Shown: piece after piece, positions 1-64,000 of the stretch
How positions within the stretch are numbered: the stretch's first letter is position 1
How the letters are laid out: each line of letters starts with the position of its first letter
Assembly: GCA_964483035.1 (NCBI GenBank)
Contig: CAYZZS010000002.1
Span: 24,872-88,871, forward strand
From: an uncultured Candidatus Saccharibacteria bacterium
Lineage (GTDB): Bacteria; Patescibacteriota; Saccharimonadia; Saccharimonadales; CAYZZS01
Length of the DNA stretch: 64,000 nucleotides
Direction of reading: 5' to 3'
Notes under the pieces: generated by a model
What the model saw: only the letters and a program-made list of their open reading frames with translations
What the model was told of the DNA's origin: nothing
Databases searched by the model: none
Position numbers and translations under genes: made by a program

Positions 1-6
1 GTATAC

Positions 7-963
7 TTGGACAAGAATGGTGCTGAGCAGTCGGTAAGTTACGTAAGGGGGGAAGTGAAACTGAACTGGCGCATTGATTGGCCAGCTCGCTGGTCGCTGC
101 TTGGGGTGGATGTTGAACCGTTCGGCCGTGACCATGCCACCAAGGGCGGCTCTTATGATACCGGCAAGGTTATTGCAAGCAAAGTGTATGGTATTCCAGC
201 TCCGCTGCCGGTGCCGTATAACTTCATCAACAGAACCGGAGACACAAAGAAAATGAGCAAAAGTGCCGGTGATACGATAACGGCTGCCGAATTGCTCAAC
301 ATGCTGCCGGCAGAAGTTGTGTGGTATTTCATTATCCGCTATGCGCCGGACAAGCAGCTATTCTTTGATGAGGGGCCGACACTTATGCGTCTGGTGGATG
401 AGTTTAGTGAACTTATAGCCAAGCCGGATAAGTCTGAACTTGAATCGCAGCTGGTTGAGCTGTGCACTCAGGGTATCGAGACGAGGACGGTTAGCAATAT
501 TCCATTCACGCACCTTGTGGCCAGTTATCAGGCCTCACTCAAGGATGCTGATATGACGCTCGAAGTCATTAAAAGGACGGAGCACGCTGAAACAGCTGAG
601 GCGGATGCCGATATTATTCGAAACGAATTGCGCTTTATCGACGCTTGGCTGACAAAAAGTGCGCCAGAGGACGTAAAATTCGAACTGGCGCAAGACGTTA
701 GCCTTGTCGACTTGAGCGATGCGCAGCGGCAATATTTGTCAAAACTGGCAGATAAGATTGAGCAAGCGCCTGCTGATGCCGATGGGGAATGGTTCCATAA
801 GGCGATATATGACTTCAAGGAGACAAGCGGGTTGGCGCCAAAGGATCTCTTTGTAACCCTGTATCAAGTACTGATACGGAAAGACTCCGGCCCGCGCGCG
901 GGATGGTTCCTTAGTATTCTGCCTCGTGAGTGGCTGATCCAGCGCTTACGCCTCCAAGGGTAG
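7..963 (+). CDS. Class I aminoacyl-tRNA synthetase C-terminal portion, most consistent with class I lysyl-tRNA synthetase (5' end truncated by window edge)
   Basis: KMSKS signature (TKKMSKSAGD) and a GRDHATKGGSYDTGK block resembling tRNA-synt_1f family; ORF runs from window start. GluRS cannot be fully excluded. Confidence 0.5.
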   Translation: MDKNGAEQSVSYVRGEVKLNWRIDWPARWSLLGVDVEPFGRDHATKGGSYDTGKVIASKVYGIPAPLPVPYNFINRTGDTKKMSKSAGDTITAAELLNMLPAEVVWYFIIRYAPDKQLFFDEGPTLMRLVDEFSELIAKPDKSELESQLVELCTQGIETRTVSNIPFTHLVASYQASLKDADMTLEVIKRTEHAETAEADADIIRNELRFIDAWLTKSAPEDVKFELAQDVSLVDLSDAQRQYLSKLADKIEQAPADADGEWFHKAIYDFKETSGLAPKDLFVTLYQVLIRKDSGPRAGWFLSILPREWLIQRLRLQG

Positions 964-1078
964 CCATTATTTCAAGGCTTCAACAGGCGTATACTGAAGA
1001 GTGCAGGAGGGGGCTATGACTAATCAGGTGGTTTTTGCGGCAGGATGCTTCTGGGGAGTGCAGTATTAATTCGACCAG

Positions 1079-1513
1079 GTGCCGGGTGTGCTTGAGACAA
1101 CGGTCGGGTACACTGGCGGGCATACTGACAATCCAACCTATGAAGCAGTCTGCTCGCATGCGACGGGCCATGCTGAGGCAGTGGAGATAGTCTTTGACCC
1201 TGATGTGGTGACATATGAAGTGTTGCTTAAGCACTTCTTTCGGATGCACGATCCTACCCAGTTAAACAGGCAGGGTCCGGATATTGGTGACCAGTACCGT
1301 TCAGCTGTCTTCTATATGAACGATGAGCAAAAGGCGCAAGCTGAGCGAATGATAGAGGCGCTAAGTGCTCAAAATGCGTACGATAAGCCGATTGTAACGA
1401 AACTTGAGCCAGCGGCGGAGTTCTACCCGGCTGAGCCATACCACCAAAAGTACACAGAGCGAACTGGCCATGGTATGTGCCATGTATCGTATGCTCCTGT
1501 AGCCTCATCTTGA
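1079..1513 (+). CDS. msrA: Peptide methionine sulfoxide reductase MsrA. The ORF as called lacks the N-terminus: the true start is ATG 1016 with AGGAGG RBS, but an in-frame TAA at 1067-1069 separates the 17-codon GCFWG segment.
   Basis: Strong similarity to MsrA core (PGV..T.VGYTGG, HDPT, YHQ.Y). Upstream in the same frame: MTNQVVFAAGCFWGVQY-TAA-FDQ then continues. Confidence 0.8.
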   Translation: MPGVLETTVGYTGGHTDNPTYEAVCSHATGHAEAVEIVFDPDVVTYEVLLKHFFRMHDPTQLNRQGPDIGDQYRSAVFYMNDEQKAQAERMIEALSAQNAYDKPIVTKLEPAAEFYPAEPYHQKYTERTGHGMCHVSYAPVASS

Positions 1514-1587
1514 GCGAGGAGAGGCCGATCCTGATTAGCTGATAGGTTGGTTGCGCGAGCGGCTCTCATATATGCTATAGTGCTGTC

Positions 1588-2487
1588 ATGGCTAAGAAGA
1601 CTACAACATCGACCAGGAGTGCGAAAAAAACAGGAAAAAAGACAACCAATAAAAATAAAACTGCAGCAGTCGCCGTCGATTCGGTAAAAAAACAGCGCAG
1701 TGGCGGCTTGTTTGGTTTTCTGAAGGGAAATGAGGCGGGTCTCAATAAATTTAATTTAGTACTCTCATTCCTGTACTTGGTGCAGGCTATAGCGATTATC
1801 GTGCTAAGTAAGCAGGCGAGTCTACCGGTGACAAGTATGTACGGTACAGAGGATAGTCTAGCTACCGGAAGCGGGGAGATAGTGTCAGCCCAGGCGATAC
1901 GTCATTTGTTTGATGTTAGCTTGCCGTACATATTGGCTGTCATGCTGCTTATTCCGGCGGTATTGCACTTTGTTTCAGCAAATGTATTCGGGGCGCAGTA
2001 TAAGAAGGATGTGCAGGTTGGCCGCAACCGGTTCCGCTGGATAGACTATAGCGTCGGCGGAGGGCTTGCGCTATTGGTGGTAGCTATGCTGAGCGGTGTT
2101 CGGGATATCGCAAGTCTGCTGATGATAGCGGGTTTGAATATCGGGGTCTATCTGCTGGCTTCTATCATTGAATCAGCTGGTGCTCGCGGTGATGCGCGTA
2201 CCGCTCGCCTACGAAATGCAGGACTGCTGCTTGGCGCGCTACCACTTGTTACGATCGCATTGTACGCTATTAGTAGTCTGACGTATGGTGACGATGCGCT
2301 GCCGCTGTATCTCTATGGCTTATATGCGGTTACGATATTGCTTGGGCTGTTTTTGGCCTCGCGGTTGCTGGCGTTTTCAAGGAGTAAAGTCACTGATTAT
2401 CCATATGCAGATCGTCAGTTTAGCCTAGCGGGCTTGCTGGCGAAGAGTGCGGTAGCCTGGATAGTGTTTGCCGGTCTGCTCCGCTAA
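1588..2487 (+). CDS. Heliorhodopsin-like 7TM retinal protein with Lys/Thr-rich basic N-terminal extension
   Basis: Seven predicted TM helices and a long TM1-TM2 loop. Motifs FRWIDYS (TM3) and AKSAVAW (TM7, putative Schiff-base Lys) match my recollection of heliorhodopsin 48C12 (FRWVEYS, AKSALAW); LNKFN...LVQ and ALPVT also align. Confidence 0.6.
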   Translation: MAKKTTTSTRSAKKTGKKTTNKNKTAAVAVDSVKKQRSGGLFGFLKGNEAGLNKFNLVLSFLYLVQAIAIIVLSKQASLPVTSMYGTEDSLATGSGEIVSAQAIRHLFDVSLPYILAVMLLIPAVLHFVSANVFGAQYKKDVQVGRNRFRWIDYSVGGGLALLVVAMLSGVRDIASLLMIAGLNIGVYLLASIIESAGARGDARTARLRNAGLLLGALPLVTIALYAISSLTYGDDALPLYLYGLYAVTILLGLFLASRLLAFSRSKVTDYPYADRQFSLAGLLAKSAVAWIVFAGLLR

Positions 2488-3120
2488 ATGCCAAAAGAGC
2501 ATTTGATTTTTGATTTTGACGGGACGCTAGCGGATAGTCTTCCGCTCTTGATTGCGCTGTTCTATGAAATCACCAAGAGCGAACAGCAATTCAGTGCAGC
2601 TGAGATTGAGCGGCTAAGGAATATGCCGGTGCAGCGTGTTATCAAGGAGCTTGGGGTGCCGCTTTACCGCGTGCCGCGACTGCTGATACACGGGCGAAAC
2701 CAGCTGACGAAACATATAGATGACTTGGCGGCAATTGATGGTATTGTGCCAGTGGTAAAAAAGCTGCACAAGAAAGGGTTTAAGCTATATATTGTCAGCT
2801 CAAACAGTACGCATAATATCCAGCTGTTCTTGGATAGGTATGGAATCGGGGCGTATTTCGAGCATATCTACGGCGGCGTGGGTATATTCGGTAAAGCTTC
2901 AGCGTTGAAGTCTGTTATGAAGCGGGAGAAGTTAGATCGGGGCAGCTGTGTGTATATCGGCGATGAGACGCGGGATATCGAAGCAGCTCGCAAGGCAGGA
3001 GTGGCAGCTATATCTGTTAGCTGGGGGTTCAATGGAAGGCAAATTTTACAAGAGTATCAGCCGGATGCGCTGGTTGATCTGCCAGGGGATCTTCTAAAGG
3101 CGACAGAAGCAGTACAATAG
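2488..3120 (+). CDS. HAD-superfamily hydrolase (phosphoglycolate phosphatase-like)
   Basis: DFDGTLADS motif I, SSNS and GDETRD motifs; start overlaps the stop of the upstream gene (TAAATG). Confidence 0.8.
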   Translation: MPKEHLIFDFDGTLADSLPLLIALFYEITKSEQQFSAAEIERLRNMPVQRVIKELGVPLYRVPRLLIHGRNQLTKHIDDLAAIDGIVPVVKKLHKKGFKLYIVSSNSTHNIQLFLDRYGIGAYFEHIYGGVGIFGKASALKSVMKREKLDRGSCVYIGDETRDIEAARKAGVAAISVSWGFNGRQILQEYQPDALVDLPGDLLKATEAVQ

Positions 3121-3126
3121 AGAGAT

Positions 3127-4377
3127 ATGGAGTCAGTGCGGATAGAAAAGCTAGTGCATGGCGGTCAGGGCATAGGGCAACTGGCTGATGGCCGTAAGGT
3201 GTTCGTATGGAATGCCTTACCTGATGAGTTGGTTTCGGTGCGGTTGACGCGAAAGCGCCGGGACTACGCCGAAGGTATCGCGGAAGGGGTGCTGGAGTCG
3301 TCACCGTATCGCATCGAGCCCAGGGATGAGGCATATTTAAGTACCAGTCCGTGGCAGGTTATGGATTTTGAAGCAGAAAATCGCTATAAGCGGGATATTT
3401 TGATTGAAGCCATGCAGCGTGAGCAGGTAGAGCAGATACCGGGTGACGTACAGTTTTACACTGATGGACGGCAGTGGCAGTACCGCAATAAGATGGAGTA
3501 TAGCTTTTGGGCGGATGATGATGGCCTGCATCTAGCACTGTTTTATCGCGGCAACCACGGTAAGCGGATTGTGGCTGGCAGCAGCATTGCCATGCCGGAA
3601 ATTGATGCAACAGCTCACAAGGTGCTGGCTATACTCAACGAAAACGGCATACGCGGCTCGCAATTAAAAACACTTGTACTGCGCTGCAATCAGGCCGGCG
3701 ATGTCGCAGCTGCGTTGTATGTCAAAGACGAGTCATTCCCGGATATTAAAAAGCTGGCCGAAGTAGGCAAGGGTATCGCTGTGTGCTACTCCAATCCGAA
3801 AAGTCCGGCTAGTGTGCTAACGCGGGAGCTGTACCGCTACGGTGATGTAGCATTAAGCGATACGCTCCTAGGTGTCACAATTACCTATGACGTGTTTTCG
3901 TTTTTCCAGGTCAATCTGCCGGTGTTTGAGACGGTACTGAAGCGTATAGATGAATTCAGCGGCGAGGCAGAAAATATCATTGATATGTATAGCGGCGTCG
4001 GGACTATCGGCGTGGCGCTGGGCGGCGCGAAAACTATCGTGGAGAGCGATCCGCATAACATTCCTTTCGCTCAGCGCAATGCAGAGACGCATGGCATTAA
4101 AGTAGTGCATGCTACGGCGGAACAGGCGCTCGACCGCATTACGGATTACGCTACGATTATTGTCGATCCGCCGCGGGCCGGTCTGCATGCTGATTTGGTT
4201 TCACGGCTGAATGAGGTAAAGCCCCGGCAGATTATGTACCTCAGCTGCAATCCAGCTACTCAGGCTCGGGACATTGCTCGATTACAGGAGAATTTCCGGC
4301 TGCGAATACTGGAGGGCTTTAACTTTTTTCCGCGCACCCCGCATATCGAATCTCTGGCTGTGCTTGAACGGTTGTAA
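3127..4377 (+). CDS. RNA (uracil-C5)-methyltransferase, RlmD/RumA/TrmA family (TRAM + SAM MTase), no Fe-S cysteine cluster
   Basis: DMYSGVGTIG motif I, VDPPRAGL motif IV, YLSCNPAT catalytic-Cys motif; N-terminal TRAM-like beta domain. Confidence 0.85.
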   Translation: MESVRIEKLVHGGQGIGQLADGRKVFVWNALPDELVSVRLTRKRRDYAEGIAEGVLESSPYRIEPRDEAYLSTSPWQVMDFEAENRYKRDILIEAMQREQVEQIPGDVQFYTDGRQWQYRNKMEYSFWADDDGLHLALFYRGNHGKRIVAGSSIAMPEIDATAHKVLAILNENGIRGSQLKTLVLRCNQAGDVAAALYVKDESFPDIKKLAEVGKGIAVCYSNPKSPASVLTRELYRYGDVALSDTLLGVTITYDVFSFFQVNLPVFETVLKRIDEFSGEAENIIDMYSGVGTIGVALGGAKTIVESDPHNIPFAQRNAETHGIKVVHATAEQALDRITDYATIIVDPPRAGLHADLVSRLNEVKPRQIMYLSCNPATQARDIARLQENFRLRILEGFNFFPRTPHIESLAVLERL

Positions 4378-4428
4378 TGGCTGCTTGGTGACTGTATGCT
4401 GTAAGCCATAAGTAATAAGGTAAAAAAC

Positions 4429-5301
4429 ATGGAAAATCAAACCACGGGCCAACCTGTCCCGAATCAGCCGAACACTCAGCCAGTTGCAGCGCAGCCACAG
4501 ACAGTAAGTCAGCCGCCAGTGCAGTCGACGCCGCAGCCAGTGTATCCAGTAAGTCATCCGTCGATGCCGGACGGTGGCGGCATTGCCGCTGCACCGCAGC
4601 CGACTGTTGCAGCCTCTGGCGCCGTTCCTGCGCATGGTTTGCAAGATGCTGAAGGTGATAAGAGTTATGTACTGGCGGTTGTCTTATCGCATCTGTTCGG
4701 TGGTCTCGGAGTTGATCGGTTCTATCTGGGGTATGTTGGTACAGGAGTCGCTAAACTCTTGACGTTCGGCGGCTTCGGTCTATGGGCACTCATCGACGAA
4801 ATCAGACTGATATTTGGAGGTCTGCGCCAGCGGGATGGCAAGTATCTTCGTGGATATGCGGAACATAGTAAAATGTTCAAAATTATCTTCATGATACTGC
4901 TGGGTCTACAGTTTCTAATTGTGCTGCCCCTGTTCTTCGGTTTAATGCTTGCGACGATGACTGGCGTTCAATCGAAGGCTAGGGATACCGAGCGTGAGGT
5001 TGATATCAAAGCCATATACGCGCAAATCGAAGCATATTATGGCACGGAGATGCGATATCCGTCCGAGGCAGAGATTAATAGTGATGTGTTCCGCTCACTC
5101 AATTTCACTGGGCTGGATAAAGAGGCGTACAAGTCGCCAGAAGGAACATCGTACTACTTCGTAAAAACACCGACCAGGGAATCGTACGCCTATTCAGCAT
5201 CACCTATAGGGTGTGATAACATCCTCGTTGACTGCCTGGGCTATGCATTAGTGGCTGCAAAAGAAGACGGAACATTATTTACTAAAACTAACCTTAATTA
5301 A
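4429..5301 (+). CDS. TM2-domain membrane protein with Pro/Gln-rich N-terminal low-complexity region
   Basis: LSHLFGGLGVDRFYLGYVGTGVAKLLTFGGFGLWALIDEI matches the TM2 domain signature; additional TM segment and C-terminal domain. Confidence 0.65.
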   Translation: MENQTTGQPVPNQPNTQPVAAQPQTVSQPPVQSTPQPVYPVSHPSMPDGGGIAAAPQPTVAASGAVPAHGLQDAEGDKSYVLAVVLSHLFGGLGVDRFYLGYVGTGVAKLLTFGGFGLWALIDEIRLIFGGLRQRDGKYLRGYAEHSKMFKIIFMILLGLQFLIVLPLFFGLMLATMTGVQSKARDTEREVDIKAIYAQIEAYYGTEMRYPSEAEINSDVFRSLNFTGLDKEAYKSPEGTSYYFVKTPTRESYAYSASPIGCDNILVDCLGYALVAAKEDGTLFTKTNLN

Positions 5302-5308
5302 TCCGGTT

Positions 5309-6004
5309 GTGTCAAGATTGCATAGATTCTATACGGGTGATGAAGTTAAGCTGACGCATGATTTTTGGCTGCAGGACAAACGGCTGCTGTGGCAATGGAG
5401 CAAGGTGCTTCGATTCCAGGCTGGTCAGGAGGTGATTCTGTTTAATGGGGTAGGGCGTGACCGGCTGTACCGTATCGAAGCAATTACACCGGACGCTGCA
5501 CATTTACAGCACGTAACTGATCTGGTGCGCCAGGTGCCGGAGCGGGATGTGTACTTGTTCTGGGCACTGCTCAAAAAGGACAAAAACGATTGGGTGCTGC
5601 AAAAGTGCACCGAGCTTGGCGTGAGCCATTTTGTTCCATTGTTAAGTGAGCGGAGCGAGAAGCAGGGCTTGAATCCGGAGCGAGCAGAAAAGATCGTGAT
5701 TGAGGCTGCTGAGCAGTGCGGCCGCAGCGATGTTCCAAATATTCGTGAGCCGATGCTGCTGGAGTCAGTACTCAGAGAGTATGCAGGAAAAGTGCCGCTG
5801 TATGTTTGCGAACAGGCAAGCGGAGGCCGAGCGGATAAAGATATTCCAGACGAGTTTGGCCTGCTGGTTGGGCCGGAGGGCGGTTGGTCTGAGCGGGAGA
5901 AAAAGGTATTCCAGGAACACGAGCTAAAACATGTAGGACTGCACAAATTTACGCTTCGCGCTGAGACTGCGAGCGTTGCAGCCGCGGCATTGCTGATACA
6001 ATAG
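5309..6004 (+). CDS. rsmE: 16S rRNA (uracil1498-N3)-methyltransferase RsmE
   Basis: PUA-like N-terminus, SPOUT C-terminal GPEGGWS motif typical of RsmE. Confidence 0.8.
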   Translation: MSRLHRFYTGDEVKLTHDFWLQDKRLLWQWSKVLRFQAGQEVILFNGVGRDRLYRIEAITPDAAHLQHVTDLVRQVPERDVYLFWALLKKDKNDWVLQKCTELGVSHFVPLLSERSEKQGLNPERAEKIVIEAAEQCGRSDVPNIREPMLLESVLREYAGKVPLYVCEQASGGRADKDIPDEFGLLVGPEGGWSEREKKVFQEHELKHVGLHKFTLRAETASVAAAALLIQ

Positions 6005-6011
6005 AGTACTG

Positions 6012-6812
6012 ATGAACTATTGGAGGGAACGGAGCCAGCCGTACAAGCCTGGACAAACAACACCCTATAAGGTGAGCCGCAGTAAGATCGAGCTATTCAA
6101 GCAGTGTCCGCGCTGCTTTTGGTTGGACGTGCGTCTGAAGATAAAGCGGCCGGATGGACCGCCGTTTAATATCAACAAAGCAATTGACGAGCTGTTGAAG
6201 CGGGAGTTTGATGCTCACCGCGCCGCAGGCACCCAGCATCCGCTGCAAGTGCGTTTTAAAATCGCAGCCAGGCCGTATCGGTGCGACCAAATTGACGCTT
6301 GGCGGGAAAATTTCGTAGGGGTACATACGGTTCATAAGCCCACTAACTTGCACGTGTTCGGCGCCGTCGATGATGTGTGGGTCAACGACACAGACGAGTT
6401 GATCGTGGTGGACTACAAGGCGACAGCCAAGGCTAAGCCGGTGAAGTCGCTCGGTCCAGTCGGTACTTGGCATGATGGGTATCGCCGGCAAATGGAGACT
6501 TATCAGTGGTTGCTAAGAGCTAACGGGCATAAAGTGAGTGATACCGGATACTTTGTCTATGCTACCGGTGATATGAATGGGGACGGCTTTAATGATGTAG
6601 TTAAATTCACTACGCATGTATTTCCGCACACCGGAAGCGATGCCTGGGTGGAACCAACGCTTCTCGCCATGAAAGAGTGTATGGAGGGTGATATTCCTCC
6701 GGTTGGCAAAAGTGCCATGGGGGGAGACTGTGAATTTTGCACCTATGCACGTCAGCGCACCGAGCTGACATTGCAAGCGGTGCGAGCTGCTCAAGCCAAG
6801 GGCAGACGGTAG
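6012..6812 (+). CDS. PD-(D/E)XK nuclease superfamily protein, Cas4/RecB-like with terminal Cys cluster
   Basis: Motifs VDDVW...D.DELIVVDYK (D, E-x-K), N-terminal CPRC and C-terminal CEFC cysteines as in Cas4-type Fe-S nucleases. Confidence 0.6.
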   Translation: MNYWRERSQPYKPGQTTPYKVSRSKIELFKQCPRCFWLDVRLKIKRPDGPPFNINKAIDELLKREFDAHRAAGTQHPLQVRFKIAARPYRCDQIDAWRENFVGVHTVHKPTNLHVFGAVDDVWVNDTDELIVVDYKATAKAKPVKSLGPVGTWHDGYRRQMETYQWLLRANGHKVSDTGYFVYATGDMNGDGFNDVVKFTTHVFPHTGSDAWVEPTLLAMKECMEGDIPPVGKSAMGGDCEFCTYARQRTELTLQAVRAAQAKGRR

Positions 6813-6841
6813 GTTGTCTTACGCAGGCTGTGCAATAATAG

Positions 6842-7816
6842 TTGTTAATGGTTATGGCAAACGATACGCAGCAGACGATAGACCTCTCAAGTCTGCATAG
6901 GTCATCTGATCTACAGCTGAAGTTGCCCCGTCTAGTTTCAGGTATTATCATCCTGTTCATTCTTGTGTCAATGCTGGCGATAGCATCAGTGCCATTTGCC
7001 GGAAGCACAAAGCTTGCTCTGTTATATTCGGCGATTCCGTGGCAAATCGGACTAATTCTATCCGGTTTGGTGATCGGAGGCGCGGTACTTTTTTATGTGA
7101 TAGAGAATAAGCGCCAGAAATCCATCTCCGCGTTTGCGCAAGCAAATAATCTGGCGAAACTTGATTCAGCGTACCTTATGCAACTTATTCCACCTTCGCT
7201 ACGAGGCGTTGGCAGACAGCAGAAAGCCGTAAACGGATTTGCACTACCAATCGCTGGTCGTATAGTGGTCGTATTCGAGTACTCGCACACTACCGGATCA
7301 GGTAAAAGTCGGAAGGTGCATAATTTTTCGCTTGCGGCGTTCAATACCAAGGAGTCCTACCCGCATATTTTTCTCGATGGCAAGATTAACGGTGTGAATA
7401 GCGAGTTTTCGGTAGATCAGCGAATCAGTCTGGAAGGGGATTTTGACAAGCACTTCCAGCTGTACGCTCCAGAAGGCGGCCGGGTTGCCGCGTTGGCGAT
7501 ATTGACGCCGGACGTTATGCAGACGATGATTCGTGCCGCATGGGCATACGATGTAGAGATAGTGGATCGGACGGTATTTCTGATTTCTGACCTTCCAGTC
7601 TACACCCAGGCTGGCATGGATCGGCTGCAGATGTGCATTAAGGCGCTTGCCGGAGAGTTGGATCATCGTGATAAGGCCTGGAGGCCGGTGGTATCGGATG
7701 AAGGATCTGTCATGACATTGAAAAAGCGGATAAAAGTGTGGGAGATAGCAATCGGGGTGGCAGTTCTCCTTTTTCTATTCTCCCAGTTCGTTTTGCCGTT
7801 AGTCTTTGCAGACTAG
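6842..7816 (+). CDS. Hypothetical membrane protein (two N-terminal TM helices, C-terminal TM anchor)
   Basis: Hydrophobic segments at N- and C-termini; no recognised catalytic motif. Confidence 0.45.
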   Translation: MLMVMANDTQQTIDLSSLHRSSDLQLKLPRLVSGIIILFILVSMLAIASVPFAGSTKLALLYSAIPWQIGLILSGLVIGGAVLFYVIENKRQKSISAFAQANNLAKLDSAYLMQLIPPSLRGVGRQQKAVNGFALPIAGRIVVVFEYSHTTGSGKSRKVHNFSLAAFNTKESYPHIFLDGKINGVNSEFSVDQRISLEGDFDKHFQLYAPEGGRVAALAILTPDVMQTMIRAAWAYDVEIVDRTVFLISDLPVYTQAGMDRLQMCIKALAGELDHRDKAWRPVVSDEGSVMTLKKRIKVWEIAIGVAVLLFLFSQFVLPLVFAD

Positions 7817-7863
7817 TGCAAGGCTACCCCATTACCCGGGTTATTGTCGTATAATAGAGGCAT

Positions 7864-9108
7864 ATGCTAGATATTCAGTTTATTCGGGAGCATCGGGACC
7901 GAGCTCAGGGCGATGCCGATAAAAAGGGTGTGCAGGTTGATATTGCTAAGTTGCTGGAGCTGGACGAGCAGCGAAGATCACAGCTTGCCAGGATTGATGA
8001 TCTGCGCATGCAGCGTAATCAGTTGGCAGCTGCTATGAAAAGTCAGCGGCCAACAGAAGATCAGATTGCGAAGGGCAAGCAGCTGAAGGAAGAGATTGCG
8101 CAGCTCGAAGAAGCGTTGGCGGTAATCGAGGAGGGATATCAGGAGCTGCTGCAGGCGGTGCCAAATATTATTCCCGAAGACACGCCGGAAGGCGGCGAGG
8201 AGGCGAATCGTCCGGAGAAGACCTGGGGCGATCCCCGACAGGATGAGGTTAAGGATCATGTGGCGTGGGGCGAAGAGCGTGACATGATTGACTTTGAGCG
8301 TGGCGCCAAAGTTGCCGGGGCAAAATTCTACTACTTGAAAGGTGACCTGGTGCGGCTTGAGCTGGCAGTTTTCCAATTTGGCTTGCAGCTGGCGGCTAAG
8401 TACGGATTTATACCAATGACCGTTCCGCACATGGTGAACACCCGCACAGCTAGCGGCACTGGGTTCCTGCCGCGGGGCGAAGAGCGTCAGATTTATAAGA
8501 TCGAGGGCGAGGATCTTAACCTTATTGCTACGGCAGAGATTCCGATTACCGGCTATCATGCCGACGAAATCCTGGAAGCCGACTCCTTGCCGATTCTCTA
8601 TGTCGGCTTAAGCCCGGCGTACCGTATGGAGGCTGGCGCGTACGGCAAGCACAGTAAGGGTTTGTATCGGGTGCATCAATTTAACAAATTGGAACTATAT
8701 GTTTTCTGTAAACCAGAAGAAAGTGAGCAGTGGCACGAAAAGCTGGTCCGTCTCGAGGAGGAGCTATGCCAGGCGCTGGAAATTCCGTACCAGCTGGTGC
8801 GCATCGCAGCAGGGGACTTAGGTGGTCCGGCGTATAAAAAATACGACATCGAATACTGGAGCCCAGTTGATAAAAGTTACCGTGAACTCATGAGTTGTTC
8901 GAATGTTACCGACTATCAGGCGCGGCGGCTTAACATCCGTTACCGCAACGCTGATGGTAAGCCGGAATTTGTCCATACGCTTAACGGTACCGCGGCAGCC
9001 TTCAGTCGTATGGCAATTGCAATTATCGAGAATCACCAGCGGCCGGACGGTAAAGTGGAGGTGCCGAAGGCCCTGCATCCATACATGAACGGGAAGGCGG
9101 AGATTTAG
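7864..9108 (+). CDS. serS: Seryl-tRNA synthetase
   Basis: N-terminal coiled-coil arm, class II motifs (FRVHQFNKLE, GTAAAFSRM), full-length match. Confidence 0.9.
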   Translation: MLDIQFIREHRDRAQGDADKKGVQVDIAKLLELDEQRRSQLARIDDLRMQRNQLAAAMKSQRPTEDQIAKGKQLKEEIAQLEEALAVIEEGYQELLQAVPNIIPEDTPEGGEEANRPEKTWGDPRQDEVKDHVAWGEERDMIDFERGAKVAGAKFYYLKGDLVRLELAVFQFGLQLAAKYGFIPMTVPHMVNTRTASGTGFLPRGEERQIYKIEGEDLNLIATAEIPITGYHADEILEADSLPILYVGLSPAYRMEAGAYGKHSKGLYRVHQFNKLELYVFCKPEESEQWHEKLVRLEEELCQALEIPYQLVRIAAGDLGGPAYKKYDIEYWSPVDKSYRELMSCSNVTDYQARRLNIRYRNADGKPEFVHTLNGTAAAFSRMAIAIIENHQRPDGKVEVPKALHPYMNGKAEI

Positions 9109-9170
9109 CTACATATTTTACCGTAGCCAAAATGAAGTTTGGCTGGATAGTTTTAAGTAAGGAGGGTGTC

Positions 9171-9533
9171 ATGATAGAAAAACTCGACGTTTCGGGCGTA
9201 CATATGAATGTCGGGACTAATCTGAACAAGTACGTGGTAAAGAAGATCGGCAAGCTGGACAAGTATCTGCCACGCCACGCGCGCGCAAGTGTCCAGGTTG
9301 ACGTGCGGCTCAAAGAGTCCCGGGCAAAGGACAAGAAGACCAGTACCTGTGAAGTGGTAATGCGTCTACCGCATGAAACGATTGCCGTTAAGGAAAGTAC
9401 CGTCAATATGTTTGCCGCAGTTGATATCGTCGAGGCGAAACTGAAGAACCAGCTCCGGAAATACAAGGACCTACATAGCACCAAGCGCTTGCACAATAAG
9501 ATTCTGGCTCGCTTGCGCCGCCAGTCCGCCTAA
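9171..9533 (+). CDS. hpf: Ribosome hibernation promoting factor / RaiA family (short form)
   Basis: MIEKLDVSGVHMNV...YLPRHAR...VDVRL pattern of sigma-54 modulation/RaiA fold. GGAGGG RBS 5 nt upstream of ATG 9171 (ORF tool start 9132 is likely an extension). Confidence 0.7.
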   Translation: MIEKLDVSGVHMNVGTNLNKYVVKKIGKLDKYLPRHARASVQVDVRLKESRAKDKKTSTCEVVMRLPHETIAVKESTVNMFAAVDIVEAKLKNQLRKYKDLHSTKRLHNKILARLRRQSA

Positions 9534-9668
9534 GATCGGAGCCGCTGCAGCCGTGGGTTGCTACTTTCACCAAAATAAAAGGTAGTAAAGAAAACTCTCG
9601 ATTCCCTGAGGCAAAAAAGTTACAATGTATGCCGATACCTACATAACTGTGACTTAGGGAGCGACCTT

Positions 9669-12272
9669 ATGAAGAGAGTGTTTAAGCGTGTTTTGGGTGA
9701 CCCGCAGGCAAAAACTTTGAAACGGCTGAAGAGACGGGTTCGTGAAATTAATGATCTTGCCGAAACGTATACCAAGATGTCCGATTCCGAGCTTCGTAAG
9801 CAGACGGACGTACTGAAAAAGCGGCTGGACCAGGATTCACTGGATAAAATTCTGCCGGATGCTTTCGCTGTAGTGCGCGAAGCAGCCACCCGAGCGCTGG
9901 GACAGCGGCACTATGATGTGCAGCTTATCGGCGGTATGGTACTGCACGAGGGTAACGTAGCCGAGATGAAGACTGGTGAAGGTAAGACGTTGGTCGCTAC
10001 CGCACCGGTGTATCTAAATGCGCTCACCGGCAAGGGCGTGCACGTCGTGACGGTCAACGACTATCTAGCGAAGCGTGACGCCGGCTGGATGGGGCAGGTG
10101 TACGACTTCCTCGGCCTTTCTGTGGGTGTGATTGTTCCTGATGAATCGTTTATTTATGACAAGACGTACACGAACGAAGAGCAATCTGACGAGCGATTTA
10201 AGCATCTCCGTCCCTGCACCCGCCAGGAGGCGTACGCGGCTGATGTAACCTATGGTACGAACAACGAGTTCGGCTTTGACTATCTGCGCGATAACATGGT
10301 GCGCGAAACTGACCAGCTGCGGCAACGGGAGCTGCACTTTGCGATCGTCGACGAAGTCGACTCGATTCTTATTGATGAGGCGCGCACGCCACTGATTATT
10401 TCCGCTCCGTCGATTACGAGCGGTAACGCCTACGCGCAATTTACCAAGGTGGTCCGCAATCTGAAGAAAGACGAAGATTATGAAGTCGATGAAAAGCGCA
10501 AATCAGTAGTACTGACCGATGCTGGTGTGGAGAGGACCGAGAAAATCCTAGGTATCGGTAACCTGTATGACGCTGACAATATCCGAACCATCTATCACTT
10601 AGAGCAGGCGTTGCGAGCTCAGGCGCTGTTTAAGCGCGATAAAGATTACGTGGTTACGACTGACGGTGAGGTAGTTATCGTTGACCAATTCACCGGCCGT
10701 CTGCTGAAAGGGCGCCGCTATAATGAAGGCCTGCACCAGGCAATTGAGGCCAAGGAAGGCGTCGAAGTCCAGCAGGAGTCAATGACACTGGCAACCATTT
10801 CTTTCCAGAATTACTTCCGTCTGTATGAGAAGCTGGCCGGTATGACCGGTACTGCTTTGACCGAAAGCGAAGAGTTCCATCAGATCTACAAGCTTGATGT
10901 GGTGGAGATTCCGCCGAACAAACCGATTGCCAGAATCGACCGGCCGGATCGTATTTATAAGACCGAAGCCGGTAAGTTCAGGGCCATTGTAGACGAGGTC
11001 AAGCAGCTGCATGAGAAGGGTCAGCCGGTCTTAATTGGTACCGTATCGATTGAAAAGAACGAGCGACTCAGTGAACTGCTTAGCAAGGCAGGTATTCCGC
11101 ACCAGGTGCTTAACGCCAAGAATAACGAGAAGGAGGCGGCAATTGTAGCGCGTGCTGGTGAAAAGGGTGCAGTTACGCTGGCAACCAACATTGCCGGACG
11201 CGGTACGGACATCGTGCTAGGTGAAGGGGTCAAGAAGTTAGGCGGCTTGTTCGTGCTTGGCTCGGAGCGGCACGAATCGCGGCGTATCGACAACCAGCTG
11301 CGCGGACGATCGGGGCGTCAAGGCGACCCGGGTGAGACCCAGTTCTTTGTGAGTACTGAGGATGATCTGATGCGTATTTTCGGCGGTGATCGGATCGGTG
11401 CAATCATGGATCGGCTCAAGGTCGATGATGATGTGCCAATCGAGAACCGCATCATCAGCAAGAGCCTGGAAAGCGCACAGAAGAAAGTCGAGGGTTTCAA
11501 CTTCGACCAGCGCAAGAACGTTGTGCAGTATGACGACGTCATGAACCGCCACCGCAAGGCAACCTACGCCATGCGCCGTGAGATTTTAAAGCAGACTGAT
11601 ATCAGAAAGCGGATTGGTATTTTCATTGAAGAAGAAGTTCGTGAGCTTAGCAATTCGCCGCTGGCAACAACAGAACAGTATCAAGACATCATTACCGAAG
11701 TATTCCCGTTTGACGAGGAGACGCTGGATCAGCTGTTTGATGCTGAGGCTGACCGGTTTGAGACAGTCTTGCTGCAGAAGGCGAAAGAGCTATATAACGG
11801 TAGAGAGGCAGCCTTCACACCGGACATCATGCGTAAGGTTGAGCGGGATATTTACCTGCAGGTGCTTGATAATCTCTGGATGCAGCACCTGGAAAACATG
11901 GCCCATCTAAGAGAGGGCATCCACTGGATCAGTGTAGGCCAGCGTGATCCGCTTGTTGAGTATCGACGCCAGGGGCAGCGGCTCTTCGACGAAATGCAGC
12001 ACAACCTGCGGCACGACGTGCTTCGAGCCCTGTTCCATGCTGAGCCGGTTCGGGCTGAGGAGATTGATCGCCCAATTGAAACCGAGCTGACGCGTGCTGC
12101 TCGCCAGTCGGTCGATAATGCCGATAGGGTAACGCGTGCAGATCACTTGCACGAGGAAGATTTCGTGCCGAAAAAGGCTGAGCAAAAGGCTAAGAAGGCG
12201 GCTGACGAAAAGCGCAAGAAGAGCCGTAAGGCTGAGCGCCAGCGCCGCAAGAAAGGTATGCAGCGCCGCTAA
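9669..12272 (+). CDS. secA: Preprotein translocase ATPase SecA (no C-terminal zinc finger; basic Lys/Arg tail)
   Basis: DEAD-motor motifs (MKTGEGKT, DEVDSILIDEA, TNIAGRGTDI), full-length similarity. Confidence 0.95.
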   Translation: MKRVFKRVLGDPQAKTLKRLKRRVREINDLAETYTKMSDSELRKQTDVLKKRLDQDSLDKILPDAFAVVREAATRALGQRHYDVQLIGGMVLHEGNVAEMKTGEGKTLVATAPVYLNALTGKGVHVVTVNDYLAKRDAGWMGQVYDFLGLSVGVIVPDESFIYDKTYTNEEQSDERFKHLRPCTRQEAYAADVTYGTNNEFGFDYLRDNMVRETDQLRQRELHFAIVDEVDSILIDEARTPLIISAPSITSGNAYAQFTKVVRNLKKDEDYEVDEKRKSVVLTDAGVERTEKILGIGNLYDADNIRTIYHLEQALRAQALFKRDKDYVVTTDGEVVIVDQFTGRLLKGRRYNEGLHQAIEAKEGVEVQQESMTLATISFQNYFRLYEKLAGMTGTALTESEEFHQIYKLDVVEIPPNKPIARIDRPDRIYKTEAGKFRAIVDEVKQLHEKGQPVLIGTVSIEKNERLSELLSKAGIPHQVLNAKNNEKEAAIVARAGEKGAVTLATNIAGRGTDIVLGEGVKKLGGLFVLGSERHESRRIDNQLRGRSGRQGDPGETQFFVSTEDDLMRIFGGDRIGAIMDRLKVDDDVPIENRIISKSLESAQKKVEGFNFDQRKNVVQYDDVMNRHRKATYAMRREILKQTDIRKRIGIFIEEEVRELSNSPLATTEQYQDIITEVFPFDEETLDQLFDAEADRFETVLLQKAKELYNGREAAFTPDIMRKVERDIYLQVLDNLWMQHLENMAHLREGIHWISVGQRDPLVEYRRQGQRLFDEMQHNLRHDVLRALFHAEPVRAEEIDRPIETELTRAARQSVDNADRVTRADHLHEEDFVPKKAEQKAKKAADEKRKKSRKAERQRRKKGMQRR

Positions 12273-12354
12273 GACATGAGTGCGACCGCATTCGCGTTCT
12301 CCTTGTCTATCATATTTACTTTGAGCAACTAACGGAAAGCAGTATCTTCGACTC

Positions 12355-13647
12355 ATGAAACATACCGTCAGCGAACTGAAACTTTCAAACGGGGCACAGG
12401 GCTTACTCATCCATGTGCCAGACGCGACGGTGATGACATTCGATATTAATTTTAGGGCCGGTGAGTATTTGGTAGATCGCCCAAAATGGGAAACACCGCA
12501 TATCATGGAGCATATGCTGCTGGGTGCCAACGAACTGATTCCGCGGGCCCGCGCCTTTCAGGCGGAGTTCGAGAAGAACGGTGCCTACAGCAATGCTTCG
12601 ACAAGTACCTACGACATTATTTACGAAGCTGAATGCGCGGACTTCGAATGGGACCGGATTCTTGGCCTGCTGCTAGTCTCTATCACCAAGCCGCTGTTCC
12701 TGGAGGAAGAATTCAAGGCTGAGTACGGCAATGTGCGCGAAGAGCTTACCGCCCGGTCAAATAACCACTTTCGGCACCTCAGCTTATCGTTGCGCGGCCG
12801 GTACGGGTTCAGTGCGCTGACTGATCATACGCGGCTGGAGTTGATGCCTAACGTGACACTTGAGGATATCCGACATCACTACGATGCCACGCATACTTCG
12901 CAGAACATGCGCTTTGTCATCGCTGGCAACATCAATAAGAAGCGGCGCGATACGATAAAAAAGCTACTCGGCACTATTGAGCTAGAAGAGGGCGAGGGAC
13001 GCAAAGAGTTACCGCTGGAAATGCCAAACGGTTTGGAGCAGCCGCTGTATATTCATAATGATACGGTGGACAACTTGTATTTTTATGTCGATACGTTCAT
13101 GACGCGGCGACTGACCGACCCTGAGAGTGATGCGCTGAATCTACTCAATACCATGCTGACAGAGACACTGTATTCACGAATACTTGGCGCAGCCAGAGAG
13201 CGCGGACTGGTTTACGATATGAATTCTGGCATCAACCAGTCACGGGCCTGTAGCAATTGGTGGTTCGGAGCGCAGGTTATGCCGCAGAACGCCAGGCCGC
13301 TGTTCAGTATCATGATGAAGGAGCTGTCGGATATATTTGATGGCAAGTTGGATGATGAGGATGTGCAGGCAGCCAAGCAGTATGCACTTGGCAAATACCA
13401 GCGCAGTGGTCAGACAGTCGGTGGTACTGCGAACGGCTACGCGTATCGTTACTTCTTTGACGAACACATCGAAGACTACTATTCCGTGCCGGACCGTATT
13501 AGGGCTATCAGTAAGCAGCGCATCGTGAAAATTGCGAATGAAATGTTCAGCGAGAAGGTCTGGGGTCTCGGTGCGCTCGGTAATGCCGGTAATGAATTCA
13601 CCGAGGAGCTGCACAGGAAGATCCGGCCGCTTTGGTCGCGTCACTAA
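12355..13647 (+). CDS. M16 family zinc peptidase (pitrilysin/insulinase-like)
   Basis: HIMEHML = HxxEH inverted zinc-binding motif near N-terminus; roughly 430-aa two-lobe architecture. Confidence 0.7.
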   Translation: MKHTVSELKLSNGAQGLLIHVPDATVMTFDINFRAGEYLVDRPKWETPHIMEHMLLGANELIPRARAFQAEFEKNGAYSNASTSTYDIIYEAECADFEWDRILGLLLVSITKPLFLEEEFKAEYGNVREELTARSNNHFRHLSLSLRGRYGFSALTDHTRLELMPNVTLEDIRHHYDATHTSQNMRFVIAGNINKKRRDTIKKLLGTIELEEGEGRKELPLEMPNGLEQPLYIHNDTVDNLYFYVDTFMTRRLTDPESDALNLLNTMLTETLYSRILGAARERGLVYDMNSGINQSRACSNWWFGAQVMPQNARPLFSIMMKELSDIFDGKLDDEDVQAAKQYALGKYQRSGQTVGGTANGYAYRYFFDEHIEDYYSVPDRIRAISKQRIVKIANEMFSEKVWGLGALGNAGNEFTEELHRKIRPLWSRH

Positions 13648-13672
13648 AATTCCTTAAGGTATACTTACTGCA

Positions 13673-14764
13673 ATGGAGCAACTAGCAAGAGATATAGCGG
13701 ACTTTGAGGGTGCGGTGCTGGCTTCCGTGGAACGAATTCGCCTCCAGGAGCTTGAGGCTGAGCTGGCGCAGATAGCTGAGGAGATTGAATCGCCAGATTT
13801 TTGGTCAGATAACCGGCATGCGCAGTCGGTCATGAAACGCCAGGCAAAGCTGCTTGCCAGGGTGGAGCCGTGGCAGCAGCTCCGTTCGGGGTTGGCTGAT
13901 CTGGCTGAGCTGGCTGCACTCAATGACGAGTCTTTGCAGGAAGATCTTACCGCGCAGCTGGCGCAGCTGAAGCAATCGTACGAAGATTTGACCGGGCAGC
14001 TGAAGCTCTCGGGCGACTATGATGATCGAGACGCTATACTCAGTATCTATGCCGGAGCCGGCGGTACGGACGCCCAGGATTGGGCAGCGATGCTACTGAG
14101 GATGTATATTCGCTGGGCCGAACGGCATGGTATGAGCGTTCTGACTATCGAGCAATCCGAGGGTGACGAAGCGGGGCTGAAGAGCGTGACACTGGAGATT
14201 AGCGGCAATTTCGTCTACGGACTGCTGAAGGGCGAGCACGGCGTGCATCGCCTGGTCCGGCTCAGCCCCTTTAATGCCGACAATCTACGCCAGACCAGCT
14301 TTGCCAAAGTTGAAGTACTGCCCAAAATCGAGAATGAAGAGGATGTCGAAATTGATGAAAAGGATTTGCGTATCGATGTATACCGGTCCGGAGGCAAGGG
14401 AGGGCAGTCGGTGAATACAACTGATTCAGCCGTTCGGATTACGCATGAGCCGACCGGTATTACGGTGGCCATTCAGAATGAGCGTTCGCAGCTGCAAAAT
14501 AAAGAAACAGCGCTAACTATCTTGCGCTCCCGCTTGGCACAGCTAAAGCTGGAGCAGCATCAGGAAAAGATTGCTGAGCTAAAGGGGCCGAACCAGTCGG
14601 CGGAGTGGGGCAATCAAATTAGGTCCTACGTTCTCCACCCCTACACTATGGTCAAGGACTTGCGTACCCGACATGAGACCAGTGATACCGAGGGGGTGCT
14701 CGATGGTGAGCTCGACTCATTCATCGAAGCCTATCTTGATTCGCAGATTGGTGAACAGAGTTAG
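13673..14764 (+). CDS. prfB: Peptide chain release factor 2, encoded as a single uninterrupted ORF (no programmed +1 frameshift site)
   Basis: SPF motif (RLSPFNADN), GGQ motif (RSGGKGGQSVNTT), near end-to-end alignment to E. coli RF2; no early in-frame TGA. Confidence 0.9.
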   Translation: MEQLARDIADFEGAVLASVERIRLQELEAELAQIAEEIESPDFWSDNRHAQSVMKRQAKLLARVEPWQQLRSGLADLAELAALNDESLQEDLTAQLAQLKQSYEDLTGQLKLSGDYDDRDAILSIYAGAGGTDAQDWAAMLLRMYIRWAERHGMSVLTIEQSEGDEAGLKSVTLEISGNFVYGLLKGEHGVHRLVRLSPFNADNLRQTSFAKVEVLPKIENEEDVEIDEKDLRIDVYRSGGKGGQSVNTTDSAVRITHEPTGITVAIQNERSQLQNKETALTILRSRLAQLKLEQHQEKIAELKGPNQSAEWGNQIRSYVLHPYTMVKDLRTRHETSDTEGVLDGELDSFIEAYLDSQIGEQS

Positions 14765-14863
14765 CTGAAGCAGCGTTCTGCTGGCTGCAGTGCTGGAATT
14801 CCGATATCGTCGCCAGCCGTAATCCGACATAGTGAAGCTGTAAGCAGTCCCGCGGGAGGTGTT

Positions 14864-15061
14864 ATGCGATATCAGAGTACGATGCCGATGCTATCAAAAC
14901 ATAGCAACATCTGGCAATTGCCGGATAGCCCGGGCACCGTTCCACCCAGCAGGCCGGGCCAACCAGATGAGGGGCCTGAGGTTCCGAACCCGGATCCTGG
15001 CGTGCCGATTCCCGAGGAACCGGACGATACTCCTTCTCCCGGTATGGGCGAAGTTTCGTAG
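14864..15061 (+). CDS. Small Pro-rich acidic hypothetical protein (65 aa)
   Basis: GGGAGGTG Shine-Dalgarno 4-5 nt before ATG; lies in the 357-bp prfB-ftsE gap; low-complexity PxP composition, could be spurious. Confidence 0.25.
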   Translation: MRYQSTMPMLSKHSNIWQLPDSPGTVPPSRPGQPDEGPEVPNPDPGVPIPEEPDDTPSPGMGEVS

Positions 15062-15121
15062 ATAGAGCGGACTTTTGCCGGCTGTAATGCTTTAGCATAT
15101 CTGTTATAATTATCTTCGTTC

Positions 15122-15805
15122 ATGATACTTCTGGATAGGGTAACAAAAATATATGGCCGCCATGCCAGCCCGGCAATTGAACGGGTTAATTTGCATGTAG
15201 AGCCGAAGGAATTCGTTATCGTAGTCGGCTCCAGTGGTGCCGGAAAATCAACACTCTTGAAGCTTCTGACCAGAGAAGAGAAGCCGTCGAGTGGCAAGAT
15301 TATCGTTGGCGGCGTGGATTATGACAAGTTGCGTGACCGTGACATACCGCTGCTTCGGCGCAAGATCGGCGTGGTATTTCAGGATTTCAAATTACTGCCA
15401 AATAAAAGCGTAGCTGAGAACGTGGCTTTTGCGCTGGAAATAGTCGGGATGGGAAGCCGGGAGATTCATCATACCGTGCCGCGGGTGCTGGATATTGTCG
15501 GATTGAAGGGCAAGGAAGGCCGTATGCCGCAGGAGCTGTCCGGCGGTGAGCGCCAACGCGTGGCAATCGCCCGGGCGATTGTCCGCCAGCCCAAGATCCT
15601 AATTGCTGATGAGCCGACCGGCAACCTTGACCCGAAGCATGCCTGGGATGTGATCCGGGTGCTGGAGAAGATCAACAAATACGGCACTACCGTGTTGCTG
15701 ACAACCCACAACAAGGAAATCGTTGATAAGCTACAGCGTCGGGTCATTACTATCAAAGACGGCAAAATTTTTAGCGATCAAGCCCACGGGGGTTATACCG
15801 GATGA
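15122..15805 (+). CDS. ftsE: Cell-division ABC transporter ATPase FtsE
   Basis: Walker [10 protein letters not shown], signature LSGGERQR, Walker B ILIADEPT; co-linear with E. coli FtsE. Confidence 0.9.
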
Positions 15806-16758
15806 GGAACGAGAGCACGATCAAGAGCCGACTTATTACACTCGGCCGGATTGTCAGGGCAGGCTCGAAAAACCTGTTTCGTAACGCCTGGCTCAGTATC
15901 GCGGCCATTGCAGTCATGGTCGTGGCACTGACCATTATTCTGCTGGCTGTCGTGTTGAATGTGACGGCGCGGAATGCGATCAGCGAACTGTCAAAGAACC
16001 TGAAAGTCTCGATATATCTGCATGAAGATGTGTCGGATCAGCGCCGGCAGGAGTTGGAGCAAGCGCTGCGGGCAAGCGAGTACAGCGCGTCTGTGGAGTA
16101 TATTTCCAAGGATCAGGCGCAGTCCCGATTCACCCAAAGTTTTCAGAATGATCAAGAGCTCCTTGAGGGGCTGATGTTGGCTGGTGCTGATACTCTGCCG
16201 GCGTCGTACGAGGTAGGGGTTAGTGACCTGAGCCGGATGCAGGAGATTGAAACGATAGCTGGCAGGGAAGATTTTTCCGATATTGTCGAGAGCATCACAC
16301 TTGGCCGGACTGACGCCCGTCGCACTATTGATCGAGCTGCCTCAGCGCAAGGCTTCATTACTCGCGCCAGTGTATTCTCGGCTACGGTCTTCACCATAGT
16401 TTCGGTACTGATTATTTTCAATACCATCCGTATGGCGATCTTTACCCGTTCTGAAGAGATTCGAATCATGAAGCTGATTGGAGCCACGCCAAGCTATATC
16501 CGTGGCCCGTTTTTGGTCGAGGCCTCGCTTTATGGCATTATCGCTGGATTGATAGCCGCCGGTGCGGTATATTCCATTGTCTTGTCTATCGGGTCCAAGA
16601 TCGCTTCGCAGCCGGAGTTTGCGCAAACATATAGCTTCTTCACGCTACCGGCATCTGTTGCTATGGTGCTGGTGTGCTCGGTGCTTGCCGGTATTTTGGT
16701 CGGTGTCTTCTCCAGCGCCCTGGCTATGGAGCGGCACTTGAAGCTAAAGCATTGGTAG
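15802..16758 (+). CDS. ftsX: Cell-division permease-like protein FtsX
   Basis: 4-bp overlap with ftsE (ATGA), TM1-large extracellular loop-3 TM topology typical of FtsX. Confidence 0.9.
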   Translation: MRNESTIKSRLITLGRIVRAGSKNLFRNAWLSIAAIAVMVVALTIILLAVVLNVTARNAISELSKNLKVSIYLHEDVSDQRRQELEQALRASEYSASVEYISKDQAQSRFTQSFQNDQELLEGLMLAGADTLPASYEVGVSDLSRMQEIETIAGREDFSDIVESITLGRTDARRTIDRAASAQGFITRASVFSATVFTIVSVLIIFNTIRMAIFTRSEEIRIMKLIGATPSYIRGPFLVEASLYGIIAGLIAAGAVYSIVLSIGSKIASQPEFAQTYSFFTLPASVAMVLVCSVLAGILVGVFSSALAMERHLKLKHW

Positions 16759-16855
16759 GGAAGCTAGTCGTATCGCTGCCTGTCGCCCGGCCTGTTTTTG
16801 CATTTCATCTGGAAAATAGTTATGCTACCATGGGATTATGTCATAGGCTAATGCC

Positions 16856-18028
16856 ATGCGAAAAAACATAAAAACTACCAGAATAAAACAGTATCCAGCA
16901 TTTGTTGTCATAGCCGCCTGCTTGCTGGCGGCTGTTGGCTTTATGGGTAGTTTTCAGGGCAAGACCGGTGCTGAGTCCATTGATGAGCTGCGGGAAAAGT
17001 CAGCCCAGCTTCAGTCAGAAATCAATGAGGCGAATCGCAAGGCAGCTGAACTTGCGGACCAGGCCAGTTCACTAGAGAAGGCAGTTGCCGAACTGGATAT
17101 TCAGATTGAGCAGGCCACCAAAGAAATTGAACTGACAAACGTAAAAATTGCCGAACTGGAAGAAGAGCTGCGTATTACACAGGCCGAACTCGAACGTCAG
17201 AAAGACCTCCTCAAAGCCAACATGCGCGCTCTCTACAAACGGGGCGGCGCCTCCACAGTTGAAATGCTTGCCGCCAGCGACAGCTTCACTGAATTTATTA
17301 ACGACCAGGAATACCTGGAGCGGCTGAAGGTTTCGATACAGCAGTCGACGGAGAGGGTGATTGCCCTAAAGCAGCAGATTCAGGCGCAGCAGACCGAGCA
17401 AAAAGCACTGCTCGCTAAACAGGAGGCTGCCAAGCTGTCACTGGATAACACACGGGCAGAACGTGCTAACTTGCTTGAAGCGACTCGCGGCGAAGAGGCG
17501 CGATTTAGGGAGTACAGCCGCAGCCTGGCCGATCGGCAACGTGAGATTAACCGGGAACTGCTTCGCCGAAGCCGTATTGTCAGTACCGGCGGGTCGGGGA
17601 ACTATCCTTGGGCTCATGCGCTTTGCTCCATTACGCATCAGGTGGACGGTGGATGCTGGGATTACGAATGGTATGTCGACAGTTTCTGGAACCGACAAGA
17701 TCCCTGGGGCTATTATTATCGGAACTGTACGTCATATGTCGCCTGGCGAAGTGCGCAGAACGGGCTTGAGGTGCCGGGACTAGGTAATGGCGGTGCCTGG
17801 GCAAGTAACGCCTGGAAGCACAATCTGCCCACTGGCAAGACGCCAAAACGGGGTGCATTTGCAGTGTTTACGACCGGCGGCTATGGCCATGTGGCGTACG
17901 TTGAAGATATTAAAGGTGGCGAAGTGCTAATAAGTGAGTATAATTTTGTAGCGGACGGTGTGTATTCCGAGCGCTGGATTCCACAAAACCAGCCAACTAG
18001 CTATGTGTATACACCGTGGTCATATTAA
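16856..18028 (+). CDS. Coiled-coil + CHAP-domain peptidoglycan hydrolase (PcsB-like)
   Basis: Signal-anchor, roughly 200-aa coiled coil, C-terminal CHAP with Cys (NCTSYVAWR) and His (GHVAYVE). Confidence 0.8.
   Translation: MRKNIKTTRIKQYPAFVVIAACLLAAVGFMGSFQGKTGAESIDELREKSAQLQSEINEANRKAAELADQASSLEKAVAELDIQIEQATKEIELTNVKIAELEEELRITQAELERQKDLLKANMRALYKRGGASTVEMLAASDSFTEFINDQEYLERLKVSIQQSTERVIALKQQIQAQQTEQKALLAKQEAAKLSLDNTRAERANLLEATRGEEARFREYSRSLADRQREINRELLRRSRIVSTGGSGNYPWAHALCSITHQVDGGCWDYEWYVDSFWNRQDPWGYYYRNCTSYVAWRSAQNGLEVPGLGNGGAWASNAWKHNLPTGKTPKRGAFAVFTTGGYGHVAYVEDIKGGEVLISEYNFVADGVYSERWIPQNQPTSYVYTPWSY
17180..17342 (+). repeat. 163-bp segment identical to 18421-18583 (copy 1, inside CHAP gene coiled-coil)
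   Basis: Direct comparison of the two stretches (acaggccgaactcgaacgtcag...gtttcgatacag) shows no mismatches. Confidence 0.85.
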
Positions 18029-18058
18029 TAGGGTAAATACGAACATTGAGGGTAAATT

Positions 18059-19270
18059 TTGCGAGAGGGTAAAAGCAGCATAAGGCACAAACAAAGAGAG
18101 CGCCAGGCAACACAAATACGGAAAAAAAGCAGCAGGCTGCTATTTGGAATTGCTACCGTGCTTATTGCAGCTGGCACCTACTGCGGGTACCTGACGCATT
18201 CAACGGCAAGCGCACAGTCGGTTAATGAGCTCCGGGCGCGTTCCGCGCAGTTGGAGGCAGAGATCAAAGCCAATGAGCAGCGGGCAGCGGAACTACATAG
18301 TCATGCTGAGACATTGGCCGAGAAGCTCCAAGAGCTGCGATACGAGATCGAGCATGCCAATAAAGAGATTCAGCTGACTAAGTTGAGGATCGAAGAGCTC
18401 ACTAAAAAGCTGGAAGAGACACAGGCCGAACTCGAACGTCAGAAAGACCTCCTCAAAGCCAACATGCGCGCTCTCTACAAACGGGGCGGCGCCTCCACAG
18501 TTGAAATGCTTGCCGCCAGCGACAGCTTCACTGAATTTATTAACGACCAGGAATACCTGGAGCGGCTGAAGGTTTCGATACAGGAATCGGCGGTAAAAGT
18601 AGTTGAGTTGCAAAAGCAGATCGAAGCAGAAAAGCAGGAGCAGGAAGCCCAGAAGCAGCACCAGGAAGAGCAGCGCCGTGTCCTTGATGCCAAGCGTCAG
18701 GAGCAGAGCGATCTCCTGGCTCGAACCCAAGGAGAGGAAGCGAAGTACAAGCAGGTGGTTGCCCAGCAGCGCCGAGAGCTGAAAGAGGCAGAAGATAAGC
18801 TGGCAAGACTGCTATCAGCCGGAACGACCGTTTCTCAAGGGCCGGTTTCGCGCGGCCAGAAAGTTGGCTCTCTCGGCAGTACCGGTTATTCAACCGGACC
18901 CCATCTGCATTTCATGGTTCGTCATAATGGCGCGACCGTAAACCCTTCGGCTGGGGGGCGCAGTCTGATTAATGGCTACTCATGGCCGATTGCCGGCGGT
19001 GCGGGTTGGATTTCGCAGCACTATGGCTGCGTGGCGCCTGCTGGATTTTATGCTCAAAGCTGTAATGGGGGCCGCAACAGTGTGCACAGTGGTATGGATA
19101 TTGCTGCCAGTGCCTATACGAGCATTGTTGCTGCAGCTGATGGTGAAATCGTGTTCCGCGGCTGTTCCGGTGCACTCGGATACGTTGTCGTGATTGACCA
19201 TGGCGGTGGGTGGCAGACCTGGTATCCGCATATGGTGACGCCATCCGGCCAGGTTTACGGCTACTGCTAG
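18059..19270 (+). CDS. Coiled-coil + M23 (LytM) metallopeptidase (EnvC-like); M23 motifs in circularly permuted order
   Basis: [13 protein letters not shown] (HxH block, aa ~270-285) precedes HSGMD (HxxxD, aa ~343) and IDHGGG/YPHM. The canonical order is the reverse. Confidence 0.8.
18421..18583 (+). repeat. 163-bp segment identical to 17180-17342 (copy 2, inside M23 gene coiled-coil)
   Basis: Same as above; both encode [54 protein letters not shown]. Confidence 0.85.
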
Positions 19271-19303
19271 GCGCAAGTCGTAGTACAATGCATTGAGTAA
19301 TAC

Positions 19304-20542
19304 GTGAGGGGACGGGTGTCGGAATTAGACAAACAATCAAACCATGAACGCAAACTAGGCTTTTCCGGTATTCGGGCTGCCGCCGCTGTAATAGGTGTGA
19401 GCGGTGTATTCGCGCTCGGCGTTCTGTTCGGCCAAGGCAAGATAACGATCGGTGCGGATGGTGTATACCGGCAATCAGCCAATACTTCCTTGCCGGCTGA
19501 TCTGGATTACTCAAGTGTCGAGGAAGTCTATGATGCGCTCAGGGCCAGCTATGATGGCAGATTAAGCGTAGAAGATCTCATTAACGGTCTAAAGCGGGGA
19601 TTGGTCGAAGCGAGCGGCGATCCGTACACTGAATTCTTTGACGAAGAGGCTGCCCGGGAATTTAGCAACGAACTAAACGGTTCATTCACCGGTATCGGTG
19701 CGGAGTTAGGTCGGGAGAATGAGTCGATAATTATCGTGGCGCCCATCAGCGGATTTCCGGCAGAAAAAGCCGGCCTGCGCCCCCGTGATGTTATTGCCGA
19801 GGTTGATGGCGAGAGTGCTTATGGCTGGACCGTGCAGCAGGCAGTCAGTAAGATACGCGGCCCAGAAAACACCAACGTAACGCTGAAGGTAGTCCGCGGG
19901 GGAAGTGAAGAGCTGACGTTCGAAATTACGCGGGCCCAAATCACCATCCCGAGCGTTACATCGGAGATTCTGGACGGTAATATCGGCTACCTGCAGATTA
20001 GCCGGTACTCCGAAGACACCTCTCGGCTTGCCCGGACAGCGGCTGAAGACTTTAAGGCAGCCAGCGTGAAGGGTGTAATATTGGATCTGCGCAGTAATCC
20101 CGGCGGACTGCTTGATTCTGCCGTGGATGTCGCTAGTCTCTGGCTGGACAACAAGACAGTACTTGAGGAAAAGCGTGGCGATGTCGTAATAAAGACGTTT
20201 AGGTCCCGTGGTCGGCCGGTACTGCTTGGAGTGCCGACAGCTGTACTGATCAACGAAGGAAGCGCCAGTGCCAGTGAGATTACTGCCGGCGCCCTCAAGG
20301 ATCATGGTGCAGCGACGCTTATTGGAGTAGAGTCGTTTGGGAAGGGCAGCGTACAGCAGGTGGAAGAGCTGCGCGGTGGCGGCGCACTGAAAGTGACGAT
20401 TGCCCGTTGGTTTACGCCACATGGAGTAAATCTTGACAAGGAGGGCATCAAGCCGGATCAGAGTGTCGAATTTACTGAGGACGATTACAAGAACAATCGT
20501 GATCCGCAAAAAGACGCTGCAATCAAATTCCTCAACCAATAG
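19304..20542 (+). CDS. ctpA: Carboxy-terminal processing protease (S41, PDZ-containing) CtpA-like
   Basis: PDZ region (GFPAEKAGLRPRDVI), S41 catalytic region (LDLRSNPGG, GSASASE), GTG start. Confidence 0.85.
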   Translation: MRGRVSELDKQSNHERKLGFSGIRAAAAVIGVSGVFALGVLFGQGKITIGADGVYRQSANTSLPADLDYSSVEEVYDALRASYDGRLSVEDLINGLKRGLVEASGDPYTEFFDEEAAREFSNELNGSFTGIGAELGRENESIIIVAPISGFPAEKAGLRPRDVIAEVDGESAYGWTVQQAVSKIRGPENTNVTLKVVRGGSEELTFEITRAQITIPSVTSEILDGNIGYLQISRYSEDTSRLARTAAEDFKAASVKGVILDLRSNPGGLLDSAVDVASLWLDNKTVLEEKRGDVVIKTFRSRGRPVLLGVPTAVLINEGSASASEITAGALKDHGAATLIGVESFGKGSVQQVEELRGGGALKVTIARWFTPHGVNLDKEGIKPDQSVEFTEDDYKNNRDPQKDAAIKFLNQ

Positions 20543-20642
20543 CCAAATCAAGCTTCCTGGGTAATTTCGGCTGACTGCCCAGTAGGTCTTTGGCCGCCTT
20601 GTCTCGATTCGTTACTTAGAAGACAAAAATTAACATTATCCC

Positions 20643-20671
20643 TTGCGTATAGATAACCACTAGAGTAGTAT
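20643..20671 (+). promoter_or_regulatory. Candidate sigma70 promoter for pyrG (TTGCGT-17-TAGTAT)
   Basis: Hexamer spacing is 17 nt; AGGAG RBS and GTG start follow roughly 25 nt downstream. Confidence 0.35.
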
Positions 20672-20696
20672 CTTTAGTATCAGAGTAGGAGATATA

Positions 20697-22298
20697 GTGG
20701 CTAAACGTACCACGAAGTATGTGTTTGTTACTGGCGGTGTGCTTTCAGGGCTCGGAAAGGGCATCACTGCCGCCTCCATCGGAAACCTTCTCAAAGCCCG
20801 AAAACTCAAAGTCAACATTCAAAAATGCGACCCTTATTTGAACGTCGATGCCGGTACGCTGAATCCGGCTGAGCACGGTGAGTGTTTTGTTACCAAGGAC
20901 GGAGCAGAGACTGATCTTGATCTTGGGCATTACGAGCGGTTTTTAGATCAGGAATTGACCCAGAGTAGTTCGTTGATGAGCGGTCGGGTGCTGCAAAAGG
21001 TAATCACCGATGAGCGCGCCGGCAAATACTCCGGAAAAACAGTTCAATTTATACCACATGTGACGCAGGCGATCCAGGAGCAGATTATTGCAACGGCCGA
21101 GGGGTACGACGTGCACATAGTGGAGATTGGCGGCACGGTCGGCGACTACGAAGGGCTTAGTTTTATTGAGGCTATCCGTGAACTGGCGATGAAAGTCGGA
21201 CGCGAGAACTGTGTGTTTGCACACGTGGTGTACGTACCGTATTTGGGTGCCAGCAAAGAGTTCAAAACCAAGCCAGCCCAGAATGCCGTACGTGAGCTTA
21301 GGGGCCTGGGTATCGTTCCGGACGTCCTCGTAGCACGCAGCGAAGAGCATCCACCGGCATCGGCTATTAAGAAGCTAAGCCTGTTTAGTGGCGTGGAAGA
21401 GCGGGCAATTGTACTGCTGCCCAATGCTAGGTCTATTTATGAAGTGCCATTGACACTCGAAGAGGCGGGTATAGCGAACGTCATCGTTGAAAAGTTACGG
21501 CTCAAAGCCTCAAAGCCACAGCTGAAAGAGTGGGAGAGCGTGGTGAAGCGGGCAATCGGTAACCATAAGCAAAAACTGACAGTCGGAGTTGTCGCGAAGT
21601 ATCTTGATAATCAAGACACCTATATGTCGGTACTCGAAGCTCTCCGCTCAGCTGCCTGGTGGAACGACGTCATCGTTGATATTGTCTGGGTTGATGCTGA
21701 GGAGCTGGAGCAGGCAAAGGGCTGGGAGAAAGCCTTTGCTGATATAGACGGTATTGTGGTTCCAGGCGGTTTCGGCGGCCGCGGTATCGAGGGTAAGATC
21801 CGGGCGGCCCAGTATGCGTTGACGAACAAGCTGCCGTATCTTGGTCTGTGCCTCGGCATGCAAGTTGCGGTCATTGCAGCGGCCAGACTTTCAGGACTTA
21901 CGGATGCCAACTCAACCGAATTTGATCCTAAAAGCGAACACCAGGTCATCAGTACGATGGCAGACCAATTGGGTAAAGAGCATACCGGCGGCACCATGCG
22001 GCTCGGTGATTACCCGTGCGTCATTGAAAAGGGCAGTGTAGCGGCTAAGATATACGGTGCAACGAAAATTACTGAACGGCACCGGCATCGGTACGAGGCG
22101 AATAACGAGTACCGTGATAGGTATGAGTCATGGGGGATTAAGGCGGTTGGTCATTCACCGGATGGTACGTTGGTGGAGATGATCGAGGCGATTAACCATC
22201 CATTCATGGTTGCCAGCCAGTTTCATCCGGAATTCAAGTCCCGTCCCAATCGACCACATCCATTGTTTAACGGCTTCGTACGGTCCCTAAAACGCTAA
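20697..22298 (+). CDS. pyrG: CTP synthase
   Basis: Full-length similarity; glutamine amidotransferase triad region (GLCLGMQ), GTG start with AGGAG RBS. Confidence 0.95.
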   Translation: MAKRTTKYVFVTGGVLSGLGKGITAASIGNLLKARKLKVNIQKCDPYLNVDAGTLNPAEHGECFVTKDGAETDLDLGHYERFLDQELTQSSSLMSGRVLQKVITDERAGKYSGKTVQFIPHVTQAIQEQIIATAEGYDVHIVEIGGTVGDYEGLSFIEAIRELAMKVGRENCVFAHVVYVPYLGASKEFKTKPAQNAVRELRGLGIVPDVLVARSEEHPPASAIKKLSLFSGVEERAIVLLPNARSIYEVPLTLEEAGIANVIVEKLRLKASKPQLKEWESVVKRAIGNHKQKLTVGVVAKYLDNQDTYMSVLEALRSAAWWNDVIVDIVWVDAEELEQAKGWEKAFADIDGIVVPGGFGGRGIEGKIRAAQYALTNKLPYLGLCLGMQVAVIAAARLSGLTDANSTEFDPKSEHQVISTMADQLGKEHTGGTMRLGDYPCVIEKGSVAAKIYGATKITERHRHRYEANNEYRDRYESWGIKAVGHSPDGTLVEMIEAINHPFMVASQFHPEFKSRPNRPHPLFNGFVRSLKR

Positions 22299-22398
22299 GA
22301 GCGGCCGTCAGTACGCAGCATTCAATCCATCGCCTAGCAGTTGCAAAAATTACCAAAAGCTATTTGCTATTTTGGGGGTACTGCGTTAGCATTTCTGT

Positions 22399-22809
22399 AT
22401 GGACCAGTCTGTAACTCCTTCTACAAATCCGCAACCACAAGCCAAAAAAGTACTGCTCGTCGAAGACGATGACAGTCTGGCAAATGTCTATCAAACCCGC
22501 TTGCAAGCCGAAGGCTTTAATGTCAAGCGAGTACCAAATGGCGAAGACGCGCTGGCGTCAGCCATGGAATTCCGCCCGGATTTGATTCTGCTAGATGTGA
22601 TGATGCCGAAGGTGAACGGCTTTGATGTACTGGATATTCTTAGGAATACGCCGGACACGGCTAATGTCAAGGTGGTGATGCTCACGGCACTTAGCCAGGA
22701 GAGTGATCGGCAGCGTGCGACAGAGCTAGGGGTTGATGACTACATGGTCAAATCCCAGGTTGTTATTGCGGATGTTGTAGAGAGAATCAAAAACCATTTA
22801 AATCAGTAG
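22399..22809 (+). CDS. Stand-alone response regulator receiver domain (CheY-like)
   Basis: LLVEDDD acidic pocket, DLILLDVMMP phospho-Asp, conserved T and K positions; no output domain. Confidence 0.85.
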   Translation: MDQSVTPSTNPQPQAKKVLLVEDDDSLANVYQTRLQAEGFNVKRVPNGEDALASAMEFRPDLILLDVMMPKVNGFDVLDILRNTPDTANVKVVMLTALSQESDRQRATELGVDDYMVKSQVVIADVVERIKNHLNQ

Positions 22810-22858
22810 AGCTCAAGCCGGCTTATCGGCCGGCCGGTTAGGTAGGGGTGCCGGGAGA

Positions 22859-24913
22859 ATGACGCCTAATTTGAACGAAGAGATTGAAGCGGCGGCTGCA
22901 AAAGGTGTGCCGCCGCAATACATTGCGTCATCTTTGATTGCTGCAGGCTGGCCGGAGAGCCTTGTCAACCAGGCGATCGCCAGCTGGCGTATGCGGCGGC
23001 CTGCACAGCGCACAGTCGGGTTCCGTAGTTGGCTTGCTAGATATCGGTCGCGTGCCCTGCCGGCAGTTATCACTATGATAGCGTTTGGCTGTATCAGCGT
23101 AGCGATCATTTTACTCAAGCCATGGCCAACTAAGATTATGATTGACTCCGCCTTCGGTCCGTACACCGCGCCCGGTCCGCTTGCACCGCTGACCGGTAAG
23201 CCGGAGCTTATTCTCGTTACTGCTATACTTACGATTATTATTTTTCTAGTCGGATCTGCATTCCATTTGCTAAAAAACTATACGCTACTGAAGCTTAGCT
23301 TTTGGCTGAACCGGGATATTAAGGAAGAGTCGTTCCGTCACATACTGCACCTGCCGCTGTATCACCAGGAGCGGTTGGCGAAGGGTGATTATGTGTATCG
23401 TCAGAATATCGTGACTAATAGTCTGGCGGACTACGTCCTTGGCACGACGGCATCGATTGGCGAGTCGGTAATAATGGTTATTAGCGTTCTTACGGTCATG
23501 CTGTACTTTAGCGTTGAGTTGACGATTATCAGTGTCATCCTGGTGCCGTTTCTTTTTGTGCTTATTCGGATGTTTGGTCCGCCGCTCGGTAAAATCGCCC
23601 GCGAGAGCGCCGAAGTTGCCAGTAAAACCTCTGCGGTTCTGCATGAGTCAGTTGATAACGCCGAAGCTGTACAGGCATACACGCTTGAAGAGAAGCAGAT
23701 CATGAAGGCAAACAGCTTGTGGCAGAGGGGTTACGAGTTATCAAAACTGGGCCTGTTCTGGGGTCACGCTTTCAGGTCGGTTAACTCGTTGCTCATAATC
23801 TTAGGAACCTCAGCAGTCATGTATTTCGGCGGTATGTCGGTGCTCAAGCAGGAGATTACAATCGGTGAGCTGCTGATTTTCATGACGTATATGGGGTATC
23901 TTCTTGGTCCAATCGAGGCCATTGCTACGCAGCTGGCTGCTCGAAAACAGAAGCTAGTGGATGTCGGCCGAGTTCATGAAATCATGAGTGACCATGAAGG
24001 GATTGAGTTCCTGCGACAAGGTATTCCGTTTGAGCCGGGAAGTGGGAAGATCGAGTTTCAGAACGTGTCGTATAGCTATGGTGATGTCTCTGTACTACAA
24101 GGTCTGAATCTGACGATTGAGGCAGGCCAGAAGGTTGCAATCATCGGGCCGAGCGGCAGCGGAAAAACAACAATCGCTAAGATGCTACCACTCTTTATTC
24201 AGCCGGCTGAAGGGCGTATTTTGGTTGATGGTATAGATACACAGACCGTATCGCTTCAGCAGCTGCGTCAGAAGATCGCCTGGATCGGGCAGACGCCGCA
24301 GCTGTTTGGCCAGTCGGTGCTGGAGAATATCCTAGACGGCGATGTCTATCGCCGCCCCACCGAAGAAGAGGTTCGTGAGGTGATGCGGGTCGCCCATGTC
24401 GATGAATTTGTCGCTAAGATGCCTATGGGTGTACAGACGATGGTTGGCGAGGAGGGGAGTACGCTGAGCGGCGGCCAGCGTCAGCGCGTCTCGATAGCCC
24501 GGGGACTGCTCAAGCAGGCGCCTATTTTATGTATGGACGAACCGACGGCAGCACTTGATAGCAAGAGTGAGAACTATATCCGTGATGCACTTATGCCCGC
24601 CATGCAGGGCAGGACCGTGCTGATGATTACGCATCGTAAATCACTACTCAAGTTGATGGACAAAATATATGTTCTGGATAACGGAGTGCTTCGTGATGTC
24701 AATGAGCTGGGCGGTATTGATCGGTACCTGCAGAAAATTGAGGGAGAAGACAATCGACAGGACGCAAAAGCTAAGCGTTTTGAGCATTTGATTGACGAAT
24801 ACATACAGTATAGCCGCCAGCGAAATCGTCGGATTGCGGAGTCGCTGGAGAGTTGGTCAGCTGCTTCTCCTGATGCGCTGGGCGGCAGCCCGCCGTTCGA
24901 TACCGATAGCTAG
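22859..24913 (+). CDS. ABC exporter, fused permease + ATPase (MsbA-like) with roughly 70-aa N-terminal helical extension
   Basis: 6 TM region, Walker A GPSGSGKTT, LSGGQRQR, DEPTAALD; N-terminal AGWP-containing module shared with the 51550 gene. Confidence 0.85.
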   Translation: MTPNLNEEIEAAAAKGVPPQYIASSLIAAGWPESLVNQAIASWRMRRPAQRTVGFRSWLARYRSRALPAVITMIAFGCISVAIILLKPWPTKIMIDSAFGPYTAPGPLAPLTGKPELILVTAILTIIIFLVGSAFHLLKNYTLLKLSFWLNRDIKEESFRHILHLPLYHQERLAKGDYVYRQNIVTNSLADYVLGTTASIGESVIMVISVLTVMLYFSVELTIISVILVPFLFVLIRMFGPPLGKIARESAEVASKTSAVLHESVDNAEAVQAYTLEEKQIMKANSLWQRGYELSKLGLFWGHAFRSVNSLLIILGTSAVMYFGGMSVLKQEITIGELLIFMTYMGYLLGPIEAIATQLAARKQKLVDVGRVHEIMSDHEGIEFLRQGIPFEPGSGKIEFQNVSYSYGDVSVLQGLNLTIEAGQKVAIIGPSGSGKTTIAKMLPLFIQPAEGRILVDGIDTQTVSLQQLRQKIAWIGQTPQLFGQSVLENILDGDVYRRPTEEEVREVMRVAHVDEFVAKMPMGVQTMVGEEGSTLSGGQRQRVSIARGLLKQAPILCMDEPTAALDSKSENYIRDALMPAMQGRTVLMITHRKSLLKLMDKIYVLDNGVLRDVNELGGIDRYLQKIEGEDNRQDAKAKRFEHLIDEYIQYSRQRNRRIAESLESWSAASPDALGGSPPFDTDS

Positions 24914-25005
24914 ATCATTAGCTTGATAGCTTATAAGAGCACATATAAGAGTTACGGGGTGTCAGAATATAATAAGCGACTTGTTTATTGCAGTAGGCTT
25001 AGTGC

Positions 25006-25533
25006 CTAGCGCCCAACGAAGTTATTCCAGTCTTCGTCAGCCCGTCGCCGCGCCTCTAGCCAGGTCATGCCGGGGTACTGATCGATGAGGGCCCGGGCGT
25101 TATTGCGAAGTCTGGCGTCCAGATCGGCCAGCTCACCTTTTGGTAGGTGGGACTTTATGTATTCGTCTAAATCGGCATCAATATGTGCCCGTGCCTGCTC
25201 CGGTGTCATCCATGGGTTTTCTTTGTTGTAGGCCTGCGCCCGTTCGCGCAATTTCTGTTCAATATTAGCAAGCCAGTCTTCTCCGCTAAGTGCTTTAATC
25301 TGGCCGCTCTTGTAACGGTTCTGATACTTTGCCCGATATAGCTTATCCAGCAGCTCCTTAAGCAGGGACTTTTCGTTTGAGGTTAATCGCGCATGGGTGC
25401 CTTGGGCTTTTATCTTGGCAATAACCTCTTTGGCACTAGGTCTAATAGAGGCAGAGGGGCGCTCCGAAACCTGTGTGACGGATATTTTCTTCTTTGGTTT
25501 GCTGCTGGTTGATTTCTTGGCTTTGGCGTTCAT
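25006..25533 (-). CDS. Hypothetical protein with basic K/S-rich N-terminus and two 'ARxxAD.DW.NFV'-type repeats
   Basis: Motifs EQARAHIDADLDEYIKS and LEARRRADEDWNNFVGR match the repeat family of the adjacent large gene. Confidence 0.55.
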   Translation of the reverse strand: MNAKAKKSTSSKPKKKISVTQVSERPSASIRPSAKEVIAKIKAQGTHARLTSNEKSLLKELLDKLYRAKYQNRYKSGQIKALSGEDWLANIEQKLRERAQAYNKENPWMTPEQARAHIDADLDEYIKSHLPKGELADLDARLRNNARALIDQYPGMTWLEARRRADEDWNNFVGR

Positions 25534-25568
25534 GACTCTGGCTACAGTTAATTAGCTACCCCTGATGA

Positions 25569-27818
25569 TTACCACGGAACATTACCGTTTGCGTCCATAG
25601 GTACGCTGTTATAGAGTGCACCCGCGATGTCTACAGCATTTTCAGGCGTGACACCTGGTGCACTAGCCGGTAGGTTAGCGGCGATTTGCTGGAGTCGCTG
25701 TTCATGAGCCGCTGCTTCTTGGGCTGCAACGAAATTCTGGAAATTCGTATCAGCGATGGCTCTTGCTTCAGCCCAGCTTGAAGCCTGTCCGCTTGTTAGG
25801 AGTTCCGTTGCATTTTTGTCAAGTGCTTCGTCAAGCTGCGCTAATTCGGGACTGGCGTTTGGACGGGTGAGGAAGTTTTCCCAGTCTCGGTCTGCCATGG
25901 CTCGGGCGACATGCGGAGCATACCCTTGGCTGACATACACTTGCGCATTTTCATTGAGGGCGTGCTCTAGCCTTGCTAAGTCATCCTGTGCTTTTAGGAC
26001 TTCAGGGGGCAGCTCATCTTGGTTCGTATTGATTGGTGCTGCCGGGTCGGTCGTGATGGCGGGTGCAGGAGTAGACACCGGCTGCTCCTGCCAGGGGTTT
26101 GCCTCTAGCCATGGATCCGGTGATGATGATTGCTGTGGTGGTTCCTGGGGCTGCACCCACGGTTCTCCGGGTTGATTTACCCAGGGTTGTTGCTGCCATG
26201 ACTCTTGCTGCTTCTGCGCTTCCTGTTCCTGCTGCCACTGTTGCTGTGCCTGTCCGACCGGGTCAACCCATGAGGGCTGCTGTGCTACATTGTAGTCTAC
26301 GGCGATGCTATTGGCTTCGGCGGCCGCGCGATCGGCTGCATATCGCTCTTCTTGCTCTCGTGCCTTTAGAACTTCGGGGGGCAGTTCATCCTGATTCATA
26401 TTGATTGGAGCTGTCGGATCGGATGTTATTTCCGGCGCAGGGACGGTTACCGGCTGTTGTGAGCGGACGAAATCGTTGAATTCGCGGTCGGCCTGGGCTC
26501 GCGCGTCATCCCAGCTCATACCGGTCTCGCGTGATATTTCAGCTGCCCGGTCGTCCATCCTTTTGATGAAGGTATTCCACTCGTCTTCGACCCGATACCT
26601 GGCTTCACTTTCAGGTACGCCCGGGTTTTTCCGCATGTACTCCTCGGTCTGTTTATTCAGATGGTCTTCGAGCTTGGCGAGGTCATCGCTGCTTTTGCCG
26701 CTCTCTACATCGCCAACGAAATTCTGGAAGTCAACCTCAGCCTGGGCCCGTGCCTTGTTAAAGTCATCGCCGTACATTTCGGGGAAGCGGCGCATGAGCT
26801 CACGAGCGTTGTAATCCAGCCGGGCGGAGAGTTCAGCCAGCGGATCCATACCAAGGCCGGTATTGAGATGCGCCGGGTTGTCTTCGTTGTGATGGTTTGG
26901 CGTCACGCTGACCGGATTGCCCGCGGCAGCTTCGGCTTGCGCCCTTTCCCAGTCGCTGACCGGCTGATCTGTCCCCGTGAGTAATCCTGCTTTCGCATCT
27001 TCAATGATACGGTCCGGGGAAGGTCCGCCTCGCAGTTCGTCTTTCGCATCTTCGATTATTTGATCAGGTGAGCGAGACGAGCTATTGTCTGTGAATGTGT
27101 GGTTACGAAAGCCGTCACTGGCCGGGAGGTTGAAAGGGTTGTCGTCGATGAGCGGCTTGGCGGCAACATCGTAATCCTGGGCTGCCGCATTGGCTTGTGC
27201 GGCTTTCTCGGCTGGGGTCAATTGCCGTGCGCCGCTTGGTGACGGGCCATCCTGGTCCGTTACGGATACTTTGACCGGATTACCGACCGCGGCTTCTTCC
27301 TGGGCCTTATCGTCGCGGCCCAGCAGTCGGTCGGTGATAGGATCAGGGATTGATGTCGGCTGTTGCCTGTAGGGGGAGTTGCCGGCCGGTGAACTCTCCT
27401 GGGCATTCAAAGCGTTGCGGTTAGTGCCCAAATCGGCGGCGGCTGCCGGCTGGCTGGTGCTGCTTCTGGACTCCTGCCTCACTTCGGAATTCGAGTTTGA
27501 GCTGCGATCCCCGGAGGCGACAGGCGCAGTGTAACTGGTCCGGCGGCTTGCTTCTTCTTTGGCGCGGCGTTCGACTTCCGATTCAGTGCGCACGCCGCCC
27601 TTGCCGGGCTGTTCAGCGGCGCCTAACCCGGCTTCTTCCGGACCGCCTTTTTTCGGAATATTGCTCTTAGCAGTAGTGCTGCTGTCGGAATTGTCTGCCT
27701 GGCTGTCATCTTCGGGCTGTCTCATGATGGCCTGTGACCAGTCATCGATGCGGCGGACTACACGGAAGTCATCGCCGTTGCTACCATTATTATCTGTTGA
27801 GTTGTTGTCCGGTTCCAT
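25569..27818 (-). CDS. Large low-complexity repeat protein (749 aa) with at least five roughly 40-aa 'L..L...L..NA.EL....P.M....ARAxADxDWxNFV' repeats, S/N/Q-rich N-terminal half and Q/W-rich segment
   Basis: Repeats at aa ~325-370, 378-420, 433-453, 612-652, 658-700; additional internal duplications (SPDxIIEDAK x2; PAPxIT.DP.APIN.NQDELPPEVLKA x2). Confidence 0.6.
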   Translation of the reverse strand: MEPDNNSTDNNGSNGDDFRVVRRIDDWSQAIMRQPEDDSQADNSDSSTTAKSNIPKKGGPEEAGLGAAEQPGKGGVRTESEVERRAKEEASRRTSYTAPVASGDRSSNSNSEVRQESRSSTSQPAAAADLGTNRNALNAQESSPAGNSPYRQQPTSIPDPITDRLLGRDDKAQEEAAVGNPVKVSVTDQDGPSPSGARQLTPAEKAAQANAAAQDYDVAAKPLIDDNPFNLPASDGFRNHTFTDNSSSRSPDQIIEDAKDELRGGPSPDRIIEDAKAGLLTGTDQPVSDWERAQAEAAAGNPVSVTPNHHNEDNPAHLNTGLGMDPLAELSARLDYNARELMRRFPEMYGDDFNKARAQAEVDFQNFVGDVESGKSSDDLAKLEDHLNKQTEEYMRKNPGVPESEARYRVEDEWNTFIKRMDDRAAEISRETGMSWDDARAQADREFNDFVRSQQPVTVPAPEITSDPTAPINMNQDELPPEVLKAREQEERYAADRAAAEANSIAVDYNVAQQPSWVDPVGQAQQQWQQEQEAQKQQESWQQQPWVNQPGEPWVQPQEPPQQSSSPDPWLEANPWQEQPVSTPAPAITTDPAAPINTNQDELPPEVLKAQDDLARLEHALNENAQVYVSQGYAPHVARAMADRDWENFLTRPNASPELAQLDEALDKNATELLTSGQASSWAEARAIADTNFQNFVAAQEAAAHEQRLQQIAANLPASAPGVTPENAVDIAGALYNSVPMDANGNVPW
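25976..26066 (-). repeat. Intragenic direct repeat copy (roughly 85% identical to 26363-26453)
   Basis: Encodes PVSTPAPAITTDPAAPINTNQDELPPEVLKA; the nucleotide similarity to the second copy is visible by eye. Confidence 0.6.
26363..26453 (-). repeat. Intragenic direct repeat copy (pairs with 25976-26066)
   Basis: Encodes PVTVPAPEITSDPTAPINMNQDELPPEVLKA. Confidence 0.6.
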
Positions 27819-27957
27819 ATACTGCGCACCTTTTTATTTTTTAAACAGTGTATACCTTGAGCATAAGCGGTTAGATTCTTCACGTCAAATCTTTTTTACA
27901 ACTTTTTGATATACGCATTAACAATCGCGCATAGGTAGTCTTATTAACGTAAGCATA

Positions 27958-27986
27958 TTGACAAAACAGCAATATTTTGCTAAAAT
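27958..27986 (+). promoter_or_regulatory. Near-consensus sigma70 promoter (TTGACA-17-TAAAAT) for the PP2C-FHA gene
   Basis: Perfect -35 hexamer, 17-nt spacer, TAAAAT -10; roughly 25-nt A/C-rich leader without Shine-Dalgarno before ATG 28016. Confidence 0.55.
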
Positions 27987-28015
27987 AAGATATGTAACGT
28001 ACAAAAACAAACATT

Positions 28016-29506
28016 ATGTCAGCATCACATCACCATCCCGAAACACACCACAATGTACCGCCGGTCGTGGCGGAATATATGAGCACGCATCGCCACAAAG
28101 AGCTGTATAACGATGTAATGTATGCCGGCTGGGCTGAAAAGACCAAGATAGGCAAGGATGGGCAGCCGATGCCGTTCTCAGAGGATGCCGTATATGCCTT
28201 TGTTGACCAAGAGTCAGGCAATGGTATATACGGTGTTTTTGATGGTGCCGGCGGCATGGATGATGGCAGGGGCGCTTCCGAAGCGGCCCGCCAGTATCTT
28301 CATGAGTACGCCATGCAGCACGGTGATACGGTGCCATCGAATCCGCGCCAGAACATTGAAAACATAGTAGAAGAGATGGTAGACAGGGTGGCTGCGGTGA
28401 GTAAAGGCGCTACTACCGGCGTGATTGCGATGGTGCATAAGGACCGAGAGGGCGGACAGAAGCTCGCTTGGGCGGGGGTGGGTGACTCGCTGCTATTTGT
28501 TATCAGAGGAGGCAGGGCATATCAGCTGAACCGCGAAGAGACGCAGCGGCAGGAGATGTTGGAGCAAGGAAAGTCCGAGGCAGAGGCAGATAGGCATGGG
28601 AATGTTATTACAAACGCGCTCGGCTCTGATACTTACACAGGGTTAAATCAAACTGATGTTATCCAGCTCTATCCCGGCGACCAGATTTTGTTAGTGTCGG
28701 ATGGAGTAACCGGTGATACCTCGAAGCAGCGGTTGCGCGGCGGAGATAATATGGCGGCCATAGAAGAGGTAATGAACGCACCGCATGCGACGCCGCAGCA
28801 AAAGGCCGAGGCGCTGATTGAGGCCGCAACCAAGAATGATGACCGTAGCGCCATGATTATTCAGATTGACGGGCCGCAACCTTCGGCAGAGGCGGTCCGC
28901 GAAGGTGATCGGAGCAGTCAGCGTGTCGGTAGGGCAAGTGGCGTTGTTGCGGTCGGTAGTCTTCTAGAGTCGGTTCCGGTTAATGAGCGGAAGGTCGCCC
29001 ATACGATGCGCGAGTATCAATTACACCGTGGCGCCTTGAAGTTGCCAGAAGAGGCCGTAATGGATATTGGTAAGGCGCGCGAGGAGTATGGCGTCAATGG
29101 TATGGTGCTTGCTGAGATTACGCTACCGGCTGCTGAGCATAGTCAGTCTGAACCAAAGATTGGCCTGGTTGATTTTGGGGCGCTAGCTACTGAGCGGCCG
29201 ACTCCTGTTAAGTATGTTGACGGTAGACCGGCCGAGGAGTTGGGCGTAACACACTCGCGGTACGCCCTCATAGCTTTAAATTATATGGGCGAGGGTGACC
29301 GCGCTCCATTCCTGGAGTTAAGCAAGGCTGAAATGACCATTGGTCGTCAAAATATACACCCCATGCTGGGGCTTACGAGTACGCCAGACGGTTCACTGAT
29401 TTCCCGGAGGCACTTTACCGTTGAGCAGAGTGAGGACGGAAAGGGGTTAACGATCAGGGATCACTCCACCAACGGAACACGTATCAAGGTTGCAGCCCGC
29501 GGTTAG
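28016..29506 (+). CDS. PP2C-family Ser/Thr protein phosphatase fused to C-terminal FHA domain
   Basis: PP2C motifs (GVFDGAGG, LLVSDGV, metal-binding D residues); C-terminal FHA signature (TIGRQ...SRRHFTV...RDHSTNGTRI). Confidence 0.8.
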   Translation: MSASHHHPETHHNVPPVVAEYMSTHRHKELYNDVMYAGWAEKTKIGKDGQPMPFSEDAVYAFVDQESGNGIYGVFDGAGGMDDGRGASEAARQYLHEYAMQHGDTVPSNPRQNIENIVEEMVDRVAAVSKGATTGVIAMVHKDREGGQKLAWAGVGDSLLFVIRGGRAYQLNREETQRQEMLEQGKSEAEADRHGNVITNALGSDTYTGLNQTDVIQLYPGDQILLVSDGVTGDTSKQRLRGGDNMAAIEEVMNAPHATPQQKAEALIEAATKNDDRSAMIIQIDGPQPSAEAVREGDRSSQRVGRASGVVAVGSLLESVPVNERKVAHTMREYQLHRGALKLPEEAVMDIGKAREEYGVNGMVLAEITLPAAEHSQSEPKIGLVDFGALATERPTPVKYVDGRPAEELGVTHSRYALIALNYMGEGDRAPFLELSKAEMTIGRQNIHPMLGLTSTPDGSLISRRHFTVEQSEDGKGLTIRDHSTNGTRIKVAARG

Positions 29507-29534
29507 CGCCTCGGTGTTGAGTTCACCATCGCTT

Positions 29535-29564
29535 AAAACAAAAACCGGCCGATGGCCGGTTTTG
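29535..29564. terminator. Bidirectional intrinsic terminator between convergent PP2C-FHA and rpmA genes
   Basis: AAAACAAAAA-ACCGGCC-GAT-GGCCGGT-TTTT: GC stem flanked by an A-run and a T-run. Confidence 0.6.
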
Positions 29565-29591
29565 TCGTAAATTGAATACTTACGTAAAGTC

Positions 29592-29864
29592 CTACTCGAC
29601 CGTTACTTCGGTGCGGTTGACACTTTTGCCGGTAAAGAGGCGAACGCGGCGGCTCGTGTACTTCACTACACCGTCCCGTGTTGCGTGGATCGTGAAGTTG
29701 CGGCTGAGCATGGTGCCTTTGCCGGCACGCTTAGTCATGCCTACCTGACGAACGATTACCTGACCATTGCGAACTTTCTGACCACCATATAGCTTGACAC
29801 CCAGTCTCTGGCCGGGGCTGTCGTGGACGTTTTTACTGCTACCACCTGCTTTAACTTTTGCCAT
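29592..29864 (-). CDS. rpmA: 50S ribosomal protein L27
   Basis: MAKVKAGGSSKN..D..GQRLGVK..GGQ.V..G.VIVRQ.G signature of bL27. Confidence 0.9.
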   Translation of the reverse strand: MAKVKAGGSSKNVHDSPGQRLGVKLYGGQKVRNGQVIVRQVGMTKRAGKGTMLSRNFTIHATRDGVVKYTSRRVRLFTGKSVNRTEVTVE

Positions 29865-29866
29865 AC

Positions 29867-31075
29867 TTACTTCCTTATTAGTACTACAAGTTCACGGGCG
29901 ACCGTTTGGCCGGGACGATGATAGATGAGATCCTCATCACTAACGTGAACAAAACTTAGACGAGTATAGCCTAATTCCGCTAAATTATCAAGGGTTTTGA
30001 GGTGTTTGAAGCCATTATTTGTCCTCCAGGCAGGAACAGCGATGCACAGGCGGAATCCCGGCTTGGTTTGCTTCGCGACATTCCGGAGAAATTTCTTGTG
30101 AATCAGATTGACGTCATGTATGACTTCGGTAAGTGTTTCGGGATCCGGCTCGCTGCTGAAGGGTCGACCGAGATAGGTCTCGCAGGCGATAAAGTCAGGC
30201 AGCGGCGACCACTGCAGCTCGGTAGCGTCACCGGTTTGCAGCTGGTAGTAACGTTTATCGGGCGAGTGGGGGATTGCTCGGCCCTTGTCTAAGGTGAGCA
30301 GCCATTGCAAATTTTCATCAGTATAATCAACCATTCGCTGATCCAGGTCGCTGCCCATAATGTCGTAACCCATCAGACTGGCTTCTTGTAGCACAACCCC
30401 AGTACCACAGAATGGGTCAAGGACGGTCGCACCTTTCTCCGGACCGGTCGAACCGACGGCAAGATTGATTATGATCTGTGCGAGCTTGGGCGGCAGCATG
30501 CCGACCTTAGCATCGCGCTTGGGGCGCTTCTGGTCGCGGGCGGCATAGGCTTCAATGTCTTGTTCGGCGGTGGTGCGGGCGATGATGGTTTGATTGCGGG
30601 TGCGCACAAACACTAGCTCCCAGCCCATTGGTCCGGTTAGGTTGTTGTGCAGGACCTGGGCGCTATTAAGGGCCGGGGACTTGTTCGGTACGATGCGCAC
30701 GGAGCGACCGGTGGCTCTGATGGCCTTCTTGACTTTCAGGCCGGTAGCAAGCAGCGGCTTCAGTCCGACCGCCAGGTTGTAAACACTTAAGCCGATGCTT
30801 AATTTACCGTCACCGGACAATAAGGCAGCGTGTTCCGGAGTTGTATCAATCAGGAACTGTTCGATCTCCTTCCAGTTCGTCGTATCCAGCCGAGTCAGGA
30901 CTTGTGTGAGCTTGACGCTGCCGCCAAGGCGCGTGAAATCAATTTTGTCCGGTGCCATTTGCAGCAGCACAGCCTGGTCATTTACTGGTGTGATGAGCTT
31001 GCCTCCATAAAGGCTCTCGAGCTCGGCGATACCAAGGGCTGGCTGGCGGCCAAGAATGATTAAACTTTGATCCAT
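29867..31075 (-). CDS. Putative RNA methyltransferase (UPF0020/Trm14-RlmL-like Rossmann domain with THUMP-like N-terminal region)
   Basis: VLDPFCGTGV motif I; roughly 190-aa N-terminal non-catalytic domain; motif IV diverged (CETY in place of D/NPPY). Confidence 0.5.
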   Translation of the reverse strand: MDQSLIILGRQPALGIAELESLYGGKLITPVNDQAVLLQMAPDKIDFTRLGGSVKLTQVLTRLDTTNWKEIEQFLIDTTPEHAALLSGDGKLSIGLSVYNLAVGLKPLLATGLKVKKAIRATGRSVRIVPNKSPALNSAQVLHNNLTGPMGWELVFVRTRNQTIIARTTAEQDIEAYAARDQKRPKRDAKVGMLPPKLAQIIINLAVGSTGPEKGATVLDPFCGTGVVLQEASLMGYDIMGSDLDQRMVDYTDENLQWLLTLDKGRAIPHSPDKRYYQLQTGDATELQWSPLPDFIACETYLGRPFSSEPDPETLTEVIHDVNLIHKKFLRNVAKQTKPGFRLCIAVPAWRTNNGFKHLKTLDNLAELGYTRLSFVHVSDEDLIYHRPGQTVARELVVLIRK

Positions 31076-31156
31076 GTTCTGTGTAAGTATACCTGATAGC
31101 CACGGTCAACAATGCGCCGGAATAAGGTTAGCGGGCAGTTCTGTATAATTTAGCCC

Positions 31157-32215
31157 ATGAACCGCGTGAATTCGTACATCAGGCACAACTGGCGGCTGGT
31201 CGTGACAGTGCTGACTTTTGTAGCACTAGCCGGGCTGGTTTACGTGGTGCGTAACGATATCCTTGATACGGTGCGCAATCTAAATGACGTCAATACGTGG
31301 GCACTACTGCTATTACTGCCCGTGCAAGTGGTAAATTATGTTGCCCAGACTAAGCTGCACTTGTCATTCTTCCGGGCGCTCGGCGCCAAGTTCACATTCT
31401 GGCACATGCTAAAGGTTATGCTAGAGCTCAACTTCGTTAATAACCTGTTTCCGAGCGGCGGTGTTTCCGGGATTTCGTACTTCGGGTTGCGCCTTCGGCA
31501 AAAGGGGGTGAGCGGCACCAAGTCAACGCTGGTGCAGATCATGAAATTCGGCTTCATTTTTATTTCATTCCAGGCTCTACTGGGTGTCGGACTGCTGTTT
31601 TTGGCAGCTGAGGGTCAGGCTAACAATTTCCTGCTGCTGGTGTCAGGCTCGATCTTTACACTGCTGCTGGTTGGGACGGCCGCTACGGCATTTATTATCG
31701 GCAGCGAGCGGCGTATCAATGCGTTCTTTACGTACATCACGCGGGCGCTGAACCGGATGATACGGGTTGTGCGCCCCGGAAAGCCGGAGACTATTAACAT
31801 TGGCCGGGTTAGGGAAATCTTCACTAACCTGCATAAAAATTATGTCGTCATCCGTTCGGACTGGCGCAAGCTTGGGTGGCCTCTGTGGCATGCTTTTTTG
31901 GCAAACCTGACCGAAGTGCTGACAATATACGTGGTCTACATCGCGTTTGGGGAGTGGGTGAATTTCGGAGCGGTAATTATTGCCTATGCGGTAGCCAACT
32001 TTGCCGGGTTTATTTCAGTACTGCCCGGCGGCGTAGGGATTTACGAGGTGCTCATGACCTCGGTTCTGGCAGCAGCGGGAGTGTCGCCGGCGGTCAGTAT
32101 TCCGGTGATCATCATGTATCGGGTGTTGAGTATGCTGATCCAGCTGCCACCAGGATACTTCTTTTATCAGAAAGCCATTAGGGAGCAGCCTAAGGTGCGG
32201 ATGCAGCATGGATAA
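31157..32215 (+). CDS. UPF0104 / lysylphosphatidylglycerol-synthase TM-region-like integral membrane protein
   Basis: Roughly 8 TM helices, length and hydropathy pattern of the MprF flippase-like domain family. Confidence 0.5.
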   Translation: MNRVNSYIRHNWRLVVTVLTFVALAGLVYVVRNDILDTVRNLNDVNTWALLLLLPVQVVNYVAQTKLHLSFFRALGAKFTFWHMLKVMLELNFVNNLFPSGGVSGISYFGLRLRQKGVSGTKSTLVQIMKFGFIFISFQALLGVGLLFLAAEGQANNFLLLVSGSIFTLLLVGTAATAFIIGSERRINAFFTYITRALNRMIRVVRPGKPETINIGRVREIFTNLHKNYVVIRSDWRKLGWPLWHAFLANLTEVLTIYVVYIAFGEWVNFGAVIIAYAVANFAGFISVLPGGVGIYEVLMTSVLAAAGVSPAVSIPVIIMYRVLSMLIQLPPGYFFYQKAIREQPKVRMQHG

Positions 32216-33347
32216 CTTAGAGATCAAGCTGGCTCCGGTCGATTTCGTCGCACTGCTCAATCAGACCATGGAGTACGCCTACCCCAGCGTAACCATTGTG
32301 GGTGAGCTGGCCAACTTTCGGGTCAGCAAGAATCGGTGGGTGTATTTTGATCTGAAGGACGAGTATGCCAGCGTTAAGTTTTTTGGCACCGTGTACATGC
32401 TGCCGGGGCCGCTGGAGGATGGCATGCTGCTTGAGGTGGCTGGCTCTCCCAGACTACATCCGCAGTACGGCTTTAGTGTGAACATTCAGAGTTTGCAGCC
32501 GGTAGGCGAAGGCTCAATCCGCCGAGCGGCAGCACTGCTGCAGGCTAAGCTGGAGGCGGAGGGGCTGTTTGATCCGAACCGTAAGCGGCCGTTGCCGTAT
32601 CCTCCTGAGCGAATTGGGTTGATAACTTCCAAGGAATCGGCAGCCTATGCCGACTTTATCAAGATTATGAACGAGCGGTGGGCGGGCGTGCGTATTGAGC
32701 TCCTGGATGTGCAGGTGCAGGGTGAGGCGGCAGTAGCGCAGATTACGGCAGCTATCGAGCACTTCAATCAGCAGCCCACTCCGCCGGAAGTTCTGGTGTT
32801 GACGCGGGGCGGCGGCAGTCCGGAGGATCTGGCGGCTTTCAGTACGGAGCAGGTAACGAGGGCAGTGGCGGGCAGTCGTATTCCGACCCTGGTGGCTATC
32901 GGGCACGAAATCGATATTAGCTTGGCGGAGCTGGCAGCTGATCAGCGGGCCAGCACGCCGTCAAACGCCGCGCAGCTTCTCGTGCCAGATAAGGCGGCCG
33001 TAAGCGCTCAGCTTACTTCGGTAAAGTCCCGGCTGGATCAGTTGCTCTCGGCAGCTGTTGGCGACAAGAGACAGCTTGTCACGGCGCGTGCTAAAGAGCT
33101 GCATGATGCGGCGGAGCGGATTGTATACACCTTGCGCCATGAGCTGAAGTTGCAGCACCAGTTGCTTGAGGCATTGAGTCCCTTGTCTGCCATGCAGCGC
33201 GGTTACGCGATTATCCGTGCCGAAGGCGGTGATGTGGTCCGCTCAGTCAAGCGGCTACAGCCGGACATGGACGTCACATTGCTGCTGCATGACGGATCGG
33301 CCCGGGCAAGCATAAGTAGCATCGAACCTAAAAACCCTTTAGACTGA
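32208..33347 (+). CDS. xseA: Exodeoxyribonuclease VII large subunit
   Basis: OB-fold N-terminus plus catalytic core (LTRGGGS.EDL, AIGHEIDISLAE...AADQRASTPS). Confidence 0.85.
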   Translation: MDNLEIKLAPVDFVALLNQTMEYAYPSVTIVGELANFRVSKNRWVYFDLKDEYASVKFFGTVYMLPGPLEDGMLLEVAGSPRLHPQYGFSVNIQSLQPVGEGSIRRAAALLQAKLEAEGLFDPNRKRPLPYPPERIGLITSKESAAYADFIKIMNERWAGVRIELLDVQVQGEAAVAQITAAIEHFNQQPTPPEVLVLTRGGGSPEDLAAFSTEQVTRAVAGSRIPTLVAIGHEIDISLAELAADQRASTPSNAAQLLVPDKAAVSAQLTSVKSRLDQLLSAAVGDKRQLVTARAKELHDAAERIVYTLRHELKLQHQLLEALSPLSAMQRGYAIIRAEGGDVVRSVKRLQPDMDVTLLLHDGSARASISSIEPKNPLD

Positions 33348-33370
33348 CTCCTGTAACTGGGAGACAGCGC

Positions 33371-33862
33371 ATGGAGACACCGGCACACTATCCGTCCGAA
33401 GAATCTGATCAGCAGCCACGGCCATATTCTGCATTTAGGCTCGCAAAACGGATACTTGAGCATATGGTCTGGCTGTATAACGACAGCGAGTACGTCACGG
33501 TAGATCCAAGCGGACAGTACAGAATTTCAGATGAAATCAAGCCCAAACTGACCGAATTTCGTCTGCCAAGCGATGTTGTATCTGACGAGGGTGAAGTTCC
33601 TGAGCTTTTGCACCACAAGCTAATTATTGACGGTCCGTTGAATTTCGCCACCGAGTCCGATGGGCCGGTGTTGCAAGAAGCTGATGAGCTTAGTTTGCGG
33701 TTAGTGTCGTGGCAGGGCAACGGACAGAATGACGCCGTTGTGGAGAGCTTGGGGGTGGTACGGAATGAGCCGGGTAGTACAGTCGAGCATCAGCATCAGG
33801 AGGCGTTGATATCGCACTTAGAGGATGCCGCGCGCCGAAGTGGTGTCGGTTTGCCGGAATAA
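33371..33862 (+). CDS. Hypothetical acidic protein inserted between xseA and xseB
   Basis: 163-aa ORF, no recognised motifs. Confidence 0.4.
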   Translation: METPAHYPSEESDQQPRPYSAFRLAKRILEHMVWLYNDSEYVTVDPSGQYRISDEIKPKLTEFRLPSDVVSDEGEVPELLHHKLIIDGPLNFATESDGPVLQEADELSLRLVSWQGNGQNDAVVESLGVVRNEPGSTVEHQHQEALISHLEDAARRSGVGLPE

Positions 33863-33879
33863 TCGCATATAATAAGGCT

Positions 33880-34074
33880 ATGGCAAAAAAGCAAGTATCC
33901 TACCGGGAGTTAAACGCGGAGTTGGAGCAAATTCTGGCTGATTTACAGGCCGACGGCATTGAAGTCGATCAGGCGATCAAGCAGTATGAGCGCGGCGTAG
34001 AGATCGTCAAGCAGCTCGAGACGCATCTCGCCGAAGCAGAGAATAAGATTACCCAGGTAAAGAACGGCCGCTAA
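33880..34074 (+). CDS. xseB: Exodeoxyribonuclease VII small subunit
   Basis: 64-aa helical protein, SYRELNAELEQIL...QYERGVEIVKQLETHL pattern of XseB. Confidence 0.85.
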   Translation: MAKKQVSYRELNAELEQILADLQADGIEVDQAIKQYERGVEIVKQLETHLAEAENKITQVKNGR

Positions 34075-34078
34075 GCAG

Positions 34079-34570
34079 ATGATAGAGGTCGCGGTCCTGG
34101 TAATCGCCGGCTTGGTATTGATATTTGGATTCGTGGTGGCTTTCGGGGCGCCGTACTTACCGACCATGCAAAAACAGACTGAAGCCGCGCTTGAGCTGCT
34201 GGATCTGAAGCCGGGGCAGACCTTGCTGGAGCTTGGCTGCGGTGACGGCCGGGTGCTGCGGGCGGCGGCGGAGCGTGGTATTTACGGCGTCGGCTATGAA
34301 CTCAATCCGCTGCTGGTACTTGCTGCAAAGTGCATGACTTTCAAATACCGAAAATCGGTCAAGATCCGCTGGGGGAATTACTGGCGGGCAGAGTGGCCGG
34401 AAACCGACGGCATATTCGTGTTTCTGCTAGACAAATACATGGGAAAATTGGATAAAAATATTACTCAAAGATATCGTGGTAAAAAAGTAAAGCTAGCCAG
34501 TATCGCCTTTAAGATTCCTGGCAGAGAGCCGGCCAAGTCGCGCAGCGGCGTCTTTATGTACCAATATTAA
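34079..34570 (+). CDS. Small class I SAM-dependent methyltransferase with N-terminal TM helix
   Basis: LLELGCGDGRV motif I, acidic motif II (GYEL). Confidence 0.55.
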   Translation: MIEVAVLVIAGLVLIFGFVVAFGAPYLPTMQKQTEAALELLDLKPGQTLLELGCGDGRVLRAAAERGIYGVGYELNPLLVLAAKCMTFKYRKSVKIRWGNYWRAEWPETDGIFVFLLDKYMGKLDKNITQRYRGKKVKLASIAFKIPGREPAKSRSGVFMYQY

Positions 34571-34592
34571 TTGTTGTGTTACCATTACCGAT

Positions 34593-35258
34593 ATGAATAG
34601 AACGCCTCTTAACCAGCGTGGCGGCGTAATGATGACCGTCGCCTTCGCGGTGACACTAATGCTGCTGGTAGCTGCCTCCGGTTTCGGTATTTGGGCTTAT
34701 CTGGGCATGGAAGATTATAAGACCAATGCGGATCAGAAGATTGCCGAGGCGGTGAAGGTAGCGGAAGAGCGGAAGTCAGCAGAGAAAGACGCGCAGTTCC
34801 TGGAGCAGGAAAAGCTGCCATTCAAACTGTACCAGGGCCCGGCGGCATATGGCAGCCTGGCAATTCAGTACCCCAAGACTTGGAGTGCATTTGTCAGCGA
34901 GAAAGATAGCGGCAGTACGCCGATAGAAGGGTACTTTCACCCGAACTACGTGCCGGGTATTCACCGCGATAATAGCTATGCGCTAAGAGTGGAGGTGTCG
35001 AACACCAGCTATGCGGACGAGCTCAAGCGGTTTGATTCAGCCGTGAAACAGGGCAAGGCAACGGTGCAGGCGTATGTATCGCAGTCTTCGCCGTCTACTG
35101 TCGGCGCACGTATTGACGGTGAGATTGCCAGCAAGAAACAGGGCGCGATGGTCATGCTGCCACTGAGGGACAAGACGCTCAAAATGTGGACGGAGTCAGA
35201 GCAGTTCAAAGGAGATTTTGACGGTATTATCCTGAAGAATTTTGGGTTTACTCCCTAA
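34593..35258 (+). CDS. Hypothetical membrane-anchored protein
   Basis: N-terminal signal-anchor TM; no known motif. Confidence 0.45.
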   Translation: MNRTPLNQRGGVMMTVAFAVTLMLLVAASGFGIWAYLGMEDYKTNADQKIAEAVKVAEERKSAEKDAQFLEQEKLPFKLYQGPAAYGSLAIQYPKTWSAFVSEKDSGSTPIEGYFHPNYVPGIHRDNSYALRVEVSNTSYADELKRFDSAVKQGKATVQAYVSQSSPSTVGARIDGEIASKKQGAMVMLPLRDKTLKMWTESEQFKGDFDGIILKNFGFTP

Positions 35259-35347
35259 GGACGGCTGATTGACCGCCAGGAATCGGTAGTATTTGCACAG
35301 TTTCCGGCAAAACTTTATACTGCTACACAGTATTAAGGAGGGTAACG

Positions 35348-36076
35348 GTGCTGCAAGACCAGGAATCGTTTGCCGCAGGCTCAGCGCAGCTATTGATGGC
35401 GTTGGCCGAGCAGATGAAGGTTCCATTTTTGCACATTGCCCGCCGTGCTGAGCTTTGCAATCTGGCGATTGATGCCGATCCGGAGGCGGAGCTTCAGTAT
35501 ATTGAACGTTCGGCGAATGCGGCACTACAGCTGATTGATGGCTACTTGCTGGGTATGCGGCTGATGAAGGGGCAGCTTTCTCTGGAATTGGAGCCGGTTT
35601 CGGTGAGTTCCGTACTGCACGATGCGGCTCACACGCTTTCCAGCTACGCCAAGGATTACGAAGTGTCACTGCGGTTAGATATCAGGGGTAAGTACGGCCC
35701 GGTTATGGCTGAGCGCTCGGCACTGATGACAGCACTGACAAGTCTAGGCCAGGTATTTATCGAGGCGCAGAGCCAGCGTGAGTCGGAGCTGCTGCAGCTG
35801 ACATTGGGCGCCCATCGGACCAGTGACGGCGGTATTGCTGCCGGAGTATTTGGTGACCTGGATGGCATGAGCGCTGATATGTACCGGCGAGCCCGGCAGT
35901 TGTATGGCCGATCAAGACAGCCAATGAGCGGTGTTACGTCATCGACGGGTGCCGGCATATTCGTGGCGGATACGATTTTCAATGCGTTTTCCGCTCGGCT
36001 CCGGGTTGCTCGACATAATAATTTATCCGGCCTGGCGGCAACGCTGCTGCCCAGTCGTCAGCTTTCACTTGTATAG
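35348..36076 (+). CDS. Degenerate histidine-kinase-like protein (GHKL ATPase-like region, no recognisable H-box)
   Basis: AAGGAGGG RBS + GTG start; LSLELEPVSVSSVL...LTSLGQVFIEA resembles the N/G-box region of HK catalytic domains; precedes a receiver-like gene. Confidence 0.35.
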   Translation: MLQDQESFAAGSAQLLMALAEQMKVPFLHIARRAELCNLAIDADPEAELQYIERSANAALQLIDGYLLGMRLMKGQLSLELEPVSVSSVLHDAAHTLSSYAKDYEVSLRLDIRGKYGPVMAERSALMTALTSLGQVFIEAQSQRESELLQLTLGAHRTSDGGIAAGVFGDLDGMSADMYRRARQLYGRSRQPMSGVTSSTGAGIFVADTIFNAFSARLRVARHNNLSGLAATLLPSRQLSLV

Positions 36077-36084
36077 GTAGCAGC

Positions 36085-36468
36085 ATGGCGAACATTCTCT
36101 TAATCGAACCGGATCGTATCCTAAGCAGGCTCTATGCGGATGCCTTGCGCGCCAATGGTCATGAGGTGGCGAGCTGCCGAAGTGCTCAAGGTGCGATACA
36201 GCTTGCTGATGAGCGGCTGCCTGATTTGATTCTGCTTGAATTACAACTGCCCCGGCATAACGGAGTAGAGTTTCTCTACGAGCTCAGGTCATATACCGAG
36301 TGGCAGCGTATTCCGGTAGTCCTGCTGAGTTCTGTGCCACCGACCGAAGTGCTTTCGCCAGTGCTCTGGGATCAGCTTGGGGTAGCAGCGTATTACTACA
36401 AGCCGCGCGCTACGCTGGCCTCACTGGTGCAGGCGGTCAATAACGTGTTGCCGTTGCCGGTCACATGA
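36085..36468 (+). CDS. Pseudo-receiver (REC-fold) protein with Glu at the phospho-acceptor position
   Basis: Receiver-like LLIEPD...DLILLELQLP: canonical DD pocket reduced and phospho-Asp replaced by Glu. Confidence 0.6.
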   Translation: MANILLIEPDRILSRLYADALRANGHEVASCRSAQGAIQLADERLPDLILLELQLPRHNGVEFLYELRSYTEWQRIPVVLLSSVPPTEVLSPVLWDQLGVAAYYYKPRATLASLVQAVNNVLPLPVT

Positions 36469-37157
36469 ACCAGATCGTCACCACCGGTATTATCTTGACT
36501 CGGACAGACTTTGGGGAAGCTGACCGGATTTTGACCGTCCTGACACCGGATAACGGTAAGCTGCGGTTGATGGCTAAGGGGGTACGCCGGCTGAAAAGCA
36601 AGCTTGCCGGCAGTATCGAATTATTCAGCGTTACGAATATTACCTTCATTCGCGGCCGCGGCGATATCGGTACACTGGTGTCAGCCCGGCTGGTGCGCCA
36701 CTTTAGTACTATCGTGCATGACATCGACCGGACCATGTTGTGCTATGAGCTGATGAAGCAGCTCAACAAAGTGACCGAGGATGAGCCGGATCAGGAATAC
36801 TATCATCTGCTGGAGCATACCCTTGAAGCCATGGATGATGTGCAGCTCAGTACCGAGGTGATTAGCAGCTGGTTCCGGATGCAACTGTTGCGAATCGGCG
36901 GTCACTCGCCAAACTTGCACACCGATGCCAAGGGGCAGAAGCTAGTCCCGGATCAGCGCTACGGGTTTGATTTGGACAGTATGGCGTTCGTGCCGCTGGG
37001 GCAGGGGCGGTACCGTGCCGACCACATCAAGTATTTGCGAATCGGCTTTAGCGCTGCTCAACCACGAGTTTTGCAGCAGATTACCGGTATTGATAAGTTG
37101 CTGAAGGATACCCGAGAGCTGGTTGAGGCTATGGCGTCGCAGTATGCGCACGTATAG
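36465..37157 (+). CDS. recO: DNA repair protein RecO
   Basis: N-terminal OB-fold pattern (GIIL.R.DFGE.DRIL...T...G); overlaps the upstream stop by 4 bp. Confidence 0.75.
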   Translation: MNQIVTTGIILTRTDFGEADRILTVLTPDNGKLRLMAKGVRRLKSKLAGSIELFSVTNITFIRGRGDIGTLVSARLVRHFSTIVHDIDRTMLCYELMKQLNKVTEDEPDQEYYHLLEHTLEAMDDVQLSTEVISSWFRMQLLRIGGHSPNLHTDAKGQKLVPDQRYGFDLDSMAFVPLGQGRYRADHIKYLRIGFSAAQPRVLQQITGIDKLLKDTRELVEAMASQYAHV

Positions 37158-37227
37158 CGTACGTTTAGAGAGCTAAAGCCAGGGTGGTATTGCCTAAGTA
37201 CAGTTCTCCGTGGCAAAATAGTGCTTT

Positions 37228-38364
37228 ATGTCGGAAATAAACACCAACAACGAGTTGTTGCATCACGCCCTGAAGAGTGGTGCTTTCAGCGACCGGTATG
37301 AGTCGTTTTGGAGTTTCAGCCGCCGGAATTTTGATGGGGACGACATCCTGGTCGAAATACATTCACTGAGCAGAGGCTTGCAGCCGTACGAGCAGGGAGC
37401 AGCTGTATATGAGTGCTTTTGGCATCCTTCGCTGGTCCATCCTGACCCCGAGATGGTGCGCCGGGAGTACATCAATAACAGTGTCTGGTGGGACTATCCG
37501 AACCGTAAGCACGAGACGTTTCCGCGGCTGCTGCCTGATAACTTGCGGCAGCTCTACGTAGCCGGGGAGCAGAGCAATATGATTACGATTGCAAACATAG
37601 CAAATGAATCGATATCGTCTGAAGTCTTGCAGCCGGTACTTGATACGTATCGGTGGTTTGATGAACAGACGGCCGGCTGGGTGCCGCGGCAGGTAACAAA
37701 CATCATGATTGCTGACAATCTCGGCGATGGACCGGAGGCTGGCCCTGACGGAACGCTGGTCGGCGGCTACTACATTGGTGATCGGAAGCTGGTGTATCTG
37801 CACAGGGAGCTGTTTGACGACCCGTATGCAGGTGATATCAGTTCCTGGGAATCTGATAATAGCGGCAAATGGATCGGTATGCTGAACCGCTACCGGACGG
37901 AAGGGGAGTCGCTGGCGGCGCTGACTATGACCCACGAACTGGCACATGCCCTGCAGCGCAGTCTGCCTTTCTTGAGGGAGGAATACGCTCAGGCAATGGC
38001 TGATCTGGAGGAGTTGTACCCGGAGATTTCACTGCCCACAAGCTACGCTGGCGCCAGCCCGTTTGAAGATTTTGCAGAAAGCATGGTGCTGTACCGCTTT
38101 CGTCCTGATCGGCTTGACTCGGAGCGGCGGGAGCTGGTTGAGTATCAGCTTCAGGTTGCGGAACGGGCCGGCCGGATGCTGCTGGGTGGCAAGTCTGGAT
38201 TATGGCAGGGTGCAGCTAAGATGCCGCATGGCTATTTCCCATCATTCCGTCTTCCGGAGTCCATTCATTACGTCTCATTTACGCGGCACGATGTGGCCGG
38301 AGGAGGCCCGGAGCAGCAGGCTGGCCGTATCGTACTTCAGGGCATTGATGACGAACAGGGCTAG
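37228..38364 (+). CDS. Putative minimal zinc metallopeptidase (HExxH ... E.FAE motif)
   Basis: HELAHAL followed roughly 35 aa later by PFEDFAESM, resembling gluzincin-like minimal zincins; otherwise unannotated. Confidence 0.45.
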   Translation: MSEINTNNELLHHALKSGAFSDRYESFWSFSRRNFDGDDILVEIHSLSRGLQPYEQGAAVYECFWHPSLVHPDPEMVRREYINNSVWWDYPNRKHETFPRLLPDNLRQLYVAGEQSNMITIANIANESISSEVLQPVLDTYRWFDEQTAGWVPRQVTNIMIADNLGDGPEAGPDGTLVGGYYIGDRKLVYLHRELFDDPYAGDISSWESDNSGKWIGMLNRYRTEGESLAALTMTHELAHALQRSLPFLREEYAQAMADLEELYPEISLPTSYAGASPFEDFAESMVLYRFRPDRLDSERRELVEYQLQVAERAGRMLLGGKSGLWQGAAKMPHGYFPSFRLPESIHYVSFTRHDVAGGGPEQQAGRIVLQGIDDEQG

Positions 38365-38548
38365 CATAGGCCGCCACTCAGCAGTGCGTGTAGTTATTTT
38401 GACTTTTTCACGGTATAATCAGAGCCAAATGAAAACACTCATTGCGATGAACGGTTTAGGATCGGTGCGAAACGGTGGCCTTGGGCCTGCGTAAATTTTA
38501 CTTTGTACCTAAGCAATCAGTATTTCTTAATAAAGACAAAGGCAGTAT

Positions 38549-39847
<1,299 letters not shown>

Positions 39848-39917
39848 GGAAGCCGGCAGCTCCCGTCTATTTGTTGAATATGGGTATAATGCTACGCCAG
39901 ACTGTCTAGCATGCCTT

Positions 39918-39978
39918 ACCATTACCCCCCCTCGCTAGTTGAGCGAAGAGGCAAGGGGCAGTTTTTGTGCTTAGTACT
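39918..39978 (+). terminator. Possible structured terminator after glyQS (imperfect nested hairpins followed by T5)
   Basis: CCTTACC...GGCAAGG outer stem with one mismatch, inner CCCCTCGC/GCGAAGAGG, then CAGTTTTTG. Confidence 0.25.
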
Positions 39979-40101
39979 ATTGCTGTCGGTGTAGTTTCTG
40001 CTCGCCGCCGAACTTCCTCAAAATCCTAAGCAAATTTAATGAACATTTCCGCGGCCCTCTCAATGTCAGTCGATTTGATGGCAGTGCTATGATTAAGTTA
40101 G

Positions 40102-40455
40102 ATGAAAATTGTAATCAAGCGAGTTTATGATAGAGCTTCGGAGGCGGACGGGTTTCGGGTGCTGGTGGACCGGCTGTGGCCGCGGGGAGTGAAGAAAGAG
40201 CTGGCAGCAGTGGATGAATGGCTGAAGGATATCGCACCGAGCAATGAGCTGAGGGCCTGGTTTGACCACGATCCGGATAAATTTCAGGAATTCAGGGCTG
40301 GGTACATTGCTGAGCTGCGGGCGTCCAGTGTGCCCAAGCAGCTGCTTGAGCGAATCGGGACAGTTAAGACCCTGACGCTGGTGTACGCCGCAAAGGATCC
40401 GGACATAAACCACGCCGTGGTGCTCAGGGATTATTTACGCACATTGGTAAAATAA
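40102..40455 (+). CDS. DUF488 family protein
   Basis: RVYD...GFRVLVDRLWPRG..K...WLKDIAPS..LR.WF.HDP..F matches the DUF488 signature. Confidence 0.75.
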   Translation: MKIVIKRVYDRASEADGFRVLVDRLWPRGVKKELAAVDEWLKDIAPSNELRAWFDHDPDKFQEFRAGYIAELRASSVPKQLLERIGTVKTLTLVYAAKDPDINHAVVLRDYLRTLVK

Positions 40456-40491
40456 TCCAATCGATATCGTATCTGCTATGATGAAACTGAT

Positions 40492-41142
40492 ATGAGTATT
40501 GCACGCGGCGAGCCGCCTCAGACGGCGGAGGTTCGATATTCTACAGAGCTGGACCGTGAGGCGGTCGAACTGGTGGCCGAACTAGTCGATGAAGCGGTGC
40601 ACCTGAGTCCCAACGACCGTTCCGCCCGGCTCGCGGAGAATATTTTGTCCCACTGGTGCGAAGTAGAGACGATTACGCTGCCCGCAACGTATGAATCCAG
40701 GCTGGTGCTTAATTTTTTTGCCAGACGGATGCTGCTTCGGCATGACATGATTGCTGCCGGTGAAGATGCCGGTGATGTATATCGGATTATCATCGAGCAG
40801 GGGATGTTTAGAAATGGCTTCCAGCCGCTCAGCGAACGCTCATTGTTAATGTATATACCGGAAGACGAGACAGCGGAGCCGGTTGCGCTGCAGACCTATG
40901 CCCTCAGTCCGCTCGGATCAGAGGAGGAAGCAAAGGATTACACACCGACGGAGCAAGAAGGTCATAATTCTCAGCCGGACTTTAACGAACTGATCCGCTT
41001 TACCAAGCAGGTAAACCACGATTTTTATAGCTGGAACCGATTGAGCACGTTTGAGCTGGAGGATATTTTCGACGAAATCAGCATAATCCACACCGCACTG
41101 ATAAAAGGCCGGCCCTATGATGCGGCTGGCGGGGAGTATTAG
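40492..41142 (+). CDS. Hypothetical protein
   Basis: 216-aa ORF with no recognised motif. Confidence 0.4.
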   Translation: MSIARGEPPQTAEVRYSTELDREAVELVAELVDEAVHLSPNDRSARLAENILSHWCEVETITLPATYESRLVLNFFARRMLLRHDMIAAGEDAGDVYRIIIEQGMFRNGFQPLSERSLLMYIPEDETAEPVALQTYALSPLGSEEEAKDYTPTEQEGHNSQPDFNELIRFTKQVNHDFYSWNRLSTFELEDIFDEISIIHTALIKGRPYDAAGGEY

Positions 41143-41169
41143 AGGCGGCAACTGTCAGGCCGACGGGTG

Positions 41170-41415
41170 CTAAAAGATTTTACCCTTGATGTCCTTCAGG
41201 GTACCGCCGAGATCGATGCTTTTGATATCGTCAAAACTCAGCCGGCCGTCCTCGTTCTGGTCGGCCATGCCTTTCAGCTTGTCGATGATTCCGTCGTTAT
41301 TGCCGTCCTTCATCGACTCCAGGTCGTCTTTGGAGACTTTGCCGTCGCCGCTTTGATCGGCCTTAGCCTTGATGTCTTCTATTAAACTCATGCGCTCCAA
41401 ACCTCCGTTTAGCAC
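41170..41415 (-). CDS. Small EF-hand-like calcium-binding protein
   Basis: Three DxSxDGxxS/DxxD loops (DQSGDGKVSKDD, DGNNDGIID, DQNEDGRLSFDD). Confidence 0.5.
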   Translation of the reverse strand: MLNGGLERMSLIEDIKAKADQSGDGKVSKDDLESMKDGNNDGIIDKLKGMADQNEDGRLSFDDIKSIDLGGTLKDIKGKIF

Positions 41416-41457
41416 TACGCATAGTACAGGAGGTGTGCTGGCATGTCTGCCGTATAT

Positions 41458-41844
41458 CTAATGTATGGCTACTAGCTCGATATCAAAAACCAGATCAGAG
41501 TTAGGGGGAATGCTCGGCGATGGCGATGCCGAGCCGTAAGCTTTGGCGGCAGGGATGACTAGACGTCGGATGCCGCCGACTTTCATGCCCGGTACACCTT
41601 CAGTCCATCCGGCAATAACTTGGTCGAGCCCGAAGCTGATGGGCTGGCCGAAGTCATGGGAGCTTTGGAAAATGACACCGCTGGCAGCAATCGCACCGGT
41701 GTAGTGTGCGGTTATGGTGCTGCCTGTTGGGACGGTGTCACCGGTACCTTCCTGGATATCGATGATCTGCAGCTCAGTGACAGCGCTGACCGGGGTAAAG
41801 TTTGCTAATGTCGAACCTTCTAGGGGAGTGTTGTTTGCATCCAT
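41458..41844 (-). CDS. FKBP-type peptidyl-prolyl cis-trans isomerase
   Basis: V.VHY.G.L.dG..FDSS...G.P..F.LG...VI.GW.EG..GMK.GG.R.L.IP..LAYG pattern. Confidence 0.85.
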   Translation of the reverse strand: MDANNTPLEGSTLANFTPVSAVTELQIIDIQEGTGDTVPTGSTITAHYTGAIAASGVIFQSSHDFGQPISFGLDQVIAGWTEGVPGMKVGGIRRLVIPAAKAYGSASPSPSIPPNSDLVFDIELVAIH

Positions 41845-41926
41845 GAATCTTAGTCTACAGTCTATTGCCCGATAAGCCTAAAGGTACGGGTAGTAATTTA
41901 TTGGCGTTACAGACTATAATTGCAGT

Positions 41927-42496
41927 ATGCCGGAGTACGAAGCATTCGCGAGGGAGCGGGAGGCCTTGATGTCGCCTCCTACATATGAGGAGTTTGACAT
42001 ACTCAAGGAGCAGCTGCTGGCAATGGCCGAAGAGCCGGACGCCACAGTACTGGGAAGAAGCGATGGGGCTGGTCTCGAGATCGAGCTGGTGCGCGTTGTG
42101 AGGGATGCGTTCGCAAGTGAGCGGCATCCGATTACTGTGACTGTAATGGGAATTATGGAGTTTATGCCAGACGGAAGAACTAACCTGGCTATCAGGTACA
42201 GCGAATGCTCACTTAATCCGCAGACGAATATAGATGAATGGTCGCACAGTTATCGGTTTACCTCGCGCCACAATACTTTGTTAGATTACGGCCATAGGAT
42301 TGGCTGCTTTATAGTACTGCCGACTCTAATGCGGCCAGGGTGGTATTCACCAGAATTTATCCGGGAGGCAAATTTAGGGAGGAGTATATTGCGGCGAGTG
42401 ACCACGGAAGATCCATTGACCGCCGGAGACTGCGGAGTGCTACATGACCGCATGCTTGCCCTTATGGACGGCAGGCTACACGATAGTGATGATTAA
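41927..42496 (+). CDS. Hypothetical protein
   Basis: 189-aa ORF, no motif. Confidence 0.4.
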   Translation: MPEYEAFAREREALMSPPTYEEFDILKEQLLAMAEEPDATVLGRSDGAGLEIELVRVVRDAFASERHPITVTVMGIMEFMPDGRTNLAIRYSECSLNPQTNIDEWSHSYRFTSRHNTLLDYGHRIGCFIVLPTLMRPGWYSPEFIREANLGRSILRRVTTEDPLTAGDCGVLHDRMLALMDGRLHDSDD

Positions 42497-42524
42497 ATGG
42501 CACGACATCAAAGATTAGGAGTAG

Positions 42525-42938
42525 TTGCTAATGGCGTACTTAGAAATCGGCAGCTTCTGCAGTATTGAGGAATATAATACGTATCGCTGTAAGCGGGTAA
42601 TGGAAACCGATATTGAACAGGGCGGCCTCTATACCTACATGATGCGATTCGATCACGCGGAAAAGCAAGCTGCAAAGCAGCCGGTACGAGCCGAAGAGAT
42701 AATTCGCAAAGCCGGTAAATTATCGGTTCGGTTTGCGTTCCTAAACGAAGACCTAGAGCCAGAATGCGTGGTAGAGGAGAGTGTTTGGGATGGCATTATT
42801 GCTTGCTGTGTTGAGGTGACATTCAATTCGCACGAAACAGGTGACAGCTATCAGCTGCAGGAAGCGTACCTCAGGGATTATTACGAAGATCAGTTTGGCG
42901 ACATGCTCACGAGGAGCAATGAGCTAAGCCTGGCGTAG
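42525..42938 (+). CDS. Hypothetical protein
   Basis: 137-aa ORF, no motif. Confidence 0.4.
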   Translation: MLMAYLEIGSFCSIEEYNTYRCKRVMETDIEQGGLYTYMMRFDHAEKQAAKQPVRAEEIIRKAGKLSVRFAFLNEDLEPECVVEESVWDGIIACCVEVTFNSHETGDSYQLQEAYLRDYYEDQFGDMLTRSNELSLA

Positions 42939-42976
42939 TAGCGTCCGCGGGGGCTTCGCAGTGCTATCATTATGTA

Positions 42977-43405
42977 ATGGACAAATTCCATGAGCACGGA
43001 AGCGAGGCTCAAACCCAGCTCGTTGAAGTAGCGTTTGAGTTTGATGACATTCGAGCGCACGAAATTCTTCGACAGGATCGAAGGTTTCATAATACTCCGA
43101 AGACTATCTGGGAGTGGGGTTGTACGGCTGGTGTGCGCCCAGAATCTTCCAGATTGGTGGCGCGGTTTACGTTGAGCAGGGCTATTGAGGTTGAATTGTC
43201 GCACGCTGTCGTAACTTTGGCAGTAATGGAGATGCTGAATGTATTGCTGGAGAATGGATGTCCGGAGCTTGAGCTATCCAGGGTTGATTATCGAACACAG
43301 CGCTCTATGCAGGCTGGTCTGGATAGCGGATTTAGCGATGTAACCATGGAGGCCCGCAGCTATGCAGCGGAATATTTGTCGATGTTTTCCAGTGGGAATA
43401 GCTAG
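42977..43405 (+). CDS. Hypothetical protein (weak GNAT-like C-terminal pattern)
   Basis: 142-aa ORF; the C-terminal ...NVLLENGCPELELSRVD...AGLDSGF loosely resembles an acetyltransferase core. Confidence 0.35.
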   Translation: MDKFHEHGSEAQTQLVEVAFEFDDIRAHEILRQDRRFHNTPKTIWEWGCTAGVRPESSRLVARFTLSRAIEVELSHAVVTLAVMEMLNVLLENGCPELELSRVDYRTQRSMQAGLDSGFSDVTMEARSYAAEYLSMFSSGNS

Positions 43406-43463
43406 AAGCCGGGTGGCTTTACACGTTACGGCCAGTCTCTGAGGTAGCTGGTATGATGTTTGT

Positions 43464-44045
43464 ATGAAGAACGCAATCATATTGCACGGCATGCCGAGCA
43501 AGCGGGAATACTATGACCCCAACGTCCTGAGCATGAGTAATCTGCATTGGATTCCCTGGCTACAAAGTCAGCTGATTAAACACGACATCATGGCCGCGAC
43601 ACCGGAAATGCCTCATGCTTACGCGCCGGATTGGAAGGCGTGGGTCAGGGAAGTGGAGCGGTTTGAAGTCGGGCCGGAGACGCTACTGGTCGGCCATAGC
43701 TGTGGGGGCGGTTTCTGGGTGCGGTATTTGAGCGAGCGCAAAGACCTGAGGGTCGGCAAGGTCGTGCTGGTGGCTCCCTGGACTGATCCGGACCGAGATC
43801 ACACAAAGGGCTTTTTTGAATTTGAAATCGATTCGGAATTAGCAGCCCGAACCGAAGGGGTTACGGTTTTTCATTCAGCGAACGATGCAGGGAATATCCA
43901 TAAGACAGTCGCATCGCTGCGGGAAAGTATTCGTGACATTGGCTATAGGGAGTTTGATAATTACGGTCACTTTACCCAAAAAAGTATGGGCACACAGGAA
44001 TTTCCCGAACTCCTCCAAGAGCTGCTTGGAGATAATCAAGCGTAG
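43464..44045 (+). CDS. Alpha/beta-fold serine hydrolase (RBBP9/YdeN-like)
   Basis: Nucleophile elbow GHSCGG; Asp and His (YGHF) downstream. Confidence 0.65.
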   Translation: MKNAIILHGMPSKREYYDPNVLSMSNLHWIPWLQSQLIKHDIMAATPEMPHAYAPDWKAWVREVERFEVGPETLLVGHSCGGGFWVRYLSERKDLRVGKVVLVAPWTDPDRDHTKGFFEFEIDSELAARTEGVTVFHSANDAGNIHKTVASLRESIRDIGYREFDNYGHFTQKSMGTQEFPELLQELLGDNQA

Positions 44046-44051
44046 CTAAAT

Positions 44052-44282
44052 ATGGCAGAGATGATCACCATTAGGGTCAAGCCTGGAAGTAAGAAAGGCC
44101 CAGCCATAGAGAAGGGTGGCGACGGCAGCTACACTGTGTATGTCCGGGAGCGGGCAGTCGACGGCAAGGCGAACCAGGCAGTTGTCAGACTGCTGGCTGA
44201 GCATTTTGGCATTGCGAAATCCAGCATAGAAATTGTTCGCGGACACACCTCGAAGATCAAGCAGATTACTGTGCTGCTGTAA
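44052..44282 (+). CDS. DUF167 (YggU-like) protein
   Basis: I.VKPGSKK..I.....G...V.V.....DGKAN.A...LLAE.FG..KS.IEIV.G.TSK.K.I pattern. Confidence 0.7.
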   Translation: MAEMITIRVKPGSKKGPAIEKGGDGSYTVYVRERAVDGKANQAVVRLLAEHFGIAKSSIEIVRGHTSKIKQITVLL

Positions 44283-44291
44283 TTCCTAAAC

Positions 44292-45620
44292 TTACTCGCG
44301 GCAAGATGAGACAGTCGGCGTTCCCCACGTGTACTGGCAAAGCGCCATACCGTTACCGAGGTTTTCGCTGCCTCGGCAGTCGAGGCCGGTATTGTTGCAG
44401 TTTTGGACCCACATATTAAGGATTTCCTCATTCCAGCCGTTGATCCAGTCACCGTGACCGGATGAGCCGGCGGGCGCGCCATTGATGTCGCTGGCGAGCC
44501 GCCAGGTGGAAGTTCCTTCCGGCGGGACGTCATAGTAGACCTTGAAAGTGATATTAGTGAGAGGAACCGAATGCGAAGAAGGACACTTGCCGTTGACCGG
44601 GTAGGCCATGTGGCTCTGGTTATCTGCCGAGTGAGTGTTCATACCGTCCCAGCACTGCGGAAAGTCGATATGCGTAATCATGCGGTCTCCAGTTGGGCAG
44701 GACACATCAGTGATGAAGCGGATGCGCTGGATGCCATTATCCAGGCTATAGCAGGAGTACCAGATCATTTCCTGCGCCCCGGTGCTGTTGGCGTTGCCGG
44801 CAATCATCCGAAGGCCTTTGGGGAAGGGTTTCACGGATGATGCCTCGATGCCATGCTCTCCGGTTTTGTAGTAAATCTCGATTCGGGCTGGAATGAGCGG
44901 CCGGCCATCGCGTGTATCAATCATGGACGGCACCCAGTAGGCAGAGCGGTTCGAACCGCCACCGCCACCGCAGGTGGCTGCCGCATTGGAATCAACCAGG
45001 TTCTCGACATCAGTTTTGTAATCAGTTGTTACATTGCCCCAGAAGGTGTGTAGGTGTGCCCGTCCTTCAAGTCCGGGGTATACCAAGGGGTCATCCCGGC
45101 TGATGTGCGAGAAATGACAGTCAGTCCTAAAGGAGCCGTTCTCATCGTTGGCTATCGGCATAACACCGGAGTTCCATATACGCTGGCCGGACCACCATGC
45201 TACCGGGTCGCTGTCGAATACCGGCGGGTTGCGGGGTGGCGACATAGTCGCCCGGGCAGGAATCAGGTCGCAGTTTACGTATGTTAGCCCTGGTAGGTTG
45301 CAACTGCCATCTTCGCCGCTAGTTGGCGGATCCGGAGTGGGTGAAGCAACGAAGCGTATGTAGCTGCCGCCGGCGGCATTGATGTCAATGGCAGGCTCTG
45401 CGCCGCCAGTGAGTGTCGTATCCTCGCCCAGGTTGAGGGGAATGAATTGATTAGTGAGTGCCGAGGAGCGAAAGATAAGCGCTGAGAACAGGGCAATCAC
45501 GGCTAGGGAAAGCACGCCTATTATAATCGGCTGCCGGTGCCTAACTGCAAGCGAAGGGGCTAATTCCAGCTCATTCGCGTACACCCGGGTCTTTAGTGGT
45601 TTCGTTCTGGCTCGCTTCAT
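44292..45620 (-). CDS. Membrane-anchored extracytoplasmic DUF1996-domain protein
   Basis: N-terminal TM; CHFSHISRDDPLVYPG...HLHTFWGN block characteristic of DUF1996; Cys-rich C-terminus. Confidence 0.6.
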   Translation of the reverse strand: MKRARTKPLKTRVYANELELAPSLAVRHRQPIIIGVLSLAVIALFSALIFRSSALTNQFIPLNLGEDTTLTGGAEPAIDINAAGGSYIRFVASPTPDPPTSGEDGSCNLPGLTYVNCDLIPARATMSPPRNPPVFDSDPVAWWSGQRIWNSGVMPIANDENGSFRTDCHFSHISRDDPLVYPGLEGRAHLHTFWGNVTTDYKTDVENLVDSNAAATCGGGGGSNRSAYWVPSMIDTRDGRPLIPARIEIYYKTGEHGIEASSVKPFPKGLRMIAGNANSTGAQEMIWYSCYSLDNGIQRIRFITDVSCPTGDRMITHIDFPQCWDGMNTHSADNQSHMAYPVNGKCPSSHSVPLTNITFKVYYDVPPEGTSTWRLASDINGAPAGSSGHGDWINGWNEEILNMWVQNCNNTGLDCRGSENLGNGMALCQYTWGTPTVSSCRE

Positions 45621-45707
45621 AGGTAAACGTTAGCATCATTATGGATAATAGATGATGCTTCGTCAATTGAATGGCAGCGAGTTTTATTACAACTGTGGAA
45701 TATAGCA

Positions 45708-45738
45708 GAATCCGGAGCAGGTTAGTCTGCCCCGGATT
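45708..45738 (-). terminator. Candidate intrinsic terminator downstream of the Rpf-like gene
   Basis: AATCCGGAGCAG-GTTAGT-CTGCCCCGGATT 12-bp stem (one mismatch); moderately U-rich 3' on the minus strand. Confidence 0.35.
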
Positions 45739-45771
45739 TGTTACCGAAAATTACGAAATTTGATTATCTGA

Positions 45772-46413
45772 TTATCTAAGTCCGAGCTTTGCCGAACACG
45801 CTGGCCATGCACCCCAGCCTTGGCGGGCGCGCAGCATTTCGGCACGGTGAATCTGCTCTGACTTGCTGGCCTGGTGTGGATAGCCGCTACCGCCGACAGC
45901 TTGCCAGCTTGAGAGACTGAACTGCAGCCCGCCGTAGTATCCGTTACCAGTGTTGATGTGCCAATTGCCGCCTGATTCACAGGCTGCCAGACGATCCCAT
46001 GCCTCGCCGCCCGTCACTGTGAAGTTGACGATGACTTTGGCCTGATTGCGGGCTCCGTACTGTCTGGGTTCGCTGCGGTTTGATGATGTCGAGCGTTTCT
46101 TGATTGACGGTCGACTGATTACTACCGTCGTCGGAATCGGCCGTTCTGCTAATGTCTCATCCGGTGCAGGGATCCGTAGTTCGTCACCCGGATAAATCAG
46201 GTCCGGATGCTCGATGTCGGTGTTTGCATAGTATATTCTCTGGTATGTCGTGTCGTGAGCTTTTGCGATCTTGGATAGCGTATCGCCTTGCTCTACGGTA
46301 ACAGTGTTCTCCGCGTCAGTCTCGCTATTTTCGGCATGTGCCGGCTGGCTGGTGCCGGCGGTCATTATCACGGCCGCCACAAAGACAACCGCAATCAATG
46401 CGACTCGTCGCAT
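45772..46413 (-). CDS. Secreted LysM + resuscitation-promoting-factor (Rpf/transglycosylase-like) protein
   Basis: Signal peptide, LysM (VEQGDTLSKIAKAH...YPGDELRIP), Rpf core (WDRLAACESGGNWHINTGNGYYGGLQFSLSSWQAVGG); AAGGAGGG RBS. Confidence 0.85.
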   Translation of the reverse strand: MRRVALIAVVFVAAVIMTAGTSQPAHAENSETDAENTVTVEQGDTLSKIAKAHDTTYQRIYYANTDIEHPDLIYPGDELRIPAPDETLAERPIPTTVVISRPSIKKRSTSSNRSEPRQYGARNQAKVIVNFTVTGGEAWDRLAACESGGNWHINTGNGYYGGLQFSLSSWQAVGGSGYPHQASKSEQIHRAEMLRARQGWGAWPACSAKLGLR

Positions 46414-46605
46414 AGTATGTTCTCCCTCCTTATACCCCCAGAATTATTAATCGTTTAAATATTTATTAATCAGGGGTAGTAAATGCGCTCTCCACCTCAA
46501 TTGGAAAAAAGCACAAATATCAGCATAAACCGTATAGAAATTAGTGTCAAGACTCTTAAGCTAACACCATATGTAGCGGGCCGTGAAAAACATAAAAACA
46601 ATGCT

Positions 46606-47211
46606 ATGATTTATTATGAAATGAAACGCGAGATTGAAGCCAAATTTTTGGACGCCGATTTTGATGCGGTCCGGGAAAAACTACAAGAGTTAAGCGCAAA
46701 ATGCGAGCAGTCGATGCAGCTGAAGCGTTACGTCATTATCGATGATACTCAGGGGTACATGCGCTCCAAGGGTACATTTATCCAGGTTCAGGATGATGGT
46801 AAAGACGTGACGTTGGCATACAAGAAGCTGCAGCGCGTCAGTACGGATGCAGTGCAGGATACTGCTGTCACGGTGAACTCCTTTGAGGCGGTCATCAATA
46901 TATTCCTGGAGCTGGGGCTTCGGGTGCGCTCGCACCAGGAATCCAAGCGCGAAACCTGGAGTCTGGGCGATGCGAAGGTTCACTTGGATCAGTGGCCGTG
47001 GCTGAAGCCGCTTATCACCATCTCAGGGCGCAATGAGCGCCAGATCGAAGAGATTGCCGGTGAGCTGGGCTATCAGTGGAGTGATGCCGTGTACGGTGAT
47101 ATTATTGCCGCCTACCGCGTACAGTATCCGATACTGGCTGACAAGAAGGATATAACATCGCTGCCAATTATGAAGTTCAACAGCGCTCCGCCAAACTTCT
47201 TCAACGTCTAA
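46606..47211 (+). CDS. CYTH-domain protein (CyaB-like triphosphate tunnel metalloenzyme)
   Basis: YEMKREIEAKF N-terminal ExExK signature; start chosen at in-frame ATG 46606 (ORF tool start 46483 is probably an extension). Confidence 0.6.
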   Translation: MIYYEMKREIEAKFLDADFDAVREKLQELSAKCEQSMQLKRYVIIDDTQGYMRSKGTFIQVQDDGKDVTLAYKKLQRVSTDAVQDTAVTVNSFEAVINIFLELGLRVRSHQESKRETWSLGDAKVHLDQWPWLKPLITISGRNERQIEEIAGELGYQWSDAVYGDIIAAYRVQYPILADKKDITSLPIMKFNSAPPNFFNV

Positions 47212-47312
47212 GCTGACTGCTTGGTTAAAATTTTACAGCAGCCATATCGTACTGTCGTGGGTTAGAATACGCCACTAGAATGTAAATATAAATCAGAAGA
47301 GAATCAGATAGC

Positions 47313-48410
47313 ATGGAAGAGCCTACTACTGCCAATGAGATCAAAGAGCAAGCTGCGCCGGAAGAGGTGCAGGATGAGTCAAAAGAAACTTTGACCGCGG
47401 CGATTTTACAGGATTTGCCGGCGGCGAACGAGGACGGATATCAGGAAACGGATATCTTTGCCTGGGCGAATAATCTGGTGCAATATGTCGAGGACCTCAA
47501 GATAAACCTGTATTTCTTCAATAGGAATTATATTGTCTACAAGACCAAGCTGGCTGGCGAGGTGGCGCGGCAGCTCAGGCCGCTATTTATCGATGAAATC
47601 CTGGAGTACATCTTGGGCGGCATAGAGAAGGGGCTGGTGGTTCGCGGCTTCGAGGAAGCAGAATCTGAGGAATTGGTACTACAGCGCACGCGCGTTAAGA
47701 ATGTCGACAAGCTGGTTGAGGTGCTCAACTGGCTTAAGACCCAGTCGCACGAGATCGAGACGTTCGTTGAGGAGGAGCATGACCTAAAGCGTATCAAGGG
47801 GGTTATAGCCCAGTGTACCGCCGAGGGTTTGGAGGCACCGTTTTACCTGATCAAAAGCCTGCCGACCACCCAGGTCATGAAAGGGCACACTGCCTGGATG
47901 CTGAAGGACGGGACATTCAAGCCCTTCGATAATATGAGCGCGCTGAAGATACCCGGAGAAAACCAACTACTAGTAGTTGGACAGGACCTGTTTGTCTTTA
48001 ATCAGGCAAAACTGAAGTCACTGTTTGGTTATGACGCCAAGGCCGCCAGTATCGCTGCTAAGAAGGTGGCAGAGATTGAGGCGAACTTCAAACTCAGCTT
48101 TAGTGAGGGTGCTAGCTTGCAGTCTTTGGTCAAGGGTAAGCCGGCGGCTATTAAGAAACTGCAGAAGATTGAGCCCAGCCTGGTCAAGCAGCAGGACCTG
48201 ATTGACCATTCGGATGAGCTGGGGGTGGGGCTGATGACCGATGATGACGGCTCGATAATTATCATGGATGACAAAGATCTGGTGCGGTTCGTGAACCTGC
48301 TTAATGACGACTATATCGAGTCGCCAATGACCGGCCAGCGGTATGAAATCATCAAGAAGAGGCCGCTCAAGCCAGCGGACGAAGAAGAGCTGCTCAAACA
48401 AGTTCTGTAG
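47313..48410 (+). CDS. Hypothetical acidic protein (365 aa)
   Basis: No recognised motif; convergent with the next gene. Confidence 0.45.
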   Translation: MEEPTTANEIKEQAAPEEVQDESKETLTAAILQDLPAANEDGYQETDIFAWANNLVQYVEDLKINLYFFNRNYIVYKTKLAGEVARQLRPLFIDEILEYILGGIEKGLVVRGFEEAESEELVLQRTRVKNVDKLVEVLNWLKTQSHEIETFVEEEHDLKRIKGVIAQCTAEGLEAPFYLIKSLPTTQVMKGHTAWMLKDGTFKPFDNMSALKIPGENQLLVVGQDLFVFNQAKLKSLFGYDAKAASIAAKKVAEIEANFKLSFSEGASLQSLVKGKPAAIKKLQKIEPSLVKQQDLIDHSDELGVGLMTDDDGSIIIMDDKDLVRFVNLLNDDYIESPMTGQRYEIIKKRPLKPADEEELLKQVL

Positions 48411-48432
48411 GCAGGTGGTTTTTTACGAGATC

Positions 48433-48876
48433 TTAATAAGTATCTAGGTATGTCCGCGTTTCGTTATAGAGGGGGCGCATACGTAATTTTTCCGATATGG
48501 CTAATTCGGCGATGCGCTGTATGGATTTGTGGCGCTCTTGATGGAGTGTTATTGGTTCGTATGCTTCGCTTTCGATGATTGTTGTCAGATTATGGCCGTG
48601 TTGGGCAAGCTCCTCCCGGACGCTGCTGCGCCTCAGGAGCGCCCTGATTCTGTCGCTCAGTTTACCGCTCAGCTGGCCAACGACAGTGATGTGGATGTCC
48701 CGGATGTTGGCATCTATCCTCCCCTCGAGTATTCGCAGCGGATCCGGTTCGTATGATGACAGCTTGACTGAGTTGACCGAGGCGGCGGTTTCCGGCTGGC
48801 GCATCATGAGGTTATCAAGCGCCATAAAGGCCTCGGCGAACCGGTCTGCTTCGGGTCGTTGCTCGTGTATGGTCAT
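48433..48876 (-). CDS. Hypothetical protein (147 aa)
   Basis: No motif. Confidence 0.4.
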   Translation of the reverse strand: MTIHEQRPEADRFAEAFMALDNLMMRQPETAASVNSVKLSSYEPDPLRILEGRIDANIRDIHITVVGQLSGKLSDRIRALLRRSSVREELAQHGHNLTTIIESEAYEPITLHQERHKSIQRIAELAISEKLRMRPLYNETRTYLDTY

Positions 48877-48993
48877 AGTCGCTGTTTAGGGTAGCAGCGG
48901 TGGGGGGGTTTCGCAAACTATGAGATGATGCCGTACATTTTCAAGCTCGCTTATGTTTGCAATTGTTGATAATACATGGCAAGCTAGCCACGT

Positions 48994-49671
48994 ATGACAG
49001 TAAGCGGCGATATTCCACGCAGCGATAAGTACAGGTATGAAGTCCCTCTGGACAAGGCAGAGGTTATGGCTCTCCGTGATGACGTGATATGGCCGGCGGC
49101 CAATCAAGCGTGGGGCGGTGATTTTCTGCACGAGTCAAATCATTTGGAAAGCGCTGTAATCAGCCGCAAGCGCCAGCGGGCAAATGGCCTGGCGCGCTTT
49201 GCCTTGAAGTTGGAGTGTTGGCTGGATAGTGGCGACGATGACCTGGAGGACGCTGACATGGTTCGCTCAGCAACACTCAGTATCGCCGAGCACATTCCGG
49301 AATTGAACCGTGAGCTGCACAAGGCGGCTGGTTTTGTTACGCATGAAACGGAAGAGTGGGATGACGATGATAACGAAAATGCAATGCAAGCCTGGAGGGT
49401 GACGAAGTACATCTTTGAAGTTCCGTCAGACGCTGTGGTGAATAAGTTCGAAGAGTATCAGCTGTGGGATCATTATGATGAAGTGGCGTGGAATGACCGA
49501 GAGGAAACGATTAGTAATATAACTGATGAGCTGGATGAGGAAGTTCGCAAGCAGCTGGACGAGGTGCTTGAGGGGTATATCGATGCCTGGTACGAAACAA
49601 TCACGTACCGTGACATCAGAAATATCATCGAAGCGATTGCCGGTCTCGGCATGTTACGGGATACTGCATAA
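48994..49671 (+). CDS. Hypothetical highly acidic protein (225 aa)
   Basis: D/E-rich (WDDDDNENAMQAW); no motif. Confidence 0.4.
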   Translation: MTVSGDIPRSDKYRYEVPLDKAEVMALRDDVIWPAANQAWGGDFLHESNHLESAVISRKRQRANGLARFALKLECWLDSGDDDLEDADMVRSATLSIAEHIPELNRELHKAAGFVTHETEEWDDDDNENAMQAWRVTKYIFEVPSDAVVNKFEEYQLWDHYDEVAWNDREETISNITDELDEEVRKQLDEVLEGYIDAWYETITYRDIRNIIEAIAGLGMLRDTA

Positions 49672-49698
49672 TTCAATCATTCGAGGAGTACTTGCGCG

Positions 49699-50433
49699 AT
49701 GCAAAAGCGATTGATTCGGGAGTTTGAAGCGATAGCCTTTGACTTTGACGGCACGCTAGCTGATACCGAGCGGACACACATGGCAGCGAGGATCGAAGCG
49801 TACCGACAGCTTGGGGACGAGCTTGGTGATGAGCGCTACGCTGCTATTTCCGTGCGCGTTCACGAAGCGGCATCGCTGCACGGCAGTCATCCGGAGTCTA
49901 TCAACGCCTGGATTATGAGGCAGGCCGGTATTGTCAGTGATGCTCAGGATGAGCGGGTGCACGCTGTCGTAGAGCGAAAAAATCAGTTGTACTGGGAGAT
50001 TACAGCTAGGGGCATGGATGAGGTCCCGGGCGCGGTCCGGTTTGTCCGCAAGGCAGCAGTTCGCCGTCCCGGGAAACTGGCGATCGTCACGACTGCACAC
50101 CGGCAGCAGGAGGTTATGCCGTTTCTGATGCGCCATAAACTGAATCGGACATTTCCTGATGCGAGCATTGTAGCGAGAGAAGACGTTGAGCACCTGAAGC
50201 CGCACCCGGAGGGCTATGAGCGCGCTGCAGAAATATTGCGAGTCAAGTCAGCGGAGCGACTGCTGGTCATTGAGGACAGTCCGAGGGGTATTGAGTCAGC
50301 GAAAGCTGCCGGAGCCTTCGTGGTTGGCATAATGACCACACGCACCGCTGCTGAGTTGGCCGGAGCTGACGTGCAGCATAAACCAAACGCCATTGCCCGC
50401 AATTACGATGAGCTGGCAGAAATGGTGCTATGA
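49699..50433 (+). CDS. HAD-superfamily hydrolase (beta-phosphoglucomutase-like subfamily IA)
   Basis: FDFDGTLADTE motif I, TTAH, EDSPRGIESAKAAGA motif. Confidence 0.75.
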   Translation: MQKRLIREFEAIAFDFDGTLADTERTHMAARIEAYRQLGDELGDERYAAISVRVHEAASLHGSHPESINAWIMRQAGIVSDAQDERVHAVVERKNQLYWEITARGMDEVPGAVRFVRKAAVRRPGKLAIVTTAHRQQEVMPFLMRHKLNRTFPDASIVAREDVEHLKPHPEGYERAAEILRVKSAERLLVIEDSPRGIESAKAAGAFVVGIMTTRTAAELAGADVQHKPNAIARNYDELAEMVL

Positions 50434-50443
50434 TTAGTGCAAT

Positions 50444-51025
50444 ATGGCGGTAATACTGCTCCGACACGGTGAAAGTCAGGCAAACCACAGTGGGGTTTTT
50501 GCTGGGTCGCAAGCTGATCCCAGTCTGACTGACCGGGGTAGAATCCAGGCATTCAACGCCGGATGGCGGCTGAATAAACTGGCAAAGTTTGATCGGATAA
50601 TAACTTCGCCTGCCAGCCGAACCCGAGAGACGGCGGATATCGTCAAGCGAGAGATCGGGGTGTGGGATGTGCAAATTGATCCGCGGCTTGTGGAATATGA
50701 CACTGGGGCCATGACTGGCCGCTGTCCCGAGGAGTTGGGCGAGCGCTCTATTCACACGGTTCCTGGGGCAGAGAATGTGTACGGCTTTGTAAACCGCACG
50801 GTTGAAGCCGTGCTCGATCATCAGGATGTGCCGGTTAATACATTGATAATCGCGCATCGGGGGACCAGTATGGTGGTTGCCGGACTGCTAAAGGGGCTTG
50901 ATCCGCAAGATCTCTATGACCATGCTCCCTCCCTTGAGAATGGGGAGTTTATGAGTGTGGATGTGGCGGCATTGGGCTCTGTTGTGCTAAGCCTGTCAAC
51001 AATGGATCGACCAGCCGTCACATGA
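50444..51025 (+). CDS. Histidine phosphatase family protein (phosphoglycerate-mutase-like)
   Basis: LLRHGESQAN catalytic RHG motif, second His in AHRGT. Confidence 0.8.
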   Translation: MAVILLRHGESQANHSGVFAGSQADPSLTDRGRIQAFNAGWRLNKLAKFDRIITSPASRTRETADIVKREIGVWDVQIDPRLVEYDTGAMTGRCPEELGERSIHTVPGAENVYGFVNRTVEAVLDHQDVPVNTLIIAHRGTSMVVAGLLKGLDPQDLYDHAPSLENGEFMSVDVAALGSVVLSLSTMDRPAVT

Positions 51026-51033
51026 TAATCAAC

Positions 51034-51062
51034 TTGCAAAATTAACAAACTTATGCTAATAT
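51034..51062 (+). promoter_or_regulatory. Near-consensus sigma70 promoter (TTGCAA-17-TAATAT) for the 51106 gene
   Basis: Exact 17-nt spacing; A/C-rich roughly 37-nt leader without SD. Confidence 0.5.
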
Positions 51063-51105
51063 ACGTTTTGTTACTACAAAAACAAATAACAACTAAGCAG
51101 CTATC

Positions 51106-51525
51106 ATGAGTAAAGAGCAGGAATTATTTTTACCAGAAGTAGATAAAACCCAAGAGAAGTTCAATGAATTTGTTGAACGCGGGGAAGAAGACAAGGATCG
51201 AATAAAAGATTTAAAGCGCTTGACTGGAGCGACCAGCGACAAAGAGCTCAGTCATATAGACACAGCAGCGCAAGTGCGCTTGCGGAAAGAGATGCAGGGT
51301 GAGCTATCGCAGCTGGAGGCAGCTTATCCTCGTGCGCTAGGTTCGTTTATTGCAGAAAAGGCAGTCTCTGTCGTTCCGGTGACGCCTGAAGCGGACACCT
51401 ATCCGCTTCACGATCAGATTGATATTTCAGAGACTGCGGAAGAGTTGGCTAAAGAAGCGTCAGACTACCTGCAGTTGCAGAATCCCGGGGCTTCTGAAGC
51501 TGGAAATCCCCATTCAATAACATAA
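51106..51525 (+). CDS. Hypothetical protein (139 aa)
   Basis: No motif. Confidence 0.4.
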   Translation: MSKEQELFLPEVDKTQEKFNEFVERGEEDKDRIKDLKRLTGATSDKELSHIDTAAQVRLRKEMQGELSQLEAAYPRALGSFIAEKAVSVVPVTPEADTYPLHDQIDISETAEELAKEASDYLQLQNPGASEAGNPHSIT

Positions 51526-51549
51526 GCACTATAAGCTATAATTAGGTTA

Positions 51550-52374
51550 ATGGATCATACGACCCGACAGGGAATGCAATTTATTGCGCAGATGCGCGCT
51601 CAGGGTATGAGTGACGAAATGATTCGTCAGCAGCTTTTGGGTGCCGGCTGGCCGATGGACGTCGTGCAGCGGCTGATGATTTCCGCAATGCGAACCCAAA
51701 GTGCGCCGGTCAAGAAGAGTAGCGGCCTGCTGCTGCCATTGGTCATCGGTCTGGTGGTGGTGCTGGCCGTAGGTGCGGGCGGCGCAGTGTGGTATCTGAC
51801 TAGTCAGCAGCAGGAGCCCGAAAATCATGGGGCAACCCAGAACCAGCAACAGCAAGATGAGACGAATCCGGGAGTGCAAACCGAACCTCCCGGGACGAGC
51901 GGCGGAGAGGAATTGCTCGCCACCTTCACCGACTCGAATTTTTCTATTGATTTGCCGCAATCGTGGTTTGAGGACAGCAAGTACAAGACGGGCGCAGAGC
52001 AGGTGTCATTCTTTAGTCCAGAGCATTTGGTCGACGAGAACCGTGAGAAAGCGGCTACGATGAAGATTTCGGTCAGTACCGACATGACTACCGACCGCCT
52101 GGCTAAACGCCTGGAGTCGATCACACAGCAGGGCGGCACGTATCAGGCAGCAATGGATGAGCCGATTTTTCTCGGCGGCAAAACCGGCCGGATTATTGAT
52201 ATTGTCTATACGACTGCCCAGCAGCCAGACAAGCAGGTGCGGTTGATGATGCTGGATGTGCCGGGGACTAGCATGCGCTACTTTGTAGAAGTTACTGGCA
52301 ATAACGTCCACTGGGAAACACTGCATGCCGCCAAGGCCGATATGATGCTACGGTCATTTAGGCAGCTGCGCTAG
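51550..52374 (+). CDS. Membrane protein with N-terminal AGWP helical module, single TM, Q-rich linker and extracytoplasmic domain
   Basis: N-terminus MQFIAQMRAQGMSDEMIRQQLLGAGWPMDVVQRLM resembles the N-terminus of the ABC exporter at 22859. Confidence 0.5.
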   Translation: MDHTTRQGMQFIAQMRAQGMSDEMIRQQLLGAGWPMDVVQRLMISAMRTQSAPVKKSSGLLLPLVIGLVVVLAVGAGGAVWYLTSQQQEPENHGATQNQQQQDETNPGVQTEPPGTSGGEELLATFTDSNFSIDLPQSWFEDSKYKTGAEQVSFFSPEHLVDENREKAATMKISVSTDMTTDRLAKRLESITQQGGTYQAAMDEPIFLGGKTGRIIDIVYTTAQQPDKQVRLMMLDVPGTSMRYFVEVTGNNVHWETLHAAKADMMLRSFRQLR

Positions 52375-52393
52375 TTGCTTATACTATAGAAGT

Positions 52394-53005
52394 ATGAATC
52401 CGGAAGTAGATGCTTACATACGGTCACTTGACGCACCTTGGAAGCAGGAAATTATGCGTACGCTCAGAGACTGCGTGCACGAAGCCGACCCCGAGATCAC
52501 CGAGGCGATCAAATGGGGAGCGCCCGCGTTTGAGCATAGCGGTCCAGTCGCCTGGATGTTTGCAGCGACGGAGTGGGCGCATTTCAGCTTTCCCCAGGGA
52601 GCGCTGCTGGATCAGAGCCACGGCCAGTTCGAGGAGGGGCCTGAGACTGAGAAAAAGGGCAAACGCACGCTCAAATTCAGGGCGGATGATACGATTCCGG
52701 TAGATCTAGTGATCCGACTGACCCGCCAGGCGGTACAGAACAATCTGAAGGGTAAGCGGGTGAGCTTTGGCGTCGCTAAGCCTGGCGTGCGCACATTTGA
52801 CCTGCCGCACGAGTATGAAGTGTGGCTGACGGAGCACGGACTGCTTGCGGAGTATCGTGAACGGCCCTATTACCAGCAGAAGGGCTGGATTCAGTGGATC
52901 GAGTCTGCCAAACGGGAGCAGACAAAAAGCAGGCGCCGGGATACCATGCTCGGTGAGCTTCGGGATGGGACGTACATGCCACCGAAGAACAGCAGTGGCC
53001 AGTAG
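52394..53005 (+). CDS. DUF1801 + YdeI/OmpD-associated family protein
   Basis: DAYI..L..PWKQEI..LR......P...E.IKWGAP.F N-terminal domain; C-terminal YYQQKGWIQWIESAKREQTKSRR. Confidence 0.65.
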   Translation: MNPEVDAYIRSLDAPWKQEIMRTLRDCVHEADPEITEAIKWGAPAFEHSGPVAWMFAATEWAHFSFPQGALLDQSHGQFEEGPETEKKGKRTLKFRADDTIPVDLVIRLTRQAVQNNLKGKRVSFGVAKPGVRTFDLPHEYEVWLTEHGLLAEYRERPYYQQKGWIQWIESAKREQTKSRRRDTMLGELRDGTYMPPKNSSGQ

Positions 53006-53065
53006 GGTTTTGTTTGCAACAGTGCACGACAGTAGTATAGTAAAAGTAATAGTCTAGGTAATATT

Positions 53066-53629
53066 TTGGAAAAAGTTAAAAGAAGATTTTATAACACAAT
53101 TTTTATGGCCGGCCTGATCGGTTCTATGGCGCTCGGCCATGAGATCGGACGGCGGTCCAATAATGTGCCGGAGTCTGACGTGCTGGATGCAAAAGGGGCG
53201 ATGGTGCGTGAGCAGTTCGGGTACATCCTGCTACCGGAGGCCGATGACTGCGAACGGGAAGCGCTCAGATCTATATTCGAGGGTACGATTAACGGTCAGC
53301 CAAGTAGCGAGCTACAGATGGCACGAACCAGCCGGGAAGGGACTATGACGGTGCTGGACGCGCAGTGCGGTTCGGCAGATTCGATGGAACGTGCCGATTT
53401 AGCCGCAGCAGCGGTTTCACAATTCGAGTACTCTGAAGACCTGCGGCAGGTGTACCTAAATAAGCAGGAGGCATCGGTGTATGAGATGGATGAGCGGATC
53501 CTATTTACAGCTCTAGGCGGACTGGCCATGGCGCTGCCAGCAACTTTAGCTTTGGCCTTCCGAAAAAGAAGCGGACAGCCTCGGCCAGCAGAAGTTGAAG
53601 CGCCGAGAGAGGAAGCAGTGGTATCATGA
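53066..53629 (+). CDS. Hypothetical protein (TTG start uncertain; possible ATG start at 53105)
   Basis: ORF with hydrophobic N- and C-terminal segments. Confidence 0.35.
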   Translation: MEKVKRRFYNTIFMAGLIGSMALGHEIGRRSNNVPESDVLDAKGAMVREQFGYILLPEADDCEREALRSIFEGTINGQPSSELQMARTSREGTMTVLDAQCGSADSMERADLAAAAVSQFEYSEDLRQVYLNKQEASVYEMDERILFTALGGLAMALPATLALAFRKRSGQPRPAEVEAPREEAVVS

Positions 53630-54255
53630 AAGGCAGGATGACCCGGAAACTAACCCAGAAAAAAAACCAGCGACCGGAGCGGGTGTTTGCCTTTATTGAT
53701 AGCCAGAACCTGAACTTAGGCAGTCAAAAGATGGGCTGGAAGGTTGACTGGGCGAAGTTTCGTAAGTACCTGCAGGACAAATACGGGGTAAGCCGGGCCT
53801 ATCTGTTTATCGGCTATGTACCGGAGTACGAACCGATGTACGAGCAGTTGCACGAGGCTGGGTATTTGATCGTACTGAAGCCAACGGTTGAGCTAACCCA
53901 GCCGCACAAGCACGACAATGGCCACTCTGAGCAGAAGGACGACAACGGCAAGGAGTCGAAGCCGACCATCAAGGGTAATATTGATGTCGAGTTGGTGCTT
54001 TATGCCATGAAAGAGATGCCGAATTACGATAAGGCGATTATCGTATCCGGTGACGGTGATTTCCATGCACTGGTGGAGTATCTGGCTAACAAGAAGCGTC
54101 TGCTGCACCTGATGACACCGAACTGGCAGTACTCTAGTCTACTCAAAGAGTTTGACGACTACATTATCCGCCTGGACGAGCATCGCCGCGAGCTGGCGTA
54201 CCGCGACCGGCGGACCCGCAAAATCAGCAAGCCCAAGAAAGCCAAAACCGAGTGA
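53626..54255 (+). CDS. NYN-domain (LabA-like) ribonuclease-fold protein
   Basis: VFAFIDSQNL, GNIDVELV, IVSGDGDF conserved Asp motifs. Confidence 0.8.
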   Translation: MKGRMTRKLTQKKNQRPERVFAFIDSQNLNLGSQKMGWKVDWAKFRKYLQDKYGVSRAYLFIGYVPEYEPMYEQLHEAGYLIVLKPTVELTQPHKHDNGHSEQKDDNGKESKPTIKGNIDVELVLYAMKEMPNYDKAIIVSGDGDFHALVEYLANKKRLLHLMTPNWQYSSLLKEFDDYIIRLDEHRRELAYRDRRTRKISKPKKAKTE

Positions 54256-54271
54256 TTGCTATAATGAAGCG

Positions 54272-54838
54272 ATGAAGCCTGGCAAGTCAAAGATTCCACC
54301 TCATGCCAAGCGGGTATTTGAAGGAGTTATTTACGAAATCTACCAATGGCAGCAGGAGATGTTCGACGGCTCGATTGAGACGTTTGAAGTAGCCAGACGG
54401 GCCGATGTGGTCAGTGTCATACCGGTTGTCGACGATCAAATATTGATTCTGCACGAGGAGCAACCGCATCATGGCAGCCGCATCAGTTTCCCAGGCGGCC
54501 GTATAGAGCCGGGCGAGGATCCGTTCACGGCAGCTCATCGGGAGCTGCGCGAAGAGACCGGCATGAAGTTTGGAAAACTGAAGCTGGTAATGATTGAAGA
54601 TATCGGTGGCGGCAAGCTGGATTGGACAGCGTATCGTTTTGTTGCCACCGATTTGATTGCAACCGAAGAGCAGCAGCAGGACCCGGGGGAGCGGATCCAG
54701 CCCGAGCTGGTTAGCTTTAGTAAGGCCAAGGAGAATTCGGTCGGCAATCTCTTTATGTCACTCGAAGTTATGAGTCAGGTGGAGTCGCTTGAGGCTCTGC
54801 TGGCCCTGCCGGCGGTGGAGCTGCCGGAGGCGGGCTGA
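54272..54838 (+). CDS. NUDIX hydrolase
   Basis: Nudix box GGRIEPGEDPFTAAHRELREETGM; start chosen at in-frame ATG 54272 (ORF tool start 54152 overlaps the NYN gene). Confidence 0.8.
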   Translation: MKPGKSKIPPHAKRVFEGVIYEIYQWQQEMFDGSIETFEVARRADVVSVIPVVDDQILILHEEQPHHGSRISFPGGRIEPGEDPFTAAHRELREETGMKFGKLKLVMIEDIGGGKLDWTAYRFVATDLIATEEQQQDPGERIQPELVSFSKAKENSVGNLFMSLEVMSQVESLEALLALPAVELPEAG

Positions 54839-54876
54839 TTGGCCGTAAGGCTGCTATACTAAATATTAAGACGCAT

Positions 54877-56133
54877 ATGGCTAAACATTTATTTCCAAAG
54901 GATTTTTTGTGGGGTGCCAGCACGGCAAGCCACCAGGTAGAGGGCGGTAATACCAACCAGTGGTCCGTCTGGGAGTTGGCAAACGCTCAGGAGCTGGCCA
55001 GAACAGCAAAAGCGCGGCTGGACTGGATGCCGAAATGGCCGGAGATCAAGGATGTTGCTCGTGACCCTGACAACTATGTTTCGGGCCGCGGTGTCGAGCA
55101 CTATAAGCGCTACAAACTAGACTTCGATATCGTCCGCAAGCTGAATCTCAACGCCTTCCGGTTTGGCATCGAGTGGGCCAGGATTGAGCCGCAAGAAGGG
55201 GTGTGGAGTCTGGAGGCGGTCGAGCATTACCGCGAGTATATCCGCGAAATGAAAGCGCGCGGTATCGAGCCAGTCCTGAACATTTGGCACTGGACAGTGC
55301 CAGTCTGGTTCGATGAGCTGGGCGGTTTTAAGAAGCGGAGTAATATCAAATACTTCGAACGCTTTGTCCGCAAAATTGCTGAGGAGTACGGCAAGGACAT
55401 CAACTACATCATCACCCTCAATGAGCCGAACGTTTTTGCCAGCTTTGGCTATCTAACGGGTGAGTGGCCACCACAGGAAAAGAGTGTCGTTAATTTTGTC
55501 AAAGTATATTGGAATCTGATGGTCGCGCATAAGCGGGCTTATACGATTATCAAGCGGCGCCGCAGTGGTATCCAGGTCGGCATCGCGCAGCAGCTAGCTA
55601 ACATCCAGCCAAAGCGACCGCATAACTACATTGACCATACGGCGACCAAATGGATGCGGTACTGGTGGAACTGGTGGTTTTTCAACCGCATCAAGCACTT
55701 CCAGGATTTCGTCGGCTTTAATTACTACTTTACTGACTACTACCAGGGGATTAGGCGGGCTAATCCGACCGTGCCGCTTAATGATCTGGCCTGGTATATG
55801 GAGCCGGAAGGTTTGCATCCGCTACTGGTGCGGGTTTGGGCGCATTACAAAAAGCCGATTATCGTTACTGAAAACGGCTTGGCTGATGCGAACGATGAGC
55901 ACCGACAGTGGTGGCTGCACGAGACGATGCTAGCCATGGAGCGTGCTATCAGCGAAGGAGTTGATGTGCGCGGCTACATGCACTGGAGTCTGCTTGATAA
56001 TTTTGAATGGAAGTACGGCTGGTGGCCGAAGTTCGGTTTAGTAGAAGTGGACCGCGAAAACGGTATGAAGCGCCGGGTGCGCCCCAGTGCAGTTTGGTGG
56101 GCGAAAGAGCTCAAGAGGATCCGCGGCCTGTAG
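54877..56133 (+). CDS. Glycoside hydrolase family 1 (beta-glucosidase-like)
   Basis: FLWGASTASHQVEG N-terminus, catalytic LNEP and ITENG motifs, HWSLLDNFEW. Confidence 0.85.
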   Translation: MAKHLFPKDFLWGASTASHQVEGGNTNQWSVWELANAQELARTAKARLDWMPKWPEIKDVARDPDNYVSGRGVEHYKRYKLDFDIVRKLNLNAFRFGIEWARIEPQEGVWSLEAVEHYREYIREMKARGIEPVLNIWHWTVPVWFDELGGFKKRSNIKYFERFVRKIAEEYGKDINYIITLNEPNVFASFGYLTGEWPPQEKSVVNFVKVYWNLMVAHKRAYTIIKRRRSGIQVGIAQQLANIQPKRPHNYIDHTATKWMRYWWNWWFFNRIKHFQDFVGFNYYFTDYYQGIRRANPTVPLNDLAWYMEPEGLHPLLVRVWAHYKKPIIVTENGLADANDEHRQWWLHETMLAMERAISEGVDVRGYMHWSLLDNFEWKYGWWPKFGLVEVDRENGMKRRVRPSAVWWAKELKRIRGL

Positions 56134-56150
56134 CTAACTTTGCAATAAAT

Positions 56151-56179
56151 TTGACATAAAACTAATATTGTGCTAATAT
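56151..56179 (+). promoter_or_regulatory. Near-consensus sigma70 promoter (TTGACA-17-TAATAT) giving a leaderless transcript
   Basis: Exact hexamers and spacing; predicted TSS 2-3 nt before ATG 56189. Confidence 0.5.
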
Positions 56180-56188
56180 GTAAGTGTT

Positions 56189-56356
56189 ATGTCAAAAAAC
56201 ACAAAACATACAACCAACAAAACACAAAAAAGTAACACCAGGCGTATGCCTGCCGGAGTGCTGGTCGGCGGCTTTGGCGATGAAGTCTATAGTGCCAAGT
56301 ATGGCCGCAGCAGCAGTGCGCCGGTCGTAGTTCTCTATAGGATTACGGGTATTTAA
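56189..56356 (+). CDS. Leaderless small ORF (55 aa; MSKNTKHTTNKTQKSNTRRMPAGVLVGGFGDEVYSAKYGRSSSAPVVVLYRITGI)
   Basis: Sits between a consensus promoter and a strong intrinsic terminator on the same strand; missed by the ORF track (below 60 aa). Confidence 0.35.
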   Translation: MSKNTKHTTNKTQKSNTRRMPAGVLVGGFGDEVYSAKYGRSSSAPVVVLYRITGI

Positions 56357-56409
56357 TCCTTCGCTATGGCCAAAGCGGCCGTGTATACAAAATAGCGTTG
56401 GGGCACGAT

Positions 56410-56446
56410 AAGCAGTCACTACATGTATGGTGGCTGCTTATTTTTT
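56410..56446 (+). terminator. Rho-independent terminator
   Basis: AAGCAGTCAC-(loop)-GTGGCTGCTT 10-bp stem (one G-U), followed by ATTTTTTG. Confidence 0.65.
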
Positions 56447-56499
56447 GCCAAACTGTGGATAGTTTGGCCCATTTTATCTGAAAAAAGCTCATAAAGTAC

Positions 56500-56551
56500 T
56501 TGCAAGTGGGTAATGGTGGGTAGTAAACTCATGTCAGTGGGTAATCGTGGG
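56500..56551 (+). promoter_or_regulatory. mraZ promoter (TTGCAA-18-TAAACT) overlapped by four GTGGG direct repeats = candidate MraZ operator
   Basis: GTGGG at 56506, 56516, 56537, 56547 (10-bp periodicity within pairs). E. coli MraZ binds TGGGN direct repeats in its own promoter. Confidence 0.5.
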
Positions 56552-56615
56552 TAGCCCAAAAAGATGACTACCAACGACAAAAATAAAAACCACTAGCAAA
56601 TTAAAGGGACAACCT

Positions 56616-56975
56616 GTGGCAACGGTAGACTACTTCGAACGAAAGCTTGACGACAAGCGCCGGTTAACCATACCGGCGGAGCTTAGGGCTGAGTTCGCGA
56701 GCGGAGTAGTCATAACCCGGGGCTTCAAGCAGTACCTGCACCTGTATCCCAAATCAGTATGGGATGAAGAAGTAGAACCGCAACTGAAGGGAAGTATCCT
56801 GGACGAGCAGATTGCGGATCTTAACGTACAGTTCCGATCGGGCAAATGCGAGAGTCCGCTCGATCAGAAGCAGGGCAGGGTAACACTTGAGCAGCACTTG
56901 CTCGACTACGCGGCAATCGATCGTGATGTCGTAGCGGTGCGCGCAGGAAGGTACTGGCGGCTTATGGCGGCATAG
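56616..56975 (+). CDS. mraZ: Transcriptional regulator MraZ (short form, 119 aa)
   Basis: First gene of dcw cluster; DDKRRLTIP and DQKQGRVTL = two DxxxR-type motifs; GTG start with AAGGG RBS. Confidence 0.75.
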   Translation: MATVDYFERKLDDKRRLTIPAELRAEFASGVVITRGFKQYLHLYPKSVWDEEVEPQLKGSILDEQIADLNVQFRSGKCESPLDQKQGRVTLEQHLLDYAAIDRDVVAVRAGRYWRLMAA

Positions 56976-57541
56976 TACGAAATTTGCGAACCAAGCAGCA
57001 CCTTAACAATCAGGCAAAAGACAGCACAAAACCGAATAATAGTAATTTATGCATGTTGCATTCGGATGAAGCGCAAGGCGACAGCACGGAGCGGACTGAG
57101 GCGTACGTTATGTACGACAAAGGAGCACTAGGGCTAGCAACGCAGCGATTCGCCGAAAGTAGCGGACAGAGTTCTGGTTCTGCCAGAAGTCAGGCCGATG
57201 CGATGCAATGGGCATAAAGGTTACCTATTCGGCAGTCAACAAGTGGGCTTTATAAGGAACCACTCTAAAAACCTTCGCACCTTATTTGAAAACACCTCCC
57301 AAAACTCCACCTCACACATAAGTCTCTCAAAACTTTCTAAGAGCTGTCAGAAGTGGTAGCAAAGATAATAATCTTTGCCAACGCCTTTCTTCTGGCATCA
57401 CGGCTTTTAGTACTTACAAAAACAAAAACTTACAAATCAAAAACAAAAAAGTTGGCTGCTGATTAGGTGACCTTGCTAAAACAAAAAATAAAAACAAAAA
57501 AGTGCACTCTATGACAATGTGCATGGGGTACACTAGCAAGT

Positions 57542-58435
57542 ATGCACCACGATGAAAAATCTAAACACATTCCGGTACTTCTGAAGGAAGTGCTCGAGTA
57601 TCTGGATCCGAAGCCAGGTGAATCATATCTGGATCTGACGGCTGGTTACGGCGGGCACGCCAGTGAAGTGCTGGCATGCACCAAAGCCTGGTCAAAGGCA
57701 GTGTTGGTAGACCGCGATGACAATGCCATTCGCGAGCTCACCAAGAAGTTCGAAGACCAGGATGTTCGAATCATACACGACGATTACTTGGCAGCCGCAA
57801 ACCGGTTACTGGAAGCAGGGCAGCGATTCGATCTGGTGCTGGCGGATTTAGGTATTTCGTCACCCCACATTGACACCGCGAAGCGAGGTTTCGCAATCAA
57901 TCTGGAGGGGCCGCTGGACATGCGAATGGACAGCCGCCAGGCATTGACTGCCGCGGATATCGTCAATACGTATCCGGAGGCTGACATTGCTGCGATACTG
58001 CGCGATTACGGGGAAGAGCCCAAAGCGGATCGGATAGCCCGTATGATCGTAGAGCATCGACCGATTGCGACAACGACCGAGCTGGCGGAAATAGCTGCCG
58101 CAGTATGGCCAAAGGGCAGAAGTCGGGTACATCCGGCGACACGCACCTTTCAGGCTTTACGTATAGTGGTAAATGACGAACTCGGCCTGCTGGAAGCAGC
58201 ATTGCCGGTCTGGTTCGATTTACTGAAGCCTGGCGGACGGATCGCCATCATCAGCTTTCATAGCCTGGAGGACCGGGTAGTGAAGCGGGCGATAGCTGAG
58301 CGGGCAGGCGACCGGTATGATGCTGATCTGAAAATCCAGACCAAGCAACCGGTAGTCGGCAGTCATGAGGAATTAGTTCTTAATCCGCGCGCACGGAGCG
58401 CAAAGCTCCGGGCCGCAGTGAAAATAAAAACATAA
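57542..58435 (+). CDS. rsmH: 16S rRNA (cytosine1402-N4)-methyltransferase RsmH/MraW
   Basis: Full-length match (DLTAGYGGHAS, DLGISSPH, FHSLEDR). Confidence 0.9.
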   Translation: MHHDEKSKHIPVLLKEVLEYLDPKPGESYLDLTAGYGGHASEVLACTKAWSKAVLVDRDDNAIRELTKKFEDQDVRIIHDDYLAAANRLLEAGQRFDLVLADLGISSPHIDTAKRGFAINLEGPLDMRMDSRQALTAADIVNTYPEADIAAILRDYGEEPKADRIARMIVEHRPIATTTELAEIAAAVWPKGRSRVHPATRTFQALRIVVNDELGLLEAALPVWFDLLKPGGRIAIISFHSLEDRVVKRAIAERAGDRYDADLKIQTKQPVVGSHEELVLNPRARSAKLRAAVKIKT

Positions 58436-58659
58436 AAGACGTTTCTGGCGCCAAAATAGCGCGAGTGACGTCACAAAAAGAAAGGGAAAGGCCTACTATG
58501 CCAATCCAGGTAAAAAGTAGCTCCCGCACATACAAAGTTCGCGTCAAAGTATTGTAGTTAAGTCCTACAATCCGCGGACAATAGGGAGGCGGACGCCGCT
58601 TCAAAATCAAGCGGCGTCCGTCAAGCGCACCTTTCTACCGGGCATACAGAAACAAAAAT

Positions 58660-59007
58660 ATGACATATTCAAGCTCACTTACCATGAATCGCCAGCGCTT
58701 TGCGCAGCGCAACCAAAACGCCGTTAGCTTTCGGGCGAAGACACGAACCATCGGTCCGATAAGCAACACTATTATCCTGATTGTCCTGGCATGCTTGCTA
58801 GGGCTGCTGTATCTTACTCAGGTCACTAAGACCAATGCCTACGGCTACACTATCAATGAACTTAACCAGCAAAAATCTGCATTAGCTGAAGAGCATGCGG
58901 AGCTGGAAGTAGAATCGGCTCGTTTACAAGCTGTAGACCGGATCAAGCACAGTGATATTGCTAAAGGACTGGTCTCCGTCGCGCCCAGCGGCTCTGTTCA
59001 GAACTAG
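58660..59007 (+). CDS. FtsL-like cell-division protein (single TM + coiled coil)
   Basis: Position between rsmH and ftsI; bitopic topology. Confidence 0.55.
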   Translation: MTYSSSLTMNRQRFAQRNQNAVSFRAKTRTIGPISNTIILIVLACLLGLLYLTQVTKTNAYGYTINELNQQKSALAEEHAELEVESARLQAVDRIKHSDIAKGLVSVAPSGSVQN

Positions 59008-59064
59008 CGTATAATAGTAAATCCGTGCCGGGATAAGACCCGTTGCCTCCGTGAGTATATTTGC

Positions 59065-60837
59065 ATGCGATCATCCATAACCAGCTCAACACCGGCCAAC
59101 CCGCTGACGCGTATAAAGATCATATACGCCGCATTGCTATTCATTGCCTGCATCTTCGCCATCAGGCTTTTTTATCTACAAATTATCAAACATGGACACT
59201 ACCAGAACGCCGCGATAACCGGGCAGCTAAAAGAGTATGAGATACCAGCCTCACGCGGGTTAATTGAAGCCTATGACGGGGACAAGATCGTGCCGATTGT
59301 CTTAAACGAAAAGAAATACACGCTGTTTGCAGATCCGATGTATATCGAGGATCCAGCGGAAGCCGCTGAAGCAGTACAGCGGATTATCGGCGGCAGTGCG
59401 GACGACTACCGCGAGCTAATGGGAGCTGATACGCGGTACGCGGTGCTGGCTAAGAAGTTGGACAAGGATCAGCGGGATGCTTTGGATGGGCTGGAGATTA
59501 AGGGAATTGGCACCAGGGAAGAGGAGTATCGTACGTACCCGCAAGGACAATTGGCAGCACAGCTGCTGGGGTTTGTTAATGATGACGGTGAAGGGAAGTA
59601 CGGAATCGAGCAGTACCTGGATAAAGAGCTGAGAGGCCGGCCTGGCCAGCTTCGGGCCATTACCGATGCCCGGGGGATACCCCTGGTGTCGAACAAGGAT
59701 AACGTGGCCATTAGCCCGGTTGCCGGCGAGAATGCTGTCTTAACCATTGATATCGCCATGCAGCGGCACGTCGAAGATATCTTGAAGAAGGGCGTCGAGG
59801 CTGCTAAGTCTAAGTTCGGCAGCGCGGTCGTTATGGATCCAAAAACCGGTGCTGTAAAGGCGATGGCTAATTTCCCGTCGTATAACCCGGCAGAATTTTA
59901 TAAAGTCGAGGATGCGGCGGTGTTTAATAACGCGGCTGCCTCCGAAGCGCTCGAAGTCGGTTCTGTCATGAAACCGCTGACACTGGCTGCAGCGCTCGAT
60001 AAAGGCGTAGTGAGCCGGGATACGACGTATTATGATCCGGGATTTATGAAGATTGACGGCGCCACGATTACCAATGTCGAGGAATCCGGCGGGGCCGGCA
60101 TTAAATCAATGGGCGATATTTTGCGCCTGTCTTTGAATACCGGCGCCTCCTTCTTGTTAGCGCAAATGGGCGGCGGGGAGGTCAATGAGCAGGCAAGGGT
60201 TACCTGGCATGATTATATGGTGAACCATTACGGATTTGGCCGGCCGACCGGTGTCGAGCAAGGGTTTGAAGCGTCGGGCACTATCCCTGACCCGCTGGAT
60301 GGGTTTGGCCTTAATATCCAATATGCTAACACCTCATTTGGTCAGGGTATGACTGCGACACCGCTGCAAGTCGCGGCTGCGATCTCAAGCGTCCTGAATG
60401 GCGGCACCTACTATAAACCGTACCTGATTGATCGGACTATCGACGGGAAGGGAGGTGAGGTGGTGCACGAGCCGGTTGCAGTGCGTAGCAATGTCGTGCA
60501 CGAGGGAGCGGGTAAGGCCGTGAAAGAATTGATGGAAGAGGTAATCCGCACAAACTACCGGACGTATGGATTTGATAGGATTAGAGCCGAGTATGCCATC
60601 GGCGGCAAGACTGGTACGGCCCAGATCGCCGATTCGGAAGGCGGCTATTACACGGATAGGTTTAATGGTGTGTTCATGGGGTTTGTCGGTGGAGACTCAG
60701 TTGATTATGTTATTGTCGTCCGGGTAGACGAGCCTAAAATCCCGGGCTATGCCGGCTCCCGTGCCGCCGGCCCAATATTTGCCGATATCGCTAATATGCT
60801 GATTGATACATTTTCTGTAACACCTAAATCAAGATAA
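59065..60837 (+). CDS. ftsI: Penicillin-binding protein (class B transpeptidase, FtsI-like)
   Basis: N-terminal TM, dimerisation domain, transpeptidase motifs (GSVMKP = SxxK, GGKTGTAQ = KTG). Confidence 0.85.
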   Translation: MRSSITSSTPANPLTRIKIIYAALLFIACIFAIRLFYLQIIKHGHYQNAAITGQLKEYEIPASRGLIEAYDGDKIVPIVLNEKKYTLFADPMYIEDPAEAAEAVQRIIGGSADDYRELMGADTRYAVLAKKLDKDQRDALDGLEIKGIGTREEEYRTYPQGQLAAQLLGFVNDDGEGKYGIEQYLDKELRGRPGQLRAITDARGIPLVSNKDNVAISPVAGENAVLTIDIAMQRHVEDILKKGVEAAKSKFGSAVVMDPKTGAVKAMANFPSYNPAEFYKVEDAAVFNNAAASEALEVGSVMKPLTLAAALDKGVVSRDTTYYDPGFMKIDGATITNVEESGGAGIKSMGDILRLSLNTGASFLLAQMGGGEVNEQARVTWHDYMVNHYGFGRPTGVEQGFEASGTIPDPLDGFGLNIQYANTSFGQGMTATPLQVAAAISSVLNGGTYYKPYLIDRTIDGKGGEVVHEPVAVRSNVVHEGAGKAVKELMEEVIRTNYRTYGFDRIRAEYAIGGKTGTAQIADSEGGYYTDRFNGVFMGFVGGDSVDYVIVVRVDEPKIPGYAGSRAAGPIFADIANMLIDTFSVTPKSR

Positions 60838-61037
60838 GGACAAACTATGCAACGATATTTTTCCATGAGCAGCCATCCACTAGCTTTGAGCAGATTCCAC
60901 GCTAGGCTTGCCAGTCATTATTATTCAGTATCAAAGAGGAGTATAATGAACGCATTGCAGTTTGTTGCCAAAAGTATAAATGACGCGGTAGGACTGACCG
61001 GGCGTAGCTTGCTGGGCATGACATCTAGCGGCAAGGG

Positions 61038-62102
61038 ATGGAAATAGCTATCATGGGAAATACATTTCAGATACTTGTAGAGACCGATACGGTTATCAGA
61101 ATCCTGCTGCTTGGCTTTATGGGTTTTCTGCTAAGCATGCTTATCACGCCGCTCTATACGACGCTGGCTTATAAGTATGAGTGGTGGAAGAAGCCGCGGG
61201 CTACTGCCGTAACAGGTGAGGCGGCCAAGGTCTTTAACAGTCTGCACGGTGAGAAACACAAGCGGCATATACCGACCATGGCTGGTATCGTGTTCGTGGT
61301 CGCGGTCGGACTAGTCACAGTGCTGTTCAATCTCAGCCGGGCTGAGACATGGTTGCCGGTGGCAGCTTTCGTGGGTGCAGGAGCAGTCGGGCTCATAGAC
61401 GATATTATCAATATCAAAGGCAGCGGAAACGGCGTAGCGGGCTTACCATCAAAGCTAAAGCTGCTGCTGATCGTGCTGATTGCGCTGATTGGCGGCTGGT
61501 TCTTTTACTATAAGTTGGATGTTACTACGATTCACATTCCCGTTCTGGCGATAGATCTGGCAATCGGCTGGCTGATTATCCCACTATTTGTGCTAGTGGT
61601 TGTAGCAACGGCAAACGCCGTGAACATCACGGATGGCTTAGACGGCTTGGCTGGCGGCCTGGTGTCTATGGCGTTTGTGACGTATGCCATTATTGCCTTT
61701 TTGGAGGGCAGGTATGGTATTGCCGGCTTTTGTATGACGATTGTCGGTGCACTGCTGAGCTACACCTGGTTCAATATCAATCCGGCCCGGTTCTTTATGG
61801 GCGACGTCGGCTCATTCTCGCTCGGAACAGCGCTAGGGGTGGTGGCTATGCTGACTGATACGATGGTGCTGCTGCCGATTATTGGTATCGTCTTTGTGGC
61901 TGAGGCTGGTTCGTCGATGATCCAGATCCTGTCTAAGAAACTGCGAAACGGGAAGAAGATCTTTAAGATTGCGCCAATTCACCATCACTTCGAAGCCAGT
62001 GGCTGGCCGGAAACCAAGGTGACGATGCGGTTTTGGATCATCGGTCAAGTGGCCAGTGTGCTCGGACTGATTCTGTTTCTGACAGGGAAGTACATCGGCT
62101 AG
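61038..62102 (+). CDS. mraY: Phospho-N-acetylmuramoyl-pentapeptide transferase MraY
   Basis: 10-TM polyprenyl-phosphate transferase motifs (NAVNITDGLDGLA, PARFFMGDVGS). Confidence 0.85.
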   Translation: MEIAIMGNTFQILVETDTVIRILLLGFMGFLLSMLITPLYTTLAYKYEWWKKPRATAVTGEAAKVFNSLHGEKHKRHIPTMAGIVFVVAVGLVTVLFNLSRAETWLPVAAFVGAGAVGLIDDIINIKGSGNGVAGLPSKLKLLLIVLIALIGGWFFYYKLDVTTIHIPVLAIDLAIGWLIIPLFVLVVVATANAVNITDGLDGLAGGLVSMAFVTYAIIAFLEGRYGIAGFCMTIVGALLSYTWFNINPARFFMGDVGSFSLGTALGVVAMLTDTMVLLPIIGIVFVAEAGSSMIQILSKKLRNGKKIFKIAPIHHHFEASGWPETKVTMRFWIIGQVASVLGLILFLTGKYIG

Positions 62103-62113
62103 GAGGGCGGTTT

Positions 62114-63370
62114 ATGCAGCCACGTTTCACATCACGCCGCAGACCGGGAGTTATGACGGCAAATGGCCGCAAGCATCGGCCGGACTATAAGCTGCCGCTG
62201 CTGAGTATCGCGCTGCTTGGTATCGGTTTGGTCGTGGTGTATGCTATCGGCCCCAGTCTGGCCGCCCAAAAAGATGTTGGCGAAAACTACTATGCAGGCA
62301 AGCAGGTTATCTCAATTCTGCTTGGCATTATCGCCTTTGCTATCACTGCCAATGTTCCGGTCAGCTGGTGGCGGCGGCTGACGAAAGCATTGATTGTGGC
62401 AGCTGCACTTGCATCAATAGCTGTCCGGGTGTTCGGCGAGGAAATCAACGGCGCGTACCGGTGGATACAGATAGGCGGCGTGTCGTTCCAGGCAGCCGAA
62501 CTGATAAAGTTTGCACTGCTTATCTGGCTGGCAGGGCTGTTGACTGAACGGATCAAGGACGGAAAACTGACCGATTATCATAAAAGCTTCAAGCCGCTTT
62601 TAATAGCCCTGGCTGTAATCGGGGCAGTGGTTGTGTGGTTGCAAAGTGACCTAGGGTCGGCAGCAGTGATGTTTGCGATGATGGCAGTTATGTTGTTCGT
62701 CGCCGGCCTGCCTATGAAACAGATATTGGCCTTTGGCGGCATAGTTTTGGTGGCGGTAATGCTGTTTATTGCCAGTACGCCGTACCGACGTGATCGGGTG
62801 GCGACATTCCTTAACCCTACGCAGGATTGCTTGAGCTCTGGTTACCAGTCCTGCCAGGCACTTATAGCTGTTGGCTCCGGTGGCATGTTCGGTAAAGGCT
62901 TGGGACACAGCGTGCAGGCAACCGGCTACTTGCCCGAGGCGGCCAATGACTCTATCTTTGCAATCTATGCCGAGAAGTTCGGGTTTTTAGGAGTAGCAGT
63001 ACTGCTAGGCTTATTTGTTGCCCTGTTTGTGCGGCTATTCCGTATTGCGGAGCGGGCTCCGGATGACTACGCAAGGCTGCTGATGATGGGCATCATAGCC
63101 TGGCTGGCTGCACAGTCGATTATCAATATTGGGGCGATGATCGGCATATTGCCGCTGAAGGGTATAACGCTGCCGTTTGTGAGCTACGGCGGCACCAGTC
63201 TGCTCTTTGTGACAGGTGTCATGGGTGTGGCTTTTCAGATATCACGGTATACTACATTTGTAACAGCAGCGAATACCAACAGTAATGAAGCAGGACGTCA
63301 TGCGAACAATCGTACTGACCGGCGGAGGATCAGGGGGGCATATCACCCCGGTCTTAGCGGTCGCGGATGA
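62114..63370 (+). CDS. ftsW: SEDS-family peptidoglycan glycosyltransferase FtsW
   Basis: GGAGGG RBS before ATG 62114 (ORF tool start 62033 overlaps mraY); 10-TM SEDS motifs; position in dcw cluster. Confidence 0.8.
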   Translation: MQPRFTSRRRPGVMTANGRKHRPDYKLPLLSIALLGIGLVVVYAIGPSLAAQKDVGENYYAGKQVISILLGIIAFAITANVPVSWWRRLTKALIVAAALASIAVRVFGEEINGAYRWIQIGGVSFQAAELIKFALLIWLAGLLTERIKDGKLTDYHKSFKPLLIALAVIGAVVVWLQSDLGSAAVMFAMMAVMLFVAGLPMKQILAFGGIVLVAVMLFIASTPYRRDRVATFLNPTQDCLSSGYQSCQALIAVGSGGMFGKGLGHSVQATGYLPEAANDSIFAIYAEKFGFLGVAVLLGLFVALFVRLFRIAERAPDDYARLLMMGIIAWLAAQSIINIGAMIGILPLKGITLPFVSYGGTSLLFVTGVMGVAFQISRYTTFVTAANTNSNEAGRHANNRTDRRRIRGAYHPGLSGRG

Positions 63371-64000
63371 AGTAAAACGGCTTAGTCCGGATGTCAGGCT
63401 GATTTATGTTGGTCAAAAGGGTGATCGACTCGGTGATATTCCTGCCCAGCACCCGTCAATAGATGAAGTGCATGCAGTGAGGGCGGGCAAGTTCCGGCGT
63501 TATCACGGTACCGGGCTTAAACAACTGCTTGATCTGCCGACTATAGCCTTGAATATACGGGACGGCTTTCGGGTTGTTGCCGGGTTTTTTGAAAGCCGGA
63601 AGCTGCTTAGGCGGCTGAAGCCGGAGATCATCTTTATCAAAGGCGGCTTTGTTGGTGTGCCGGTTGGTTTGGCGGCCGCCTCGAAGCGTATTCCATTCGT
63701 GACGCATGACTCTGATAGTATTCCGGGCCTGGCTAACCGGATAATTAGCCGATGGGCGGCTATGTATGCGGTCGGCATGCCCAAGGAGCTATACCCCTAT
63801 CCGGCAGAAAAAACCCGATATGTCGGCGTACCGATTAGCGGCAATTACAAGCCTGTTTCGGGTGCCGAGCAGCGCAAGCTCAAGGAGTCTTTAGGAGTGG
63901 CGGCGGATGCTCCGCTGCTGCTGGTCACCGGGGGCGGGCTTGGGGCCGAGCGGATTAATAAGGCGGTCATCAGGGAATTGCCAGCCTTACTGGATGCAGT
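63300..64000 (+). CDS. murG: UDP-GlcNAc:lipid I GlcNAc transferase MurG (3' end beyond window)
   Basis: MRTIVLTGGGSGGHITPVLAV = G-loop 1 of MurG; continues to the window edge; overlaps the ftsW 3' end. Confidence 0.8.
   Translation, partial: MRTIVLTGGGSGGHITPVLAVADEVKRLSPDVRLIYVGQKGDRLGDIPAQHPSIDEVHAVRAGKFRRYHGTGLKQLLDLPTIALNIRDGFRVVAGFFESRKLLRRLKPEIIFIKGGFVGVPVGLAAASKRIPFVTHDSDSIPGLANRIISRWAAMYAVGMPKELYPYPAEKTRYVGVPISGNYKPVSGAEQRKLKESLGVAADAPLLLVTGGGLGAERINKAVIRELPALLDA

Follow-up and report, generated by a model that had tools for sequence, protein, structure and literature searches.

An orphan leaderless mini-gene ahead of mraZ in a Saccharibacteria genome as a candidate truncated derivative of a variable slot gene

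Introduction

The lambda cI mRNA made from PRM is a leaderless bacterial mRNA, as are the mRNAs of many genes of Actinobacteria and Deinococcus. In Actinobacteria, the mraZ-rsmH/mraW region is also associated with a structured RNA, the mraW RNA motif (Rfam RF01746). For the Saccharibacteria (TM7), our literature search found no report on start sites, leaderless genes, or sRNAs.

Here we describe a mini-gene that lies ahead of mraZ in a 64-kb window of a Saccharibacteria genome (the window being the whole stretch of 64,000 nucleotides that was analyzed, to which all positions refer). The MraZ protein encoded in the window shares 76-85% identity with the MraZ of many Saccharimonadales assemblies. 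On the plus strand, a gap of 483 nt separates a GH1 beta-glucosidase gene (54877-56133) from mraZ (56616-56975), and this gap holds the mini-gene. The original prediction for this element was of an independent leaderless transcription unit upstream of mraZ that could encode a small regulatory protein or act as an sRNA. Below, we compare the element with the corresponding position in related genomes and with the known systems that it resembles.

Results

Promoter, transcript head, and terminator

The mini-gene begins with a sigma-70-type promoter (56151-56179, plus strand) in which a -35 box TTGACA (56151-56156) and a -10 box TAATAT (56174-56179) are separated by a 17-nt spacer. These boxes lie exactly where they were first reported, and we find in addition the TG of an extended -10 element at 56171-56172. 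The promoter matches the consensus at 10 of 12 positions. Sites of the form TTGACA-N16-18-TGn-TAnnnT are rare by chance: two are observed in the 64 kb, 0.11 are expected, and only 0.5% of random sequences contain two or more. The other copy of this exact promoter type, at 27958, drives a PP2C/FHA gene whose A/C-rich leader lacks a Shine-Dalgarno sequence.

Based on the position of the -10 box, transcription is predicted to start at 56184-56187 on the plus strand, 2-5 nt before the AUG at 56189. The original prediction of a start close to the AUG stands, with a predicted range that is wider than the 2-3 nt it had allowed. The 9-nt interval GTAAGTGTT that separates the end of the -10 box (56179) from the ATG contains no Shine-Dalgarno sequence, and the start codon is ATG. 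The promoter and start codon are enclosed by an inverted repeat (56150-56196) with arms TTTGACATAA (56150-56159) and TTATGTCAAA (56187-56196), which could be an operator or could have arisen by chance. The same repeat makes a weak antisense promoter-like site. We considered a type I toxin-antitoxin module and rejected it, since this peptide is not a hydrophobic one and the antisense promoter-like site faces away from the ORF.

Immediately after the start codon, the transcript has an A/C-rich head free of structure (56192-56236, plus strand; 91% A+C), and its first 50 nt have a minimum free energy of 0.0 kcal/mol. These properties can be read against work in E. coli: a passage of PMC9031893, citing Martin-Farmer & Janssen 1999, reports CA repeats downstream of the AUG as an enhancer of leaderless translation, and the same paper describes leaderless translation as inhibited by distance from the 5' end and by local structure. 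The layout is also common in the genome under study. A strict -10 box lies 5-11 nt ahead of the start in 14 of 50 long ORFs, compared to 3% of all ATGs, and a clear Shine-Dalgarno sequence accompanies the first start in only about 8 of the 50. Roughly one gene in four of this Saccharibacteria genome has such a leaderless layout.

Downstream, an intrinsic terminator lies at 56408-56446 on the plus strand, with arms at 56408-56419 and 56430-56441 that form a stem of 12-15 bp, a loop ACAUGU, and a run of six T residues at 56441-56446. A hairpin followed by T6 had been part of the original prediction, and with a folding energy of -20.5 kcal/mol (z = -6.5) the terminator proves stronger than originally described. 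Its loop, 3' arm, and T-run align to intergenic sequence that is shared among relatives.

A variable slot between the GH1 gene and mraZ

To place the mini-gene in context, we assembled a comparison set of more than 100 related loci with the GH1-mraZ spot, and 136 syntenic or related loci for DNA searches. Relatives were sought via MraZ (genome contigs), via GH1 (metagenome contigs and a protein database), and by exact-protein look-ups. Independent assemblies of the same species, derived from two sequencing runs, carry the element at 56151-56446 unchanged, with no SNPs within the species, which excludes an assembly artifact. Contigs of this organism come from the runs SRR7082975 and SRR23005565. 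Across the MraZ, GH1, and exact-protein searches, we find no relatives between the same species (99.9-100%) and genomes at 73% GH1 identity.

Among these relatives, the distance between the GH1 gene and mraZ ranges from about 240-290 nt up to about 1000 nt. Short gaps are empty, as in L133 (the closest relative by GH1), L002, L006, and L013; in L133 the GH1 gene is followed by mraZ with no insert. In longer gaps there are one or two small genes, which belong to several unrelated kinds and encode proteins of 68-215 aa. One kind, which we call family A, is an 80-96-aa membrane protein found at 18 of the fetched loci; it has no Pfam match and carries the conserved C-terminal motif RMPxxF..G.R..T.SG. 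Other kinds include K/T-rich proteins with a C-terminal helix and proteins in which an N-terminal tail, an RR pair, and a membrane helix precede a LysM domain (PF01476). The slot ahead of mraZ is a hot spot for the exchange, shortening, and loss of small envelope proteins. A mobile origin for the element was rejected, as it shows no phage or plasmid similarity and no flanking direct repeats.

The small genes of the slot follow a common plan in their expression signals. Slot genes of relatives use the TTGACA-17-TGn-TAnnnT promoter type, and in 35 of 49 slot promoter/ORF pairs the -10 box lies 5-10 nt from the ATG (9 nt in the window). The 45 nt that follow the ATG in 36 leaderless slot genes are 72% A+C, versus 51% in the rest of the gene (91% in the window), and the folding energy of the first 50 nt is -1.7 versus -12.2 kcal/mol (0.0 in the window). 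Slot genes end 215-300 nt before mraZ, and the stop of the window ORF lies 259 nt before it. The sequence beyond the stop has a conserved order in relatives, consisting of TAGCGT, a hairpin with a CAYATRT loop and a T-run, CTGTGGATAA, and the mraZ promoter; the layout of TAGCGT, hairpin, and CTGTGGATA is likewise conserved. A terminator of at least -10 kcal/mol strength precedes the mraZ promoter in 51 of 103 relatives. Downstream of the terminator, mraZ is served by a conserved promoter of its own with four MraZ boxes, and relatives without the element have a nearly identical region.

The comparison of promoter type, spacing, head, and terminator supports the independent leaderless unit that had been proposed, and judged by these sequence features such a unit is ordinary for this genome and this locus. 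As an example, the mini-gene has value in that the combination of a leaderless TTGACA-17-TGn-TAnnnT promoter and an A/C-rich head would be the normal mode of small-gene expression here.

Reading frame, coding signal, and relatives of the peptide

The ORF comprises 55 codons and a TAA stop (56189-56356, plus strand), and the peptide originally quoted is the exact translation of this interval. Residues 1-19 form a K/N/T-rich tail that ends in RR. Residues 20-30 are a short hydrophobic stretch of 11 residues, MPAGVLVGGFG, followed by D-E, and residues 31-55 have no relatives. The automatic ORF track omitted the ORF because it is below the usual cut-off of 60 aa. Gene callers either miss it or start at an internal in-frame ATG (Met20; 56246-56248, plus strand), which sits in a small hairpin, CAGGC-GUAU-GCCUG, and yields a 36-aa product (residues 20-55). 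The ORF thus illustrates how small leaderless genes are mis-annotated.

As a measure of coding potential, we used a codon model trained on 43 long ORFs of the window; real genes reach +15.5 +/- 6.6 in their own frame and about -14 and -11 in the other two. The ORF scores +6.7 in frame 0 and -11.8 and -6.7 in the other plus-strand frames. Codons 20-55 alone score +8.9, a value equaled in 3 of 5000 shuffles. Most of the signal comes from codons 20-40 (56249-56300), and past about 56310 it is gone. After the start codon the frame stays open for 54 more codons, which has a probability of 0.04 under shuffling. These codon statistics suggest that frame 0 is coding or was so in the recent past. By comparison, a 75-aa ORF on the minus strand has a non-coding score of -7.9 and no Pfam match.

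Read on in frame 0, the ORF would run to 68 codons before its next stop, the TAG within the conserved TAGCGT motif (56393-56398, plus strand). In relatives, TAGCGT lies at or just past the slot-gene stop, and it marks the end of the slot gene in both L018 and L004. It follows that the TAA at 56354 could be a premature stop. Taken alone, the twelve open codons between this TAA and TAGCGT are not significant.

We next looked for relatives of the 55-aa protein. A word-indexed search of 5.8 billion protein clusters and a full HMMER search of 1.84 billion representatives both returned only the same-species 36-aa gene call (residues 20-55), and a Pfam scan gave no match. At the DNA level, blastn and nhmmer searches against the 136 loci gave similarity in the promoter region and one weak collinear match to L018, and nothing else; the L018 match has an E-value of 1.5e-4 when the promoter is included and 0.13-0.19 when it is left out. 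Within the 64-kb window, no paralog of the mini-gene was found. The ORF and its DNA occur in no relative outside the same species, and with this, by the original prediction's own standard of a frame kept across relatives, the reading as a conserved gene fails.

Some resemblance to slot proteins can be found at the N-terminus. Residues 1-27 score 8.4 bits against a seed profile of the LysM family (3 of 5000 shuffles), and about 4 bits each against a larger LysM set and against family A (family A 4.3; p about 0.007). This similarity is weak, and what is shared, a polar tail with a hydrophobic stretch behind it, is generic; two unrelated families match about equally, and the shuffle p-values of 0.001-0.01 are post hoc. 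A DNA alignment with L135 stays in frame from the -10 box through RR-MPAGVLVGGFG and RR-IGASGLALGLG, respectively. The profile alignment ends at residue 27, and a full N-terminal transmembrane helix after the RR pair is absent. By Pfam, a LysM domain (PF01476) is absent from the ORF, while the slot protein of L005 matches LysM at 6e-6. The LysM-family profile finds nothing in the remaining frames, and the family-A profile has no match in the window in any frame at E <= 10, with downstream frames scoring 0 or below. Based on these searches, the window ORF is outside the LysM slot family and family A; it also belongs to no Rfam family. A frameshifted family-A or LysM pseudogene was rejected after three frames and a "repaired" join were scored against the profiles, with only the N-terminus scoring. 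An apparent second copy at 20667-20873, suggested by a family-A match, is spurious and lies inside the CTP synthase gene.

How much weight, then, should be given to a functional, lineage-specific protein of 55 aa (or 36 aa), translated from a leaderless mRNA as a soluble basic-tailed peptide and perhaps linked to the division and cell-wall genes? The expression signals fit an efficiently expressed leaderless mRNA, codons 20-55 score at the level of real genes in a frame that is open beyond most shuffles, and the slot genes of relatives do encode small proteins. However, the peptide has no homolog and no domain, and it is absent from L133. Its hydrophobic stretch is too short for the type of anchor found in its neighbors' proteins, and the codon signal weakens in the last ~15 codons. 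A single-sequence structure model of the product gave no confident fold (pLDDT 55.7), which, for a single sequence, is a weak test and an uninformative result. We regard a functional protein as unlikely.

The transcript as an RNA

The transcript might instead act as a trans-acting sRNA of ~260 nt whose unstructured A/C-rich 5' end pairs with targets, with the ORF being incidental. Such a role would suit a transcript of typical sRNA size that has a strong promoter, a strong terminator, and a single-stranded 5' region; some internal hairpins and a long-range complementarity of 56266-56281 with 56366-56381 are also present. Its folding as a whole has a z-score of -3.3 to -3.7, but this value comes mostly from the terminator. 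Without the terminator, the z-score is -1.6 to -1.95, compared to a mean of 0, a standard deviation of 1.0, and a minimum of -2.3 in 36 control windows from the genome; a covarying RNA located 800 nt downstream reaches z = -7.7. Database searches also speak against an sRNA of known type. Rfam 15 at gathering score gave no match anywhere in the window, nor did ARAGORN, and at E <= 10 the only Rfam match in the mini-gene region was a spurious miRNA match on the terminator hairpin. There is no homologous DNA outside the same species and no complementary target in the 64 kb. Furthermore, the A/C-rich head is explained by leaderless translation, being common to true protein genes, and a frame-specific codon bias would be unexpected in an sRNA. 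In our view, an sRNA is very doubtful. The regulatory role originally proposed, if taken to mean a small protein or sRNA of a conserved kind, is not borne out, given that we find no conserved frame, no Rfam family, and folding near background.

A second possibility at the RNA level is a cis-acting leader, attenuator, or insulator for mraZ, in which translation or folding of the mini-gene sets the degree of read-through. The element immediately precedes mraZ and shares its strand, the transcript contains alternative pairings, and many relatives carry a terminator ahead of the mraZ promoter. Yet mraZ has its own promoter and MraZ boxes past the terminator, in nearly the same form where the element is missing, and no structure competes with the 5' arm of the terminator, which is strong. 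This reading is highly improbable. Lastly, a chance co-occurrence of promoter-, ORF-, and terminator-like sequence is extremely improbable: in a generic scan, loose promoter and terminator matches are about as numerous as in shuffles and the open frame has a P of only 0.04, but the extended -10 consensus is expected about 10-20 times less often than it is observed, the terminator has a z-score of -6.5, and the layout recurs at the same position in dozens of relatives.

A conserved RNA between mraZ and rsmH

In the course of this analysis, we observed a conserved RNA of ~260 nt (57216-57475) in the 566-nt gap between mraZ and rsmH, which is more striking than the mini-gene. Its DNA is conserved in essentially every Saccharibacteria locus fetched (nhmmer E-values of 1e-23 to 1e-46). 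Aligned across 30 loci, the RNA folds into a 23-bp long-range helix and a 5-bp hairpin, with 98.5% of the cells paired. Compensatory changes are seen at 13 pairs, a number that none of 500 shuffles reach, and slid controls give 0-3. As many of the pairs are G-U, the RNA can be assigned to the plus strand. It encloses an invariant 39-nt sequence, AACACCUCCCAAAACUCCACCUCACACAUAAGUCUCUCA (57291-57329), as well as invariant ACAAAAACAAAAAC runs, and the copy in the window folds with z = -7.7. Apart from this RNA, we also noted a conserved DnaA-box-like motif, CTGTGGATA, and a conserved block in the mraZ 5' UTR. DnaA-box-like motifs could indicate a replication origin; we rejected this for the locus given that the GC skew is positive throughout, the flanking genes are on the same strand, and DnaA boxes are not enriched.

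Discussion

Based on the intact expression signals, the partial coding signal, and the comparison with related loci, we propose that the mini-gene is, on balance, probably a species-specific and truncated slot-gene derivative in decay, an orphan leaderless mini-cistron. We call it truncated and probably decaying because the product has no complete membrane helix, no domain, and no relatives. The mini-gene may still be transcribed, and the 55-aa peptide, or the 36-aa form that starts at Met20, may still be translated. As the N-terminal similarity is weak and no LysM or family-A trace is found downstream, we infer the descent from a slot gene and do not read it directly from the sequence; the alternative would be an ORF that newly arose behind an old promoter. 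One observation sits less easily with a relic, namely that an intact promoter and terminator around a dead gene are somewhat unexpected. These signals may have been retained as insulation for mraZ; alternatively, the peptide may yet have a function.

If the mini-gene is such a derivative, its expression would proceed as follows. RNA polymerase with the housekeeping sigma factor would use the extended -10 promoter at 56151-56179 and begin transcription 2-5 nt before the AUG at 56189. Ribosomes would then load directly on the 5'-terminal AUG, helped by the first ~45 nt, whose freedom from structure and A/C-richness are seen in the sequence and whose effect is known from the work in E. coli. The hairpin and U6 at 56408-56446 would end the transcript. 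The same terminator would also block read-through from the GH1 gene before the mraZ promoter with its MraZ boxes.

Taken alone, the mini-gene matters little; it amounts to a single species-specific micro-ORF whose signals are standard and for which we see no conserved role. A more speculative version would give it greater meaning, in which the peptide or the transcript is a newly evolved, functional, species-specific regulator made from a wrecked membrane-protein gene and retained behind a leaderless promoter of top strength. We think this quite unlikely. If it were true, it would be the birth of a micro-gene caught in the act, in an ultra-small symbiotic bacterium and ahead of the division cluster.

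Among known systems, the mini-gene is close to the small N-terminally anchored slot proteins of L135, L005, and L012 that consist of a tail, an RR pair, a transmembrane helix, and a LysM domain. They are like the window ORF in position, promoter type, leaderless start, and a K/N/T-rich tail followed by RR and hydrophobic residues. Their genes, like that in the window, also stop about 260 nt before mraZ and are followed by TAGCGT, a terminator, and CTGTGGATA. In contrast to these proteins, the window ORF has a hydrophobic stretch of only ~11 residues and no LysM domain in any frame, its product is 55 aa long versus 68-215 aa, and the overall similarity is not significant.

With respect to the mraW RNA motif, the mini-gene lies upstream of mraZ and not of rsmH, and the relevance of the motif is instead to the conserved RNA at 57216-57475. 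In a search of Rfam at E <= 10 that included the mraW motif, neither the mini-gene nor this RNA was matched. Dual-function sRNAs such as SgrS/SgrT, RNAIII/hld, and SR1/SR1P resemble the mini-gene in that each is short, is bounded by a promoter and terminator of its own, and contains a small ORF. However, the dual-function sRNAs have a conserved structure, known pairing regions, and an internal ORF with a ribosome-binding site, whereas the window element has neither conservation nor a target and its ORF begins at the 5' end. The analogy is a loose one.

The mini-gene can also be compared to leaderless mRNAs. Here the predicted 5' end falls 2-5 nt before the AUG and not exactly on it, and the product is an orphan peptide of 55 aa. 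In the placement of the -10 box near the AUG, the lack of a Shine-Dalgarno sequence, and the unstructured, CA-rich region after the AUG, the mini-gene is like the members of this group, and at the level of sequence it carries the features of the leaderless mRNA class.

Leaderless genes across the window

A leaderless layout like that of the 55-codon ORF upstream of mraZ (56189-56356, + strand) appears, judging from promoter and start-codon spacing, to be common in this Saccharibacteria genome. Across the whole window, a strict -10 box (defined as a match of 5 of 6 or better) ends 5-11 nt before the start codon in 14 of the 50 long ORFs versus 3% of all ATG triplets, and a clear Shine-Dalgarno sequence accompanies the first start in only about 8 of the 50. 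We also find a twin of the promoter of the 55-codon ORF (TTGACA-17-TGc-TAAAAT; 27958-28015 including the leader). Downstream of it come an A/C-rich leader of 29 nt (..GTACAAAAACAAACATT) lacking a Shine-Dalgarno sequence and then the ATG that opens a 496-aa ORF, whose sequence suggests a putative PP2C-phosphatase/FHA protein. With 7 occurrences versus an expected 1.3, the octamer ACAAAAAC is over-represented in the window.

Many Saccharibacteria encode proteins of 80-96 aa 5' of mraZ, here termed family A, and these genes too are usually leaderless. Members are present in the related Saccharibacteria loci L001 (2080-2355), L003 (1897-2148), L015 (2533-2784), L018 (217-483), L020 (2519-2776), L027 (2191-2451) and L070 (2077-2364), and in 11 other loci; family A is absent from the window. 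The proteins combine an N-terminal membrane helix with a conserved C-terminus (..RE.E..RMPVRFD.G.R..TISG or REREESAPHYISY..TQRTP.RSGK), and a Pfam search with them gave no match. A (C)TAGCGT motif is shared by many relatives, in which it lies at the stop codon of the last small gene in the variable gap before mraZ or no more than about 12 nt past it; the window copy of TAGCGT (56393-56398) lies 36 nt 3' of the TAA of the 55-codon ORF.

Candidate regulatory sites upstream of mraZ

The promoter and start codon of the 55-codon ORF are flanked by a perfect 10-nt inverted repeat (TTTGACATAA / TTATGTCAAA; 56150-56196), which extends to 19 nt at 84% and of which loci L009 and L070 carry weaker versions. 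This repeat could be an operator, or it could simply follow from TTGACA and ATG-TCA. The repeat also gives rise to a weak promoter-like site in antisense orientation (TTGACA at 56195, CACAAT at 56167).

Closer to mraZ (56616-56975, + strand), the promoter-like site of this gene is composed of TTGCAA (56500-56505), an 18-nt spacer and TAAACT (56524-56529). Overlapping this site are four GTGGGTA repeats (56506, 56516, 56537 and 56547), which form two units of 19 nt at a distance of 31 nt and account for 4 of the 5 GTGGGTA copies found across the window. The block containing promoter-like site and repeats (56500-56553) is nearly identical across relatives, and the repeats are presumably MraZ operator boxes. 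Within the mraZ 5' UTR, the block AAAAATAAAAACCACTAGCA (56579-56598) is invariant in all four aligned genomes.

A DnaA-box-like motif, CTGTGGATA(A/G) (56453-56461), is conserved about 45 nt 5' of the mraZ -35 box and is also found in loci L002, L133, L135 and many others. In several relatives, among them L007, L019 and L023, it is directly preceded by a terminator whose stem consists of a pair of perfect DnaA boxes in inverted orientation (TTATCCAC...GTGGATAA). We reject a replication origin at this motif because the entire window has positive GC skew and shows no enrichment of DnaA boxes; the motif may instead be a regulatory site.

A conserved candidate RNA between mraZ and rsmH

Between mraZ and rsmH we find a strongly conserved candidate structured RNA of about 260 nt (57216-57475, + strand), comprising a long-range helix of 23 bp (57216-57240 / 57451-57475) and a hairpin of 5 bp. 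Aligning 30 Saccharibacteria loci shows pairing in 98.5% of cells and compensatory changes at 13 pairs, a level matched by none of 500 shuffles; folding of the window copy gives z = -7.7. Enclosed by the structure are a single-stranded stretch of 39 invariant nucleotides, AACACCUCCCAAAACUCCACCUCACACAUAAGUCUCUCA (57291-57329), that contains an anti-SD-like CACCUCC, and the further invariant runs ACAAAAACAAAAAC.

Situated between mraZ and this RNA is a 54-aa ORF (MLHSDEAQGD...; 57053-57217, + strand) called by automatic annotation of same-species contigs. Its DNA is kept in only some relatives, and Pfam has no entry for it.

No Rfam family matched the candidate RNA at E <= 10. That it acts as a 16S-rRNA mimic or in RsmH autoregulation is pure speculation. 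In location, 5' of rsmH, it is similar to the actinobacterial mraW motif.
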